From Octopus vulgaris (taxonomy: Eukaryota): DNA of 64,000 nt. The notes under the pieces were generated by a model. That model was not told where the DNA came from. It made no database searches and saw nothing but the letters and a program-made list of their open reading frames with translations. The DNA lies in the NCBI GenBank assembly GCA_951406725.2, contig OX597820.1:2852001-2916000 (forward strand), in the 5' to 3' direction. Made by a program: the position numbers and the translations under genes. This document shows positions 1 to 64,000 of this stretch, piece after piece (position 1 is the first letter of the stretch; every line of letters starts with the position of its first letter).

Positions 1-262
1 AACCGGCCCACGGTTGTAAGGTTGTGAGTTCGCTTCCCTGCGACGCACTGTGTCCTTGAGCATGACTCTTTATTTCACGTTGCTCCTGTCCCTCATCTGG
101 CAAAGATGAGTTGTACCCGTATTTCAAAGGACCAGCCTGAATCTCCTTACGGACTATGCGTGTCTGTGGAGTACTCAGCCACTTGCACGTTATTTTCAAG
201 AGTAGGCTGTTCCGTTGATCGGATCCGCTGGAACACTTATAGTCGTAACCTACGAAGTGCCA
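1..262 (+). mobile_element. tRNA-derived SINE (CORE-like), 5' end cut by window edge
   Basis: Degenerate B box GAGTTCGCTTCCC, GTGTCCTTGAGCA core and 3' half similar to copies at 11398-11720 and 38502-38820. Confidence 0.8.
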
Positions 263-856
263 GTTTGTGTTTGTGTTGGGCCACCACCATCCCTTGACGA
301 CCGCTGTTAGTTCGTTTACATCTCTGTAACTTGGCAGTTTGCCAAACGAGAACGATAGAATATGTACCAGAATTTAAAAAATAGGTACTGGGGTAGTTAC
401 GTTCGACAACACCCTTCAGGACGATGCCCCCAGCATGGCCACAGTCCAATGAGTGAAACAAAAGTCAAGGTAAGAAAACAATGATAAAAACCTTACCTTA
501 TGCGTAAATTCCTCATAGTCGTAAAATGCCCGAGTTTCAAAAAAATCTACCCAAGAACGCTCACTCATTGTCTGTTATTGGCACCCGTAATTCAATTCTA
601 ATTTGGTTTTCTACAATCGTGTTGGTCTTTTGAATTCATTCTTTCCATATTTACCTCACTGTTTCCCTTTCTTAGTATATTCCTCTTGAAGTGGAAGCGT
701 TTCTATTATAACCATTCGATTTGCAGCATTTCTCCGTCAAAATCTCAAACTTTTTTGTTCTGCTTCGCTTCTCGTTTCGTGAAAGTCTTTGTCCGTTTAT
801 TCTTCTCTTTAACATTTCAGCTACTTTTGTTTATAAACCAGCGCCGTCGACCACAC

Positions 857-987
857 CCAATCAGAGAGTAAGACACGGTGGGCAGATGGAGACTCGTCAA
901 GACTGCTGGCTATTCTTATTCATTATTTAACTGTACTTTCTACTTTTTCAGTATCATCACGACTGTCGCCTGTCTATTCCCGTAAGT
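857..987 (+). promoter_or_regulatory. Candidate Pol II core promoter plus short first exon (alternatively a 30-nt micro-exon 952-981)
   Basis: CCAAT 857-861, TATTTAA 924-930, Inr-like TCAGT 948-952 and GTAAGT donor 982-987 in non-repetitive sequence; motif arrangement only. Confidence 0.35.
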
Positions 988-1454
988 AATTCTTTTGCAG
1001 TTACGTTCTTTTCATACTCCTTCGCATTATCAATTAAAATGGAAGCGTTTAGTTTCACGTTTTTCTTATCATTCAAACCCTCTCCAATTACACATCTACC
1101 CACGACCCTCACACTTCTTCATTCCCTTTCTTTCCTAAACTTCATTCAGCGTTTCCACCCATTTCATTCCTTCTATTCATTTTTTTCTTCTTTCTTTTCT
1201 TCTTGTTTCAAGTCAATATTACTTTATGTAATTATCAAATATGTTTACTATTTTTAACCAAAAGAAAAACACGGTCGATTGTGCATTTAGAATTGTTCAG
1301 TCGTGAAAGCATGTTTTACTTCAGAGAAAACAACAACTGCACCCACACGGGTGGCGACAAGTAGGAAGGGAAATTGCTCAGACGTTGCATCATTTAATCA
1401 ACCGCTGCACCCCAAGATTCATCACGAACTTGAATAAAAATTAATGATTGTGAA

Positions 1455-1822
1455 GTCAAAACATTTGCTTTGCAACCACGAGGTTTCGGGTTCAGTCCTG
1501 TTGCGAGTATCTTTTGCTATAGCTCCGGGTCGACCAATGTCGAATTTAGTACACGAAAACTGTGTAGAAGCCCATCCTATATATATGCGTGTGTGTGTGT
1601 GTGTGTGTGCAAGTCTTGTCTGTGTTTGTCCCCACACACACACACCCCAGTTGACAATTGTGGTGTTGGTTTGTTTACGTCTCCCTAAGTTAGTGGTTCG
1701 GCGAAATAGGTTGACAGAATAAGTAGCAGACTTGAAGACAAGTTCTAGGCTCCATGTATTTGGCGAAAACCCATCGAGGTGGTGCCTCACTTTGGTCACA
1801 GTTTAGACTGAAACAAGTAAAT
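1455..1822 (+). mobile_element. Degenerate copy of the major CORE-type tRNA SINE
   Basis: GGGTTCAGTCC B box, internal (GT)n, tail ...GACTGAAACAAGTAAA as in the 54798-55251 copy. Confidence 0.7.
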
Positions 1823-2065
1823 ATATATGTGCGGGTGTATACGTGTGTGTGTGTGTGTGTGTTGTTGCTCTAAAATAACTGTAGGTGGCGTTAACCAGAA
1901 AAGAGAGCGAGGGACTGGCGCCGCTGAAGAGATTTCACCGATTTTTTGCTAAAGCTTCATGGTTGTTATTCATTCAAATAGGAAACGTTTACAATTAATC
2001 ATCCATTTGTATAGGTTTGACAAATATTATCATACAACATAAAGAAAATGCGCTGCTTAATTCTG

Positions 2066-2121
<56 letters not shown>

Positions 2122-2140
2122 TGATGATGATGATGATGAT

Positions 2141-2450
2141 TTATTCTTTCGTTAGCCACAAGGGCTTACATACAAAAACATTTAAATGACAACATAAAAA
2201 AAAACGGAAACAAGACGATACAATTGGTTTTCCGCGTATAAACAATATAAATAACAATTAAAAATTAAACAAATTAAAACTTCCAATGGGGGAGGCGCTT
2301 TAAGGTCCTCGTGGAAAACCCCACAAAAGTCACGGGTGCATGAACAACGGGGCAAGAGCCCTTCTCTTTTGATTCCCTTTTTACAGGTGCAAGCTCAGAA
2401 TTGGTCCTTTCACACTGGCCATTCTTCCAACATTCACCCACCTTTCAACA
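2141..2450 (-). mobile_element. 3' terminal fragment of a second Tx1-like LINE family
   Basis: Minus strand encodes VERWVNVGRMASVKGPILSLHL*, resembling the ORF2 end of the 16.7-22 kb element (QKRWKYVARVLCVQGTV*); ends AGCCCTTGTGGCTAACGAAAGAATAA. Confidence 0.6.
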
Positions 2451-2480
2451 ACAGCGGCAACAACAACAACAATAATAATT

Positions 2481-3608
2481 ATTTAAGGTGGAGTACTTGT
2501 GCAGACTAAGACTGATCCTTAAGTCGAAATTAAACGGACAGAATAAGACCGAAGCTATCAATACCTGAGCGGACTGTATGTATCAAAAAAAAAAAAAAAA
2601 AGAGGGGGGAAGAGGACTTATTGGATGCGAACACAGCATTAGAGCAGAAGAAAACAACACAGCATGGTATGTAAACAAATGCCACAGAACCGCTATTATT
2701 AGAAGTAGGAAGGTCAGGCTTGTGTAGGATGAAAGACTGAAAAGATAAAGCACTGTACAAGCAACTGAAAACGAATGAAACTGAAAATAGGATGGGTAAA
2801 GAAAAGAATGCATGGACAATTTCAAAGGGATGTTGAAGATAGGACAGACAGAGAAAAAAGATGGCTGTGGAAGACAAAAAGTGATTTAAAACCGGTAACG
2901 GAGGCTCTAATCTGTGCTGCCCAAGAGCAAGCACTAAGAACAAACTACATAAAATACAGAATAGACAACACAGCAGAAAGTGATAAGTGCAGAATCTGTG
3001 GACAAAACGGTGAAACCGTATGGCATATTACCAGCCAATGTACGCCACTAGACCAGAAGGAATATGAGACGCCACGACAATATAGCCAGGCTTGTCCATT
3101 GGACACTTTGCAACAAGTATGGACTTGACAGAGCAAAAAATTGGTACGACCACAAACCTGAATGCATCGTCGAAAATAGAAATGTAAAGATCCCATGGGA
3201 TTTTATGATTTAGTGCGACCATGAGATAGAGAATAGGAAGCCAGACATAGTCTTAATTGAGAAAGAAAACAAACTATACTGGATAACAAGGTATGCAATA
3301 AGAAAGAAAGAAAAGTCGAATGATATGACAGGTTAGCTTGGGAGGTTAAGCAGTTGTGGTCGATGAAAAAGGTAGCAGTAGTACCAATAATTGTCGGAGC
3401 CCTGGAAACAGTAAGAAAAAACCTCGAGAGGTACGTGGAACAAACAGGGCCTGCAATAAGGGTAGATCGCTTGCAGAAAACAGCACTGCTTGGAACTGTC
3501 CGAATACTCCGGAAGGTGCTCGGAAAATAAGGGGTGTTACCTTAGTTCACTGATAGTGAACAGCTGACACCACAGTACATCACCAGCGTTAGAAGCTGTG
3601 CAAAGGCA
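2481..3608 (+). mobile_element. R4/Dong-clade non-LTR retrotransposon, 3' part (RT C-terminus, CCHC, restriction-like endonuclease), disrupted
   Basis: MHGQF...EALICAAQEQALRT, CRICGQNGETVWHITSQC, KPDIVLIEK and LQKTALLGTVRILRKVL motifs; flanked by (AAT)n. Confidence 0.85.
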
Positions 3609-3611
3609 ATG

Positions 3612-3668
<57 letters not shown>

Positions 3669-3700
3669 TTTTTTTTTGTCTTTTTTAAAGTTTTTTTTTT

Positions 3701-4040
3701 CGAAAAAGGCAATACGGTAGACAGTTACAGGCCGATATCCTATTTGCCACTTATGTGGAAGTTATTGACTGGAATAGTCGCAGAGTCAATGTACGAACAT
3801 CTGGAAAAAAATGGAGTCCTGCCACACGAGCAGAAGGGTTGCAAGCGTAAGTGCAGAGGTACCAAGGATCAACTCCTGATAGACAAAGTGTACTTAGAGA
3901 CTGCAAGAGGAGGAAAAGTAACTTAACCATGTCATGGATCGACTGTCGTATGGCGTATGATATGATCCCACATTCTTGGATTATGGAGTGTATGAACCTA
4001 TTTGGTATTGCATCGAATGTTGAGGGATTGCTTGGAAAAA
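3701..4040 (+). pseudogene. R4/Dong RT N-terminal fragment
   Basis: [16 protein letters not shown]...[20 protein letters not shown], then frameshift to WIDCRMAYDMIPHSW. Confidence 0.8.
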
Positions 4041-5224
4041 GGACTCTTATTTTTGTATTGAAGCCATTTGTCGTCTGTGGTTTATAGTTTCCCCTCTCAG
4101 TTCCTGCAGAACTCGCTCGCTATCTTTGACCCTTTGGTCAGTTTTGTCCTATATTTTCAGCTTCTAAGTCCTGTCTAGGTTGACCCTAGCGATTACAAAC
4201 AACTGAAATGGTAAATTATCCGAAAACATAAACAAATTACGCTTTCCAGCACCATAACAAATATTCTACTTAAATACTACTTCTACGACCAGAACCGACC
4301 ACGGAAGGAAAGAGTTACGATCAGGGATATAAGCTGAGACATCGATATCGATCTAAGGTTAATGGTCGCTTTCAAGAAACGGTATGAGGAGGTCGTGAGA
4401 TCACGAGAGACCAGTAAAAATATATTGATCAGGTTTCAGGATGGAACTCCAAATTCTAATAATCCCCAACCCGAAGACCATAAAATCATTCCAGAGATGT
4501 TCCACACCAAAGGCTCCATCTTTAGAGGCCAGCTTTGTGACATATTACAGAACCTGAAGTACTGCATGTTATGCCAGTAAAAATCAACTTGGGGTTTTCT
4601 ACCCAGAAAAAAGGAAAAAAGAGAGGAATGAAATACAATAGCAGCGTTTCGTCATTAGTGTGAGCGCTTCTGGTGCTGCAGTAAGGGTTGGCTCCAGTCG
4701 TACTTTGCAGGGTACAAAGTAAGTTTTTGTAGCTTGAGTAATGGGTAGGTAGATTACTGTCTTTCTCTCTCATTCTTCATATGTGACACAGGTTTAGGTA
4801 CAAAAGCACCTGTTTTTGTCACATAATGGTAACATGGTTCTTAACTTGGGTGGCAGCACCGCAAAGTGGAGGGCAAAGGGCGCTGCAAGTTCACAAAAGG
4901 TGGAAACGTCACGGACTTGATATGGGAGTGTTGGATACAAGTCGTGATTTTTGCTAGAAATAAAATATTCAAACAATGCACAATACTTAATTTTAAATGC
5001 ATTAAAAAAATATTTGATTAATCGTGATTAGAATATGATTAAAGTATTGTGTTATGTGTGGGCAGAAACATTACTGATAATGCACTTGAAATTTTGTTGT
5101 TTTCAACCCTGCTTTTAAAATTAAAGCAAAAAAAATGTTTTGTTTGCTTTAACGTTTAGTTTCAACTCTTTTAGAAATATTTTTCTTACGGATTATATAT
5201 ATTTTATAATTAATAAGTATTAAA

Positions 5225-5592
5225 AAGGCGGCGAACTGGCAGGACAAGACTCTCTGCAGCATTTGGCCCGTCTTTAAATTCTGAATTCAAATTCCACCGA
5301 GGCCGAATTTGCATTTCATTCCGGCGGGGTTTGTGAAGTAGGTATTAGTCTAGCACTGGATCGATGTAATTCACTTTCCCACTAGCATAGCTAGAGTGTG
5401 TGCCGCCTGGGGGCGGTCCTTCCGTTTTCCACCCCCAGACCCCACAAAATACCCGTATTGCCTACAGTAGACCCCAAAGTGGTGCCCTTTTAAAAGTGTT
5501 GCCTGGGGTGGACTCCGCTTCCCCCAGCTACGTTAGTGCACTTGCTCCATCCCTTAAAAAGTTCCAGGCCTTATGCCTATGATAGAAAGGAT
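5225..5592 (+). mobile_element. Degenerate MetaSINE (B-type tail) interrupted by a MITE
   Basis: GGCGGCGAACTGGCAG head, GAATTCAAATTCC B box, tail GGCCTTATGCCTATGATAGAAAGG. Confidence 0.65.
5380..5538. mobile_element. hAT-like MITE
   Basis: TIR CACTAGCATAGCT / AGCTACGTTAGTG; imperfect 8-bp TSD CACTTTCC/CACTTGCT; related copies at 42691 and 47854. Confidence 0.7.
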
Positions 5593-5880
5593 CAGTAATA
5601 AATGTTAAGTCGTCGGACGAAATGCTTAGCAGTATTTCTTCCGTTTTTTACTCTTTCCAATGCTGCCGAAGTCGACTGTGTCTTTCTTCCTTTCGGAATT
5701 GATAAAACAGTAGCTGTTGAGCCCTGGAGATCGATGTAATTGCTCAAAATTACTGGCCTTGTGTCACAAGGTCAGCTTGATCTTTTCTGAATTATGAATG
5801 TTAGAGGCAGTTAACTAAAAGAATTGTTAGGACCCTCCGATAAAATTAGCTGCTGCTTGATTGAAACAATCTGCAAGTTT

Positions 5881-6070
5881 TTTTCTTTATTGCCCACAGG
5901 GGGCTAAACATATAGGGGACAAACAAATACAAACAAACGGATTAAGTCGATTACATCGACCCCAGTACGTCACTGGTACTTAATTTATCGACCCCGAAAA
6001 GATGAAAGGTAAAGTCGACCTCGGCGGAATTTGAACTCTTCGCCCGGCGTGCTAACGATTCTGCCAGTTC
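5881..6070 (-). mobile_element. MetaSINE with Tx1-type (A) tail, internal deletion in head
   Basis: TTTCTTTATTGCCCACAGGGGGCTAAACA tail, Meta-like domain, B box. Confidence 0.85.
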
Positions 6071-6249
6071 CAGACCATCATGAGTAAGTATTTGTAAAAA
6101 GCTGTTCTGGAGAAGAAGAAAAGGTAGAACAATTAGGGAATTGCTGCTTGAAATGCCCCTTGTCCCAAGTGCGTCTGTTATAAGTTTTGTTTACAAAACT
6201 GACCCACCTCTCAAATTTCTAACGCTGCTTTCATTTGACAAATCTATGC

Positions 6250-6328
<79 letters not shown>

Positions 6329-6876
6329 CGTTACTTTTGTGAATTTTTCTCATCAGAATCATTCTCGGTAGTATTTTTCTCCACAGAAATGTCAACATTT
6401 TCCATATTCTCAAACGCACGCCTCTTGTTGCAAAATATTGTTAGTTTTCTTTTCATCTGGGGTTTAACATCTACGGAGACACGTTCACCTTTATTTCGGT
6501 TGTTCTGGATGGGCGTTTTGCGTCGCTATTGTATTATAAAAGTATGTAAACAAGATAGGAACGAACGTCTTTAACAACAGCCTTTTTTTTTTTCCCCGCA
6601 TGGGCCCCGTGTGGGCAGGTTCCCAATGTTCAAAAGCTATCTTTCAGGCAGTTTAAACGAGTTAGAAACCACCCTAAAACATCGAAAACACCTCAGAACT
6701 AGTCAGCAGCAAATAAAAATCCGACATGTATCTTTCAAATTTTGACACAAGGCCAGCAATTGCAAAGAAAGGAGTTAATTGATTGCATCGATCACAGTCA
6801 GTAACGGGGGTGGGGGAGGCAGGGGAGAGGCACGTGTCCCGGGCGCCGATTGAAGGGGGCACAGAATTGATCATAA

Positions 6877-7276
6877 TCTTTTCTACTCTAGGCACAAGGC
6901 TCGAAATTTTGGGAGAGGGGCCCAGTCGATTAGATCGACCCCTGTACGCTACTGGTACTTTATTTCATCGACTCCGAAAGGATGAAAGGCAAAGTCGACC
7001 TCGGCGGAATTTGAACTCAGAACGTAAAAACGGAAGAAATATCTATTTCTTTACTACCCACAAGAGGCTAAACATAGAGAGGACAAACAAGGACAGACAA
7101 ACGGATTAAGTCGATTATATCGACCCCAGTGCGTAACTGGTACTTATTTAATCGACCCCGAAAGGATGAAAGGCAAAGTCGACCTCGGCGGAATTTGAAC
7201 TCAGAACGTAACGGCAGACGAAATACCACAAAGCATTTCGCCCGGCGTGCTAACGATTCTGCCAGCTCGCCGCCTT
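6877..7276 (-). mobile_element. Nested MetaSINE: A-tail copy (from 7044) inserted in the head of a B-tail copy
   Basis: Outer 15-bp TSD CAGAATTGA(T/C)CATAA at 6862-6876 and 7277-7291; two bodies but one head; junction GAAATATC|TATTTCTTT at 7043/7044. Confidence 0.85.
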
Positions 7277-7560
7277 CAGAATTGACCATAAAGCGATAAG
7301 CTTGAACTCCGTTGATAAAATAGCAATTGCAAAGATGGATCTCCAGCATCTCGTTTTATGCTGTTATTGAAGGTAAGCGTAACACGATGGCTTTCCACAT
7401 TCATGTCTGGACATTTTGTACGAATGGCGTCAAAAGAGGCTTCGTTTAAGTAAACATTCAAAAAATATATTTCGAATTACAGGCTGTACCGAACCGGCAC
7501 GTAAAACGAACCCTGGTGAAGTAGTTATTCCTAAAATATTGCTTCTTTTCTACATTAATT

Positions 7561-7780
7561 CTTTTCTACTCTAGGCACAAGGCCCGACATTTTTGAGGGG
7601 GAGGGGGACCAGTCGATTAGATCGACTCCATTACGCAACTGGTACTTAGTTTATCGACCCCGAAAGGATGAAAAGCAAAGTCAACCTCGGTGGAATTTGA
7701 ACTCAGAACATAAAGACAGACGAAATACTGCTAAGCATTTCGCCCGGCGTGCTAACGTTTCTGCCAGCTCCTCGCCGCCG
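7561..7780 (-). mobile_element. Uninterrupted MetaSINE with B-type tail
   Basis: A box, intact CAGACGAAATACTGCTAAGCATTTCG site, B box, Meta-like GCTTTTCATCCTTTCGGGGTCGATAAA, tail GGCCTTGTGCCTAGAGTAGAAAAG. Confidence 0.85.
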
Positions 7781-8338
7781 TCTTTAAAACATTAATTACT
7801 TGTAACCGGGGACGGGTCGGTAAATGGGCGTATTTTTGCGGCTTGCCCCGGGCGTGGGATACCCTAGCTGTGCCACTGACCACAGCACATGACTGGTACT
7901 TTATTTTATCGACTCCGAATGGATCAAAGGCAAAGTTGACCTCGGTGAAATTTCAACTCATAAGACAGACAATTTCGCTGAGCAGTTTGTTCGACGCGGC
8001 AGCGTTTCTACCAACTCACGCCTTAATAGCTCTGTATATATAATCCTTTTTATTATATGCACAAGGCCTGAAATTTGGGGGAGGGGAATAGCCAAATGCA
8101 TTGACTTTTGAAATAATATGCAGGATATCTGTTGGCTTTATTTTCAGATTTTGTCCCGATTATTATTGATTATAATTCACTAAGTGAATAATTTACGCTA
8201 TCTCAAACTACACCCTTCTTATTGATATGTGAGTGTGTGTTTGTGCGCATGCGTGTATATATATATGTGTGTGTGTGTACACAGCTATGTATGTATGCAT
8301 GTATGTATGTATGTATACATTAAGAAGGCAATGAGCAG

Positions 8339-9260
8339 AAAAAGAAGATAGCATTGGAGGGACACGTTTTAACAAATGTATTAGTTTAACACCTACAGAA
8401 AAGGGAACGAGACGTTTCGGATGCTAGTCTTTTGTCAGAAGAAAGAAAAAAAGAAGATAGCATTGGAGGGACACGTTTTAACAAATGTATTAGTTTAACA
8501 CCTACAGAAAAGGGAACGAGACGTTTCGGATGCTAGTTTTTTGTCAGAAGAAAGAAAAGAAAAAGAAGAGAGAACAATTAATGATAAAAGGTGGTTGAGG
8601 AAGAAGAAAAATAAAGTGAAGTTAGGAGTTCTATAGGGGTAAGGGCGGTGTGGTGTGGGCACATATGAGAGGATATCTGGGAATAAAGACAGGCAAAAGG
8701 GATTTGTGTGTCTGATTTGAGGGTGTATATGTCTCATTAAGTACACCATCATGTTCAAGTTTTATAGTTTATATTCTTCGTATTTTCTTCTTATTTTTAT
8801 TAACAATAAAGTTCCCCAAATTATAATCGACGTTTCCAGACCTTCACAGACTTATTTTCAAGAATTTAATAAATATGTCATTTGTATTGTTTCTCACATA
8901 CTTGCTGAATCATTGTAAACTTTACCGCCAAATGGTTATTCTCCTTTTTCTTTTGGGGTTAGCTTCATATGTCAGCTATCACGGATTGATTTATTTGTTG
9001 CAGTCAAGTTTTTATCTCAGTAACCACGTGATAATTTTTTTGATGTGTGAGTTGTTTGTTGATTTCAACATTGTATTGCGATTTGAGTATGTCTTCCTTA
9101 ATTAATCTTCTATTTCTGTGAGGAATTTTTTCAGAATATGTATTCTCCTTTAATAATTAATAGCGACAGAATCAGTAAGAATATCAAAGGGCAACCATTA
9201 TCTCCATTTTGAATTAGGCGTTGTGTTTGAATACAAAATACTGTGTTATTTACCTTGGGA
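8339..9260 (-). mobile_element. Degenerate Penelope-like element 3' region with 109-bp tandem terminal repeat
   Basis: Direct repeat (period 109, starts 8341 and 8450), each unit with decayed hammerhead-like CTGACAAAA...CCGAAACGTC on minus strand; only traces of a GIY-YIG-like frame. Confidence 0.4.
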
Positions 9261-10144
9261 GGATCTCTCATAAGGATTCATGGCGCATAAAAGCACTTGA
9301 AATTACATCGTTGACAGTCGAGAACCATCTGCTACAACCACCGGAACTGTCTGATCATGTGATTCTGCCCTGCTTAGCATCACGACTCCTTATGAGAGAT
9401 TCTCTCAAGGTAAATAACGCAGTATTCTGAGTTCTTACACAACGTCCACGTTACGTTGGCGATAAAGATTGCCTTTTCGTATTCATACTGCTTCTGTCGC
9501 TATTATTTTTTAATAAACCCGCTGGCTATTTGCGACATCAGTACCTGAATAAACATCGATAGTCTATATATATCGTCGACAAGAGATTCGGCTGTTATAT
9601 CGCTGTTGGATGTCTGCCACCGAGGAACTCACAGCAGGGGGAAATCACGTGACCTGGTTAGAGAACATAGTTATTTAAATTTAAAATAATAAGGGTGAAA
9701 AATTGAATATTTATATGATTAATATCAATGTTCTGTAACCGGCAAAATTCACTGCAGTGAATTATTTTCTGCAGAATTATTTCCGGTATTTTGGCACGCC
9801 AAAACGAAGACTTTTGAAATATAACCCCAAATGTAATTGGTAGAACTATATACATGTTCAATCTCATGCGGACGTCTCGTGTATAGTTCTGCAAATTATA
9901 TTTTGCTATGACGATCACACTGATGAGTTGCGGACAATTACGTAAGTGATTACGTAAGTGGTAGCAACGAAGCTGGTTTGTGATTAATCTGTATATTTTG
10001 TATATTTTCATTTGTCTTGCTCGCTTACGTTTAGGCATTTGTTAAATTTTCTTGAGAACATTCTTTTCTTAGTGGTAAAACCATAGAGGGTCGACTTCTA
10101 GCATATGGGTGTCCACTTAGTGGTCATACCCCTTATATGTATGT

Positions 10145-10192
<48 letters not shown>

Positions 10193-11346
10193 GACGGGCT
10201 TCTTTAAGTTTCCGTCCACGAAATCCACTCACAAGGCTTTGGTCGGCCCGAGGCTACAGTAGAAGATACCTCTTACCACACAGCCACTCCTGCGTTTTTT
10301 ATTTATTGATAAAGAGGTTTTGGGTGTTTTTGCTGTAAATTATTAGGTTAGGTCTATGTTCGGGATTGATGCATTATGAATTCTCTTTTACGAGGGTTTT
10401 CATTATGGGTTCGTCTGTTCTATAATTTTTATGTATTTGATTCACGTAATAAATTTTACTCATGAAATAGATTTTATGTGTGGTTTGTGTAGTTTTATTG
10501 GGTGTATTCTCTGATGTATTTGTGTTTATACTCTTCCATAACTCAATCCGTTCGTATGTTTCAACATCCGTTGTTAAATATTTACTCTCACTTTAACACT
10601 TTCCAAGCAGAAGACCTTTTAACGGCCCTTACTACCACACATATAGCAACTAGACCTCCCTTTTTAACTCGACTCATCCTCCGTCTTATGAATCAGACAC
10701 ACGTTTCCATGTCTTGTTCCGATCCATGGAGCACACATCCTGCTGCCACATGTTGACCAGGACTTCTTCCAACTCGTTTTCATACACCTCCAACTTCCGT
10801 TTCCTCCAAATAACTTACATCCTGACATGAACGGAGATATTTAGAATACATTTATTCAAAAGAAGTTTTAATTAAAACTTTATTGCAAGTTTTATTCATT
10901 TATTATTTGCACCCTCTTCTGAAGTAACCCATGCTCTACCGGTGTGGGGTTCGTTCCCACATTGAGAATCATTGTTCTAGAGAAGAGAAAGCCCTCTCCT
11001 TAAAAGACAAACTTAACAACTACGTCATATCGTTCTTTGCATTTTCCTGAATAAACTCTTCAGAGGAGACAAAAATCTTTTCTAATATGTGTAGCTTCGT
11101 TTATCTTTGATTCAATCATCGCTGATCCGCGATAGCACAATAAGCTCAATTGTGGGTCACGTCACTCTTACCACAGATTGATCTGTAACAGAACGGGTCT
11201 GCGAACAAATCAACACTGGTCTTTACATTTTTTAAAACTCTGGCACTTATTTTATCGGTCTATTTTGTCGAACCGCTAGTTACGAGGGCGTAAACAAACC
11301 AACACCGGTTCTCGAGCAGTGGTGAGACAAACATAAAGACCCTCCT

Positions 11347-11397
<51 letters not shown>

Positions 11398-11399
<2 letters not shown>

Positions 11400-11720
11400 G
11401 GCGCGTGGTTTAGTAGTTAGGGCATTCGGCTCACGACTGTAAGGTCGTGAGTTCAATTCCCGGCGACGCGTTGTGTCCTTGAGCAAGGCACTTTATTTCA
11501 TGTTGCTCAAGTCCACTCAGCTGGCAAAAATGAGTTGTACCTGTATTTCAAAGGGCCAACCTTGTCACACTCTGTGTCATGCTGAATCTCCCTGAGAACT
11601 ACGTTAAGGGTACACATGTCTGTGGAGTACTCAGCCACTTGCACGTTAATTTGATGAACAGGCTGTTCCGTTGATCGGATCAACTGTAATTCTCGTCGTC
11701 GTAAGCGACGGAGTACCAGT
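11398..11720 (+). mobile_element. Full-length tRNA-derived CORE-like SINE
   Basis: A box TGGTTTAGTAG, B box GAGTTCAATTCC, GTGTCCTTGAGCAAGGCACTT core, end GACGGAGTACCA. Confidence 0.9.
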
Positions 11721-11908
11721 TACATCTGGGATGCACTTCCCTTGTTTTCTGTGGTTAGGAAGTTCATTTGTAACTATGTGGTTTCGGGTTCAATCCAACA
11801 GCGCGAACCGTGAGAAAAATGTTTTCTACTGCAGTCCTGGGTGGAGCAATTCGTTGGTTAGCGGAAACTTTGTAGAAGCATATCGTGTGTGTGTGTGCGT
11901 GTGCGTGC

Positions 11909-11991
<83 letters not shown>

Positions 11992-13310
11992 CTAAGCAAA
12001 AACACCCGTCACTGACTGGGTTGAAAGAAGCTGCCAAAATTGTACTCTGAATATTGAAAGTTATTTACTTAGATTGTATTGAACGTATATAAGAAATGGT
12101 TGTTAACTTTCATGTAGACGATAGAGATGTTTTTTTGTGTTCTGGCCAATATTATCGTGGGTGCATATAAACTTCTAATCTATGATCTATAGTATTTCGG
12201 TCTATAAATGAAGCAAACATCGCTGATGTCTAGTCTTTTATGATAAAAGGCAGATTTTCTCTGCCTCCCAAATCGTTCGTTTTTTATACAATTGTACAAT
12301 ATAGAATTTTATACAATTGTAAAATATAGAATTTCTTCAATTGGAATTTACCTATGATTTTTCCAAGTAGATTCCAAGTAGTTTTTTCAATTTGACCCCC
12401 AATTAAGCAAAAATTCGAGAAAACTCAATATTTTACGATTTGCCTCTCTCATTTCAAGTGCTTCACTCCTTCCATTACCGCTACACTTTCTCCTCCTTTC
12501 TCTTTGTAAGTGTGCAACAATTAAAGTGAAAGTATTTATATAACAGGGATGAGCCATTAATACTGGTCATCCTTTTTGCTGGAGGAAGATCAGCTATGGT
12601 CTTATATGCTACACCACTGGTTTTCAATTCATATTAATCAAATTAATATTCAATTTTTCACCCTTATTATGTGTGTGTGTGTATTAGCAATTCGTATAAA
12701 ATTGCATCAATGATTTGAACTTGAATAAGTGGTTTCACATAAATGGAGATAAATTAAAAAGGTTTGTTGTTATTATTATTACTGTTTGACTATTGTAATC
12801 ACGTTTGTTGGTTCCTCATCAGGGAAACGTTGTTGTGTTGAATTTGTTAAATAATTGTAAACCGTAATACTCCCCCTTTCGCAGAAGGGGCTTTGGTTAT
12901 TGTTTCAAAATTGAATTGTGTCCCTGTTTGGGGAAATTGACAATATTTTCACCGTCTTTACGGAAGCATTTTTGTTAAATGCCTTCGATAGAAGAAAGTC
13001 CAAAAATGAATTTCGCTGCAGCCGTACACTTCTATACAAGAGGGAGGACAAGATCCAATTGATCGAAATTGCAAGAGACATGCCTACAATTCCAGTCTGT
13101 TATATATTTTGAGTATTGTTATCACTAGCGATATCAAGATATAACTTTGTATTTTGTATTTTATGTGTAGATGTATATATATATATAGATGTGCATGTAA
13201 TATGTACACATATATATATACACATATATACATGCATAATATATCTACCCATACACACACGTACACACACACACACACACATACATAGGGGCAGGTGTGG
13301 CTGTGTGGTA

Positions 13311-13952
13311 AAAAACTACGTTCGAAGATACTGTACTTGATATGGGCGGTAATGCCTTGCCGGTCTATGGCCTACCTTCAACAAACCGGGAAGGCACAAA
13401 CACTCTGTCTTCACATTTGCTGCGTGAGACATGTTTTAATGTTGACGAGCTTGCCGAGTACATAGCCGACAATGAGCCAAAGCTCCTTCCAGAACAGAAG
13501 TTCGCTTACAACTCCGTTGTTAATTCAGTCCGGGCCAAAGCTGTGGGGATATTTTTCCTGAACGCTCCTGGGGGCACTGGGAAAACTTTTCTCAACAAAT
13601 TAATATTGGCTGAGATTAGGCGAACACAAGGCATTACCCTAGCTGTGGCATCATCTGGAATTGCGGCTACTTTGTTGCCAGGCGGCAGGACAGCTCACTC
13701 CACTTTCAAGCTTCCGCTTGACTTAGCGAAGACTGAGACACCAACTTGCAACATCAGTAACAGCTCCGATCAGGCAGAAGTCTTCAGACCATGCAAGCTT
13801 ATCGTTTGGGATGAATGCACGATGGCCTATAGAGGTGCTCTTAAGGCACTAGATAGATCTCTCAGAGACATCAAACACTCTTCAGCTCCCATGGGAGGCA
13901 TAACACTTCTTCTTTCAGGGGACTTCCGACAAACACTTCCCGTTATTCCCAA
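13311..13952 (+). pseudogene. Helitron RepHel fragment (Pif1-family helicase motifs I-III)
   Basis: ORF 13342-13980: APGGTGKTFL, VASSGIAATLLPGGRTAHSTFKLP, IVWDECTM, LLSGDFRQTLPVIP; truncated at both ends. Confidence 0.9.
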
Positions 13953-14916
13953 GTACGAAGCACGAGTACATGGAATATGAACAATTCTTTCGAACAACGA
14001 AAGACACAAATGGAAAGCAAACCAAACAACATAAAGAACGACCCTTCATCAGTTGTTGGCTGTTTTTCAAGTCTCGTGCGCCCGAGTGCGCGCGTGTGTG
14101 TGTGTGTTTGTCAATGTAACTTAGCGGTTCACCAAAAGAGGCCAATACAATAAGTGCTAGGCTTACAAAGAATAAGTCCTGTGGTCGATTTGTTTGACTA
14201 AAGGCGGTGCTCCAGCATGGCAGCAGTCAAATGACTGAAACAAGTAAAAGAATAAAAGAATATAAATACGATAATGGTAGAGGAGGAGGAGGGGAGACTC
14301 AAAAGATATAAAAATAATATTTTAATTGTCGTCTGTTGTGAGGCAAACAAAGTGTATTTTGGGGCCGGCGAGAGGCGTCTGCCAGCTTGAGTTTGGGACA
14401 CTCCTGACATTTATTTTCCCTGTAAATTCACAATTAAAAAAGTTATTAGCCTTTAAAATTTGCAAAATTTGGGTATTTTAGCCAACCAGAAGCGCGTATT
14501 TTAGGCATCGCCGTGGCGAAGAAGTCTGTATAGTAATCATAGCAGAGAAGCACCACGTGTTTCATAGCTGATTGCAAAGAACTGTTTCCATAGGAACCAA
14601 AGATGCTGCGCATTGCACAAAGAGAGTAACCACCACTTGTTCTATAATTGTTTGTTTTCATAACAGATGGAACTCAACAATTTTAGTTTAATGTTTTGAC
14701 ATGCCGATGTCCCCACCCCCACCCCCTGATGATAGAAGAGGCAGCGAACGAGCTGTTTTCTGATTGGCTGAAAATTCTGAAAATTATTAAACTTTGAACA
14801 CCTGTAACATTTTTGCAACATTTTTCTGGAATAAATAAATAAGAAATTCGGATTCAGCGTCAAAAATTACATTTTTATGATACGTTAAAAATTTTGTTTT
14901 AAAGGTAATTTATATA

Positions 14917-15262
14917 TATTCTTTTACTCTTTTACTTGTTTCAGTCATTTGACTGCGGCCATGCTGGAGCACCGCCTTTAGTCGAGCAAATCGACCCCGG
15001 GACTTATTCTTTGTAAATCTAGTACTTATTCTATCGGTCTCTTTTGCCGAACTGCTAAACACACCAGCATCGGTTGTCAAGCGATGTTGTGGGGACAAAT
15101 ACAGACACACACATATATATACATATACATATATACGACTGGCTTCTTTCAGTTTCTGTCTACCAAATCCACTCACAAGGCTTTGGTCAGCCCGGGACTG
15201 CTATGAACCCGGAACCATGTGGTTGGTAAGCAAGCTACTTACCACACAGTCACTCCTGCACC
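14917..15262 (-). mobile_element. Major CORE-type tRNA SINE with internal deletions
   Basis: Head GGTGCAGGAGTGACTGTGTGGTAAG; tail GGTGCTCCAGCATGGCCGCAGTCAAATGACTGAAAC. Confidence 0.85.
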
Positions 15263-15676
15263 TATATAATTACGCATGTTTTTATGCATCACGAGTCCAC
15301 GTGAGAGCTCCTGTCAATGTAAATAATGCAGCACGATGTGTTTTAATACAATCTCAATGTTAAGTTGGAGATCAAGATAAGCAAATATTTATTTGTACAA
15401 TCAGCGCTGACAAAATAGATTTGAAGAAAACCAACAGTCACAGTTATGGCATATGGGTGGTAGGTGAAGCAGAGGTGTAAAATGAACAAACATTTATTTT
15501 GTTTCGTCGATATTTGTTTCACCTGCAAAGAAAATGGATTTCACAGCGATTTACCACGGACAAAAAAATTCTCGCTGTTGGCAAAAGGCGTTAAAAAGCG
15601 CAAACTCATTTCAGAATGCCCCCAATCAACCGGTAGATACATTTTGAACAAGCATTAGGTAAACATATTTGAATTA

Positions 15677-15748
15677 CAGGCAAATGGCGTAGTGGTTCAG
15701 AGTGCGGGCTACTAACCCCAAGATTCCGAGTTCGATTCCAGGCAGTGA

Positions 15749-15793
<45 letters not shown>

Positions 15794-15954
15794 CAACAAC
15801 AACATCGAAAAATACCTTAGGAATGTGAACCCAGGTTCGAAATTTCCCCCAAGACACCTGATGAAGGCTGGAGGGTATATTAGCTGAAATATTGTGTTAC
15901 CAACAAACAAGATGAGGAGAAATATCCGTCAAATGTAAATAATGTAAATAATGT
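15677..15954 (+). mobile_element. tRNA-headed SINE carrying a minimal hammerhead-like motif
   Basis: A box TGGCGTAGTGG, B box GAGTTCGATTCC, internal (AAT)n, tail (AATGTAAAT)n, 12-bp TSD ATATTTGAATTA at 15665-15676 and 15955-15966. Confidence 0.85.
15853..15898 (+). ncRNA. Type I minimal hammerhead ribozyme-like motif
   Basis: GACAC-CTGATGA-A-GGCTG(loop)TAGCT-GAAA-TATT-GTGTT; stems I and II pair, palindromic AATATT stem III. Confidence 0.6.
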
Positions 15955-16123
15955 ATATTTGAATTAATCTAAAAGTTTGGTTATTTTACCCGACTGCTTC
16001 GAGCATTCCTCATACATTCTGTTCCGGCCTGGCAACCAAAGCGTGCGAGCACTGATAATTTCGACTGATTTCTTATAAAGGAGCGATGACTCCCAATCAG
16101 TTTACGGTTGCCCAGCTTGATAT

Positions 16124-16167
16124 CTGGGACTGATGAGCGCATTAAAAGCCCGAAATGCATTTACCAG
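16124..16167 (+). ncRNA. Type I hammerhead ribozyme-like motif
   Basis: CTGGGA-CTGATGA-GCGC(ATTAAAA)GCCC-GAAA-TGCATT-TACCAG; palindrome AAATGCATTT; one mismatch each in stems I and II. Confidence 0.55.
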
Positions 16168-16934
16168 TCCATAGGAAGCACTCTGAACTGATATTTTATT
16201 TTAAACACCATTTGCCAAAAGCGAAATTTTTTCTCATCGGCAAACCACAATGAAAATACATTTCACTGCTTAAATATATCTCAAACATTCAAACTGATCA
16301 TGAGTTTGATTATAAACAACGATAAATTGTTCGTTCTTCCTGCCTACCTATGCTCCTTTGTCTATCTGTCTGACAATCTGTTTACCTGCAGCCTGTCTCC
16401 CCGCCTCTCTCTCTTTTTCTCAGATGAAGGGACAGCTCTGAAACGTCGCATTGCTTCTCCCTCGTGGCAAACGGATCTATTCAGTACCTATTTCTTTACT
16501 ACCCACAAGGGGCTAAACACAGAGAGGACAAACAAGGACAGACAAACGGATTAAGTCGATTACATCGACCCCAGTGCGTAACTGGTACTTAATTTATCGA
16601 CCCCGAAAGGATGAAAGGCAAAGTCAACCTCAGCGGAATTTGAACTCAGAACATAACAGCAGACGAAATACGAATTTCTTTATTGCCCACCGGGGGCCAA
16701 ACATAGATATGGACAGTACAACTGATGGGATCAGTGAATCGATATGATTTTACATAAATGTGACATCAAAAATAAAATACAATACATAAAAATCGAATGG
16801 AATACACAGTACAAAAACAATACAAATGAAGCGATGATCAAGTTACGCTCCGATCCCACGAGCCCCGATCCCACGAGCCCCGATCTACCGCTGATACCTT
16901 TTTATTTTTCCTTTTTTTTTTTTTCCTCGTCTAT

Positions 16935-19900
16935 TCACACGGTTCCTTGCACGCACAACACTCGTGCAACATACTTCCATCTCTTTTGGAACGTACACTC
17001 TGACAGACACCTCTTCTCCAGCCACAGTTTCCTTTTCAAATGAAAAGAAAAAAAAGGATCGTAAGTTGTGGCCAGAGATAAAGTTGCCTGTCTTAATTCC
17101 TTTTATCCTAGTCTTCCATACAGCCTCTTTTGCTATTGCTACAACCGTGAGAAAACAATTCTTACCTTCGTTCGTTAGAACTCCCGGTGGGTCAATTTTT
17201 ATAATTGACTCAGTCGACAGCCGTACTCTTCCTTCGCCGGACAACAGATGTTCAGCATAAGCCCACATTTCAGTTATCTCCGGACACTGAACAATAGCGT
17301 GAGGGACGGTTTCCCTGTCCCCCCCGCATCTTGGACAGGTCGGCGACTGACGTTTACCATGTCTTGCGAGCTTAACCCAAACGGGCAAGGCACCTCTGTA
17401 GCATTGCCAGGTTAAGGACTTTTGGAAGTTGTCCAACGTTCTCAACCCGAATGTATGATGAAACAAGCTGTCCAGTTGAATAAATCCGAGACCTAGAGTC
17501 GACCCCAGGCCATCGTCGCATTCAGACTCTACCAACCCACTATATAAAATCCGTGTGGAACCCCCACCGCTGGCGTTGCCCGAGCGCCGGAACAGCAAGA
17601 GGGCCTTACGGCACTCTTTATGCCACTCACTCGACCTCGGTCTACGAGAACACCAGGCTTCCTGTTCGCAAAAACTCTTGAACTGAGGGAACATTTGTCT
17701 GACCAGCGGAGACCACACCCGTTCACTATCCAGGAGAATCCAGAGGTGCCTCAACCTCAACGCATCATTAACCAAGGCATCCCTAAACCTCCATTTAAAG
17801 GCTTTTGACAGCAGACAGAGCGTTTCACAAGTGGCGACCTGCCCTTCCACAAAAAGCGAAAGAGCTGTCTCTCCAACCTGATCAACCACGAATCCGGACA
17901 GGGCACGACGGTCAGGCGGTAGGTAATGACCGATGCGATAAACACATTGGCCACTCCCGCACTCCCTTTCAGGGATAGCCACCGCCAAGACCAGGTCTTG
18001 ACTACTGCAGCCACCCTGCTCAACACCTACGTCCAGTTATTCTCTATCTGGAGGCCTGGTCCAAACCAGACTCCCAGCAACTTAACCGGTCCCTCCGTCC
18101 AGCGCCTAACAACACTGTCTGAAGGTATCGACTTGCCAACCCAGGTGCCGAGCTGCAAGCCGACCGACTTTTCCCGGTTAATCTTTGCTCCTGCTACCTC
18201 CTCGTAAGCCTCAATAGTCTTACCTACTTCACGTAGGCGTGCCACTGTGGTTACACTGATAGTGATATCATCCGCGAAAGCCGTAACAAACTCCTCTAGT
18301 CCTGGTTCTCTCGGGATGCCACTCAACCTTTGCAGTAATGGCTCGAGAGCCATCACATACAAAAGTGGTGAAAGCGGACATCCTTGACGAACCGAGCGTC
18401 TGATGCAGAACGGCTTCGAAAGGAAACCGTTCACCCGAACTATCGAGTCAATGTTGTGGTACAAAGCGATAAACCACCTGAGGAAGCCAAGGCCCAGGCC
18501 AAACCGCGCAAGTACAGAAGCTAGGTATCGATGGTCAACCCTATCAAAAGCTTTAGACTGGTCCAAATGCACCAATGCCCCACCTTTGCCAGATTTATTA
18601 CCAAACCTCTCTATGGTATAGCGAATAAGATGGAGGGTATCCTGAATGGTTCTGCCTGGGATGGCACATGTCTGTGCCTCCCCGACTATACCATTCGCGA
18701 CACGCGCCAACCTTTTTGCTAGAACCTTGGCCAAAATCTTCACTTCTGCGTTTAACAGAGTGATGGGCCTGAAATTCTCTAGAACGTCCCCCTTGTCCGG
18801 GTCCTTTCTGACCAACGTCACTACTCCTCGGCGCACAGATCTGGGGATAAACCCATTCTGTTTCCAGTTCGCGTACACGTCAGTCAGTAGTTGCCCGAAC
18901 AAGTCTGGCATACATTTATACAGCTCGTACGGAAGACCATCAAGTCCCGGTGACTTACCCGCTTTACAATCGGCCAAAGCCTCCATCACCTCCTCAGGTG
19001 TGATTGGCCCTTCGCAAGACTCCGCATCCGACCCCGAGAGGCACGGCAGCCCGGTAAGAAAGTCCTCGAGGGCTCTCCCACCACCAGGACCGCCGTCACC
19101 CCCGAACAGCTGGGCGAAGTACTCCCGAAAGACCTCACACATTTTCTCGGGTTCGTTTATCAAGACACCATTTTGATTCGTCAAAGACCGAATAGAGGAA
19201 CTATTTCCTTGCCGAGCTTCCACCACTCGGGCCCATCCAGCGGCTTTGATTCCTTCACTTCCCATTGCACGTAACTTAGCTCTGGTAATACTTCCCATGT
19301 GGTGGGATTCAAGATGCTGGTTTAACTCCAGTCTTTTCACCCTCGCTTGGTCTGTATTACCAGTCCTCCAGGCTTCTTCTAGTTCCTTAACTAGACCATC
19401 TCCTATTTTACGTCCCTTCTTAGCTAAACTTATGCTAAACCTAATAGACTCATATTTGATGGCTCTTTTTAGGGCGTACCACCATTTGTTATTAATGATG
19501 GTACCTGTTAATGCCCTCTGTATTAACATCTTGATCAGCTTTCTGTACTCCTCAATCGCCAAAAGGGACGTATTGAGTTTCCAGTAGCCAGATCCCTGTC
19601 TATGCAACTTATCTACCGTCCGTTTACAGGTAACCATCTTGTGGTCACTGTAGCTGACTAGAAAAAACTGTGGACACTCAACTATGGATTTATCTTTTTC
19701 TCTAATTAATCTAGATATGTTCTGGTAGACCCGTCACTATTTGACCACGTCCACTGTGGAGTGTTCGGGTGCTCCAATCTATATGGATCTGCTAGCTGAA
19801 ATTGACTTAGCAGATCCCGAAAGCCTGGGTTACATTTTCTGTTCATGTTCGAGTTTGAGCCAACACAATCTGTGTGTGCTGCACATATTGTATTAGAGTC

Positions 19901-20320
19901 TCCTAACACTACTAGTGAATGCGACGTGGCTAGGAACTTTCCTAGGCCACGAAAATATTCAGTTTGCGGGCCAATAATGTTTGGTGCGTAAATAGCGACC
20001 AGCCTGATTGTCTTGCCACAACTGAATGTCAAGTCGAGAACGACCAGCCTGCCTTCTGGGTCAGAAAAAAACAACTTTTTCTCGGCTACCCGGTTTCTTT
20101 TTAGTAGGACCAACACCCCACCCCCACCTCCCGCCCGACTCGGAGAAACGTATTTCTCGTAGCCGTTCAGGAGGGGGAACAGATCTCTTGGCCCCTTCAC
20201 CCGGGTTTCCGTTGCAACAATTACATCCAAATTTCTCGACCTGATGTCATTCAGAAAGCGTCCTTGCTTCCAGCTTGACAACAGGCCATGAACATTTAAA
20301 CAACCAATGTGAATAGCCAT
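16935..20320 (-). pseudogene. Tx1 ORF2 (APE endonuclease, reverse transcriptase, C-terminal CCHC), broken by stops and frameshifts
   Basis: GCLNVHGL, ATETR, IYAPN, WTWSN (19706-20323); GYWKLN, KSPGLDGLP, RPITLLN, LDQSKAFDRVDH, VRQGCPLSPLLY, FADD (18027-19637); CPRCGGDRETVPHAIVQC. Confidence 0.93.
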
Positions 20321-20331
20321 CACTTACCTGT

Positions 20332-21860
20332 TTAATTAGGATTGTCCGGTGGAGGGGGACCCTCCACCTTTTTTTGATCCAGGGTCGGAGGTGGACGGTC
20401 TTGGGAAATAGATTTGTCAAAATCCCGTCTCACCACCGACACAGAATTATCAGGTGGAGGAGGAATCTCCACCTTTTCCTTTTCTTGCGGGATCGGAGCT
20501 GGTAATCCATGAAATATCGACTTGTTAAAATCTAATCTCAATGAAGATACAGTCTTTCTGTACTTATTTTGTAGAATTCTATAAGTCTTATTTGAGACTT
20601 CATATATGTCGTAATTGATAAATTCCTCTGAAAGGTTATCAATTTTTTTTACAGTCTTTATGAGTTGAATATCTCTCATGAGCTCAGTATCTTTAGTGTA
20701 TACGGCTATTATGCCTTTTTCTTCTTTTTCTCTTCTGGCAGTCTTTTTTGGTCGTTGTTCTGTAGTAGTTGCCGCTCTCGGCTGGGTTGCTGGTTGTATT
20801 TTTCTTTTGTTTGTTGTTTTTTTCTCATCTGTTTCTTTTTTATCTTCTTCCTCTTTGTCTTTTTTCTCCTCTTCCTCCTCTTCTTCATTTTCCTTGCAGT
20901 TCCTTCGAATGTGGCCTAATTGACCACATAAAAAACATCGAGGTTTTCGGCCCTCAACAAACACCACGAGGTTCTCCTCCCCTACCTCAATTGTCTCAGG
21001 AATTGTTTGAATTATTTTAGGGTCCGCTTGAATGAGAAGATTAATTGTTTGACCATCCCAGCGTGGGTTTTCCGTAGCGGTAGCCTGGAGGAGAGTAATT
21101 TTTTCTACCTCTTTGATTAGGACTGCCGCCAACAACCACATAGGTTCGACCTCTGGCGGGACCCTTGTAATTTTTATTCGCGACGTCCTCATCCCCATAT
21201 AATAGAGGATTAACTCCACGTCGTTCGTTTTCAACGTTTCAACTGAGTTCTTGTGTGCTATTTCTTTATTGGTGAACCTTACTTCCACCGTTCCGAATTT
21301 TTTCCTCTTCTCAGAAATACTACGTCGCCCAATATTGGCTTTAAGCACTTTTCTATTTTCTCTTCTGACATTCTTTCAATTTTTCTTTTTTGTAGACAAT
21401 ATGTTTTGAAATTTATTGTTTTTTGCTTTTCTTCCTGTAATAACTTTTGCGGAGGTTCAATTTTCACACCGTTGTCAGTTATTTCCATCATTTTGCTGTA
21501 TTTCATAATTTCGCTTTTATTCGTCGACAGTATCTGGGTTCCACCCCCAGCAGCCAACGCAAAACTTTTTTTCCATTTTTTGGTTCTATCTGGATGCTAG
21601 GCACATCAATTAATTCTCTTCGACACAATGCCTTTGTTCTCTGGCAAAGTCGGAAACTCTTCTGGTGAAAGTTCTGACGAGCTCTCAGACACATCTCCAA
21701 AAATATCAAATATATTATCCTCTCTGCTATTCCTTCTTGTAGCGGGGGAAACCCCTATTTCCTTGTCTGTAGTTGGCTCCTCGCCGGACATGTATTTCCT
21801 CCTCTCAACAGGAGAAACAAGTATTTCTGCTCCAACGGTAGGCTCCATGCTAGACGACAT
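20332..21860 (-). pseudogene. Tx1 ORF1 (gag-like, CX2CX4HX4C knuckle), frameshifted
   Basis: ORF pieces 21606-21905, 21279-21557/21503-21709 and 20332-21348; VEGRKPRCFLCGQLGHIRRNC; ends 11 nt upstream of the ORF2 ATG. Confidence 0.85.
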
Positions 21861-22946
21861 TCTTCCCACAAAGGGGGAATGAACAACGCGTGCTACCACA
21901 AGCACTAAGTGTTTTCAATTGAAAACTCCAACAGTTAAGTTATTCAACAGTTTAACAAGAAACAACAGTTGTTAACAATATTAACACCAAGAAACAGCAA
22001 TTCTTACCACGAACACATGTGCGACAGACGAAATACGGCTACGCATTTCGCCCGGCGTGCTAACCATTCTGCCAGCTCGCCGCCATTCAGTACCAGGAGC
22101 AACAATAACAGGTAAGACAATAGTAACATCAAAAACAACAGCAGCGGCAGCACCAGCAGTGGCAGCAGCAGCGGCAGCGGCAGCAGCAGCCATACTAGAA
22201 CAGCAAGAAAAAAACTCTGAGCAGTAATGGACTTGCGTAATTATTTTACTTGGAAGAGGCAAAGATCTGCAGAGCTAAGTCTCCAGGAACATAACGGATG
22301 TCTCCAGAGAAATATTTATGCTTCCAGAAACATCCTCGTGTCTTCTGAAACACATGTCCATCATCCGAAGTAACGTATGTCTCTTAGAACATAAATATGT
22401 CTCCAGAGATGTGCACTTCAAGAGACTGCAGAAACGGAACGAGGAGGTTTAACATGGTCACTCTCTATGCCAAAAACAGCAGCCAAATTTGATCAAATCT
22501 TGAAAAGCAGGACACATTCATCACACAGTGTAGTCCTAAATACACAAAAAGACGAGCTGTCCTTAGATCCACCATGATCGTAAATCTGCTCTGTGAGGGC
22601 CGGTTAGGGTCTTGATAAAGATCACCCTCAACCGCTGCAACCACCAACAACAATGGCAACTGCAGTAATATAACAACGGTGATGATGATGATTACCTATT
22701 TTTTCTGAAAGTTATAAAGAAACAAATTCGGTGAGGAATTACACTTGTGTAGGTAAGCGACAACTTTAGTAGGGAGGCCATTGTTTGCACGTGGATTGTT
22801 GAATTTCCTCTTAGATTCGATGACGTCACTGAATTACGTTGTTTTCTGAAACAACGCTGGTTTCATTATCCATGTTGTCATTCACAACATCACACTTCAA
22901 TAGAGTTTCAAACGGAGTACTTAACGCTTGTCACGTATATAAATAA

Positions 22947-22948
<2 letters not shown>

Positions 22949-22977
<29 letters not shown>

Positions 22978-23017
22978 TGTATGTATGTATGTATGTGTGT
23001 GTGTGTGTGTGTGTGTA

Positions 23018-23056
<39 letters not shown>

Positions 23057-23059
23057 GTA

Positions 23060-23094
<35 letters not shown>

Positions 23095-23231
23095 ATGTAT
23101 GTATGTATGTATGTGTGTATGTATGTATGTGTGTGTATGTGTGTGTGTGTGTATGTATGTATGTGTGTGTGTGTGTGTATGTCTGTATGTATGTATGTAT
23201 GTGTGTATGTATGTGTGTGTGTGTGTATGTA

Positions 23232-23262
<31 letters not shown>

Positions 23263-23836
23263 GTGTGTGTATGTATGTATGTGTGTGTGTGTATGTATGT
23301 ATGTACTGTGTGTATGTATGTATGTATGTATGTATGTATGCATGTATGTATGTATGTATGTATGAGTGTATGTATGTATGTATTTATGTATGTATGTATG
23401 TATGTATGTATGCATGTATGTGTGTATGTATGTATGTATGCATGTATGTATGTATGTATTTATGTATGTGTGTATGTATGTATGTGTGTATGTACGTATG
23501 TATGTATGTCTGTATGTATGTATGTAGGTATGTATGTATGTATGTATGTATGTATGTATGTATGTATGTATGTGTGTATGTATGTATGTATGTCTGTATG
23601 TATGTATGTAGGTATGTATGTATGTATGTATGTATGTATGCATGCATGCATGTATGTATGTATGTATGTATGTACGTATGTATGCATGTATGTTATGTAT
23701 GTATGTATGTATGTACGTATGTATGCATGTATGTTATGTATGTATGTATGTATGTGTGTATGTATGTACGTACGTACGTATGTATGTATGTATGTGTGTA
23801 TGTATGTGTGTATGTATGTATGTATGTATGTATGTA

Positions 23837-23867
<31 letters not shown>

Positions 23868-24336
23868 ATGTATGTATGTATGTATGTATGCATGCATGTA
23901 TGTATGTATGTATGTGTGTGTATGTATGTATGTATGTATGTATTTATGTATGTATGTATGTATGTATGTATGTATGTATGTATGTATGTATGTATGTATG
24001 CATGTATGTTATGTATGTATGTATGTACGTATGTATGCATGTATGTTATGTATGTATGTATGTACGTACGTACGTATGTATGTATGTATGTATGTATGTA
24101 TGTATGTGTGTGTATGTATGTATGTATGTGTGTATGTATGTATGTATGTATGTGTGTGTGTATGTACGTATGTATGTATGTATGTGTGTATGTATGTGTG
24201 TATGTATATATGTGTGTATGTATGTATGTATGTGTGTGTGTGTGTATGTATGTGTGTATGTATGTGTATGTATGTATGTATGTATGTATGTATGTATGTA
24301 TGTATGTATGTATGTATGTATGTATGTATGTATGTA
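22949..24336. repeat. About 1.4-kb compound (TATG)n/(TG)n microsatellite
   Basis: Direct reading; source of the spurious MYVC/HTYI ORFs. Confidence 0.98.
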
Positions 24337-25544
24337 TAGGGTGTGTAATATATTTGAGGACAGATTTATGGTTTATAGTAGATATATAACAGATAATAAC
24401 TCTATTTATCAAAAAATACTATGAGGATAAAAATAAACCTTCTTTTCTAGAATGTTATTCAATAAAGCCACCTTCAGCTTCAACAACTGCTTCTATATGA
24501 GATCTAAATCATCGATGCTCAAATCAAGTGGTCTTGGTTCATTTTGGGCATTACTCTGACTATGGCAGCTTTCATAGAATCTTTGGTGTTTTGGGTGTGT
24601 TCATTGACCTCTCTCTCTCTCTCTCAACAATGCTCCACATGTAATTATAGTCAAATGGTTTGAGGTCTGGGGAATCAGGAGGCCAAATGTTTGGGGTTAT
24701 GTGATCATGAAAATTTTCAGCCATCCATTCTTGTGTTACTAGAGCCATGTGTGATAGTGCAGAGTCTTACTGAAACATATATGGCCTTCCATTGCATACA
24801 CTGTCTATTCAAGGCTTAACTGTTATTTTCAGGACCTCAATGTAGGTGGCAGAGTTAACTCTAAGGCCTTGTGGAAAGAAGTAAGGGGACATCACATGTT
24901 CTTCATTGCTGACAACCCCTAAAACCATGACAGTAGCAGGATATTTTGTATGCATAACACTTGGAACTTCAGAAGGGTCTTCATATAATCATCTGTCATT
25001 TCTTCTGTTAACTTTTTTATCTTGGTCGAAGTTTTTCTCGTTTGAGGAAAACCAAATCAAATCTTCTTCTGCTGGATTTTTCAGTTTGTTTAAGAACCTT
25101 TTAGATTTTCTTTTGCTTTTTCTAACATAAATTGACCTTTCCTCATCACATAAGAATTATATCTGATGTCTTCTTGGACAACATTTCTGACTGTTCCTTC
25201 AGACACATGGAGATCTTTTGCAATTGACCCCTTGGACTTTCTGGGATTGTAATTAATGGTCTGTTGAACTTGCCGGGTAAATTCAGGTGTTCTGATGGTT
25301 TCAGAGCATTTAGAATGCTTTGATACTGGTGATACATTTCCATCTTTAGTCTCTAACTCCTTACAAACTTTTCTAAATCGCTATGCTCAGCCTTTATAAC
25401 CACAATAACAGCTTGCCCCTTCATTTGTTAAATAAACCGAGGGTCTACAATTATTATTTTCTGAAACAAAGATTATACAGAGTTAGCAAAATATGCAGCA
25501 ATGACCCAAAAAAAGGTATGTCCTCAAATACCTTATACACCCTG
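24337..25544 (-). mobile_element. Tc1/mariner superfamily DD37D (maT) transposon relic
   Basis: TIRs (C/T)AGGGTGT.TAA..TATTTGAGGACA flanked by TA; minus strand FQ*DSALSH...WPPDSPDLKPFDY with 37 residues between the last two catalytic D. Confidence 0.88.
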
Positions 25545-25573
25545 TATACAGACACACGTACATCATTCGTATA

Positions 25574-25617
<44 letters not shown>

Positions 25618-25623
25618 TATATA

Positions 25624-25717
<94 letters not shown>

Positions 25718-25720
<3 letters not shown>

Positions 25721-26045
25721 TCATCATCATCATCATCGTTTAACGTCCGCTTTCCGCGCTAGCACGGGTTGGACGGTTTGACCGGGTCTGGGAAGCCAGG
25801 GGCCGCTCCAGGCTCCAGTCTGAATCTGGCAGAGTTTCTACGGCTGGATGCCCTTCCTAACGCCAACCACTCCGTGAGTGGATTGGGTGCTTTTTACGTG
25901 CCACCTGCACAGGGGCCGGAGGGTCCGGAATCGTCACGATCGGATTCGAGCATTTTAACGTGTCAGCGGCACGGGGGCAACGAGGTCCGGGGTACTTTGG
26001 GGATCGGGGTATTTTGGGGATCCAGGGTACTTTGGGGATCCGGGA
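25718..26045 (-). mobile_element. Non-autonomous retroposon with RTE-like tail and (GAT)n end
   Basis: GGTGGCACGTAAAAAGCACC...AGGAAGGGCATCCAGCC...GCGGACGTTAAACGATGATG; copies at 37608-38125 and 63625-63840. Confidence 0.75.
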
Positions 26046-26067
26046 TATATATATATATATATATATA

Positions 26068-26101
<34 letters not shown>

Positions 26102-26110
26102 TATATATGC

Positions 26111-26177
<67 letters not shown>

Positions 26178-26179
<2 letters not shown>

Positions 26180-26895
26180 TATAATGCCAAAACGAATTTC
26201 TGCATGTCAATGTGTCACACTTTTCCCCCCTCTCTCACTAATCAGTGACACTTCTACTATTCCTCCTGCTGGGGTGATAGTAATAGTAGGCATAGAGACG
26301 GTGAGGGCAGTAGTAGTAGATTGACGGTTGTGATGGTGATGGGGTGATAGTAATAGTATGAGCTGTAGTTGTGATAGAAGCGGAGGTGACAGTGATAATG
26401 GTGGTGGTGGTGGTGGTGGTGATGGTAGCCGAGGCGGTCAGGGATGACGGTGAGAGTAAGCGATGTAAAAGACAGTGGTGATGGCAGTGGAGAGGAAGGT
26501 GGCAATGTCAAAAGCATTGATGGTTGTACGTCAGAAGTCTGAATGGTGTGTGTGTGTGTGGCAGTTGTGGTGGCAATGGTGATGCTTGAAAACACTGAAC
26601 AGAAAGAAAGAGAGAGAAAGAAAGTGGTTAGACAGAAAGAAAAACTTGTACTGACCCCCGAATGGGAAGACAAAATGTTGTTTATCATGCAGCTTTGCAA
26701 TAAGTTCCAAGTCGACAAATTATATCCTTGTTTTGATGAATATTGTTCATTACTTGAAAACTATTGGTCAAGTTTAATAAAATTTAATATGTACTCAATG
26801 CATGAAGTGTCATTGTTGAGCCCAAGGACAAATGGAGAGCCCTCCACCACAGGAGCTAGCTTAAAAGCTGCCCGATAAGGTGGCTTTTAAGCTAG
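26178..26895 (+). mobile_element. Possible non-autonomous Helitron
   Basis: Terminal hairpin CTAGCTTAAAAGCTGCC/GGTGGCTTTTAAGCTAG ending in CTAG|T; 5' boundary uncertain. Confidence 0.35.
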
Positions 26896-26926
26896 TATAT
26901 AAATATATATATATATATATAGATAT

Positions 26927-26997
<71 letters not shown>

Positions 26998-28174
26998 TGT
27001 AGTGCATCATGCAGGCATTGTGTGGATTTGATCCTCGATAGCCAAATTTCACTCAACAGTTCAACAGCACTTTTCTCACGGTAAAACAATAGATTGTCTG
27101 TGAGTGACAGCAGTTACTTTTGTCAGATGCCTTCACTAAGCAGAATAATGTCTTTGCCACTTGACCCTTCTAACCTCTTCTAGGCCACCAAAAGCTAGAA
27201 TAGAGATAACAGAACTCCCAACGAAATCTATTGGTCTCAACAATATGTCTATCCTTCTAGCTGGTTTTGGATAGTTATAAAAACAAGAACTTCGTAAGCC
27301 AGTCTGGCCAACCGGCTGAACAAAATGCCGTCTCTAAAGGAAAAGGCACAAAGGGACAACTATGGTAACTCACCAACGAAGCAGTTGTTTCATCCCACCA
27401 CTCTCACTTTCACTCACTCCCTTTCTTTCCTCTGTAATATTACCATATCTCTCTTTATATATACTACTATCAGAACGTGTACACACATACCGGCCAAATG
27501 AACTCTTTTTACCTCGCATGCTTTTCCATTTTACTAATTATACATACCAACCCATTGTGGTTTTGGATATATACAAACTAACGGTAAATATTTCTTTACA
27601 ACTTCGATCCCTGTTCTTCCATTTTGCACACCAGCAACCAACACCTTAACAACAACCGTTACACACACACGCGTGTGTCTGTGTCGTCAGTTAATAAAAA
27701 ATCATACATCAGAAAGAAGCGCACTCTAAAAAATAGAACAGTAATTATTACAACAACATTTTAGGCATTCATTTACGTCAAGCATTGATGTTAAATGTTT
27801 TTGTGCTACTAAAATATCATAGTTGTTTCATTGTCGTTTGAAAAGTTATTTGCTCAGTGAAATTTAGTTCAACTCATTGGGAGTGGTCACTAGAATACAA
27901 CACCGCTTAATTTCTTTTAATGTCAGATGTCTTTTGTGTGTAAATTTGTGTGTAAATACTTATTGCTCTCTGATGAATCAAGACCGCTCTTTTTTTTGTT
28001 TTTTGGCGATTCAATTTTCGATTCAGAGAATTAAAACATTCCCAACACTTTGATGTGTTTCTTTACAATGAAACAATTCCGAATGCGTAAACTAATAAAC
28101 AACGCAAGTACAAGTACCATATTAACTAATATCCTCTCGTTTTACAGGCCTACTTTTCTACAATATTGTATCAT

Positions 28175-28560
28175 CAAGGGTCATCATTACCATCGGCATT
28201 ATCTGCTCTCAACAGGTTAAATATTGAGCATTTCCATTCAGGTCTCTTCTCTGCCATTCTTCCATATTCACCATTTGATAGTTTGGTCCAATCTTTGACG
28301 CAAGCAAACCAGTTAGTTCAAAGTCTTCCTCTTAAACACTCGCCATCTTTCTTTCCTTCTAGCAATAGTTTTTATATACTCCATGCTCTGATGTAATCAA
28401 AATAATTTTACTTTAGTAATAATTAAGAGTAACGATCTTCTTTGTAATTAGGAGTAACGATCTTCTTTGCTAGTTGCAGCACTTCTTCATTAATTCCATG
28501 TTTTGCCTTCTAAAAGTCCAACATTTCAAAAGCTTCGAGTTTGTCGGAGCATAAATATTT
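28175..28560 (-). mobile_element. Old RTE (BovB-like) LINE 3' fragment
   Basis: Minus strand DKLEAFEM..., INEEVLQL, LLLEGKKDGECLRGR, WTKLSNGEYGRMAEKRPEWK. Confidence 0.65.
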
Positions 28561-30749
28561 TTCGGATGTTGTCCTGGATGGATTCCCCTTTTCCATTGGG
28601 TGCCAACCATTGTCATTTTTGTTTGATGTTGATTGCAGACATCCATCAAACGAAGATTTGTCTCCCGGAAACGATCACATGACATTTCACTCAAACGAGG
28701 TCAAATGAATTTGCCCGAGCTATAAAGGTTATTCGTGGGTGGCGCTGATTACAGAGGATGGCGAATCCCTCGGAGTTGGTTTACCAGTGGATTAGATGCA
28801 GATTATAAAATTGAATAAAATTGTAGGCTACCAGAATAAATTCCATAACACAAAATTTCCCAAAATAAAAGCATTTCTTGTCACTTCCTCTATATCCTTT
28901 TCTGTTTCTCTCTCTCTCTCTCTTTCGCTTATTTTTCTCCCCACCCCCTCCCTTTTCTCAACCGCTGCCACCACCGCCGTTTAATCTTACTTTCCACTCA
29001 GTATTTACTTTCAAATTTCGGAGGACGGACATTCTTTCCCTTGTCTCCTACTACGAACCCTTAATCTCTTCCTTTCTTCTCTGCCATGCTACATGCTACG
29101 TGAGTGTTGTTTTCTCCTGTATTTGGCTGAAAGGCTAACGCCTGCGTGTGTATGCACACATGCATGCATGTATGTATGTATGTATGTATGTATGTATGTA
29201 TGTTGTGTCAGGTCACTCTTCGTGCTACTGGGTAACATGTAACACAATACAGCCTGTTACATTTGCGGGCCGTTGGCGGTTAAACCGGTACCTACCAAGC
29301 CTGCCTGGTGATGAGGTTGGTTTTTTTTATGGAACCCTGCAGGTTGAAAAACATAACTTGCCAAAAGGCGAATGAACTCAGAGTCAATTGCGATCCAGAA
29401 CTTCGGAATGAGAAACTTTGGTCTTCGTTCAGACATCTCTGTAAGAGAAGGAAATTCCGAAAAAGCTATCGGCTCATTGTGAAACGAGAGATCTTGTCGT
29501 TGCTTGTTTCTGGTTATTTGGCTTTGAAGGCGAGAGTCTCAATTTGCTGTGCAAGCTGATGCTGTCTTTCTTTCGATTACAGCACAATCATTGCTAACAG
29601 CCAATATGTGTAATATCTAGGATATTAAAATTGGTGCCGGCGTATGAATCGGCTGGAGCACACTGAAGAGAAATATGTCAGTCACTGTAACTCTTCAATC
29701 TTCTGAGAGTAGTCACACGTGACAGGGAATCACAGGCAAAATTTGAACTTGTTCACGAAGTATCAAATGTTGGAAACATAGTGTTTCTATCTAAAATTTT
29801 GACCGCAGGAATTGTTGAAAAAGTCTTTGACTAAGGTTTCCCAACCAAATTTTTGTTTGAAAAATTTAGCCTTGCTCAAAATCAAAAGAAGAACAAGTCC
29901 CAAGGACCCCTCTACCTACCCTTTTGAGAGCACACATGTATAAAATATAAGAAACAATATAAAAAGGTACTGAAAGATAAAGTAGTCTTAGTTTAACCGG
30001 TAGAAAAATATGGGAGATGGCGACCATGTGCGTGCAGAATTGGTGACCAAAAGCAAGACAATACAAAATGACAACAGAACAAGACATGACTTTACTGCAG
30101 AGAACTGACTTAGATAAAATAATCAAACACATTGTGATAGCAAATGAATGGGTGTAGATAAGAATGACAAATAAATGGTTCATGAATGGGCTAGAAAAAG
30201 CGAATAGATAACAGCAAACGGAGTGAACTTGCCATTGGTGATGATTAGACTTAAACAACAAATTACAGTAAAATTTTTGAGTCATGATTGTTGGTTGGTT
30301 GACAAACGATGGATTCTATTTGATATTTATCAAAACGATGGAAAAACACTGGTGCTGGTGCCATGTAAAAAGCACCCAGGACACTTTGTAGAGTGGCTGG
30401 CATTAGGAGGGGCATCCAGCAGTAGGAAGAACCCTGCTAAAATAGAGAATGAAACCAGCTGCAACTCCTTGCAAGCTCCTCCCACACCATCCAACCAATG
30501 CCAACAAGGAAAATGGATGTAAAAACAGTGATGATGATGATGATGATGGTGATGGAATACAAAAATACTTCAAAAACTTAATGGATGTTACTCAAAATAG
30601 AAGAGGGAAGAAACAAAGTCCAAACCTAAAAAAGATTCTTCTTTTATGAGGAACAAACATGGAATGGTGACAAATTAGTGAAGTCTGCTATGGAAATATG
30701 GAGAGAAAAACATGATTTCTGAGAAAGTAATAATTATTAACATGGGTTG

Positions 30750-31170
30750 GGCATGGCTGGCTTCTCGTCTATGTGATCTTGGGTTCAGTCCCACTGCACT
30801 GCACCTTGGGCAAGTGTCTTCTAGTATAATCTTGACCCGACCAAATCTTGGAACTGGATTTGATAGAGGGAAACTGAAAGAAGCCTACCGTGTATACATG
30901 TGTGTGTGTGCATGTGTACCCTTGCCTTGACATCATGTGTTAGTTGTAAATGAGCATCACTGTTATACAAGCGAGGTTGTTCCTTTCTGTCTTCTATGAA
31001 AAACGCATCAGGCTTGAGAAAACCGTTGCCTTGCATGGAAACAGAGGAAGGTTGGCAACGAGAAGGACATCCAACCATTTCAAAAGTCTACTTCAACAAA
31101 TTTGGTCTGCCTCACGCAAGCAAGGGAAAGGGAACATTAAAATGATGATGATGATGATGATGATGATGAT
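30750..31170 (+). mobile_element. CORE-type SINE head with the alternative RTE-like (GAT)n tail
   Basis: GGGTTCAGTCCCACTG...CACCTTGGGCAAGTGTCTT head; tail ...GGACATCCAACC...ACATTAAAATGATGATG. Confidence 0.6.
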
Positions 31171-32046
31171 GGTGATGGTGGTGGTGGTGGTGGTGGTGGC
31201 GGGGAGTGGCAGTGGTGGCGGTGGTGATGATGATATGGAAGATAATGTAGTCAAATCTCAATACAACCCTGCTCAGAATCTTAATTCTTCAAAGGTCAAT
31301 CTTCCATAGTCAATAGAATAAGCACCAATTCAATTCTTTAGCTTAATTCATTCCACAACATCTTCCCTCTCTGAAACAACTGAAATAATTTAATCCTTTA
31401 ATCCTTAATCAGGGAAAGCAACAAAAAAAAAAGTAGTTTTACATTAGAGTGAGATTACTCAAAGCTTCATGTTGCTCGTTATGTTCGAAAAATAACTGAA
31501 AACAAGTTGAAAAGCAATTTTTTCTCGGTGAAGGATTTTAGATAAGATAGCAAACAGAAGCCTCAAGTATTTGAGAAGAGAGAGAAAGCACGGAGTTTAT
31601 TTAGGTATTTGCTTTGGCTTAGAATATCAGATATAATCAGATACAGGGTATTACATGGACTCAACACTGCGATTAAAGTATCTAATTTATTAACGAAACT
31701 CAGATTTTGATATTGATTTCTATCATTCTATTGACAGTCACAAGCATGGCTGTGTGAAAGAGAAGTTTGCCTTCCAACTATTTGGTTTCAGGTTCAGTCC
31801 TGTTGCATGGTACCTTAGGCAAGTGTCTTTTTTATAGGCCTGGGCCAAACTAAGCCATGTAAGTGGATTTGGTAGGTGGAAACTGAAACAACTCCACACA
31901 AAATGCTTAGCTGTATTTCATCTGTCTTTACATTCAGAGTTCAAATGATGCCAGGGTCGACTTTGCTGTTCATCCTTTCAGGGTTGATAAAATAAGTATC
32001 TCTTGAATATATAGTGATAAAATATATAGGGTTGATAAAATAAGTA

Positions 32047-33321
32047 TCCCTTAAATAATGCGGTTTTCTCAATTGCATGAACTAAAAGTCGGTGGGGGAC
32101 GGGATAAACTACCTGCATCAACTTGCTATAAAAGCAGGTAGTAATTTTACCTTGCCCTTATTCTTAGTGCAAACTTTGAAGAGTGTAGTTCGATTTTAAC
32201 AGTTATCTTTTCAAAGCTATAATGGAAGTGACAAAGGAGCATATTTGGCATATTTTGCTTTAAGAGTTCAATAAAGGCAACAATGCAACGGATAGTGCAA
32301 GGAATATTAATGCAGTATATGGGGATCGCACAATAAGCGTAAGCCAGTGTCAACAATGGGTCTAGAAATTCCGAGCGGGAAACTACAGTCTAGATGAGCC
32401 TTGTCCTGGAAGATCTGTAGAGTTTGACAAGGATGACCTGCAAACCCCGGTGGAACAAAATACCATTGTATCTGTTGGGGAACTAGCAGAGAAGCTTGGA
32501 TTTGGTCATTCAACCATTTATCGACACCTGTGTGTCACTGGAAAAATTAGCAAATTTGGTCAATGCATTCCTCACAAACTTTCTGAGTCTAATCACATGC
32601 AGAGAGTGAATGTGTGCTCTTCTTTGCTGTCACGTCCCATGAATGAACCTTTTTTTGGATCGAATAGTGTCTGGTGACAAGAAATGGGTTCTCTATAAAA
32701 ATGTCAAGTGCCAAAGACAGTAGGCAGGAAAAGGGGAAATACCAGCACCCCAGGCTAAAGAAGGTCTTCATCTATGTAAGGTGTTGCTATCTGTTTGGTG
32801 GGATATGAAAGGTTTAATCCATTTCGAACTTTTAAACCCAAACCAAATGATAACAAAGGAGATCTACTGTGAGCAGCTTGAGCGGCTTCAGACAGTGCCA
32901 GAAGAAAAACAACCATGTTTGGTTTCCAAGACGAAAGGTGTTCTTCCATCGGGATAATGCTCGGCCACATACAGTGAGGATGACATACCAAGGACTGGAC
33001 CAATTTGAATGGGAAATGATGCCCCACTCACCATATTCACCGAATATTGAACCCATCTGATTATCATTTATTCTGCAGTCTTCAAAATCATTTGGATAGA
33101 AAAATATGAATTCCGTAGACGAGGTCAGAACAGTACTGGAGGAGTATTTTTAATCACGGATGAGTGAATTTTGGAAAAGGAGCCTTGTAAGTCTACCGGA
33201 TAGATGGAAGAGCATTGTAGAAAATGAAGGAGAGTATATTTGAGATTAAAAAAGAGCTTTATCTTAATTTTGAAAAATAAAAGAAGTATAAAAAAACTGC
33301 ATTATTTATGGGATGACCCAA
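32047..33321 (+). mobile_element. mariner (DD34D-type) transposon with pseudogenised transposase, about 32222-33250
   Basis: CIPHKL, SGDKKW, HRDNARPH, HSPYSPNIEPSDY motifs; right TIR ATTATTTATGGGATGACCCAA+TA, partly deleted left TIR; inserted at TA inside a MetaSINE. Confidence 0.9.
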
Positions 33322-33623
33322 TACCAGTTGAGTACTAGAGTTCATGTAAATGACTTAACTCCACCTGCTAAATTGATGGCCTTGTGTCAAAATTTGAAAC
33401 CATATTATAAATATATATATATATATATATCATATATATATATAATCATCATCTTTTAATGGCCATCTTCCATGCATGCATAGGTAGGAGCTGGGTGGGT
33501 AGAAAACTATATATATATATATATATACACATATATAATATATATATATACACATATATATATATATTACGGAGATGTACTTGCATAGCAAGTGACCTGA
33601 TCTGAGATCGTGTGCTGGAACGA

Positions 33624-34913
33624 AAACAATTGCAGCATGGAAGGTGTTTATAAGCTATTTAAAAACACACAAAAACCGTCAGATTCACTTCAACATTTAA
33701 ATTTAATTTCCCAAAATATTTTTGTCACTTTGAGACTGCGACCTGTTCACTGACAAAATTCTGTGCTGCATCTCAAAATTTTGTAAGAGAACAGGTCGCG
33801 ATACCAAAGTGACAAAAATATTTTGGGAAATTAAATTTAATGCAATGCAATGGGTGTGAGGTTATGACCTTTTTAACTGGTTGAAATCCTTCATTCTCAG
33901 CCGAAAGGAGGTAGTCACAGTTCTAGGACAGCATTCTACACCATATGAGATGTCATCGGGTGTACCACAGGGATCTGTCCTTGGTCCCCTCTTGTTTGTG
34001 GCATACATTAATGACATAGATGCCAATTTAAAGAATGCCACAGTATTGAAATATGCAGACGACATCAAGCTGTACCTTGAAATCAAGAGGACTGATCCTG
34101 ATGTCTACAACTCTTTCCTGCAATCAGACCTAGACACAATGCAGCAATGGATCACAGACTGGCAACTGAAACTGGCTGTGGACAAGTGTACCACCATGCA
34201 TTTTGGGAGAAAAAACCCTGCGTCCACATACTCCCTCCACAACACTGATATCAAGAAATCCTCTTGCGAGCGTGACCTAGGCATCACTGTCAGCAGTGAT
34301 TTGCATTGGACAAAGCATATCTCTAAAATTGTCAAGAAGGCCGAGGGTGTCTTGGCATCACTCAGCAAGACCTTTTATTAGCCGCTCTCCAGCCATCTAT
34401 TTAAAACTGTATACAGCTATGGTATGACCACACTTGGAATTCGCATCATCAGTTTGGAACCCCTATCTTGCTCAGAACATTGACCTCCTGGAATCTGTCC
34501 AGAGACGTGCAACCAAACGCATACCCTCCATCAGACACCTACCATATTCTGAGCGCCTTGTTTCCCTGGGCATGGATTCACTGAAGCTCTGGCGTCTGGC
34601 AACGGACTTGGTAAACACCCACAAAGTTATCAACCACCTCACCAACAACAACACTGAACACCTTTTTGATCTCCATGTGTCAACACACGTGGACATGCCT
34701 ACAAAGTCAGAAAACAACACAGCTCCCATGACTTTCGGAAACATTTCTTCACGCTCAGAGTTGCTGAAGCACGGAATAAACTGCCTGCGTCAGTTGTTGA
34801 CTGCCATGACACTGCATCCTTTAAGGCCCTCATGCTTTCCGAAATCCGCCGAAACTACACCTGATTATATATACACTTTAGATGAGTTGTAGTGCACCTG
34901 AGCACTGTACACA

Positions 34914-34958
<45 letters not shown>

Positions 34959-35034
34959 TAAATGTTGAAGTGAATTTAACGGTTTTTTGTGTTTCTTAAA
35001 TGGCTTATAAACACCTTCCATGCTGCAATTGTTT
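33624..35034. repeat. Foldback (palindromic) element interrupted by a CR1 copy
   Basis: About 33697-33771 pairs with 33777-33841; 33624-33700 pairs with 34959-35034. Confidence 0.85.
33845..34958 (+). mobile_element. 5'-truncated CR1-group LINE with (ATT)n tail
   Basis: SGVPQGSVLGPLLF, YADD, LESVQRRATK; nearly identical to 50537-51629. Confidence 0.93.
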
Positions 35035-35046
35035 ATATATATATAT

Positions 35047-35374
35047 ATAGGATCACACGGTTTTGTTACAACGACGAGGGTCCCAGCTGATACGATCAAC
35101 GGAACAGCTTGCTTGTGAAATTAACGTGCAAGTGGCTGTGTACTCCACAGACACTTGTACCCTTAACCTAGTTCTCAGGGAGATTCAGCATGACACAGAA
35201 TGTGACAGGGTTGGCCCCTTTGAAATACAGGTACTACTCATTTTTGCCAGCTGAGTGGACTGGAGCAACATGAAGTAAAGTGTCTTGCTCAAAGACACAA
35301 TGCGTCACCAGGAATCGAACTCACGACCTTACAATTATGAACCGAATGCCCTAACCACTAAGCCATGTACCTTC
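35047..35374 (-). mobile_element. tRNA-derived CORE-like SINE (family of 11398-11720)
   Basis: Reverse complement of the 11398 family head and body. Confidence 0.85.
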
Positions 35375-35420
35375 ACTATATACATATATATATGTATATA
35401 TATATACATATATATGTATG

Positions 35421-35497
<77 letters not shown>

Positions 35498-37412
35498 GTA
35501 TAGTTGGAATTTACAAAAACAAAAGATGAAGACAGGTGTGTAACCAACAAACAGGTGTATTAATTTAATGCCTGGGAAGTGAGAGAGTCTTTTACATTTT
35601 GAGCCTATGCTCTGCAACAGAAAGGAATATGAAGAAATAACCAGAGAGAGAATATATACACACACATACACATATATACATCAATATATATATATATATA
35701 TATGTATATATCACCATGATCACCATGACCAACCAGGCTATCAGATGTTGCTACACATCGCTGGTCACAATGCACTTCACATCGTTTTTAGCCTTCAAAT
35801 GACGCCACCCCGATGACTAAGTGAGCAGGCCAACAGAAGAAAGAGTGAGAGAAAGTTGTGACGAAAGAGTACCCCCCCCCACTGCCAGAGCCTCGTGGGG
35901 CTTTAGGTGTTTTCGCTCAATAAACACTCACAATGCCCGGTTTGGGAATCAAAACCGCGATCCTACAACTGTGGGTCCACTGCCCTAACCACTGGGCCAT
36001 TGCGCCTCCACATATATGTATATATATATAAAATATATATATATACACACATACATATATATATGTATGTATTTATATATGTATATATATATGTGTGTGT
36101 GTGTACATATATATATGTGTGTGTGTGTGTACATATATATATATCTATGTATATATATATGTATATATGTATGTATATTTATATATATATATATATAAAT
36201 ATACATATATGTGTGTGTGTGTATATATATATATATATAAATATCTATATGTATGTATGTATATATATATGTATATATATATATATATATTTACATATAC
36301 ACATGTGTGTATATACATATATGCAAATATGTGTGTATGAGTGTGTGTATGTTTGTGTCTCCTTGTTTTGACATCGCCTGATAGTTGTAAATGATCGTGT
36401 CACTGTCATCCAAGCACTGTCCTTCATTTCCGATATTCTGTGTAAACCTGTCTGGCCATGGGGAAAATATTGCCTTTTGCTTGGAAACAGTTGAGGGTAA
36501 GGGTCGATGACAGGGAGGGGAACCAGCTGTAGGAAATCTGTCTGACCCATGCAAACATAGAAAAATAAATATTAGAAAGGTGCTGCTGCTGACGATGATG
36601 ATAATGATGATGATGATGGACAGCTTTTTAATACTTAAGCAAAATGCCTAGAGGAGTTTTGAGAAAATTCTTAGCTGTTGCTGCCATGAAATATTTCTTT
36701 ATGTTGAATTCGTTTTAATGACAAATTAGTGCATTATATTTTTTGTTAGTACGACCATTCTAATTGCCATGGAAGCATGGCAGTGTCTGTGTGGTTAAGA
36801 AACTTGCTTGGCAACCACATGGGTTTTTTTTAAATGTCTTTTATTATAGCCCTGCGCCAACCAATGCCTTGTCACTGAACTTAGTTGATAGAAACAGGAA
36901 AAGAAAGATGGATGATGGTCACATGTGAGCAATGGGAGAGAGAAAAAGAGAAAGAGGGGAGAGAGAGAGACAGATAGAAAATGGTGAAGGGGAGGATGGG
37001 GGTAATATATATATATCAGTTGAATAAAGTTACAACATGGTCATGGTTTTCACTATTGTATTAAAAAAAAAAATTTTTAGTGTTGAAGTGTGTTAAACAT
37101 TAAAAAAATATTCTGTAATGTTCACATAGTTCAATTAGCGCTTTCATACGTTCTTAGTAATCATCAGATTTCAAAATGTATTTAACTGACAGTTGAATTG
37201 AGTGCTTGACAACTGTAGTCAAATGACTGACTTCTTCCTTTTTATACCTCTTTGAAGGCTCCAGCAAGATGAATTTTTCAAATACGGTTTTGACCAATCA
37301 GTATGCAGCTTAAACATCACAGTTTCCCAGGTGCACTGATATTACTGGCAAACAAAACTTGTAAACCAGACCATGTTGTAACTTTATTCAACTGATATAT
37401 TATTCTATACAC

Positions 37413-37574
37413 AGGAGCAGGAGTGGCTGTGTGGTAAGTAACTTGCTTACCAGCCACATGTTTCTGGATTCAGTCCCGCTGCATGGCACCATGGGCAAGT
37501 GTCTTCTACTATAGCCCTCAGGCTGACCAAAGCCTTGTGAGTGGATGTGATAGATGGAAACTGAAAGAAGCCTG

Positions 37575-37611
<37 letters not shown>

Positions 37612-38122
37612 ACTCGTGGCCGATGCCAGCGCCACCCTCACTGGCTTCCGTGCCGGTGGCACGTAAAATACACCAATCTGACCGTACGACAGGCACCCAT
37701 GCCAACCCCCTTGCTTGCGAAGACATGTTGGGGCAAGCGAAATCGAAATCGAATTGAACTAGCCAGGATCCCTGGTTTGGTGGTACGTAAAAAGCACTAT
37801 CTGACTCGTGGCGTAAAAAGCACTATCCGACTCGTGGCCGATGCCAGCTCCGCCTCGTCTGGCTTTCGTGCCGGTGGCACATAAAATACACCAATCCGAC
37901 CGTGGCCGTTGCCAGCCTCGCCTGGCACCTGTGCAGGTGGCACGTAAAAAGCACCCACTACACTCACGGAGTGGTTGGCGTTAGGAAGGGCATCCAGCTG
38001 TAGAAACACTGCCAGATAAGACTGGAGCCTGGTGCAGCCTTCTGGCTTCCCAGAACCCCGGTCGAACCGTCCAACCCATGCTAGCATGGAGAACGGACAT
38101 TAAACGATGATGATGATGATGA

Positions 38123-38165
<43 letters not shown>

Positions 38166-38402
38166 TACACACACACATATATATATATATGTTTGTGTGT
38201 CTGTATTTGTCCCCCCGCCATCACTTGACAACTGATGTTGGTGTGTTTATGTCCCCTGTAACTTGGTGGTTTGGCAAAAGAGACTGATAGAATAAGTACT
38301 AGGCTTACAAAGAATAAGTCCTGGAGTTGATCTGTTTGACTAAAGGTGGTGTTCCAGCATGGCCACAGTCAATGACTGAAACAAATAAAAGAATAAAAGA
38401 AT
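37413..38402 (+). mobile_element. Major CORE SINE with RTE-tail retroposon (37608-38125) nested in its internal microsatellite
   Basis: Head 37413-37578, tail about 38190-38402, insert bounded by (AT)n. Confidence 0.75.
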
Positions 38403-38501
38403 TTACACAAATTTGGAAAAAAAAAAATCTTTTATCTTTTACTGGTTTCAGCCCAGGGCTGAGGTCATGCTGGTACACCACCTGTAGCGTAATATATACA
38501 T

Positions 38502-38820
38502 GAGGGCGCGTGGCTTAGTGGTTAGGGCATTCAGCTCATGATATAAGGTTGTGAGTTCGATTCCCGGCGACGCGTTGTGTCCTTGAGCAAGACACTTTAT
38601 TTCACGTTGCTCTAGTCCACTCAGCTGGCAAAAATGAGTTGTACTTGTATTTCAAAGGGTCAGCCTTGTCACTCTCTGTGTCACGCTGATTATCTCCGAG
38701 AACTACGTTAAGGGTACACGTGTCTGTGGAATGCTCAGCCATTTGCACGTTAATTTCACGAGCAAGCTGTTCCGTTGATCGTATCAGCTGGGACCCTCGT
38801 CGTCGTAACCGGCGGAGTCT
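38502..38820 (+). mobile_element. Full-length tRNA-derived CORE-like SINE
   Basis: TGGCTTAGTGG A box, GAGTTCGATTCC B box, GTGTCCTTGAGCAAGACACTT. Confidence 0.9.
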
Positions 38821-38881
38821 TTTTAATATATACATACATATATACATACGTACATGTGTGTGATTGTGTGTGTGTGTATGC

Positions 38882-38915
<34 letters not shown>

Positions 38916-40499
38916 CCATGTGTGTGTGTGTGTGTTTTGTGTTTGTCCCCCACCCTCCACCACTTAACAACTGGTGTTTGTTCGTTTACATCCTTGTAAC
39001 TTTGCAGTTTAATAAAACAATAGAATAAATACCAGACTTTTTAAAATAAAATAAGTGCTGGGGTTGATTTGTTTGACTAAACCCCCTCCAGGCAGTGCCC
39101 CAACATGGCCGTAGTCCAATGATTGAAACAACAACAACAAAAAAAAAGAAAGAAAGATAAATCTCACAAGCTAAATGTAACACCAAAGTGTTTTAGTTTG
39201 AAAAACTACGTCAAACATTTTTATTAGTAACGTACGATAAATCCCCATAAATTAACGAGAAAGCTGAGACGTCCTCAAATGGAACACTAACATAATACAA
39301 TGACCGTATTTGTGGCAAAGTTCAAAATAGATAAACCAGATCGAAGACCTTTGGAGCTGAAGTTTTTTATCTTTTATTTGTATTTGAAAGTCAACTGAAG
39401 TGAAGAGAAAAAAATTGAGATTATCAAATTTGTTCACAACCCTTACCAAACGTGTGTGTGTGGCTCTGTATCTGTGTTTGTCCACCCACAACTGACTGGC
39501 ATCTGGTGTTGCTGTGTTTAGGTCCCTATAGCTTAGTGGTTCAGCAAAAGAGACCAATAGAATAAGGACCATATGTGTGTGTATGTGTGTGTTTGTCCCT
39601 GCCAACTGATTGACAAACTGTATCATTTAACATTCATTTTCCATGCTGGCATGGGTTGGACAGACTGAATGTGTGTGTGAGTGTGTGTGTGTGTGTGTAT
39701 GTGAATGTGTGTATGCATGTATGTACATGCATGTGTATGTGTGTGTGTTTGTGTTTGTCCCCCACTACTGCTTGACAATCGATGTTGGTTTGTTTCCATC
39801 CCCATAAACTAGCAGTTCAAGGGATACTTGATAAAGTACTGGACTTAAAAATGTACTGGGGTCAATTTGTTCTCCTAAACCCCTGAGGGTGGTGCCCCAG
39901 CATGGCCACAGTCCAATGACTGAAACAAATACAATAAGTAAAAGACAAAACATGAAGCTAATTATGAAAGAAACTCAGAACTGAGTATCAATACTCAGTT
40001 CTGAGTACAGTAATCCCTCGCCATGGCACAGTTTATTATTTAATCTTACATCAATTCCTCCATGGTGTTGTTTTGCATTTATAATAAAATAAATATAAAC
40101 AAATTATGAAAATGATTTTTAAAAAAATATACAGTACAGTAGTGTTTCTACCTCATGGATTTTCATTCATATATTCATCACTGAAACAAAAACAAGTGTT
40201 GATAGAGGCAAATGTAGGCTACATGTTAAATTGCCACATAAGATGAGAATTTATTTTACTTTGTTATCGCTGTAATTATAGTAAAGTTCTCCTCACAGTA
40301 GGCTACTGATATTAGGTTATAGTAAACCACTCAGACTTCCTTTTCTTGATAACTGCTAGGGCTGTTAAAACAAAGTACATTAAATAAGAGAGCCAGGTTA
40401 CGTGAAAAGTAGTTTAGTAGTAAGTTTAGTTATTTATGAAAGTGATCAATGTTTGAAATTTAGAGATGGAAAACAACTGTTTCGTGATAGCCATAGCTT

Positions 40500-40792
40500 A
40501 CTCTTTACTCTTTTACTCTTTTACTTGTTTCAGTCATTTGACTGCGGCCATGCTGGAGCACTGCCTTTAGTCGAGCAAATCGACCCCGGAACTTATTCTT
40601 TGTACGCCCAGTACTTATTCTATCGGTCTCTTTTGCCGAACCGCTAAGTGACGGGGACGTAAACACACCAGCATCGGTTGTCAAGCAATGCTAGGGGGAC
40701 AAACACAGACACACAAACACACACACACATACATATATATACATATATACGACAAGCTTCTTTCAGTTTCCGTCTACCAAATCCACTCACAA
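40500..40792 (-). mobile_element. 5'-truncated major CORE SINE
   Basis: High similarity to the tail/body of 54798-55251. Confidence 0.85.
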
Positions 40793-42567
40793 GAAGAACA
40801 AATCCAAGATTGTTTATCCGGATTGCCCTTCAGCTTTAAAACCAGTTGCTCATGCTGCTGAAAATATTCCAATTCCAGAACCTCCCTCATCTTTTGACAA
40901 AGATAGTTTAAGTGAAGAAAGTACTGCATCTACTTCAATTGAAGTCGTGACGAATGACACAAATCAGGATCGTCACTCTGACAAACCAGGGTCTTCAAAA
41001 AAAGTTCCTCATTTATGAAGTCAACTTGAGTTAAATGATTTAGTTAGAGACTTGGGTTTAACAAAAGAAACGTCAGAACTACTGGGCTCCAGGTTGAAAC
41101 AATGGAATCTTTTACACAAAGGTGTAAAATGCTCATACTTTTGAAAATGGCATACAGAATTGCATGAATTTTTCTACAGAGAAAGATGGTATCTGTTTTT
41201 GTTGTGATGTTGAAGGACTCCTACGTGAGATGGGGTACAGCCATAATCCCAAAGAATGGAGACTCTTCATAGATTCCAGCAAAGCAAGCCTAAAAGCTGT
41301 TTTGCTGCATAATGGCAATCAAAACCTTTCAATACCACTAGCACATGAAGGTAGGATTAAAGGAAACTTATGAATCAATGGATAAAATTTTGCACTTGAT
41401 TAAATATTCTGAGCACAAGTGGAAAATATGTGGGAACTTGAAAGTTATTGGTTTGCTTCATGGGTTGCAAATGGGGTATACAAAGCATTAGGGGCTTTTT
41501 GTGCCTTTGGAACAGCAGAGATGACAAGCATCACTATGATCAAAAAGAGGGGCCAAAGGGAAGTGATTTCACCCCAGGGAAATACAACGTTAAATATATC
41601 CCTTTATGTGACCCTCATAAAATTTATCTTCTTCCCTTACTCATTAAACTTGGCTTAAATCCTTAAAATCCTTAAAAATGTTTTAACCCGAAGGCCGTGG
41701 CCATGCTGGGGCACCACCGGTGAAAACGATTAACTTGTCGTCCCTGGCTTGTTTAAGAATTTTGTTAAGGCCATGTTAAGGCCGTGAAAGATTCAAATCT
41801 CTCAGTGAAAAGTTTGTTTCTAGCAAGAGTGAAGCTAAGATCAAAGCTGGCGTTTTTAATGGACCAGAATTTCGCACACTAATTTGTGAAGAGCCTTTTC
41901 AAGAAAAATTAAGCTCAGTAGAGAAAGCTGTTTGGGAATAGTTTGATTCTCTTGTAAAAAAAATTTTGGGAAAAGAAAAATCATCTACGTTGCAATTGGG
42001 AATGAATTTTTGAAGGCTTCTAAGCAACTTAAGGCAAGAATGTCTCTAAAAATTCATTTTCTTCACTCTCATCTTGACTTTTTCCCACCCAATATGGGTG
42101 ATGTGAGCAATGAGCATGGTGAACGATTTCATCAAGAAATCAGAGATAGAAAGCCGCTACAGGGGCAGACTTACACCAAACATGCTAATGGACTATTGCT
42201 GGTTTTTAGAACGAGAAACAGACATGAAACATAAGCGTAAAAGACGACGCCAAAACTATTTTTGAAAAACATAAAATGAATTATATTCACTTTACACTTT
42301 TGTTTCATGTTTTATTGGTTTTAGAGCTACTTGTCCACCAAATTGTTATTGTTCTTATACCAAATAACGGTAATTAACGCTTAACATAACAGTTATTTTA
42401 TTTGTCATGAATTTTCACACTATTGTAATTTTGATAGCAGTATAACAATGATAGCGCAAAAACGTGAGGTGCTAGAGCAAAAGTAATTGCAGGTTTGGAA
42501 TCGGTGCTCCCGAATTACCTATGAGCACCATTTTGTCCAATAGTAGCAAAAATTTTATTGCCTAGTG
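40793..42567 (+). mobile_element. Chapaev3-like (CMC) DNA transposon relic, left end missing
   Basis: ELNDLVRDLGLTKETSELLGSRLKQWNLL, EWRLFIDSSKASLKAVLLHNGN, MSLKIHFLHSHLDFFPPNMGDVSNEHGERFHQEI; right end TTGCCTAGTG. Confidence 0.8.
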
Positions 42568-42690
42568 AAATCGGGGTTGGTTTGTTTATGGTCTTATAAC
42601 TTTGCATTTCGACAAAAGGATCGATAAACTATCTAACAGAATTTTTGCCTTGCTTAAAAACAAAACAAAAAAAAAAAAACGTCCTAGTGT

Positions 42691-43254
42691 CACTAGGGTA
42701 ACTAGAGTGTGTGCCGCTTGTGGTGGCCCTTCCGTTTGCCACCCCTGGACCCCACAAAAGGCACATATTTATTTCTTTATTGCCCACAGGGGGCTAAATG
42801 TAGAGGGCACAAACAAGGACAAACAAAGGAATTAAGTCGATTACATCGACCCCAGTGAGTAACTGGTACTTATTTAATCGACCCCGAAAGGATGAAAGGC
42901 AAAGTCGACCTCGGTGGAATTTGTACTCAGAAATACCTATTTCTTTACTACCCACAAGGGGCTAAACACAGAGGGGACAAACAAGGCCAGACAAACGGAT
43001 TAAGTCGATTACATCGATCCCCAGTGCGTAACTGGTACTTAATTTATCGACCCCGAAAGGATGAAAGGCAAAGTCGACCTCGACAGAATTTGAACTCAGA
43101 AATACCGCAAAGCATTTCGCCCGGCGTGCTAACGTTTCTGCCAGCTCGCCAAAAGAGACATATTGCCTACAGCAGACTCCAAAGTGGTACCCCTTTAGAA
43201 GTGCCACCCGGGGCAGACCGTCCCCACCGTGCTCCTACCTTAGCTACGCTAGTA
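42691..43254. mobile_element. hAT-like MITE hosting a nested SINE pair
   Basis: TIR CACTAGGGTAACT / AGCTACGCTAGTA; 8-bp TSD CCTAGTGT/CCTGGTGT. Confidence 0.75.
42770..43149 (-). mobile_element. MetaSINE (A tail) with a second A-tail copy inserted in its head
   Basis: Outer TSD CAAAAGGCACATATT/CAAAAGAGACATATT; inner 13-bp duplication ACTCAGAAATACC at 42925-42937 and 43094-43106. Confidence 0.88.
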
Positions 43255-43544
43255 CCTGGTGTCGCTTTGTTCGCCTAAACTTTTCAAGGCGTTGCTCCAG
43301 CATGGCCGCAGTTCAATGCATGAGGCAAGTGTAGGAAAGATTATAAAGAGGACACGAATAAAATGACTTCTAAAAACGGCAATGTTTATGATTTCCTGAC
43401 ATCGCGGTTTTAGAAAGAGAGATATTTTCGGCAAAGTGTCAACAACTGTGACATAATTTGGCAGATGACAGAAAATGTGACCGAAGCTGACATTGTCGTC
43501 AAAACGTTGAGTTCATTCCAGTAAATGACCTGAACGGAAACTCT

Positions 43545-43622
<78 letters not shown>

Positions 43623-45220
43623 TATATTATATATATATATTTATATGTAGGTATGTAGGTATGTATATATATATATATATATATACATAGACATACATAC
43701 ATACATACACAGACATACATACAGATAGACACATTGATGAATGGATAGCTAGATAGTTAGCTAGATAGACTAGTACGTGTACACACCCACACATACACAT
43801 GTATATATATATGTACATATATAAAAGCGACCTCTGCAGATGATGTAGTTGTTAATTTTGTTACATTGCCCTTTCAAATAAATCTTTTTTTTTTATCACC
43901 AACAATGTTATTATCGCTAAACTAAACACTATTTCGGCAAGAATGCCGTACTCTAACAATCGTTCGCCCTTCTTACTCTGGACTTTGGTTCGTTATTGAC
44001 AATTTTTTTACTATCTCCAGTCGCATCTTCATTAAATATAATTTCCACTTTACCCCACTCCGCTTTCGGTAGCTTTATCATATGAAACAAAACTGTTACA
44101 GCTTAGCAGAGCAATTAACTAGACATGTTGCCTTTTAATACACTTTACAAGACTGGTTTTCTGGTATTCGCTTCCTTATTTATTATTAATGTCGCTGGTA
44201 AGTTCTACTTTTTATTTCGCATCTTCGAAGAATTATCTTAATTACGGGGGTTCAAACTTGCTCCCAAGACACTGCTTTGACTATCGAAGGGTTTTCCTAT
44301 ATTCACATGTGCTGTGTATGTTTCATGATGGATAAATAAGGATGAGAACAATCAACCGTTTCTCAGTGTTTCATATTTTTCTTGTATATACATCGTTCGG
44401 TTGTCATTCATAAAATATTTATATATAATATATATTTCTATATTCTTTTCTGCTGTTTACTCTTCAGACATACATACATGTATATAATACATATATACAT
44501 ACATTCACATATACATTCGTACATATACACATGGCATATATATATACAACTACCTCGAACACACAAGTGCAAACAAGGGAGTCAGAGAAAGGCAGAATGC
44601 CACTTAAATCTGAACACTACTATAGAAATATTCTTTTAAAAAAACTTTTCTTCTAATTTTTCTAAATTTAATTATTTAATCGTTACAGTTGAAAAGGTCT
44701 CAAAATGACCGAAACCGGTACTGAAATGTTCACTATAAAATTATTTTAGCATTTTCTATTTTTTACTTGTTTTTTCATATATATATATATATATACACAC
44801 ATTAACATACATCTAGTCATATATACACACATACACGTTCGCATATACATTAAATGACATTCACATGCATACATATACATATATACACATACATTTACAT
44901 ATGTCCATGCGCACACACACACACCCACCCGCATAAAACGAAGGACCTCACCCCCATTTCTTCATTAAAATCTGCCACGTGTCTGTAGGTGCCAGCAGCT
45001 GTCTTTGGTTCTTTATTACTCACCATCGTTGCCAGACCGGACCAAATGCTTGGCAGCATTTCTTTCGGCTTTGTACGTTTTAAGTTTGTCTTTCGTCTCT
45101 TTCGATAAAATAAGTACCAGTTATACACTGGGGTCGAAGATATCACCAAACCCCCTTCCTTCCAAATTACTAGCCTAAGGAAATATGGACATATCATGTG
45201 TGTGTGTGTGTGTGTGTATA

Positions 45221-45570
45221 GGGGCAGGTGTGGCTGTGTGATAAGAAGTTTGCTTCCCAACCACATGGTTCCAGGTTCAATTCCAGTGTTGGGCAAACGT
45301 ACTCTACTATAGCTTCGGGCCGACTAAAGCTTTGTGAATGGATTTGGTTGATGGAAATTGAAAGAAGCCCATTATGTATGCGCACGCGCGTTGTGTGTGT
45401 GTGTGGGGGGTGCGTCCGTAACTTAGCGGTTCGGCAGAAGGAACCGATACAATAAGTTCCAGGATTTTTAAAAAAAGCAAAATAAATCCTGGCGTCGACT
45501 TGTTCGACTAAAATTCTTCAAGGCAGTACTCCAGCATGGCCGCAGCCTAATGACTGAAACAAGAAAAAAG
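45221..45570 (+). mobile_element. Major CORE-type SINE
   Basis: GGGGCAGGTGTGGCTGTGTG head; CCAGCATGGCCGCAGCCTAATGACTGAAAC tail. Confidence 0.8.
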
Positions 45571-45580
45571 ACACACACAC

Positions 45581-46153
45581 ATCATCATCATCATTGTTCG
45601 ACCGTGGTCGAGACAATGGAATTTACCATGTTGCGCCAGACTTCACGGTCCATCATAGCATTACGGAGGTCCTGTTGCTGGATGCCTGTATCCCTGGAGA
45701 TTACATCAGGGTAGGAGAGTGTGCGCCCTCTGGTGTTGCGAGTAGATGGCTTCCAGAGGAGAAGAGTAGAAATTACTTCTTTTTCAGCTCTACAACAATG
45801 TCCAGCAAACTGGACTCTCCTACCCTTCACAAGAGATGACACAGGTGGTAATTTCCCATATATTTGCATTTTAGTTGGATGGCGCCTCCACGAGAGATTT
45901 TGAGCTCTCATAAGGAGGCGAGTGTAGGTTCCAACCGCTGAGTACTTGACAGACACTGACTTTGCTGACGACATCGCTCTTATCAGTGATTCTCTCTCCA
46001 ATGCCCAGTCTCTTTTACAATCTCTTGAACAAGCCTCAAATTGTGTAGGTCTTTACCTTAATGAGACCAAAACTGAATACATAAACAAGTGCCTGTCCAA
46101 CAGTGATTGCATCATCCACACTCTCAACAGTGCACCTTTAAATATAGTTTCTG
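45581..46153 (-). mobile_element. RTE-group LINE insertion with inverted 5' segment
   Basis: Minus 45591-45934 encodes the RT C-terminus (GTYTRLLMRAQNLSW...FAGHC...DREVWR) with (TGA)n tail; plus 45935-46153 encodes YLTDTDFADDIALIS...GLYLNETKTEY. Confidence 0.85.
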
Positions 46154-46188
<35 letters not shown>

Positions 46189-47194
46189 CACACACACACG
46201 CATACACACATGTTCTACGTCGTTCCATATTCTGTAGAGTGTCGAAGTATGAAGTAAAGCGTTAGAGCTCGATATAAACAGCTGGGATAGAATTTATAAG
46301 AAGACCTCAGTGGTTCTCGGTCATTATAATGTGAGTTAATTAAAAAATTAAAGCTATTTTAATTATAATACGTTTGTATATTTTGCTTTCAGGCATTTCG
46401 ATTTCAAATTTTTAGTTCACTTCGATTTCAAATTTTTAGTTCACTTCGATTTCAAATTTTTATTTGCTTCCGTCTGGCCGGGTGCTCGAATGACGGGTCC
46501 CACCCACTTTTTGACTCGGAGACAATCGCTGGCTCTTATATATATAAATTCGTGTGTGCGTGTGCGCGTGCGCGTGCACACTTGTTTCAGTCGTTGGACT
46601 GCGGCCATGCTGGGGCACCGACTCGATGTGCTCGGTCGAAACAAGTCTACCCCAGTACTTATTTTTAAGTCTGGTACTTAAATGTATCGGCCTCTTTGGC
46701 AAAAGATATCCTTACGAGGACGTGAACAAACCAACACCGGTTGTCATGCGATGCTGGACACACACACACACATACATGTGTGTATAATGCATTTATGTGT
46801 GTGTGTGTGTGTTGGTCCGTAGAGATGGAATGGTGATCTTATAAGCTTTGGTTCATTGTTTGAAAGGCTTGTGTGAAATCATTTATTTCCTCCAAATCTT
46901 AATTGCGACATCACCTTTTCTTTTTTTTTTTTGCTGAAAACCTAAGTTTTTGAAACGATTCCAACATTTCTTCGCTGAATTAGCATCACTAACATCATCA
47001 TCATCTCATCACAGCACTGTGTGTGTGTTTGTGGAGAGAGAGAGAACAGACAGACATGTAGATAGATAGATTAGAGAGAAAGATATATATATATATATAA
47101 ATGGCGGTGCCGCAGCATGACCACAGCTCGTGAGCTGAAACTAGATAAAATTAAAAAAATAAAATAAAATATATATATATATAGATAGATAGAC

Positions 47195-47225
<31 letters not shown>

Positions 47226-47228
47226 CAG

Positions 47229-47294
<66 letters not shown>

Positions 47295-47966
47295 GACGTT
47301 TTACACGCAACAGACGACATGCTGTCATGGATCCAAATGGAAAGAGCAGACGATACATCACGTGACCAACAATGTCGTTCTGTTTGTTCAGTCACAGGTC
47401 AGTCCTGATTGAACAGACTTATGATTAAGTGTACATGATTAACGAATTATACACTTTTAGAACTAAGCCTAGAACTACATTATCTAATGCGTCCTTTCTT
47501 TTGCTTTTTTTTTCTCAACACAATAGGATGCGATAGAAGGGAGATTTGGCTGCTATTTCTAGCAGATCCATCGACTATATAAAGACTCTAAATGTGAATG
47601 ACTAAACATTTTCGTGGTGTTGCTTGCTACATGTGTTGTTTCCAGTTCTATCTTTGTCGGTCATTGGAATGCAGCCATGCTGGAGCACCGCATTCAAGGG
47701 ACTTAATGCACAAATCAAACGCAGTACTTTTTTTTTTATTTTTAAAGTCCGGCACTTATTTCATCGTTTTCCTTTGTCGCACTGCTATGTTACGGAGACG
47801 TAACTAAACCAACGCCGGTTGTCAAACGGTGGCGGAACTGACACAAACACACACACTAGCGTAGCAGGGGTGGGGAATGGTCCGCCCCGGGCGGGACTTT
47901 TGGGTCTGCAGTAGGCAGTGTGCTTTTTGTGGGGTCCAGGGTCGCAAACAGAAGGGCCGCCCCGGG

Positions 47967-48563
47967 TGCGAATTTTTTTTCCCACGAGAATTCCGGACCC
48001 CAGTGATGGTGTATGCCCCTCTGTGAATATAACAGCAGGTCTCACATAAGCATCGCAGTCTCCGCCGCCTCCACCATCATCATAGATCAGTGGAGCACCA
48101 TCTCTATATGGAGCTAACATTAGGCACCCATACTCAGACTGAGATTAGTGATACTGCATGTAGCCATTGATATATGCAAGGAAGGCGCAATACGACACAA
48201 CGCCATATTGATTACGTTGTTCTCAGATCAACACCAACATTTTAAATTAAGAATGTACAAAATCAGTCAAAAAACTAGGAAACTACACACGTTTACATTT
48301 TCTAGTAAATTACGCAAATTGGCAACACTTATGGTACCATCGGTGAGCAGCTCTCCATTCCCTTTATACACTAAATTTCACGTTTGTCACCCCTATTAAC
48401 CCGTTTAAAACAGATTTTGCTGTGACGCACATTTTCCACTGAACTCAACCAGAGTATTTTCGTGACAAGGTGGACACTAGTTTGATAGTTGAGCTGTGAT
48501 TGGCTGTATGCAAATGAGTTCATAACTGGAGTCCGGAACTCTCGTGGGAAAAAAATATTTCGC
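47967..48563. mobile_element. Non-autonomous TIR element nested in a third hAT-like MITE copy (47854-about 48580)
   Basis: About 35-bp TIR GCGAA(T)nCCCACGAGAATTCCGGACCCCA; CGCCCCGGG duplicated at 47958-47966 and 48563-48571. Confidence 0.7.
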
Positions 48564-48655
48564 GCCCCGGGCGGCAACACACACACACACATGTATATGT
48601 ATGTATGTATGTATGTATGTAAGTGTAACAACGGGCTTCTTTAGTTTCTGTCTAC

Positions 48656-51629
48656 GTGGAAGAGAGATACCAGCTGGTCTGAGTGCTCTCTACCCACAAT
48701 AACTAAAAAGACTACAGCAACTCAGGGAAACTAAGCCAGAACAACCTGCCATCCTCTACACACCATCATAAACTGCGAGCAGGGTACAAATTGTTGTCCT
48801 TAAATGCTCGCAGTTTATGCAACAAAATACATTTGTTCAACGCCTACGTCAGAAGTGTTGACCCTGACTTCATCACTGTCACGGAAACATGGGCGCATTC
48901 CTTACTCTGTGATGGGGTTTTCAACATTACGGGGTACAACCTCTTCCGTAAGGACCGCACTAACCGCCGTGGTGGTGGTGTGATGGTCTACGTTCGTTCA
49001 AATTTTTTGGTAATTCCTTGTGCCGATTTGAACGAATGACAAGAAGAAGTTTTTTTCTGTGACGTGCGTATGACCATGTCAACACTCCTGCTTGGCGTTG
49101 TTTATCGTCCCCCAAGTTACCATCGGGACACACAGCTTTGCAATGTCCTCCGAGCTGCTGCCAGGAAAACAGCCACTTATGTGTTTATTGCAGGCGATTT
49201 CAATCATCCTGAGATCGATTGGGAGACCTTCCATTGGCCACAGAGTGCAAACGATTTTGTTGAGCTTGTGCTGGACTCAAACTGGTCACAAGTAGTCACC
49301 TCTCCAACAAGAGGCGACAACACCTTGGACCTGCTCTTCACCACAACTCCTGAAGCGGTTATCAATTGCACTACGGAGGAACCTCTAGGTGACTCTGATC
49401 ATGCTATGATCATCGCCAATCTGGCTCTTGCGGGCAACAAAAACCTGAACCATCTCCAATCTGCTTCCTTCGATTGGAAGAGAGCAGATTGGAACCTGTA
49501 CCACACTGAACTACAGCACCCAAACTGGCGTGAATTCTACAACTCTGGAGATGTGAATACTATACTCCAGAGTATCCTGGACTCAATATGGGCAGCATGT
49601 GCAGCATCAGTGCCACGTAAACAAAAAAAGAAGAACCGCCCCAAAAGGGCAATTTGGGAAACTTCAGCGGTCCGACTTGCCAGGAGGGAACGTCGGACTG
49701 CTGAACGGGAATACAGGTTGCATAAATCAGACACCAACAGGAAGAAGCGGAATAAATCCTCCAACCATCTCAAGCAAGTGACAAAAAAAGCAGTGCTTGA
49801 ATTTGAACAGTGCATAGCAGCCAATCCTAACAGCAAGGTTTTCTGGAAATATGTGCACTCAAAGCAGAGACCTCACTCTCCAGTGGGCCCTCTTCGCAAC
49901 CCTCACACAAACCAGATCACTGACGACCCCAAGGAATGCGCAGAACTCATTGCCGAGTGCTATGCAAACATATTCACTGTTGAAAGTCAAAATGTACCAT
50001 CTTCACCATCACTAACAGCAAACTCCATAACAATTATGGAATTTACACCTGCAATGCTGCGACGTCACCTTCAAAATAAGTGCAACTATGCCTCCCCTGG
50101 TCTCGATGGAGTTACATACCTGCTTCTCAAACGTGGCAGGCACTTCCTTTTACACCAGCTTTCTATTTTCTTCCAGTACTGTCTCAACAATGGTGCTACT
50201 CCGGAGCAGTGGAAAACTGCCAGTGTCATTCCTCTGTTCAAAAAGGGCGACCGCACATCACCTGTCAACTATCGCCCAGTCAGTCTCACTAGCTGTATTG
50301 CAAAACTGATGGAATCGTGTGTCAGAGAAACACTCTGGAACTTCTGGAGCTCTCACAGTCTCATCCGACCCTCACAATATGGATTTGTCCCTAACTCCAG
50401 CTGCAGTGACCAGCTTGTCGAGTTCCTTGAGGACATTACTCAGATTACTGACAGTGGCTCATGGGTGGATGTTGTCTACCTTGACTTTGCTAAGGCTTTC
50501 AACTCTGTGCCACACAAAAGGCTTATGGTGAAACTCTATGCAATGGGTGTGGGGGATGACCTTTTTAACTGGTTGAAATCCTTCATCCTCAGCCGAAAGG
50601 AGGTAGTCACAGTTCTAGGACAGCACTCTACACCATATGAGATGTCATCGGGTGTACCACAGGGATCTGTCCTTGGTCCCCTCTTGTTTGTGGCATACAT
50701 TAACGACATAGATGCCAATTTAAAGAATGCCACAGTATTGGAATATGCAGACGACATCAAGCTGTACCTTGAAATCAAGAGGACAGATCCTGATGTCTAC
50801 AACTCTTTCCTGCAATCAGACCTAGACACAATGCAGCAATGGATCACAGACTGGCAACTGAAACTGGCTGTGGACAAGTGTACCACCATGCATTTTGGGA
50901 GAAAAAACCCTGCGTTCACATACTCCCTCCACAACACTGATATCAAGAAATCCTCTTGCGAGCGTGACCTAGGCATCACTGTCAGCAGTGATTTGCGTTG
51001 GTCAAAGCATATCTCTAAGATTGTCAGGAAGGCCGAGGGTGTCTTGGCATCACTCAGCAGGTCTTTTGTTAGCCGCTCTCCAGCCATCTATTTAAAACTG
51101 TATACAGCTATGGTACGACCACACTTGGAATTCGCATCATCAGTTTGGAACCCCTATCTTGCACAGAACATTGACCTCCTGGAATCTGTCCAGAGACGTG
51201 CAACCAAACGCATACCCTCCATCAGACACCTACCATATTCTGAGCGCCTTGTTTCCCTGGGCATGGATTCACTGAAGCTCCGGCGTTTGGCGACGGACTT
51301 GGTAAACACCCACAAAGTTATCAACCACCTCACCAACAACAACACTGAACACCTTTTTGATCTCCATGTGTCTAACACACGTGGACATGCCTACAAAGTC
51401 AGATAACAATACAGCTCCCATGACTTTCGGAAACATTTTTTCACGCTCAGAGTTGCTGAAGCATGGAATAAACTGCCTGCGTCAGTTGTTGACTGCCATG
51501 ACACTGCATCCTTTAAGGCCCTCATGCTTTCCGAAATCCGCCGAAACTACACCTGATTATATATACACTTTAGATGAGTTGTAGTGCACCTGAGCACTGT
51601 ACACAATTATTATTATTATTATTATTATT
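48656..51629 (+). mobile_element. CR1-group LINE: end of ORF1 plus nearly intact ORF2 (APE-RT), inserted in a CORE SINE
   Basis: SLNARSL, TETW, GDFN, DLLF, SDH, YRPVSLTS, YLDFAKAF, GVPQGSVLGP, YADD; premature stops ending at 49039 and 51406; (ATT)n tail; SINE halves join across it. Confidence 0.93.
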
Positions 51630-52224
51630 AAATCCACTCAGAAGGGCTTTAGTTAGGTCTGAGGCTATAAAACAAGACTCTTGCCGAAGGTGCGGCGCAG
51701 TGGGACTGAACCCAAAACCATGTGGTTGGGACGCAAACTTCTTACCACAGCCATTATTGGGAAAGAAACTAAAACCGTGTTGCCATATTTGGCCGGGACG
51801 TGTTGTAACTCCGTGGATGTGTTAGTCTTATAAATGTGCGGAATGCGTCGGTTCGGAAACCGAAAATGACGGAGTGTGGAATTGGAGGAAGTGAGGCTAA
51901 CATAGCTACGGAGTGTAGAATTGAGTGATTGATGACATATCATGTGGGATGCAGAGAGAGAGAGAGAGTGTGAGTGAGAGAGAGAGAGAGAGAGAGAGAA
52001 ATGGAGAAGCGACGAAGGTGGGTGGGGCAGGAAAAGAATAACAGATTGAGGCTGCTTACTTGAAATGTTTTCCTGCATCAACAAGTCGATGTTGAGAGAG
52101 AGAGAGAGAAAAAGCGAGAGAGAGAGAGAGAGAGATGAGCAAACACAGTGTAGCCGCGATTAGAGAGGGAAAGAATGAAACTAGACAAGAGCTGTTTTAG
52201 AGAAATGATGACAGACAGACAAGC

Positions 52225-52304
<80 letters not shown>

Positions 52305-54797
52305 GAACTGATAGACAGGCTGATTGATACTGTATTCTCCTGCATTAACAAATCGATGTAGTGTAGAGAGCAACATGTAATGTAACCATTCAACCATCAT
52401 TACTACCCAACCAACTCCTCTTGCATTTCACATGGAATTTTTGGTTCTCCACCGTCACCCTGGTGCAGAAGTCAACCTATCTTTTTTGGTTGTGAAGTTC
52501 GGTCTGAAAAATTAAACTCGTACATCGGAAAATATGGCAGGGCACTGCGGTCGATGTAATCGACGTCTCTCCTCCTTTCAAAACTGTTGGCCCGAATCCT
52601 GCAATGTACTGGCATCGCATTCAGGGGGATGTTGTGATCTTGGTCACTCATAAGCCTTGGGAATCGGGTAACCGACCCTGTGAATCCTAAGGCTCAAGGA
52701 AAAAACTGTGAAAGTATCTTCTGTTGACACGGGATTTTAAAGGTCATCGACATCACAATGTGTCTGCTGTGGGTGGTGGTGGCGGCGGTAGGGGGTCATG
52801 ACTCGAACCCACGCAAAATAAAATACAAACTGCTCCGAAGGTGAGGGCCTTGGTATGGAGGCTGAGCTTATTTTCCGGTCATTGGACGGCGGCAATACTG
52901 GAGCATCGCCTTGAAGGGGTTTAGTCGAACAAATCGACCCCTGTATCCAGTTTTAAGTACTGGTACTTATTTTATCGGTTTTCTTTTATCGCAAACAAAC
53001 CAACACCGATTGTCAAACGTGGTGGGAATAAACACAAAGGTATACACATACAACAAGCTTCCTCTCAGTTTCCGTCAACCAAACTCACTCACATGGCTTT
53101 GGTCAGCCTGGGGCTACAGTTGAAAAAAAAAACACCTACGCAATATATATAAAGATTTTCTTTCTGAACCTTCTGAAGGATGTTTGAGACGGTTTTGAAT
53201 TTGCCTGTCCATTGTGCAATCGTACCGATGTGCAGTCATTGGAGATGTTGCTGCCTAGAAGTCTGGATCGGAGGAGTGTCTAATTATCGCTTCTGTGCTG
53301 AGAAATGAAGGAGTGATGCAGGAGAATTCTATTGACATATTAACCGAAGTTTTCTAAACGTTAACTATCAAGTCAGTTCATGTATGTCCTTACTCGGGTG
53401 CTGAACTAATAGCTGTAGGGCTTCCAGAATGTGAGCAATGATCTGTATCAATAAGATATTTGGGTTTGGTAAGGAGATGGAAGAACAAAAATCTGTATGA
53501 AGTTCCAAATGCTAAGTATTTACCGGTAGCAAAAATGTTGTCGTTGTGACGAATGACAGCAAAAAAAAAAAAAAAAAGAAGATATTCACACTAAATGAAG
53601 CAAGCCAACAGTTTGTATGAAATGGTGAAATGTATATTAGCGATGACAGTAACCATGAGTTGTGTAGATTCTTACAGTATACTGGTTTAAACTGTGTCAC
53701 GACCACCGTCAGTTGCTAGATAAACGATCTTATAAATGGTGTATCAATGAAAAGGCGCCAAAGACAAAATTGTTAATGACATTTCTGTTTGTACAAGAGA
53801 CTTTAGAGGTCAGTTGTTTGCTGACGTCATCAATATTTGACAAAATTCCGTTTGTGTTGTCTAGTCATCTTTACATATGGACACAGTGATTCGGGCTCGA
53901 TTCCTAGGTAGTGAGTGAGTGTTTGAGACTGCCAATTTACCTGCTACAGATCTATTGCAATGTAAACTTGGTTATGGTCTGTAACCTTCTGATGCTGAAA
54001 AGCTTTTGTTGAGGTCGAAAGTTAATAGGGAATCCTGCATCCCTTTTCTATCCCTTAGCATAATAGAGTTGTCACATATACTAAACGGTACACAAGCAAG
54101 CACGCAGCTTTGACTTCTGTTTTTACACCAAAGGGCTCAAATTTCTACCTTTCAACAACCCAAATCGTTACCTTGTGTGGACTTGGCAAAGGAAATTAAC
54201 TTATGTGGGCGGTTAGTAAATTCTCTGAAAACAATTCACAGAAGTCCTCTGTTTATTGTATAAACAGCTCTTTTGATAGAACCACAAATGCATACATAGA
54301 CATTTGCATGTATGCATGCATAGGTAATGATTGCATCACGATGTCAAGCAATGCCATCGTTTGATTGATCCCTCAAAGCAGCATGGATGTGGCTTTTCTA
54401 TCCTACGATGGACCCTCACGCTTTTGCACGGATGTGACAGCGATGGACTCCACTTATAGCAGACGTTTAGAGACTTGCCACTAACACTGACACAGGCCTT
54501 CATTCCTTCGTGGGATTTTTCTTTGAGTTTTTTGCCTTCTTTCGGCCACAGTCAGCCATAGTATGCAACACAGAATATAATTATCAAAAAAGCAGGCAAT
54601 GCTTGTGTCTGAAGCTATTTAAGCAAAGAAAGGCTTTGCACGGGGTCGATTCCACTTTCTAAACAACATGTGTTTTCCCTAAAAGAACTAGTCTACATCA
54701 GTGGATGCAAACGAAATCGCAAGTGTTACATCAGAATTCCCTTCTTCTAAAGAAGGTTCTGTCTAAAGAAAGGTTCTCTTACTTCCAGCTGTTGGAT

Positions 54798-55014
54798 ACT
54801 CTCTTTTTACTCTTTTACTTGTTTCAGTCATTTGACTGCGACCATGCTGGAGCACCGCCTTTAGTCGAGCATATCGACCCCGGGACTTATTCTTTGTAAG
54901 CCCAGTACTTATTCTATCGGTCTCTATTGCCGAACCGCTAAGTGCCGGGGACGTAAACACACCAGCATCGGTTGTCAAGCAATGCTAGGGGGACAAACAC
55001 AGACACACAAACAT

Positions 55015-55088
<74 letters not shown>

Positions 55089-55251
55089 GACAGGCTTCTT
55101 TCAGTTTCCGTCTACCAAATCCACTCACAAGGCATTGGTCGGCCCGGGGCTATAGCAGAAGACACTTGCCCAAGATGCCACGCAGTGGGACTGAAACCCA
55201 GAACCATGTGGTTGGTTAGCAAGCTACTTACCACACAGCCACTCCTGCGCC
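54798..55251 (-). mobile_element. Full-length major CORE-type tRNA SINE
   Basis: Head GGCGCAGGAGTGGCTGTGTGGTAAG, CATCTTGGGCAAGTGTCTT core, internal (AT)n(GT)n, tail hairpin CAGTC-AAAT-GACTG. Confidence 0.92.
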
Positions 55252-56179
55252 TTTGTCATTGATGGTCATTGATTCTACTGATTTCAGACCCCCTTTCACA
55301 GGATTTGTTTTTCGTCATACCAGCTGTCCACCGAAAACTATCTTCATGCACGCATACATAGATACGTACGTACGTAATACATACATACACTCAAAGACAG
55401 ACAGACAGATGTAAATTGACTTTATTTCTCAGATAATTAATATTCATGTTTCGAGCAATTTGAATTTGTGTAATCATTTAATTACTAATAATTCATTAAA
55501 ATATCGTTTTATTTTCCCTTTAGCTTTAATTCCACTTTCAATCACAGAATCGTAGAAATTAAAGCATTGTCGGCGATTAATCTGGATTTTTAATTTTTTA
55601 ATCAAAAATGTTAAAACGTTTAACGAATACATCTACCCGGCCTGTAACGAGCCTCAAACATTCTCTGTATATTTACCTCCACTGACCCTGACATACATAC
55701 ATATTCTTTGTGACAATGTTTTATTATTTTCTTTCTCTTGCAACATTATACGGTCGGTTTTTTTTTTCTTCTTCATTTGGTTATGTGAGACATTCTTAAC
55801 TCTAATATTCACTGGTTCAAAAGATTAGGTTGCGGGGGCTTAAAGCTATATATATTCGTGACAACTAACCCATGAACGAAAAATATTTTGCCGCCTTAAC
55901 AAAAAATGCAAGTTGTGTGAGGCGAAGGATGACACTAAAGAGACACACCACAGTAGCATTTGACCTAATTGGAAATGATGGTGGCAAAACGTGGGACGAA
56001 CAGACATTTTATACATGTCCTTTTATTTTGTTGTTATACATTAAAGAAATCCAATAAAACTGATATATTAGAAACGATGAAAAAATAGTGCTGGGTTATA
56101 CCTACTCAGTGCGTCCACTCCTAGACTTTGTTTCCTCATAACTTTAATAGGTATTTTTAAATGAAATCTTCTGGAAATA

Positions 56180-56410
56180 CCTTTCAGATGGTATAGAATT
56201 CGATTGTATCGGAATTTAATGCAACAAGACAAACAAACGATGGCTGCGCACACATCCTGACACACAGCACAATTTTTGCAGAATTTCAAGTTACATTTTA
56301 AAGACATGTGATGTGCATAACAATGCCTGTGTGCATCCAACAATTTCTTTTTCTTTTTTCTTTTTTTACATTAAATTCCGATGCAATCGTATTCCACTCC
56401 GTCTGAAAGT
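56180..56410. repeat. MITE-like inverted repeat
   Basis: CTTTCAGATGGTATAGAATTCGATTGTATCGGAATTTAATG pairs imperfectly with CATTAAATTCCGATGCAATCGTATTCCACTCCGTCTGAAAG. Confidence 0.7.
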
Positions 56411-58456
56411 GCTTCTTTGGCGTGTGATCTAAAGGGGAGATGACTTTGGGTTACTTTTTAAAATTATTTTGTACATACTTAGCATTGTAAATGTGTTTTT
56501 CAAAATTCTTACTATTTTAATAATAAAAACAGAAGATACTGTCACTCACATTTTTCTCCTTCAGCCTTAGACTCTTTGATTAAACAAATCTGTATCTTAT
56601 AGCATCGTCTAAATTCTAAACAAACTCCAAATGTTCGAACAATTTTTCACAATCGCAAAGTTTCTCTTCCCACCCACCTTTTTTAAAAATTATTTTGAGA
56701 ACCCAATTTTGATTTTAGGTTGTAATATTTCTTAAAAATCCAAATTGCTTCCTCTGCTAGTTTTCTTGGGGACTGTAAATCCGCTTAACCAGCATTGGGA
56801 GAAGCGCAATGAGAGATTAACAAAACAGCAAATTTCTTTTCGTAGATGAACCCATAAAATGCAACACTTTCTTTTTTTTTGCCAAGTTACTCAAGAAGTA
56901 CTTTTGTTGTCTCTTATACTGCTAGAAATATCGACTAAATCTTCCTCAAATTGCACTTTTCTATTTTAGACTTTGCGTAACGTAGCTCTTGACACATATA
57001 CCTGAAAATATGATAATATATAATAGGGATGGTCATAGCTGGAATGCTTTTTTATAACAGGTGTACTCCACGAGAACAAATGTTACTGTTTGAGAAGTTC
57101 AGGAATATTTTAGGGAAAATATTGCGTGTAAAATTATGTGGTAGATAAATGACGGAGAGGGTTACACTTTGAAAAAAAATGATTCCACTCATCCATTCTA
57201 TTTTCTCCGCCCAATATTCCTGGTAAGATTGTGGGGTAGAGCCTTCAGTCACCTCCTGCTTAGGGTCATATAAGAAGCAACCATTATTACACTTTCCGTC
57301 TGGATTCCCAAGCCTGACCAACTGAGTCTCCCCTGAGCCTCCTGCTTGTTGGCTCCGCTTGAAGAATCCGTCTTGCCATTCTAATACTGGAGTTGTGACT
57401 TCTCAATGTAGAGAAGTAGCAGCTTTACTTGGAGAGACTCCCTGATCTTCAAGCCATAAATTTTACCTCTTTTCAAACATATCATGATGGAGTGCCAAGT
57501 AGGAAAAAAAAATGACAAACCAATATTTTAAGCAGAATTTAAAAAATATAATCATGCTTCAGTTAGTTTCCCGGATTCTTTAAAGTCAAATCTGAGAAAT
57601 ATCTCAGAGTGGCCAGAGAAGAGATAGCCAGATATGCTAGACATAAGTGTGATAAAACAGCGAGGAGGCTTGAATACAAATTACAAAAATTATTTCGAAA
57701 GGATTTGTTTAACCAGAGCAGGCTTCATAAAAACAATTCGGTATACAGAAATACCACCACCAGGAAAATACAATCTAACGTTTCGGACCTTCTCTTTTTG
57801 CCAAAGAATGGGGAAAAGAAAGGAAGGAAATAATGCTCTTTCTTTCTCTCGGTGATCTTTTGTTTTCGGTACATATATCTGCGGGACTTATATTCGGCCC
57901 TTACGCTGTAACACCAGAGCTTCCCGGGATCACACACAGATGGAGGTGAGAAAACTCCCACACAACAGCATGAGCTTTGTCGAGCCAGACGTTGCGACTC
58001 TGAGCCAGATGTTTCTCCCATGCTCAATGTCCTCTGTGACCCATTATAGAGAATTAATCTCAGTGGAGCAAAATCTTCTGTTATTTGGAAGATCAAAAAC
58101 TGTGCAGAAGACCATCGAGGATTCTAAGGGATACATTTCCCCACTTCTGTCTCAGTTTCCCCTCACAAGAGGACCCACAATACAACACCCTCTTCCTTCT
58201 CTCCGTCTTCTATCATTTCATTTGTGTGAAACCCAAAATCCTGAAGTTCCCATCACTTTTGAGTACCAACTTATTTCTTTTGCTGACACCAGATGTCAGT
58301 GTTTTCAACCAACACCTGTTGTCCATTCCGTACACGAACTCACACCACATTTGTGACACTTTCTTTTTGCTACGTTGGTTCAAATACTCAGCCGCCCCCT
58401 ACTTGCTCACAATTTTTAATTCATAGATTATACATCTTCTACCTTTTACTTGTTTC

Positions 58457-58795
58457 AATGGCCTAGTGGTTAGGGCAGCGGACCTGCAGTCATAGGATCG
58501 CGGTTTCAATTCCCAGACCGGGCGTTCTGAGTGTTTATTGTGTGGAAACACTTAAAGCAACACGTAGCTCCGGTGGGGGTGGAGGTGACGAAACCTGCTG
58601 TAATCTTTCACAACAACTTTATTTCTGTTGTACCTGTATTTCAAACTCTGTGCCACGCTGAATCTCCCCCGAGTACTATGTTAAGGGTACACGTGTCTGT
58701 GGAGTTCTCAGCCACTTGCACGCCAATTTCCCGAGCAGGCTGCTCCATTGATCAGATCAACTGGAACCCTCGTCGTCGTAACTGACGGAGTGCCA
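58457..58795 (+). mobile_element. tRNA-derived SINE (family of 60161-60544)
   Basis: TGGCCTAGTGGTTAGGGCAGCGGAC head and shared 3' half. Confidence 0.8.
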
Positions 58796-59372
58796 CGATA
58801 ACATTATACACGTGCGTGCGCATATGCACAGGTGTGGCTGTGGTAAGAAGTTTGGTCTCCGGCTTCATGGTTCCAGGTTCAATCCCACTGCACCGTACCT
58901 TGAACAAATGTCTTCTCCAATGTCACCAGGCTAACCTAAATCTCAAAGCCTTGTGAACGGATTCGGTTGACAGAAACGGAAAGAATCTTGTCGTGTGTGT
59001 GTGTGTATGCGTGAGTTTGTGTGTGTAAGTGTGTGTATGAGTGTATGTGTGTTTGTGTGTATGTGTGTTTGTGTGTAACTTAGCAGTTCGGCAAAAAAAG
59101 ATCAATCGAATAAATGCCAGGCTTAAAAAATGTATTGGGCCGATTTGTTCGACTAAACCCTTCAAGGCGGTGCTCCAGCATGGCCACAGTCCAAAGATTA
59201 AAACATGTGAAAAAGTAAAAACATAACACTGGAAAGGTTTAAAAATTACAAAAAAGAAAAAGTGCCAACCGATTTCTGGTTTTGTTGTTCTTCCAGGAGC
59301 AGCGAACTATGTCGAGTTGTTTGTCGAGGTTTTCTCTTCTAATTTTATTCCCACCGTCCTAACAATCGTAGC

Positions 59373-59675
59373 ACGAGGGTTCCAGTTGATTCAATCAACG
59401 GAACAGCCTGCTCGTGGAATTAACGTGAATGTGGGAGATGCAGCGTGACACCGAGTGTGAGACAAGGCTGACCCCTTTGAAATACACGAAATAAGAGTGA
59501 GATAAAGTTGTGGTGAAAGAGTACAGCAGGGATCACCACCATCCCCTGCCGGAGCCTCGTGGAACTTTAGTTGTTTTCATTCAATAAACACTCACAACGC
59601 CCGGTCTGGGAATCGAAACCGCGTTCCTACGACCGCGAGTCTGCTGCCCTAACCACTGGGCCACTGCGCCTCCAC
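59373..59675 (-). mobile_element. tRNA-derived SINE (family of 60161-60544), internally deleted
   Basis: Reverse complement of the GTGGAGGCGCAGTGGCCCAGTGG head. Confidence 0.8.
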
Positions 59676-60160
59676 GAACCTAACAATAACATTTGACTGT
59701 TGTGTGGTTAGCATACCTATTATTTCTTAAACTTCAGATCTTGTGGGTTGCTGTTGTTTATCAAAATCCAACGTGTGAAAATGAATCAGCGGGGAACGTC
59801 ATGTTGGGTCGTTGTTCTCAATTTTCATTTTATCGTTTATAGTTTTTATATTTTATTTTGTTTAGTTATCTATTTAAAGAATTCGAGTAAAGTCCTCCAG
59901 AATATTCGCTAATAAACATCAAGCACAACAATACTAACGGTTCCAACAGCTCTGTCGCCAGACTTTTAGAGGGCCCTCTCCTGCAACCTTTTGTTTCGAG
60001 GCCCCATCCCTTCAATCAGAATTCATAATCTACGCACCTTTTATTCATAGCTATATTTTACTTTATTTCGTTTCTGGATTTGGTTTGCAAGATTCTTTAT
60101 GTGAGTTCGTGTGTTGAAGCATATTCTGTTGTGTCTGCGGAGAGCCATTCTCTTTTAGTC

Positions 60161-60544
60161 GTGGAGGCGCAATGGCCCAGGGGTTAGGGCAGCGGACTCG
60201 CGGTCATAGGATCGCGGTTTCGATTCCCAGACCGGGCGTTGTGAGTGTTTATTGAGCGAAACCACCTAAAGCTCCACGTGGCTCCGGCAGGGGATGGTGG
60301 TGATCCCTGCTGTACTCTTTCACCATAACTTTCTCTCACTCTTACTTCCTGTTTCTGTTGTACCTGTATTTCAAAGGGTCGGCCTTGTCACTCTCTGTGT
60401 CACGCTGAATATCCCCGAGAACTACGTTAAGGGTACACGTGTCTGTGGAGTGCTCAGCCACTTACACGTTAATTTCACGAGCAGGCTGTTCCGTTGATTC
60501 GGATCAACCGGAACCCTCGTCGTCGTAACCGACGGAGTGCTTCC
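60161..60544 (+). mobile_element. Full-length tRNA-derived SINE inserted in one arm of a foldback element (60121-60706)
   Basis: TSD CCATTCTCTTTTAGT at 60145-60159 and 60543-60557; flanks form an inverted repeat with 60657-60706. Confidence 0.9.
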
Positions 60545-61389
60545 ATTCTCTTTTAGTGCCTTATGATTTTCAACTATTGAAAAGGTTGCAAGACGCAACG
60601 AAAATTTTAGAAAAATAAATAAGAAATAAGTGGGAATTTTACCAATGAGTGTGTTAAATTATAAGGCACCAAAAGAGAACGACTCTCCCCAGACACAACA
60701 GAATATTTTACTATATTCTATCTGAAGTTCAGTATTTCACGATATCGTGGGGTCGGTAAGATAATGTACCGGTCACAATATTAGTCAAGCACTGGGGGGT
60801 CGATGTAATCAACTCGTGCCCTTCCCTTAAAATTGCTGGTCATGAACCTTACAACAAGGGTAATATTGTGGTCCTAGTCACTTGTACGCCATGGAAACCA
60901 AGTGACTGGCCCTGTGAGTGTAAGGGTCCTATAAAACCACAAGCGCACGCGCACATTCTTTTACTTGTGTCAGTCATTGGTCCACGGTCACGCTGGAGCA
61001 CTGCCTTGAAAGGTTTCGTCGAATAAATCAACCCCAGGACTTTTTTTTTCTTCAAGTCTGAGCTATCGTTTTTCTTTTTGGCTTTTTTTTTATTGTGTGT
61101 GTGTAGAATACGGGGATGTAAACAAACCAACGGTTGTCAAGTGTTGTAGCGATAAACACACACACACACACACACACTATACATACATACATACATACAT
61201 ACATACATACATACATACATACATGTATATGTATGTGTATTTTTTCAATGTGTACAAATAACACGGAAAAAATAAATATATAGTTACCAGGGTGGCCAAA
61301 ATTCGTATAAATGCCAAGGATATTACAGCCTACTTATAAAGGTGGAAATTCCAGGGTTGAATGAAATGTTTTTGTATAACGTGGATAAA

Positions 61390-61596
61390 TTAAGAAATTG
61401 AATCAAACGCAAGTGTTATTCAAATCCTTTATGCTTCCAACATATGTTTCGAAGAAAGCATTGAGATTATTCCGGAGGGAATAAAAATGATGTAAAACAA
61501 TGCAATCATCTCGGAATAATCTCAATGCTTTCTTTGAAACATATGTTGGAAGCATAAATGATTTGAATACCTCCTGCGTTTGACTCGATTTCTTAA
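61390..61596. repeat. Foldback element with about 80-bp arms
   Basis: TTAAGAAATTGAATCAAACGC...GAGATTATTCCG pairs with CGGAATAATCTC...GCGTTTGACTCGATTTCTTAA. Confidence 0.85.
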
Positions 61597-63624
61597 TACA
61601 TACATACATACATACATACATACACACACATACATACATATACACACACATACATACATACATACATACATACATACACACACATACATACATATACACA
61701 CACATACATCATACATACATACATACATACATACATACATACATACATACATACATACATACATACATACACACATGCATACATACAAGAAAACAAAAAA
61801 TGGAAAAAGAACATAACAGGCGACAACAAAAACATTTGGATGGTTGGACGATACAAAAAAGGACATATATATATATAATCAAAATAAGCAACAGGATATC
61901 ATGAGGCGATGCAGTATGACCATTTCAAGTGGCTCCATTTAATTGAACAATGCAATCATTACATCAAGTTAAATGCAGGGCTATCCTCAGCTGCATAAAT
62001 AAATAGAAATTTTTAATCAGTTGGACACATTAATATAATTTTACTTGAATACTCAAATAGAGCGAGAAGAAGGAGAAAGTCCATGTTGCTACTAATGTGA
62101 CTCAGAATATACTACACTTCTAAGAACTCTATGAAGTTTGTTAGGGTCATAGCTTGTAAATGATTGTGGTTGCTTTTAATGTATCAGTCTTTTTTTATCA
62201 ACTACCAAATCTAAGACAAGAGGACAGTGTTTGTTTAGAATGGATAGACAGAGTGAGTTGATGGTTTATAGTTGGGTATGATCATAAATATTGTCAGGAT
62301 TTAGAAAATATATAAATAATTGTCTATAAAGGAGGCTGGGTAGGGGAAGAACCTAAATCAAGATATTAATTACCAGTTAATGGGGCAAGACACTAATAAA
62401 ACCTATAATGTTAATACAAAGGAAATTATCATGGGGTACAATGGATGATTGTATATAAACAATATTGTTCTGTTGTATGAAGATAAAATTTAAGATTATT
62501 AAAAATGATATTATAACCAGAATAAATAAACTGTGTATATATAGCAATTTTCAACATAGAAAGGGAAGATTACATAGAATTAGTTTAGTATTCATACCAG
62601 TACTTAATTATTTTCTTATAAGGTGATTTCTGTAAAGATTGCTCTGGGTATTTACTTAGGGAATACTGGGGCGATAAATCATGCTATCTTTATATTAGTT
62701 ATAAGCTAAGAATCAGAAAAAAAAATGGAAAAAATAAGTTGTGCACAGATACATACACATATTTAACTATGTGCATACATACAAATATACACAAATATTT
62801 GTACTTTATTATGGGTAGGTTACAATCAACTCTTCCTGACTTAAATAATTAGAAAGTTTATATTTCTCTTTAAGAACATTAATAGCTTATAAGAGATAAG
62901 AAGTTAATAAGTAAATATATCAAAATAAGAAAACACAATAATAAGAAATTATAGAGAATAAGAAGAAAATATATACAATACTAGCAGGTAAGTTCACATC
63001 ACATACGACACCAAAATTGATTTCTCCTGTCCAGGTTCAAGTGCAGCACCTATAAACGCTAATTTCAAAAATATTTAAATGTACAGCTGACACTATGTAC
63101 GCATGATACCCTTAGGTCTAATCTATTATTAACCAGGTTGCTCTTATCCCTACACTTAAAAATTTCATATATTTCCATAGAGCACAGCTCACACCCATAT
63201 CGACTATCTCTATAAGGCTGCGCTTTCCTTATAATATCCCATTTAAGGCGAAATTTGATTCCGCTTTCCCTCAGTTCCCAAATCTTGCTAGATGAGGACG
63301 TACAATTGGCCTTATGTTTGAGCCTAAAAGATGAAAAATATTTATTAATGCGATTTTTTAATATTTATTGAACATCCTATATATACAATGTTACCAGCTA
63401 CATTTGTGATAGTACACTTATAGAACACATTTTGGGTTAGACATCAGCCTAATAACGGACAGTGGGATTTAACCCTACAATTGCAACTAGAATTACCACA
63501 ATTAATATTATTGATATTCATACCATTATTATTATAAATATTATTATTAATATTAATCCTACTACTACAATTGTATGTGTTATTTTCATATCCGGTATTA
63601 TATCTCCATATATATATATATATG

Positions 63625-63840
63625 TCGTTGCCAGTACCGCTTGACTGGTTCCCGTGCTAGTGGCACGTAAAAAGCACCCACTACTCTCTTGGAGTGGTTG
63701 GCATTAATAAGGGCATCCAGCTGTAGAAACTCTGCCAGATCAGATTGGAGCCTGGTGCAGCCATCTGGTTTGCCAGCCCTCAGTCATTCGTCCAACCCAT
63801 GCTAGCATGGAAAGCGGACGTTAAACGATGATGATGATGA
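63625..63840 (+). mobile_element. RTE-tail non-autonomous retroposon
   Basis: Same sequence as about 37905-38125, ends GCGGACGTTAAACGATGATG. Confidence 0.8.
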
Positions 63841-63870
63841 TATATATATATATGTGTGTGTATGTATATA

Positions 63871-63991
63871 TATTATAGTGTGGTATGCCGGTTTATGGGG
63901 TTAGCCCTGGGTTTCTCGCTCATAAGGGGTTTAGCCTTACTGCGCATCTTCATACTCCAAACACCATAAACGGGGCTAAACCACTATAATA
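63871..63991. repeat. Small MITE-like inverted repeat
   Basis: TATTATAGTG...GTTTATGGGGTT pairs imperfectly with AAACACCATAAAC...CACTATAATA. Confidence 0.55.
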
Positions 63992-64000
63992 TCAACTGCT

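Follow-up and report, generated by a model that had tools for sequence, protein, structure and literature searches.

The analysed window, a 64,000-nucleotide stretch of the Octopus vulgaris contig OX597820.1, contains a LINE that lies within a tRNA-type SINE, splitting this host copy between its A box and its B box and bounded by a 13-bp target-site duplication (TSD). The LINE and its duplication comprise the following parts.

16673-22024, minus strand: full-length Tx1-like LINE of 5352 bp, recognised by its ORFs, Pfam domains, TSD and family contigs; private indels and one stop break this copy.
20335-21860, minus strand: ORF1 with a CCHC zinc knuckle, in pieces (ORFs, Pfam); family indels at 21612, 21565 and 21297 fall at the frame breaks.
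16885-20320, minus strand: ORF2 (AP endonuclease, RT, zf-RVT), in pieces (ORFs, Pfam); family differences at 19708, 18029 and 17760 fall at the breaks.
16674-16707, minus strand: LINE 3′ tail of 34 nt, common to the SINE, with AATAAA at 16684-16679 and without poly(A) (pattern scan, contigs leaving at 16707).
16660-16672, minus strand: 3′ copy of the LINE TSD, 13 bp of SINE sequence between A and B box, 13/13 identical to 22025-22037.
22025-22037, minus strand: 5′ copy of the LINE TSD, 13 bp, starting with C as the 3′ copy does; of the 7 further window SINE sites shown, none has this C.

Pfam assigns to the LINE the domains zf-CCHC (5.5e-5), Exo_endo_phos (4.4e-8), RVT_1 (3.2e-30) and zf-RVT (1.3e-7), that is, a CCHC knuckle in ORF1 combined with an AP endonuclease, an RT and a C-terminal zinc-binding domain in ORF2, the domain set of the Tx1 clade. 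The RT scores 288 and 274 bits against 'Transposon TX1 149 kDa' proteins and 147 bits against human L1 ORF2p, values that come from two different searches and rely, for TX1, on automatic protein names. Among named proteins, the closest come from Argonauta (62%, 47%) and cuttlefish (46%), and in an RT tree of 26 rows, built without curated Tx1 or L1 references, the LINE groups with two Argonauta proteins and one unnamed protein (100/99). The Tx1 identity given in the initial annotation is thus retained in the form 'Tx1-like', on the Pfam domains and the higher bit scores to TX1-named proteins than to human L1. Searches with blastn and tblastn return no second Tx1 fragment in the window. The 3′ UTR carries a 15-bp tandem unit (16850-16885), present with one unit fewer in a contig from sequencing run X1, and a 1.4-kb (TATG)n array of 351 copies (22948-24337) begins about 900 bp from the 5′ end of the LINE.

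The SINE sequences that surround the LINE or recur elsewhere in the window are as follows.

22025-22084, minus strand: 5′ half of the host SINE, A-box-like motif at 22074-22064 (window alignments, box patterns).
16489-16672, minus strand: 3′ half of the host SINE, B-box-like motif at 16647-16636, tail A (variant 2) at 16523-16489 (window alignments, box patterns).
22085-22094, minus strand: 5′ copy of the host SINE TSD, 10 bp, starting GGTA like the LINE target; 10/10 identical to 16479-16488.
16479-16488, minus strand: 3′ copy of the host SINE TSD, 10 bp, identical to 22085-22094.
42770-43150, minus strand: SINE-in-SINE, in which a tail-A unit ends at 42938 right before the LINE target base; outer 15-bp TSD with 2 mismatches (alignments, junction scan).
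6877-7276, minus strand: SINE dimer, a full tail-A unit (ending at 7044) followed by a headless tail-B unit that starts at the LINE target base; outer 15-bp TSD with 1 mismatch (alignments, junction scan).
5881-6070, minus strand: tail-A SINE monomer whose tail is of variant 1, which comes nearest to that of the LINE, with an internal deletion, off the SINE site and with no TSD found (alignments).
7561-7780, minus strand: uninterrupted SINE with the same head and body and tail B; an empty target site without the LINE tail (alignments).

A single SINE head and body thus occurs in the window with two tails: the LINE-like tail A (five ends, in two variants) and the unrelated tail B (three ends). 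Motifs resembling the A and B boxes are recognised by our own patterns in five heads and seven bodies, and TSDs were found for four of the five elements examined; short, interspersed, box-bearing and flanked by duplications, these copies have the characters of a tRNA-derived SINE. ARAGORN and Rfam detect no tRNA gene and no relevant Rfam match in the window, the SINEBase rule demanding 60% or more identity to a tRNA across 60 nt. The SINE may resemble the octopus tRNA-derived CORE SINEs OR1/OR2, which are candidates for its family. The host SINE is off the majority at 10 of 155 positions, and the three most alike bodies (94-96%) carry the tail variant that is further from this LINE (28/34). 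For tail B (7612-7556, 6920-6877 and 8086-8041, all on the minus strand), none of the LINE ends in the window is a match. The dimer at 43150 is itself nested in another small repeat (43260-42690), which is uninterrupted at 5498-5380 and partial at 47919-47961.

The element common to both partners is a 34-nt stretch formed by the LINE 3′ end (16707-16674 in sense) and the SINE tails. Across these 34 positions the LINE is identical to the five tail-A ends at 30, 28, 28, 30 and 28, and the similarity stops there, with only 2-4 of the next 16 upstream bases identical. A 31-nt tail pattern has three matches in the window, at 5882 (0 mismatches), at the LINE end at 16675 (2) and at 42772 (2), and none in 100 shuffles; a variant pattern has four, exact at 7046, 16491 and 42940, and again none in shuffles. 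The tail strings quoted in the initial annotation are therefore all present in the window and absent from shuffles, and the close LINE/SINE match described there is borne out at 28-30 of 34 positions, except that the copy at 42772 is not identical to that at 5882. The strings had been quoted as reverse complements, however, and the LINE and the SINEs all lie on the minus strand; the interval 16489-16715 given there is mostly the 3′ half of the host SINE. Poly(A), said to be lacking from both partners, is indeed absent after the LINE and after four of the five SINE tails; the copy at 5882, by contrast, terminates in seven A residues. Within the LINE tail, AATAAA (16684-16679) stands 5 nt from the end. 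The tail sits inside the 13-bp TSD and is therefore part of the LINE element. A common 3′ terminal sequence, the mark of stringent LINE/SINE pairs, is accordingly found in all five tail-A SINEs and also in a contig of the LINE family. A structured tail is unsupported: a 4-bp hairpin appears in the minimum-energy fold of four of six tails, but with z between -0.03 and -0.92 none of these few copies folds significantly better than its shuffles.

Insertion of the LINE has left the A and B boxes of the host SINE 5.4 kb apart. An internal Pol III promoter needs both boxes in place, so that the promoter of this host copy is predicted, from its anatomy, to be broken. The proposal that the LINE disables SINE promoters is consistent with the parted boxes here, but a family of about 100 copies would hit only a small share of SINE promoters.

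Analysis of the junctions reveals that the site entered by the LINE is also used by SINEs. The window contains three instances of the sequence 'tail, then target site', at the LINE (16673) and within the SINE dimers at 7044 and 42938; none appears in shuffles. Two of the five tail-A ends adjoin the LINE's exact target base in another SINE, for which the rough chance is 6e-8 if the ends are independent, whereas none of the three tail-B ends does; small as these numbers are, the tail-A SINE shares the target preference of the LINE in the manner described for SINEU. The SINE had been proposed as a target for the machinery that shares its tail, and the copies ending at the LINE's own target base uphold this. 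The remaining three tail-A ends lie off the SINE site; one of them, that of the host SINE, has a TSD that starts GGTA in non-SINE DNA. TSD lengths, whose comparison the initial annotation had proposed, were rejected as a discriminator because the ranges overlap (10 and 15 bp for tail A, 9 and 15 bp for tail B).

The two dimers differ in their history. In the 43150-42770 dimer, the inner duplication (43106-43094 and 42937-42925) is 13/13 identical and has the length of the LINE's TSD. Its units are 89% alike, which speaks against a recent tandem duplication, and share a 16-bp deletion; the pattern is that expected if the LINE's enzyme had inserted one SINE into another that already carried the 16-bp deletion. 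In the 7276-6877 dimer, the inner 13-mers differ at 3 of 13 positions and the second unit matches another subfamily, for which reasons a fresh local nested insertion was dropped as its explanation. The differing 13-mers, taken with the outer 15-bp TSD, suggest that this dimer was later re-copied as a unit, and it reads best as a target-site junction that may have formed once and then spread as a dimer.

Relatives of the LINE were followed in contigs of four of 24 sequencing runs (X1, X7, X13 and X14), aligned on 16640-22058; the comparison rests on those listed, namely 40 of 167 substitutions, 24 of 825 loose ends and 32 of 31,272 pieces. X1 contig 1 (1358 nt) aligns over its full length with 18000-16643, covering the 3′ UTR and the tail and reaching 30 nt into the SINE target, at a depth of 9.8, like the rest of the LINE, and is the only such contig among those listed, from one run of the four. 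It is a collapsed de Bruijn path in which 65 letters bridge the boundary between UTR and tail and 30 letters lie on the SINE side, one below the 31-letter bridging bar. At the opposite end, X7 contig 32 extends 27 nt beyond the LINE 5′ end into the SINE head, an overlap that likewise falls below this bar. The differences between the X1 and X7 contigs and the window copy fall precisely on the frame breaks of the latter (indels at 19708, 17760, 21612, 21565 and 21297, stop at 18029), and the contigs therefore derive from other copies, although the two runs have nearly all variants in common and may not be independent. The tail is thus a feature of the family rather than a locus-specific SINE fragment, the distinction on which the initial annotation had staked its case. 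LINE-in-SINE with a shared tail is real, and family-wide as far as the contigs show.

The family appears to retain open reading frames in these contigs and, at 0.9% divergence between the window copy and the X1/X7 contigs, is by this measure young. The ratio of main-path to single-variant depth comes to about 100-110 in X13 and to 35-86 in X14, rough values in which depth is no copy number, and the family may comprise roughly 100 copies. Depth over 16640-22058 is about equal at the LINE 5′ and 3′ ends; most copies therefore seem to be full length, an unusual state for a LINE of the L1 superfamily. Contigs that leave the reference at 16707 into SINE body, the edge of the shared tail, number 83 in X13 and 66 in X14. 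In X14, two single-copy contigs, of LINE or SINE origin, show a tail joined to SINE-head sequence, one of them 11 nt and the other about 27 nt upstream of the usual base, which suggests a small target window. Many contigs that are 90-95% alike accompany the main family.

Other LINEs and other sources of sequence were compared with the tail. Both CR1-like LINE copies of the window terminate in (TTA)n, lack the shared tail, a point in favour of the initial annotation, and were rejected as partners of tail A or tail B, their ends matching neither. These CR1/Jockey-like copies (48650-51630 and 33845-34940, both on the plus strand) are 97.5% alike over 1095 bp, and in one of them a frame of 788 codons, including endonuclease and RT, is still open. 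Neither the viral contigs nor the metagenome contigs contain the SINE core pattern. Among metagenome relatives of the LINE, 0 of 80 carry the tail, SINE or 3′ UTR (80 of 463 confirmed loci), relatives so distant (23-40% identity) as to be uninformative on octopods. The window further contains a PIF1 helicase fragment (13312-13980, plus strand, 3e-51), probably a Helitron piece, and a region at about 32150-33320 (plus strand) that by eye resembles a decayed mariner-type transposase.

Four other explanations of the LINE/SINE association were weighed against this evidence. The first, which we regard as unlikely, reverses the direction of transfer: the LINE took its tail from the SINE that it targets, by read-through or a founder template switch, another LINE moves the SINE, and the dimers arose by SINE-SINE homology or by RNA template jumps. 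Read-through would be easy for a LINE lying upstream of the SINE 3′ half in the same direction, the SINE copies are older than the LINE family, the tail supplies the LINE with AATAAA, and just 34 nt without a significant fold are shared. Dimers made by homology, however, are not expected to fall twice at the LINE's exact insertion base, with different second units and in one case with a 13-bp duplication, and the CR1-like LINEs of the window, with their (TTA)n ends, do not carry the tail.

A second explanation dispenses with targeting altogether. One Tx1-in-SINE insertion would have multiplied together with its SINE flanks, as a composite or within a larger repeat, so that tail and flank are shared by descent. 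This is improbable, because both copies of the LINE TSD carry the C that is private to the host SINE, which indicates that the duplication was made in this host and that the insertion is independent. Moreover, the host SINE is more decayed than the LINE, and insertions of SINEs alone use the same base. Over the 30-nt flank the host departs from an intact copy at 3 positions, and the unlisted differences of X1 contig 1 likewise number exactly 3, an agreement in count that would fit a different host. Copying as a composite does agree with the similar main-contig depth at the two ends, by which most copies look full length, with the 10-bp TSD that bounds the composite in the window, and with contigs that break inside the SINE, where outer flanks are not visible.

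Very improbable, in our assessment, is a third explanation, in which the LINE is directed to a cellular Pol III gene, namely a tRNA, or to a short motif of the type GGTAY, and enters the SINE as by-catch owing to its abundance. The site does fall within a tRNA-type head, with the A box on one side and the B box on the other, the TSD of the host SINE starts with GGTA in non-SINE DNA, and Tx1 families target varied multicopy sequences (PMC4494074); against this, the family contigs from X1 and X7 enter SINE sequence at both ends, and the window is without a tRNA gene or Rfam match. The last explanation, that the 34 nt are a SINE scrap at one locus beside a LINE that ends earlier, is suggested by the resemblance of the stretch to a SINE tail and by the adjoining SINE, but it is largely refuted, and its probability negligible, since the stretch lies inside the 13-bp TSD and a family contig from other copies carries it.

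The reading that we consider probable is that the Tx1-like LINE, which shares its tail with one tail class of the SINE, provides the endonuclease and RT that target the SINE site and copy the tail-A SINE in trans. This partner reading gains independent support from the SINE dimers. Mechanistically, the endonuclease would nick just before the GGTATTTC site and again about 13 bp on, and the RT would begin at a set position within the tail rather than in poly(A). Poly(A) cleavage falls 10-30 nt downstream of AATAAA. With this signal 5 nt from its end, the LINE RNA could run some bases into the target, and a transcript with 6-26 nt of target is predicted to base-pair at the nick, in the manner reported for R1Bm. 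The RNA of tail-A SINEs would be accepted in trans by the same machinery, a single template switch may have given the SINE its tail, and tail-bearing SINEs would have inherited a weak form of the target preference, from which SINE dimers could result.

This LINE family is not the sole driver of the SINE, because the host SINE (10/155) is older than the LINE copy (0.9%) and the most alike SINE bodies carry the further tail variant. Older relatives of the family would have done most of the SINE copying; by this reasoning, older or sister Tx1 families, perhaps those represented by the contigs that are 90-95% alike, must have been responsible. The 'closed loop' between mobiliser and target, as the initial annotation put it, stands as regards the LINE in the SINE and the shared tail, but not as regards its closure: the loop is real but open, because the SINE also lands elsewhere (three of five tail-A ends) and tail-B SINEs supply the same target.

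A broader proposal, which we advance tentatively and hold to be possible though slightly less probable than its contrary, is that, for a major octopus SINE, the partner recognising the tail is an animal Tx1 lineage with an endonuclease tuned to the Pol III promoter region of that SINE. Such a lineage would breed its own safe landing sites, knock out the promoter of each copy entered, and make dimeric SINE families by steering SINE into SINE at one base. If true, this would give part of the octopus SINE expansion an autonomous partner and would present a mobile element that makes its own safe harbour, while SINE-into-SINE insertion at one base would offer a simple route to dimeric SINEs. Because the family appears to have open frames in the run contigs, tail dependence and target choice are testable in cells.

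In the literature searched, with Repbase reports outside the search, there is no report of a tail shared between a Tx1 LINE and a SINE or of a Tx1 LINE targeting its own SINE. The accessible parts of PMC13282606, PMC8967140, PMC4758252, PMC4824008, PMC3531059, PMC10294476, PMC8869645 and PMC7265360 contain no octopus Tx1-SINE link, and in PMC8869645 no passage on SINEs turned up. SINEs make up 11.6% of the O. vulgaris assembly (PMC13282606), and OR1/OR2 are named as octopus tRNA-derived CORE SINEs (PMC4758252, PMC4824008); they and the SINE of the window have in common an octopod genome, a tRNA-type head and great abundance.

Tail sharing as such is well known. The accessible text of Ohshima 2013 counts 58 SINEs with LINE tails, of which 0 have a Tx1 partner and 3 have L1 tails (PMC3747384). 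UnaL2/UnaSINE1 and the L1-clade pairs LINE1-1_ZM/ZmSINE2,3 and L1-1_CR/SINEX-3_CR resemble the octopus pair in that SINE and LINE end alike, whereas the tails of stringent pairs such as UnaL2 have supported stem-loops and terminal repeats, and the octopus tail has no significant fold and no terminal repeat (PMC3747384). An animal Tx1 case would, if true, add to the very few L1-superfamily LINEs that share a tail with a SINE and bear on whether stringent 3′ recognition is ancestral in the L1 superfamily (PMC3747384). The proposed pairing has its model in R1Bm and SART1, site-specific AP-endonuclease LINEs in which target-like RNA 3′ bases may pair with nicked DNA and, for R1Bm, are needed to do so; those elements belong to the R1 clade, target rDNA or telomeres and have no SINE partner described in the accessible text (PMC7265360), and in the octopus LINE the pairing is predicted.

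Among Tx1-clade elements, Tx1L in Tx1D (Xenopus), Keno (U2), Kibi and Koshi combine an AP endonuclease with a defined multicopy site, as the octopus LINE does, but the sequences described in the accessible text as their targets comprise a DNA transposon, an snRNA gene and microsatellites, and none is a SINE moved by the LINE itself (PMC4494074). Kojima's rule for a target-specific Tx1 family is that more than 20% of flanks are of one type (PMC4494074); in the octopus family, contigs from X1 (3′ end) and X7 (5′ end) enter the SINE site, an observation made on contigs rather than copy by copy. The closest parallel is the Tx1-Mar LINEs of crocodilians, which prefer another mobile element as target, a preference shared by 13-90% of SINEU copies (Kojima 2015, PMC4494074). 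There, as here, a Tx1 LINE targets a mobile element and a SINE shares its target preference; the shared target, which has more than one hot spot, is taken as evidence of trans-mobilisation (PMC4494074). The two systems differ in three respects. SINEU heads derive from U1/U2 (PMC4494074), whereas the octopus SINE has a tRNA-type head, with A and B boxes and no Rfam snRNA match. The Tx1-Mar/SINEU link consists of shared targets and shared 5′ heads, with no shared 3′ tail reported in the accessible text (PMC4494074), whereas the octopus SINE shares the 3′ 34 nt of the LINE. Finally, the target of Tx1-Mar and SINEU is a third element, Mariner-N4_AMi (PMC4494074), and in octopus it is the SINE itself. 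What is new relative to Tx1-Mar/SINEU is therefore that mobiliser, passenger and target would be reduced to two elements.
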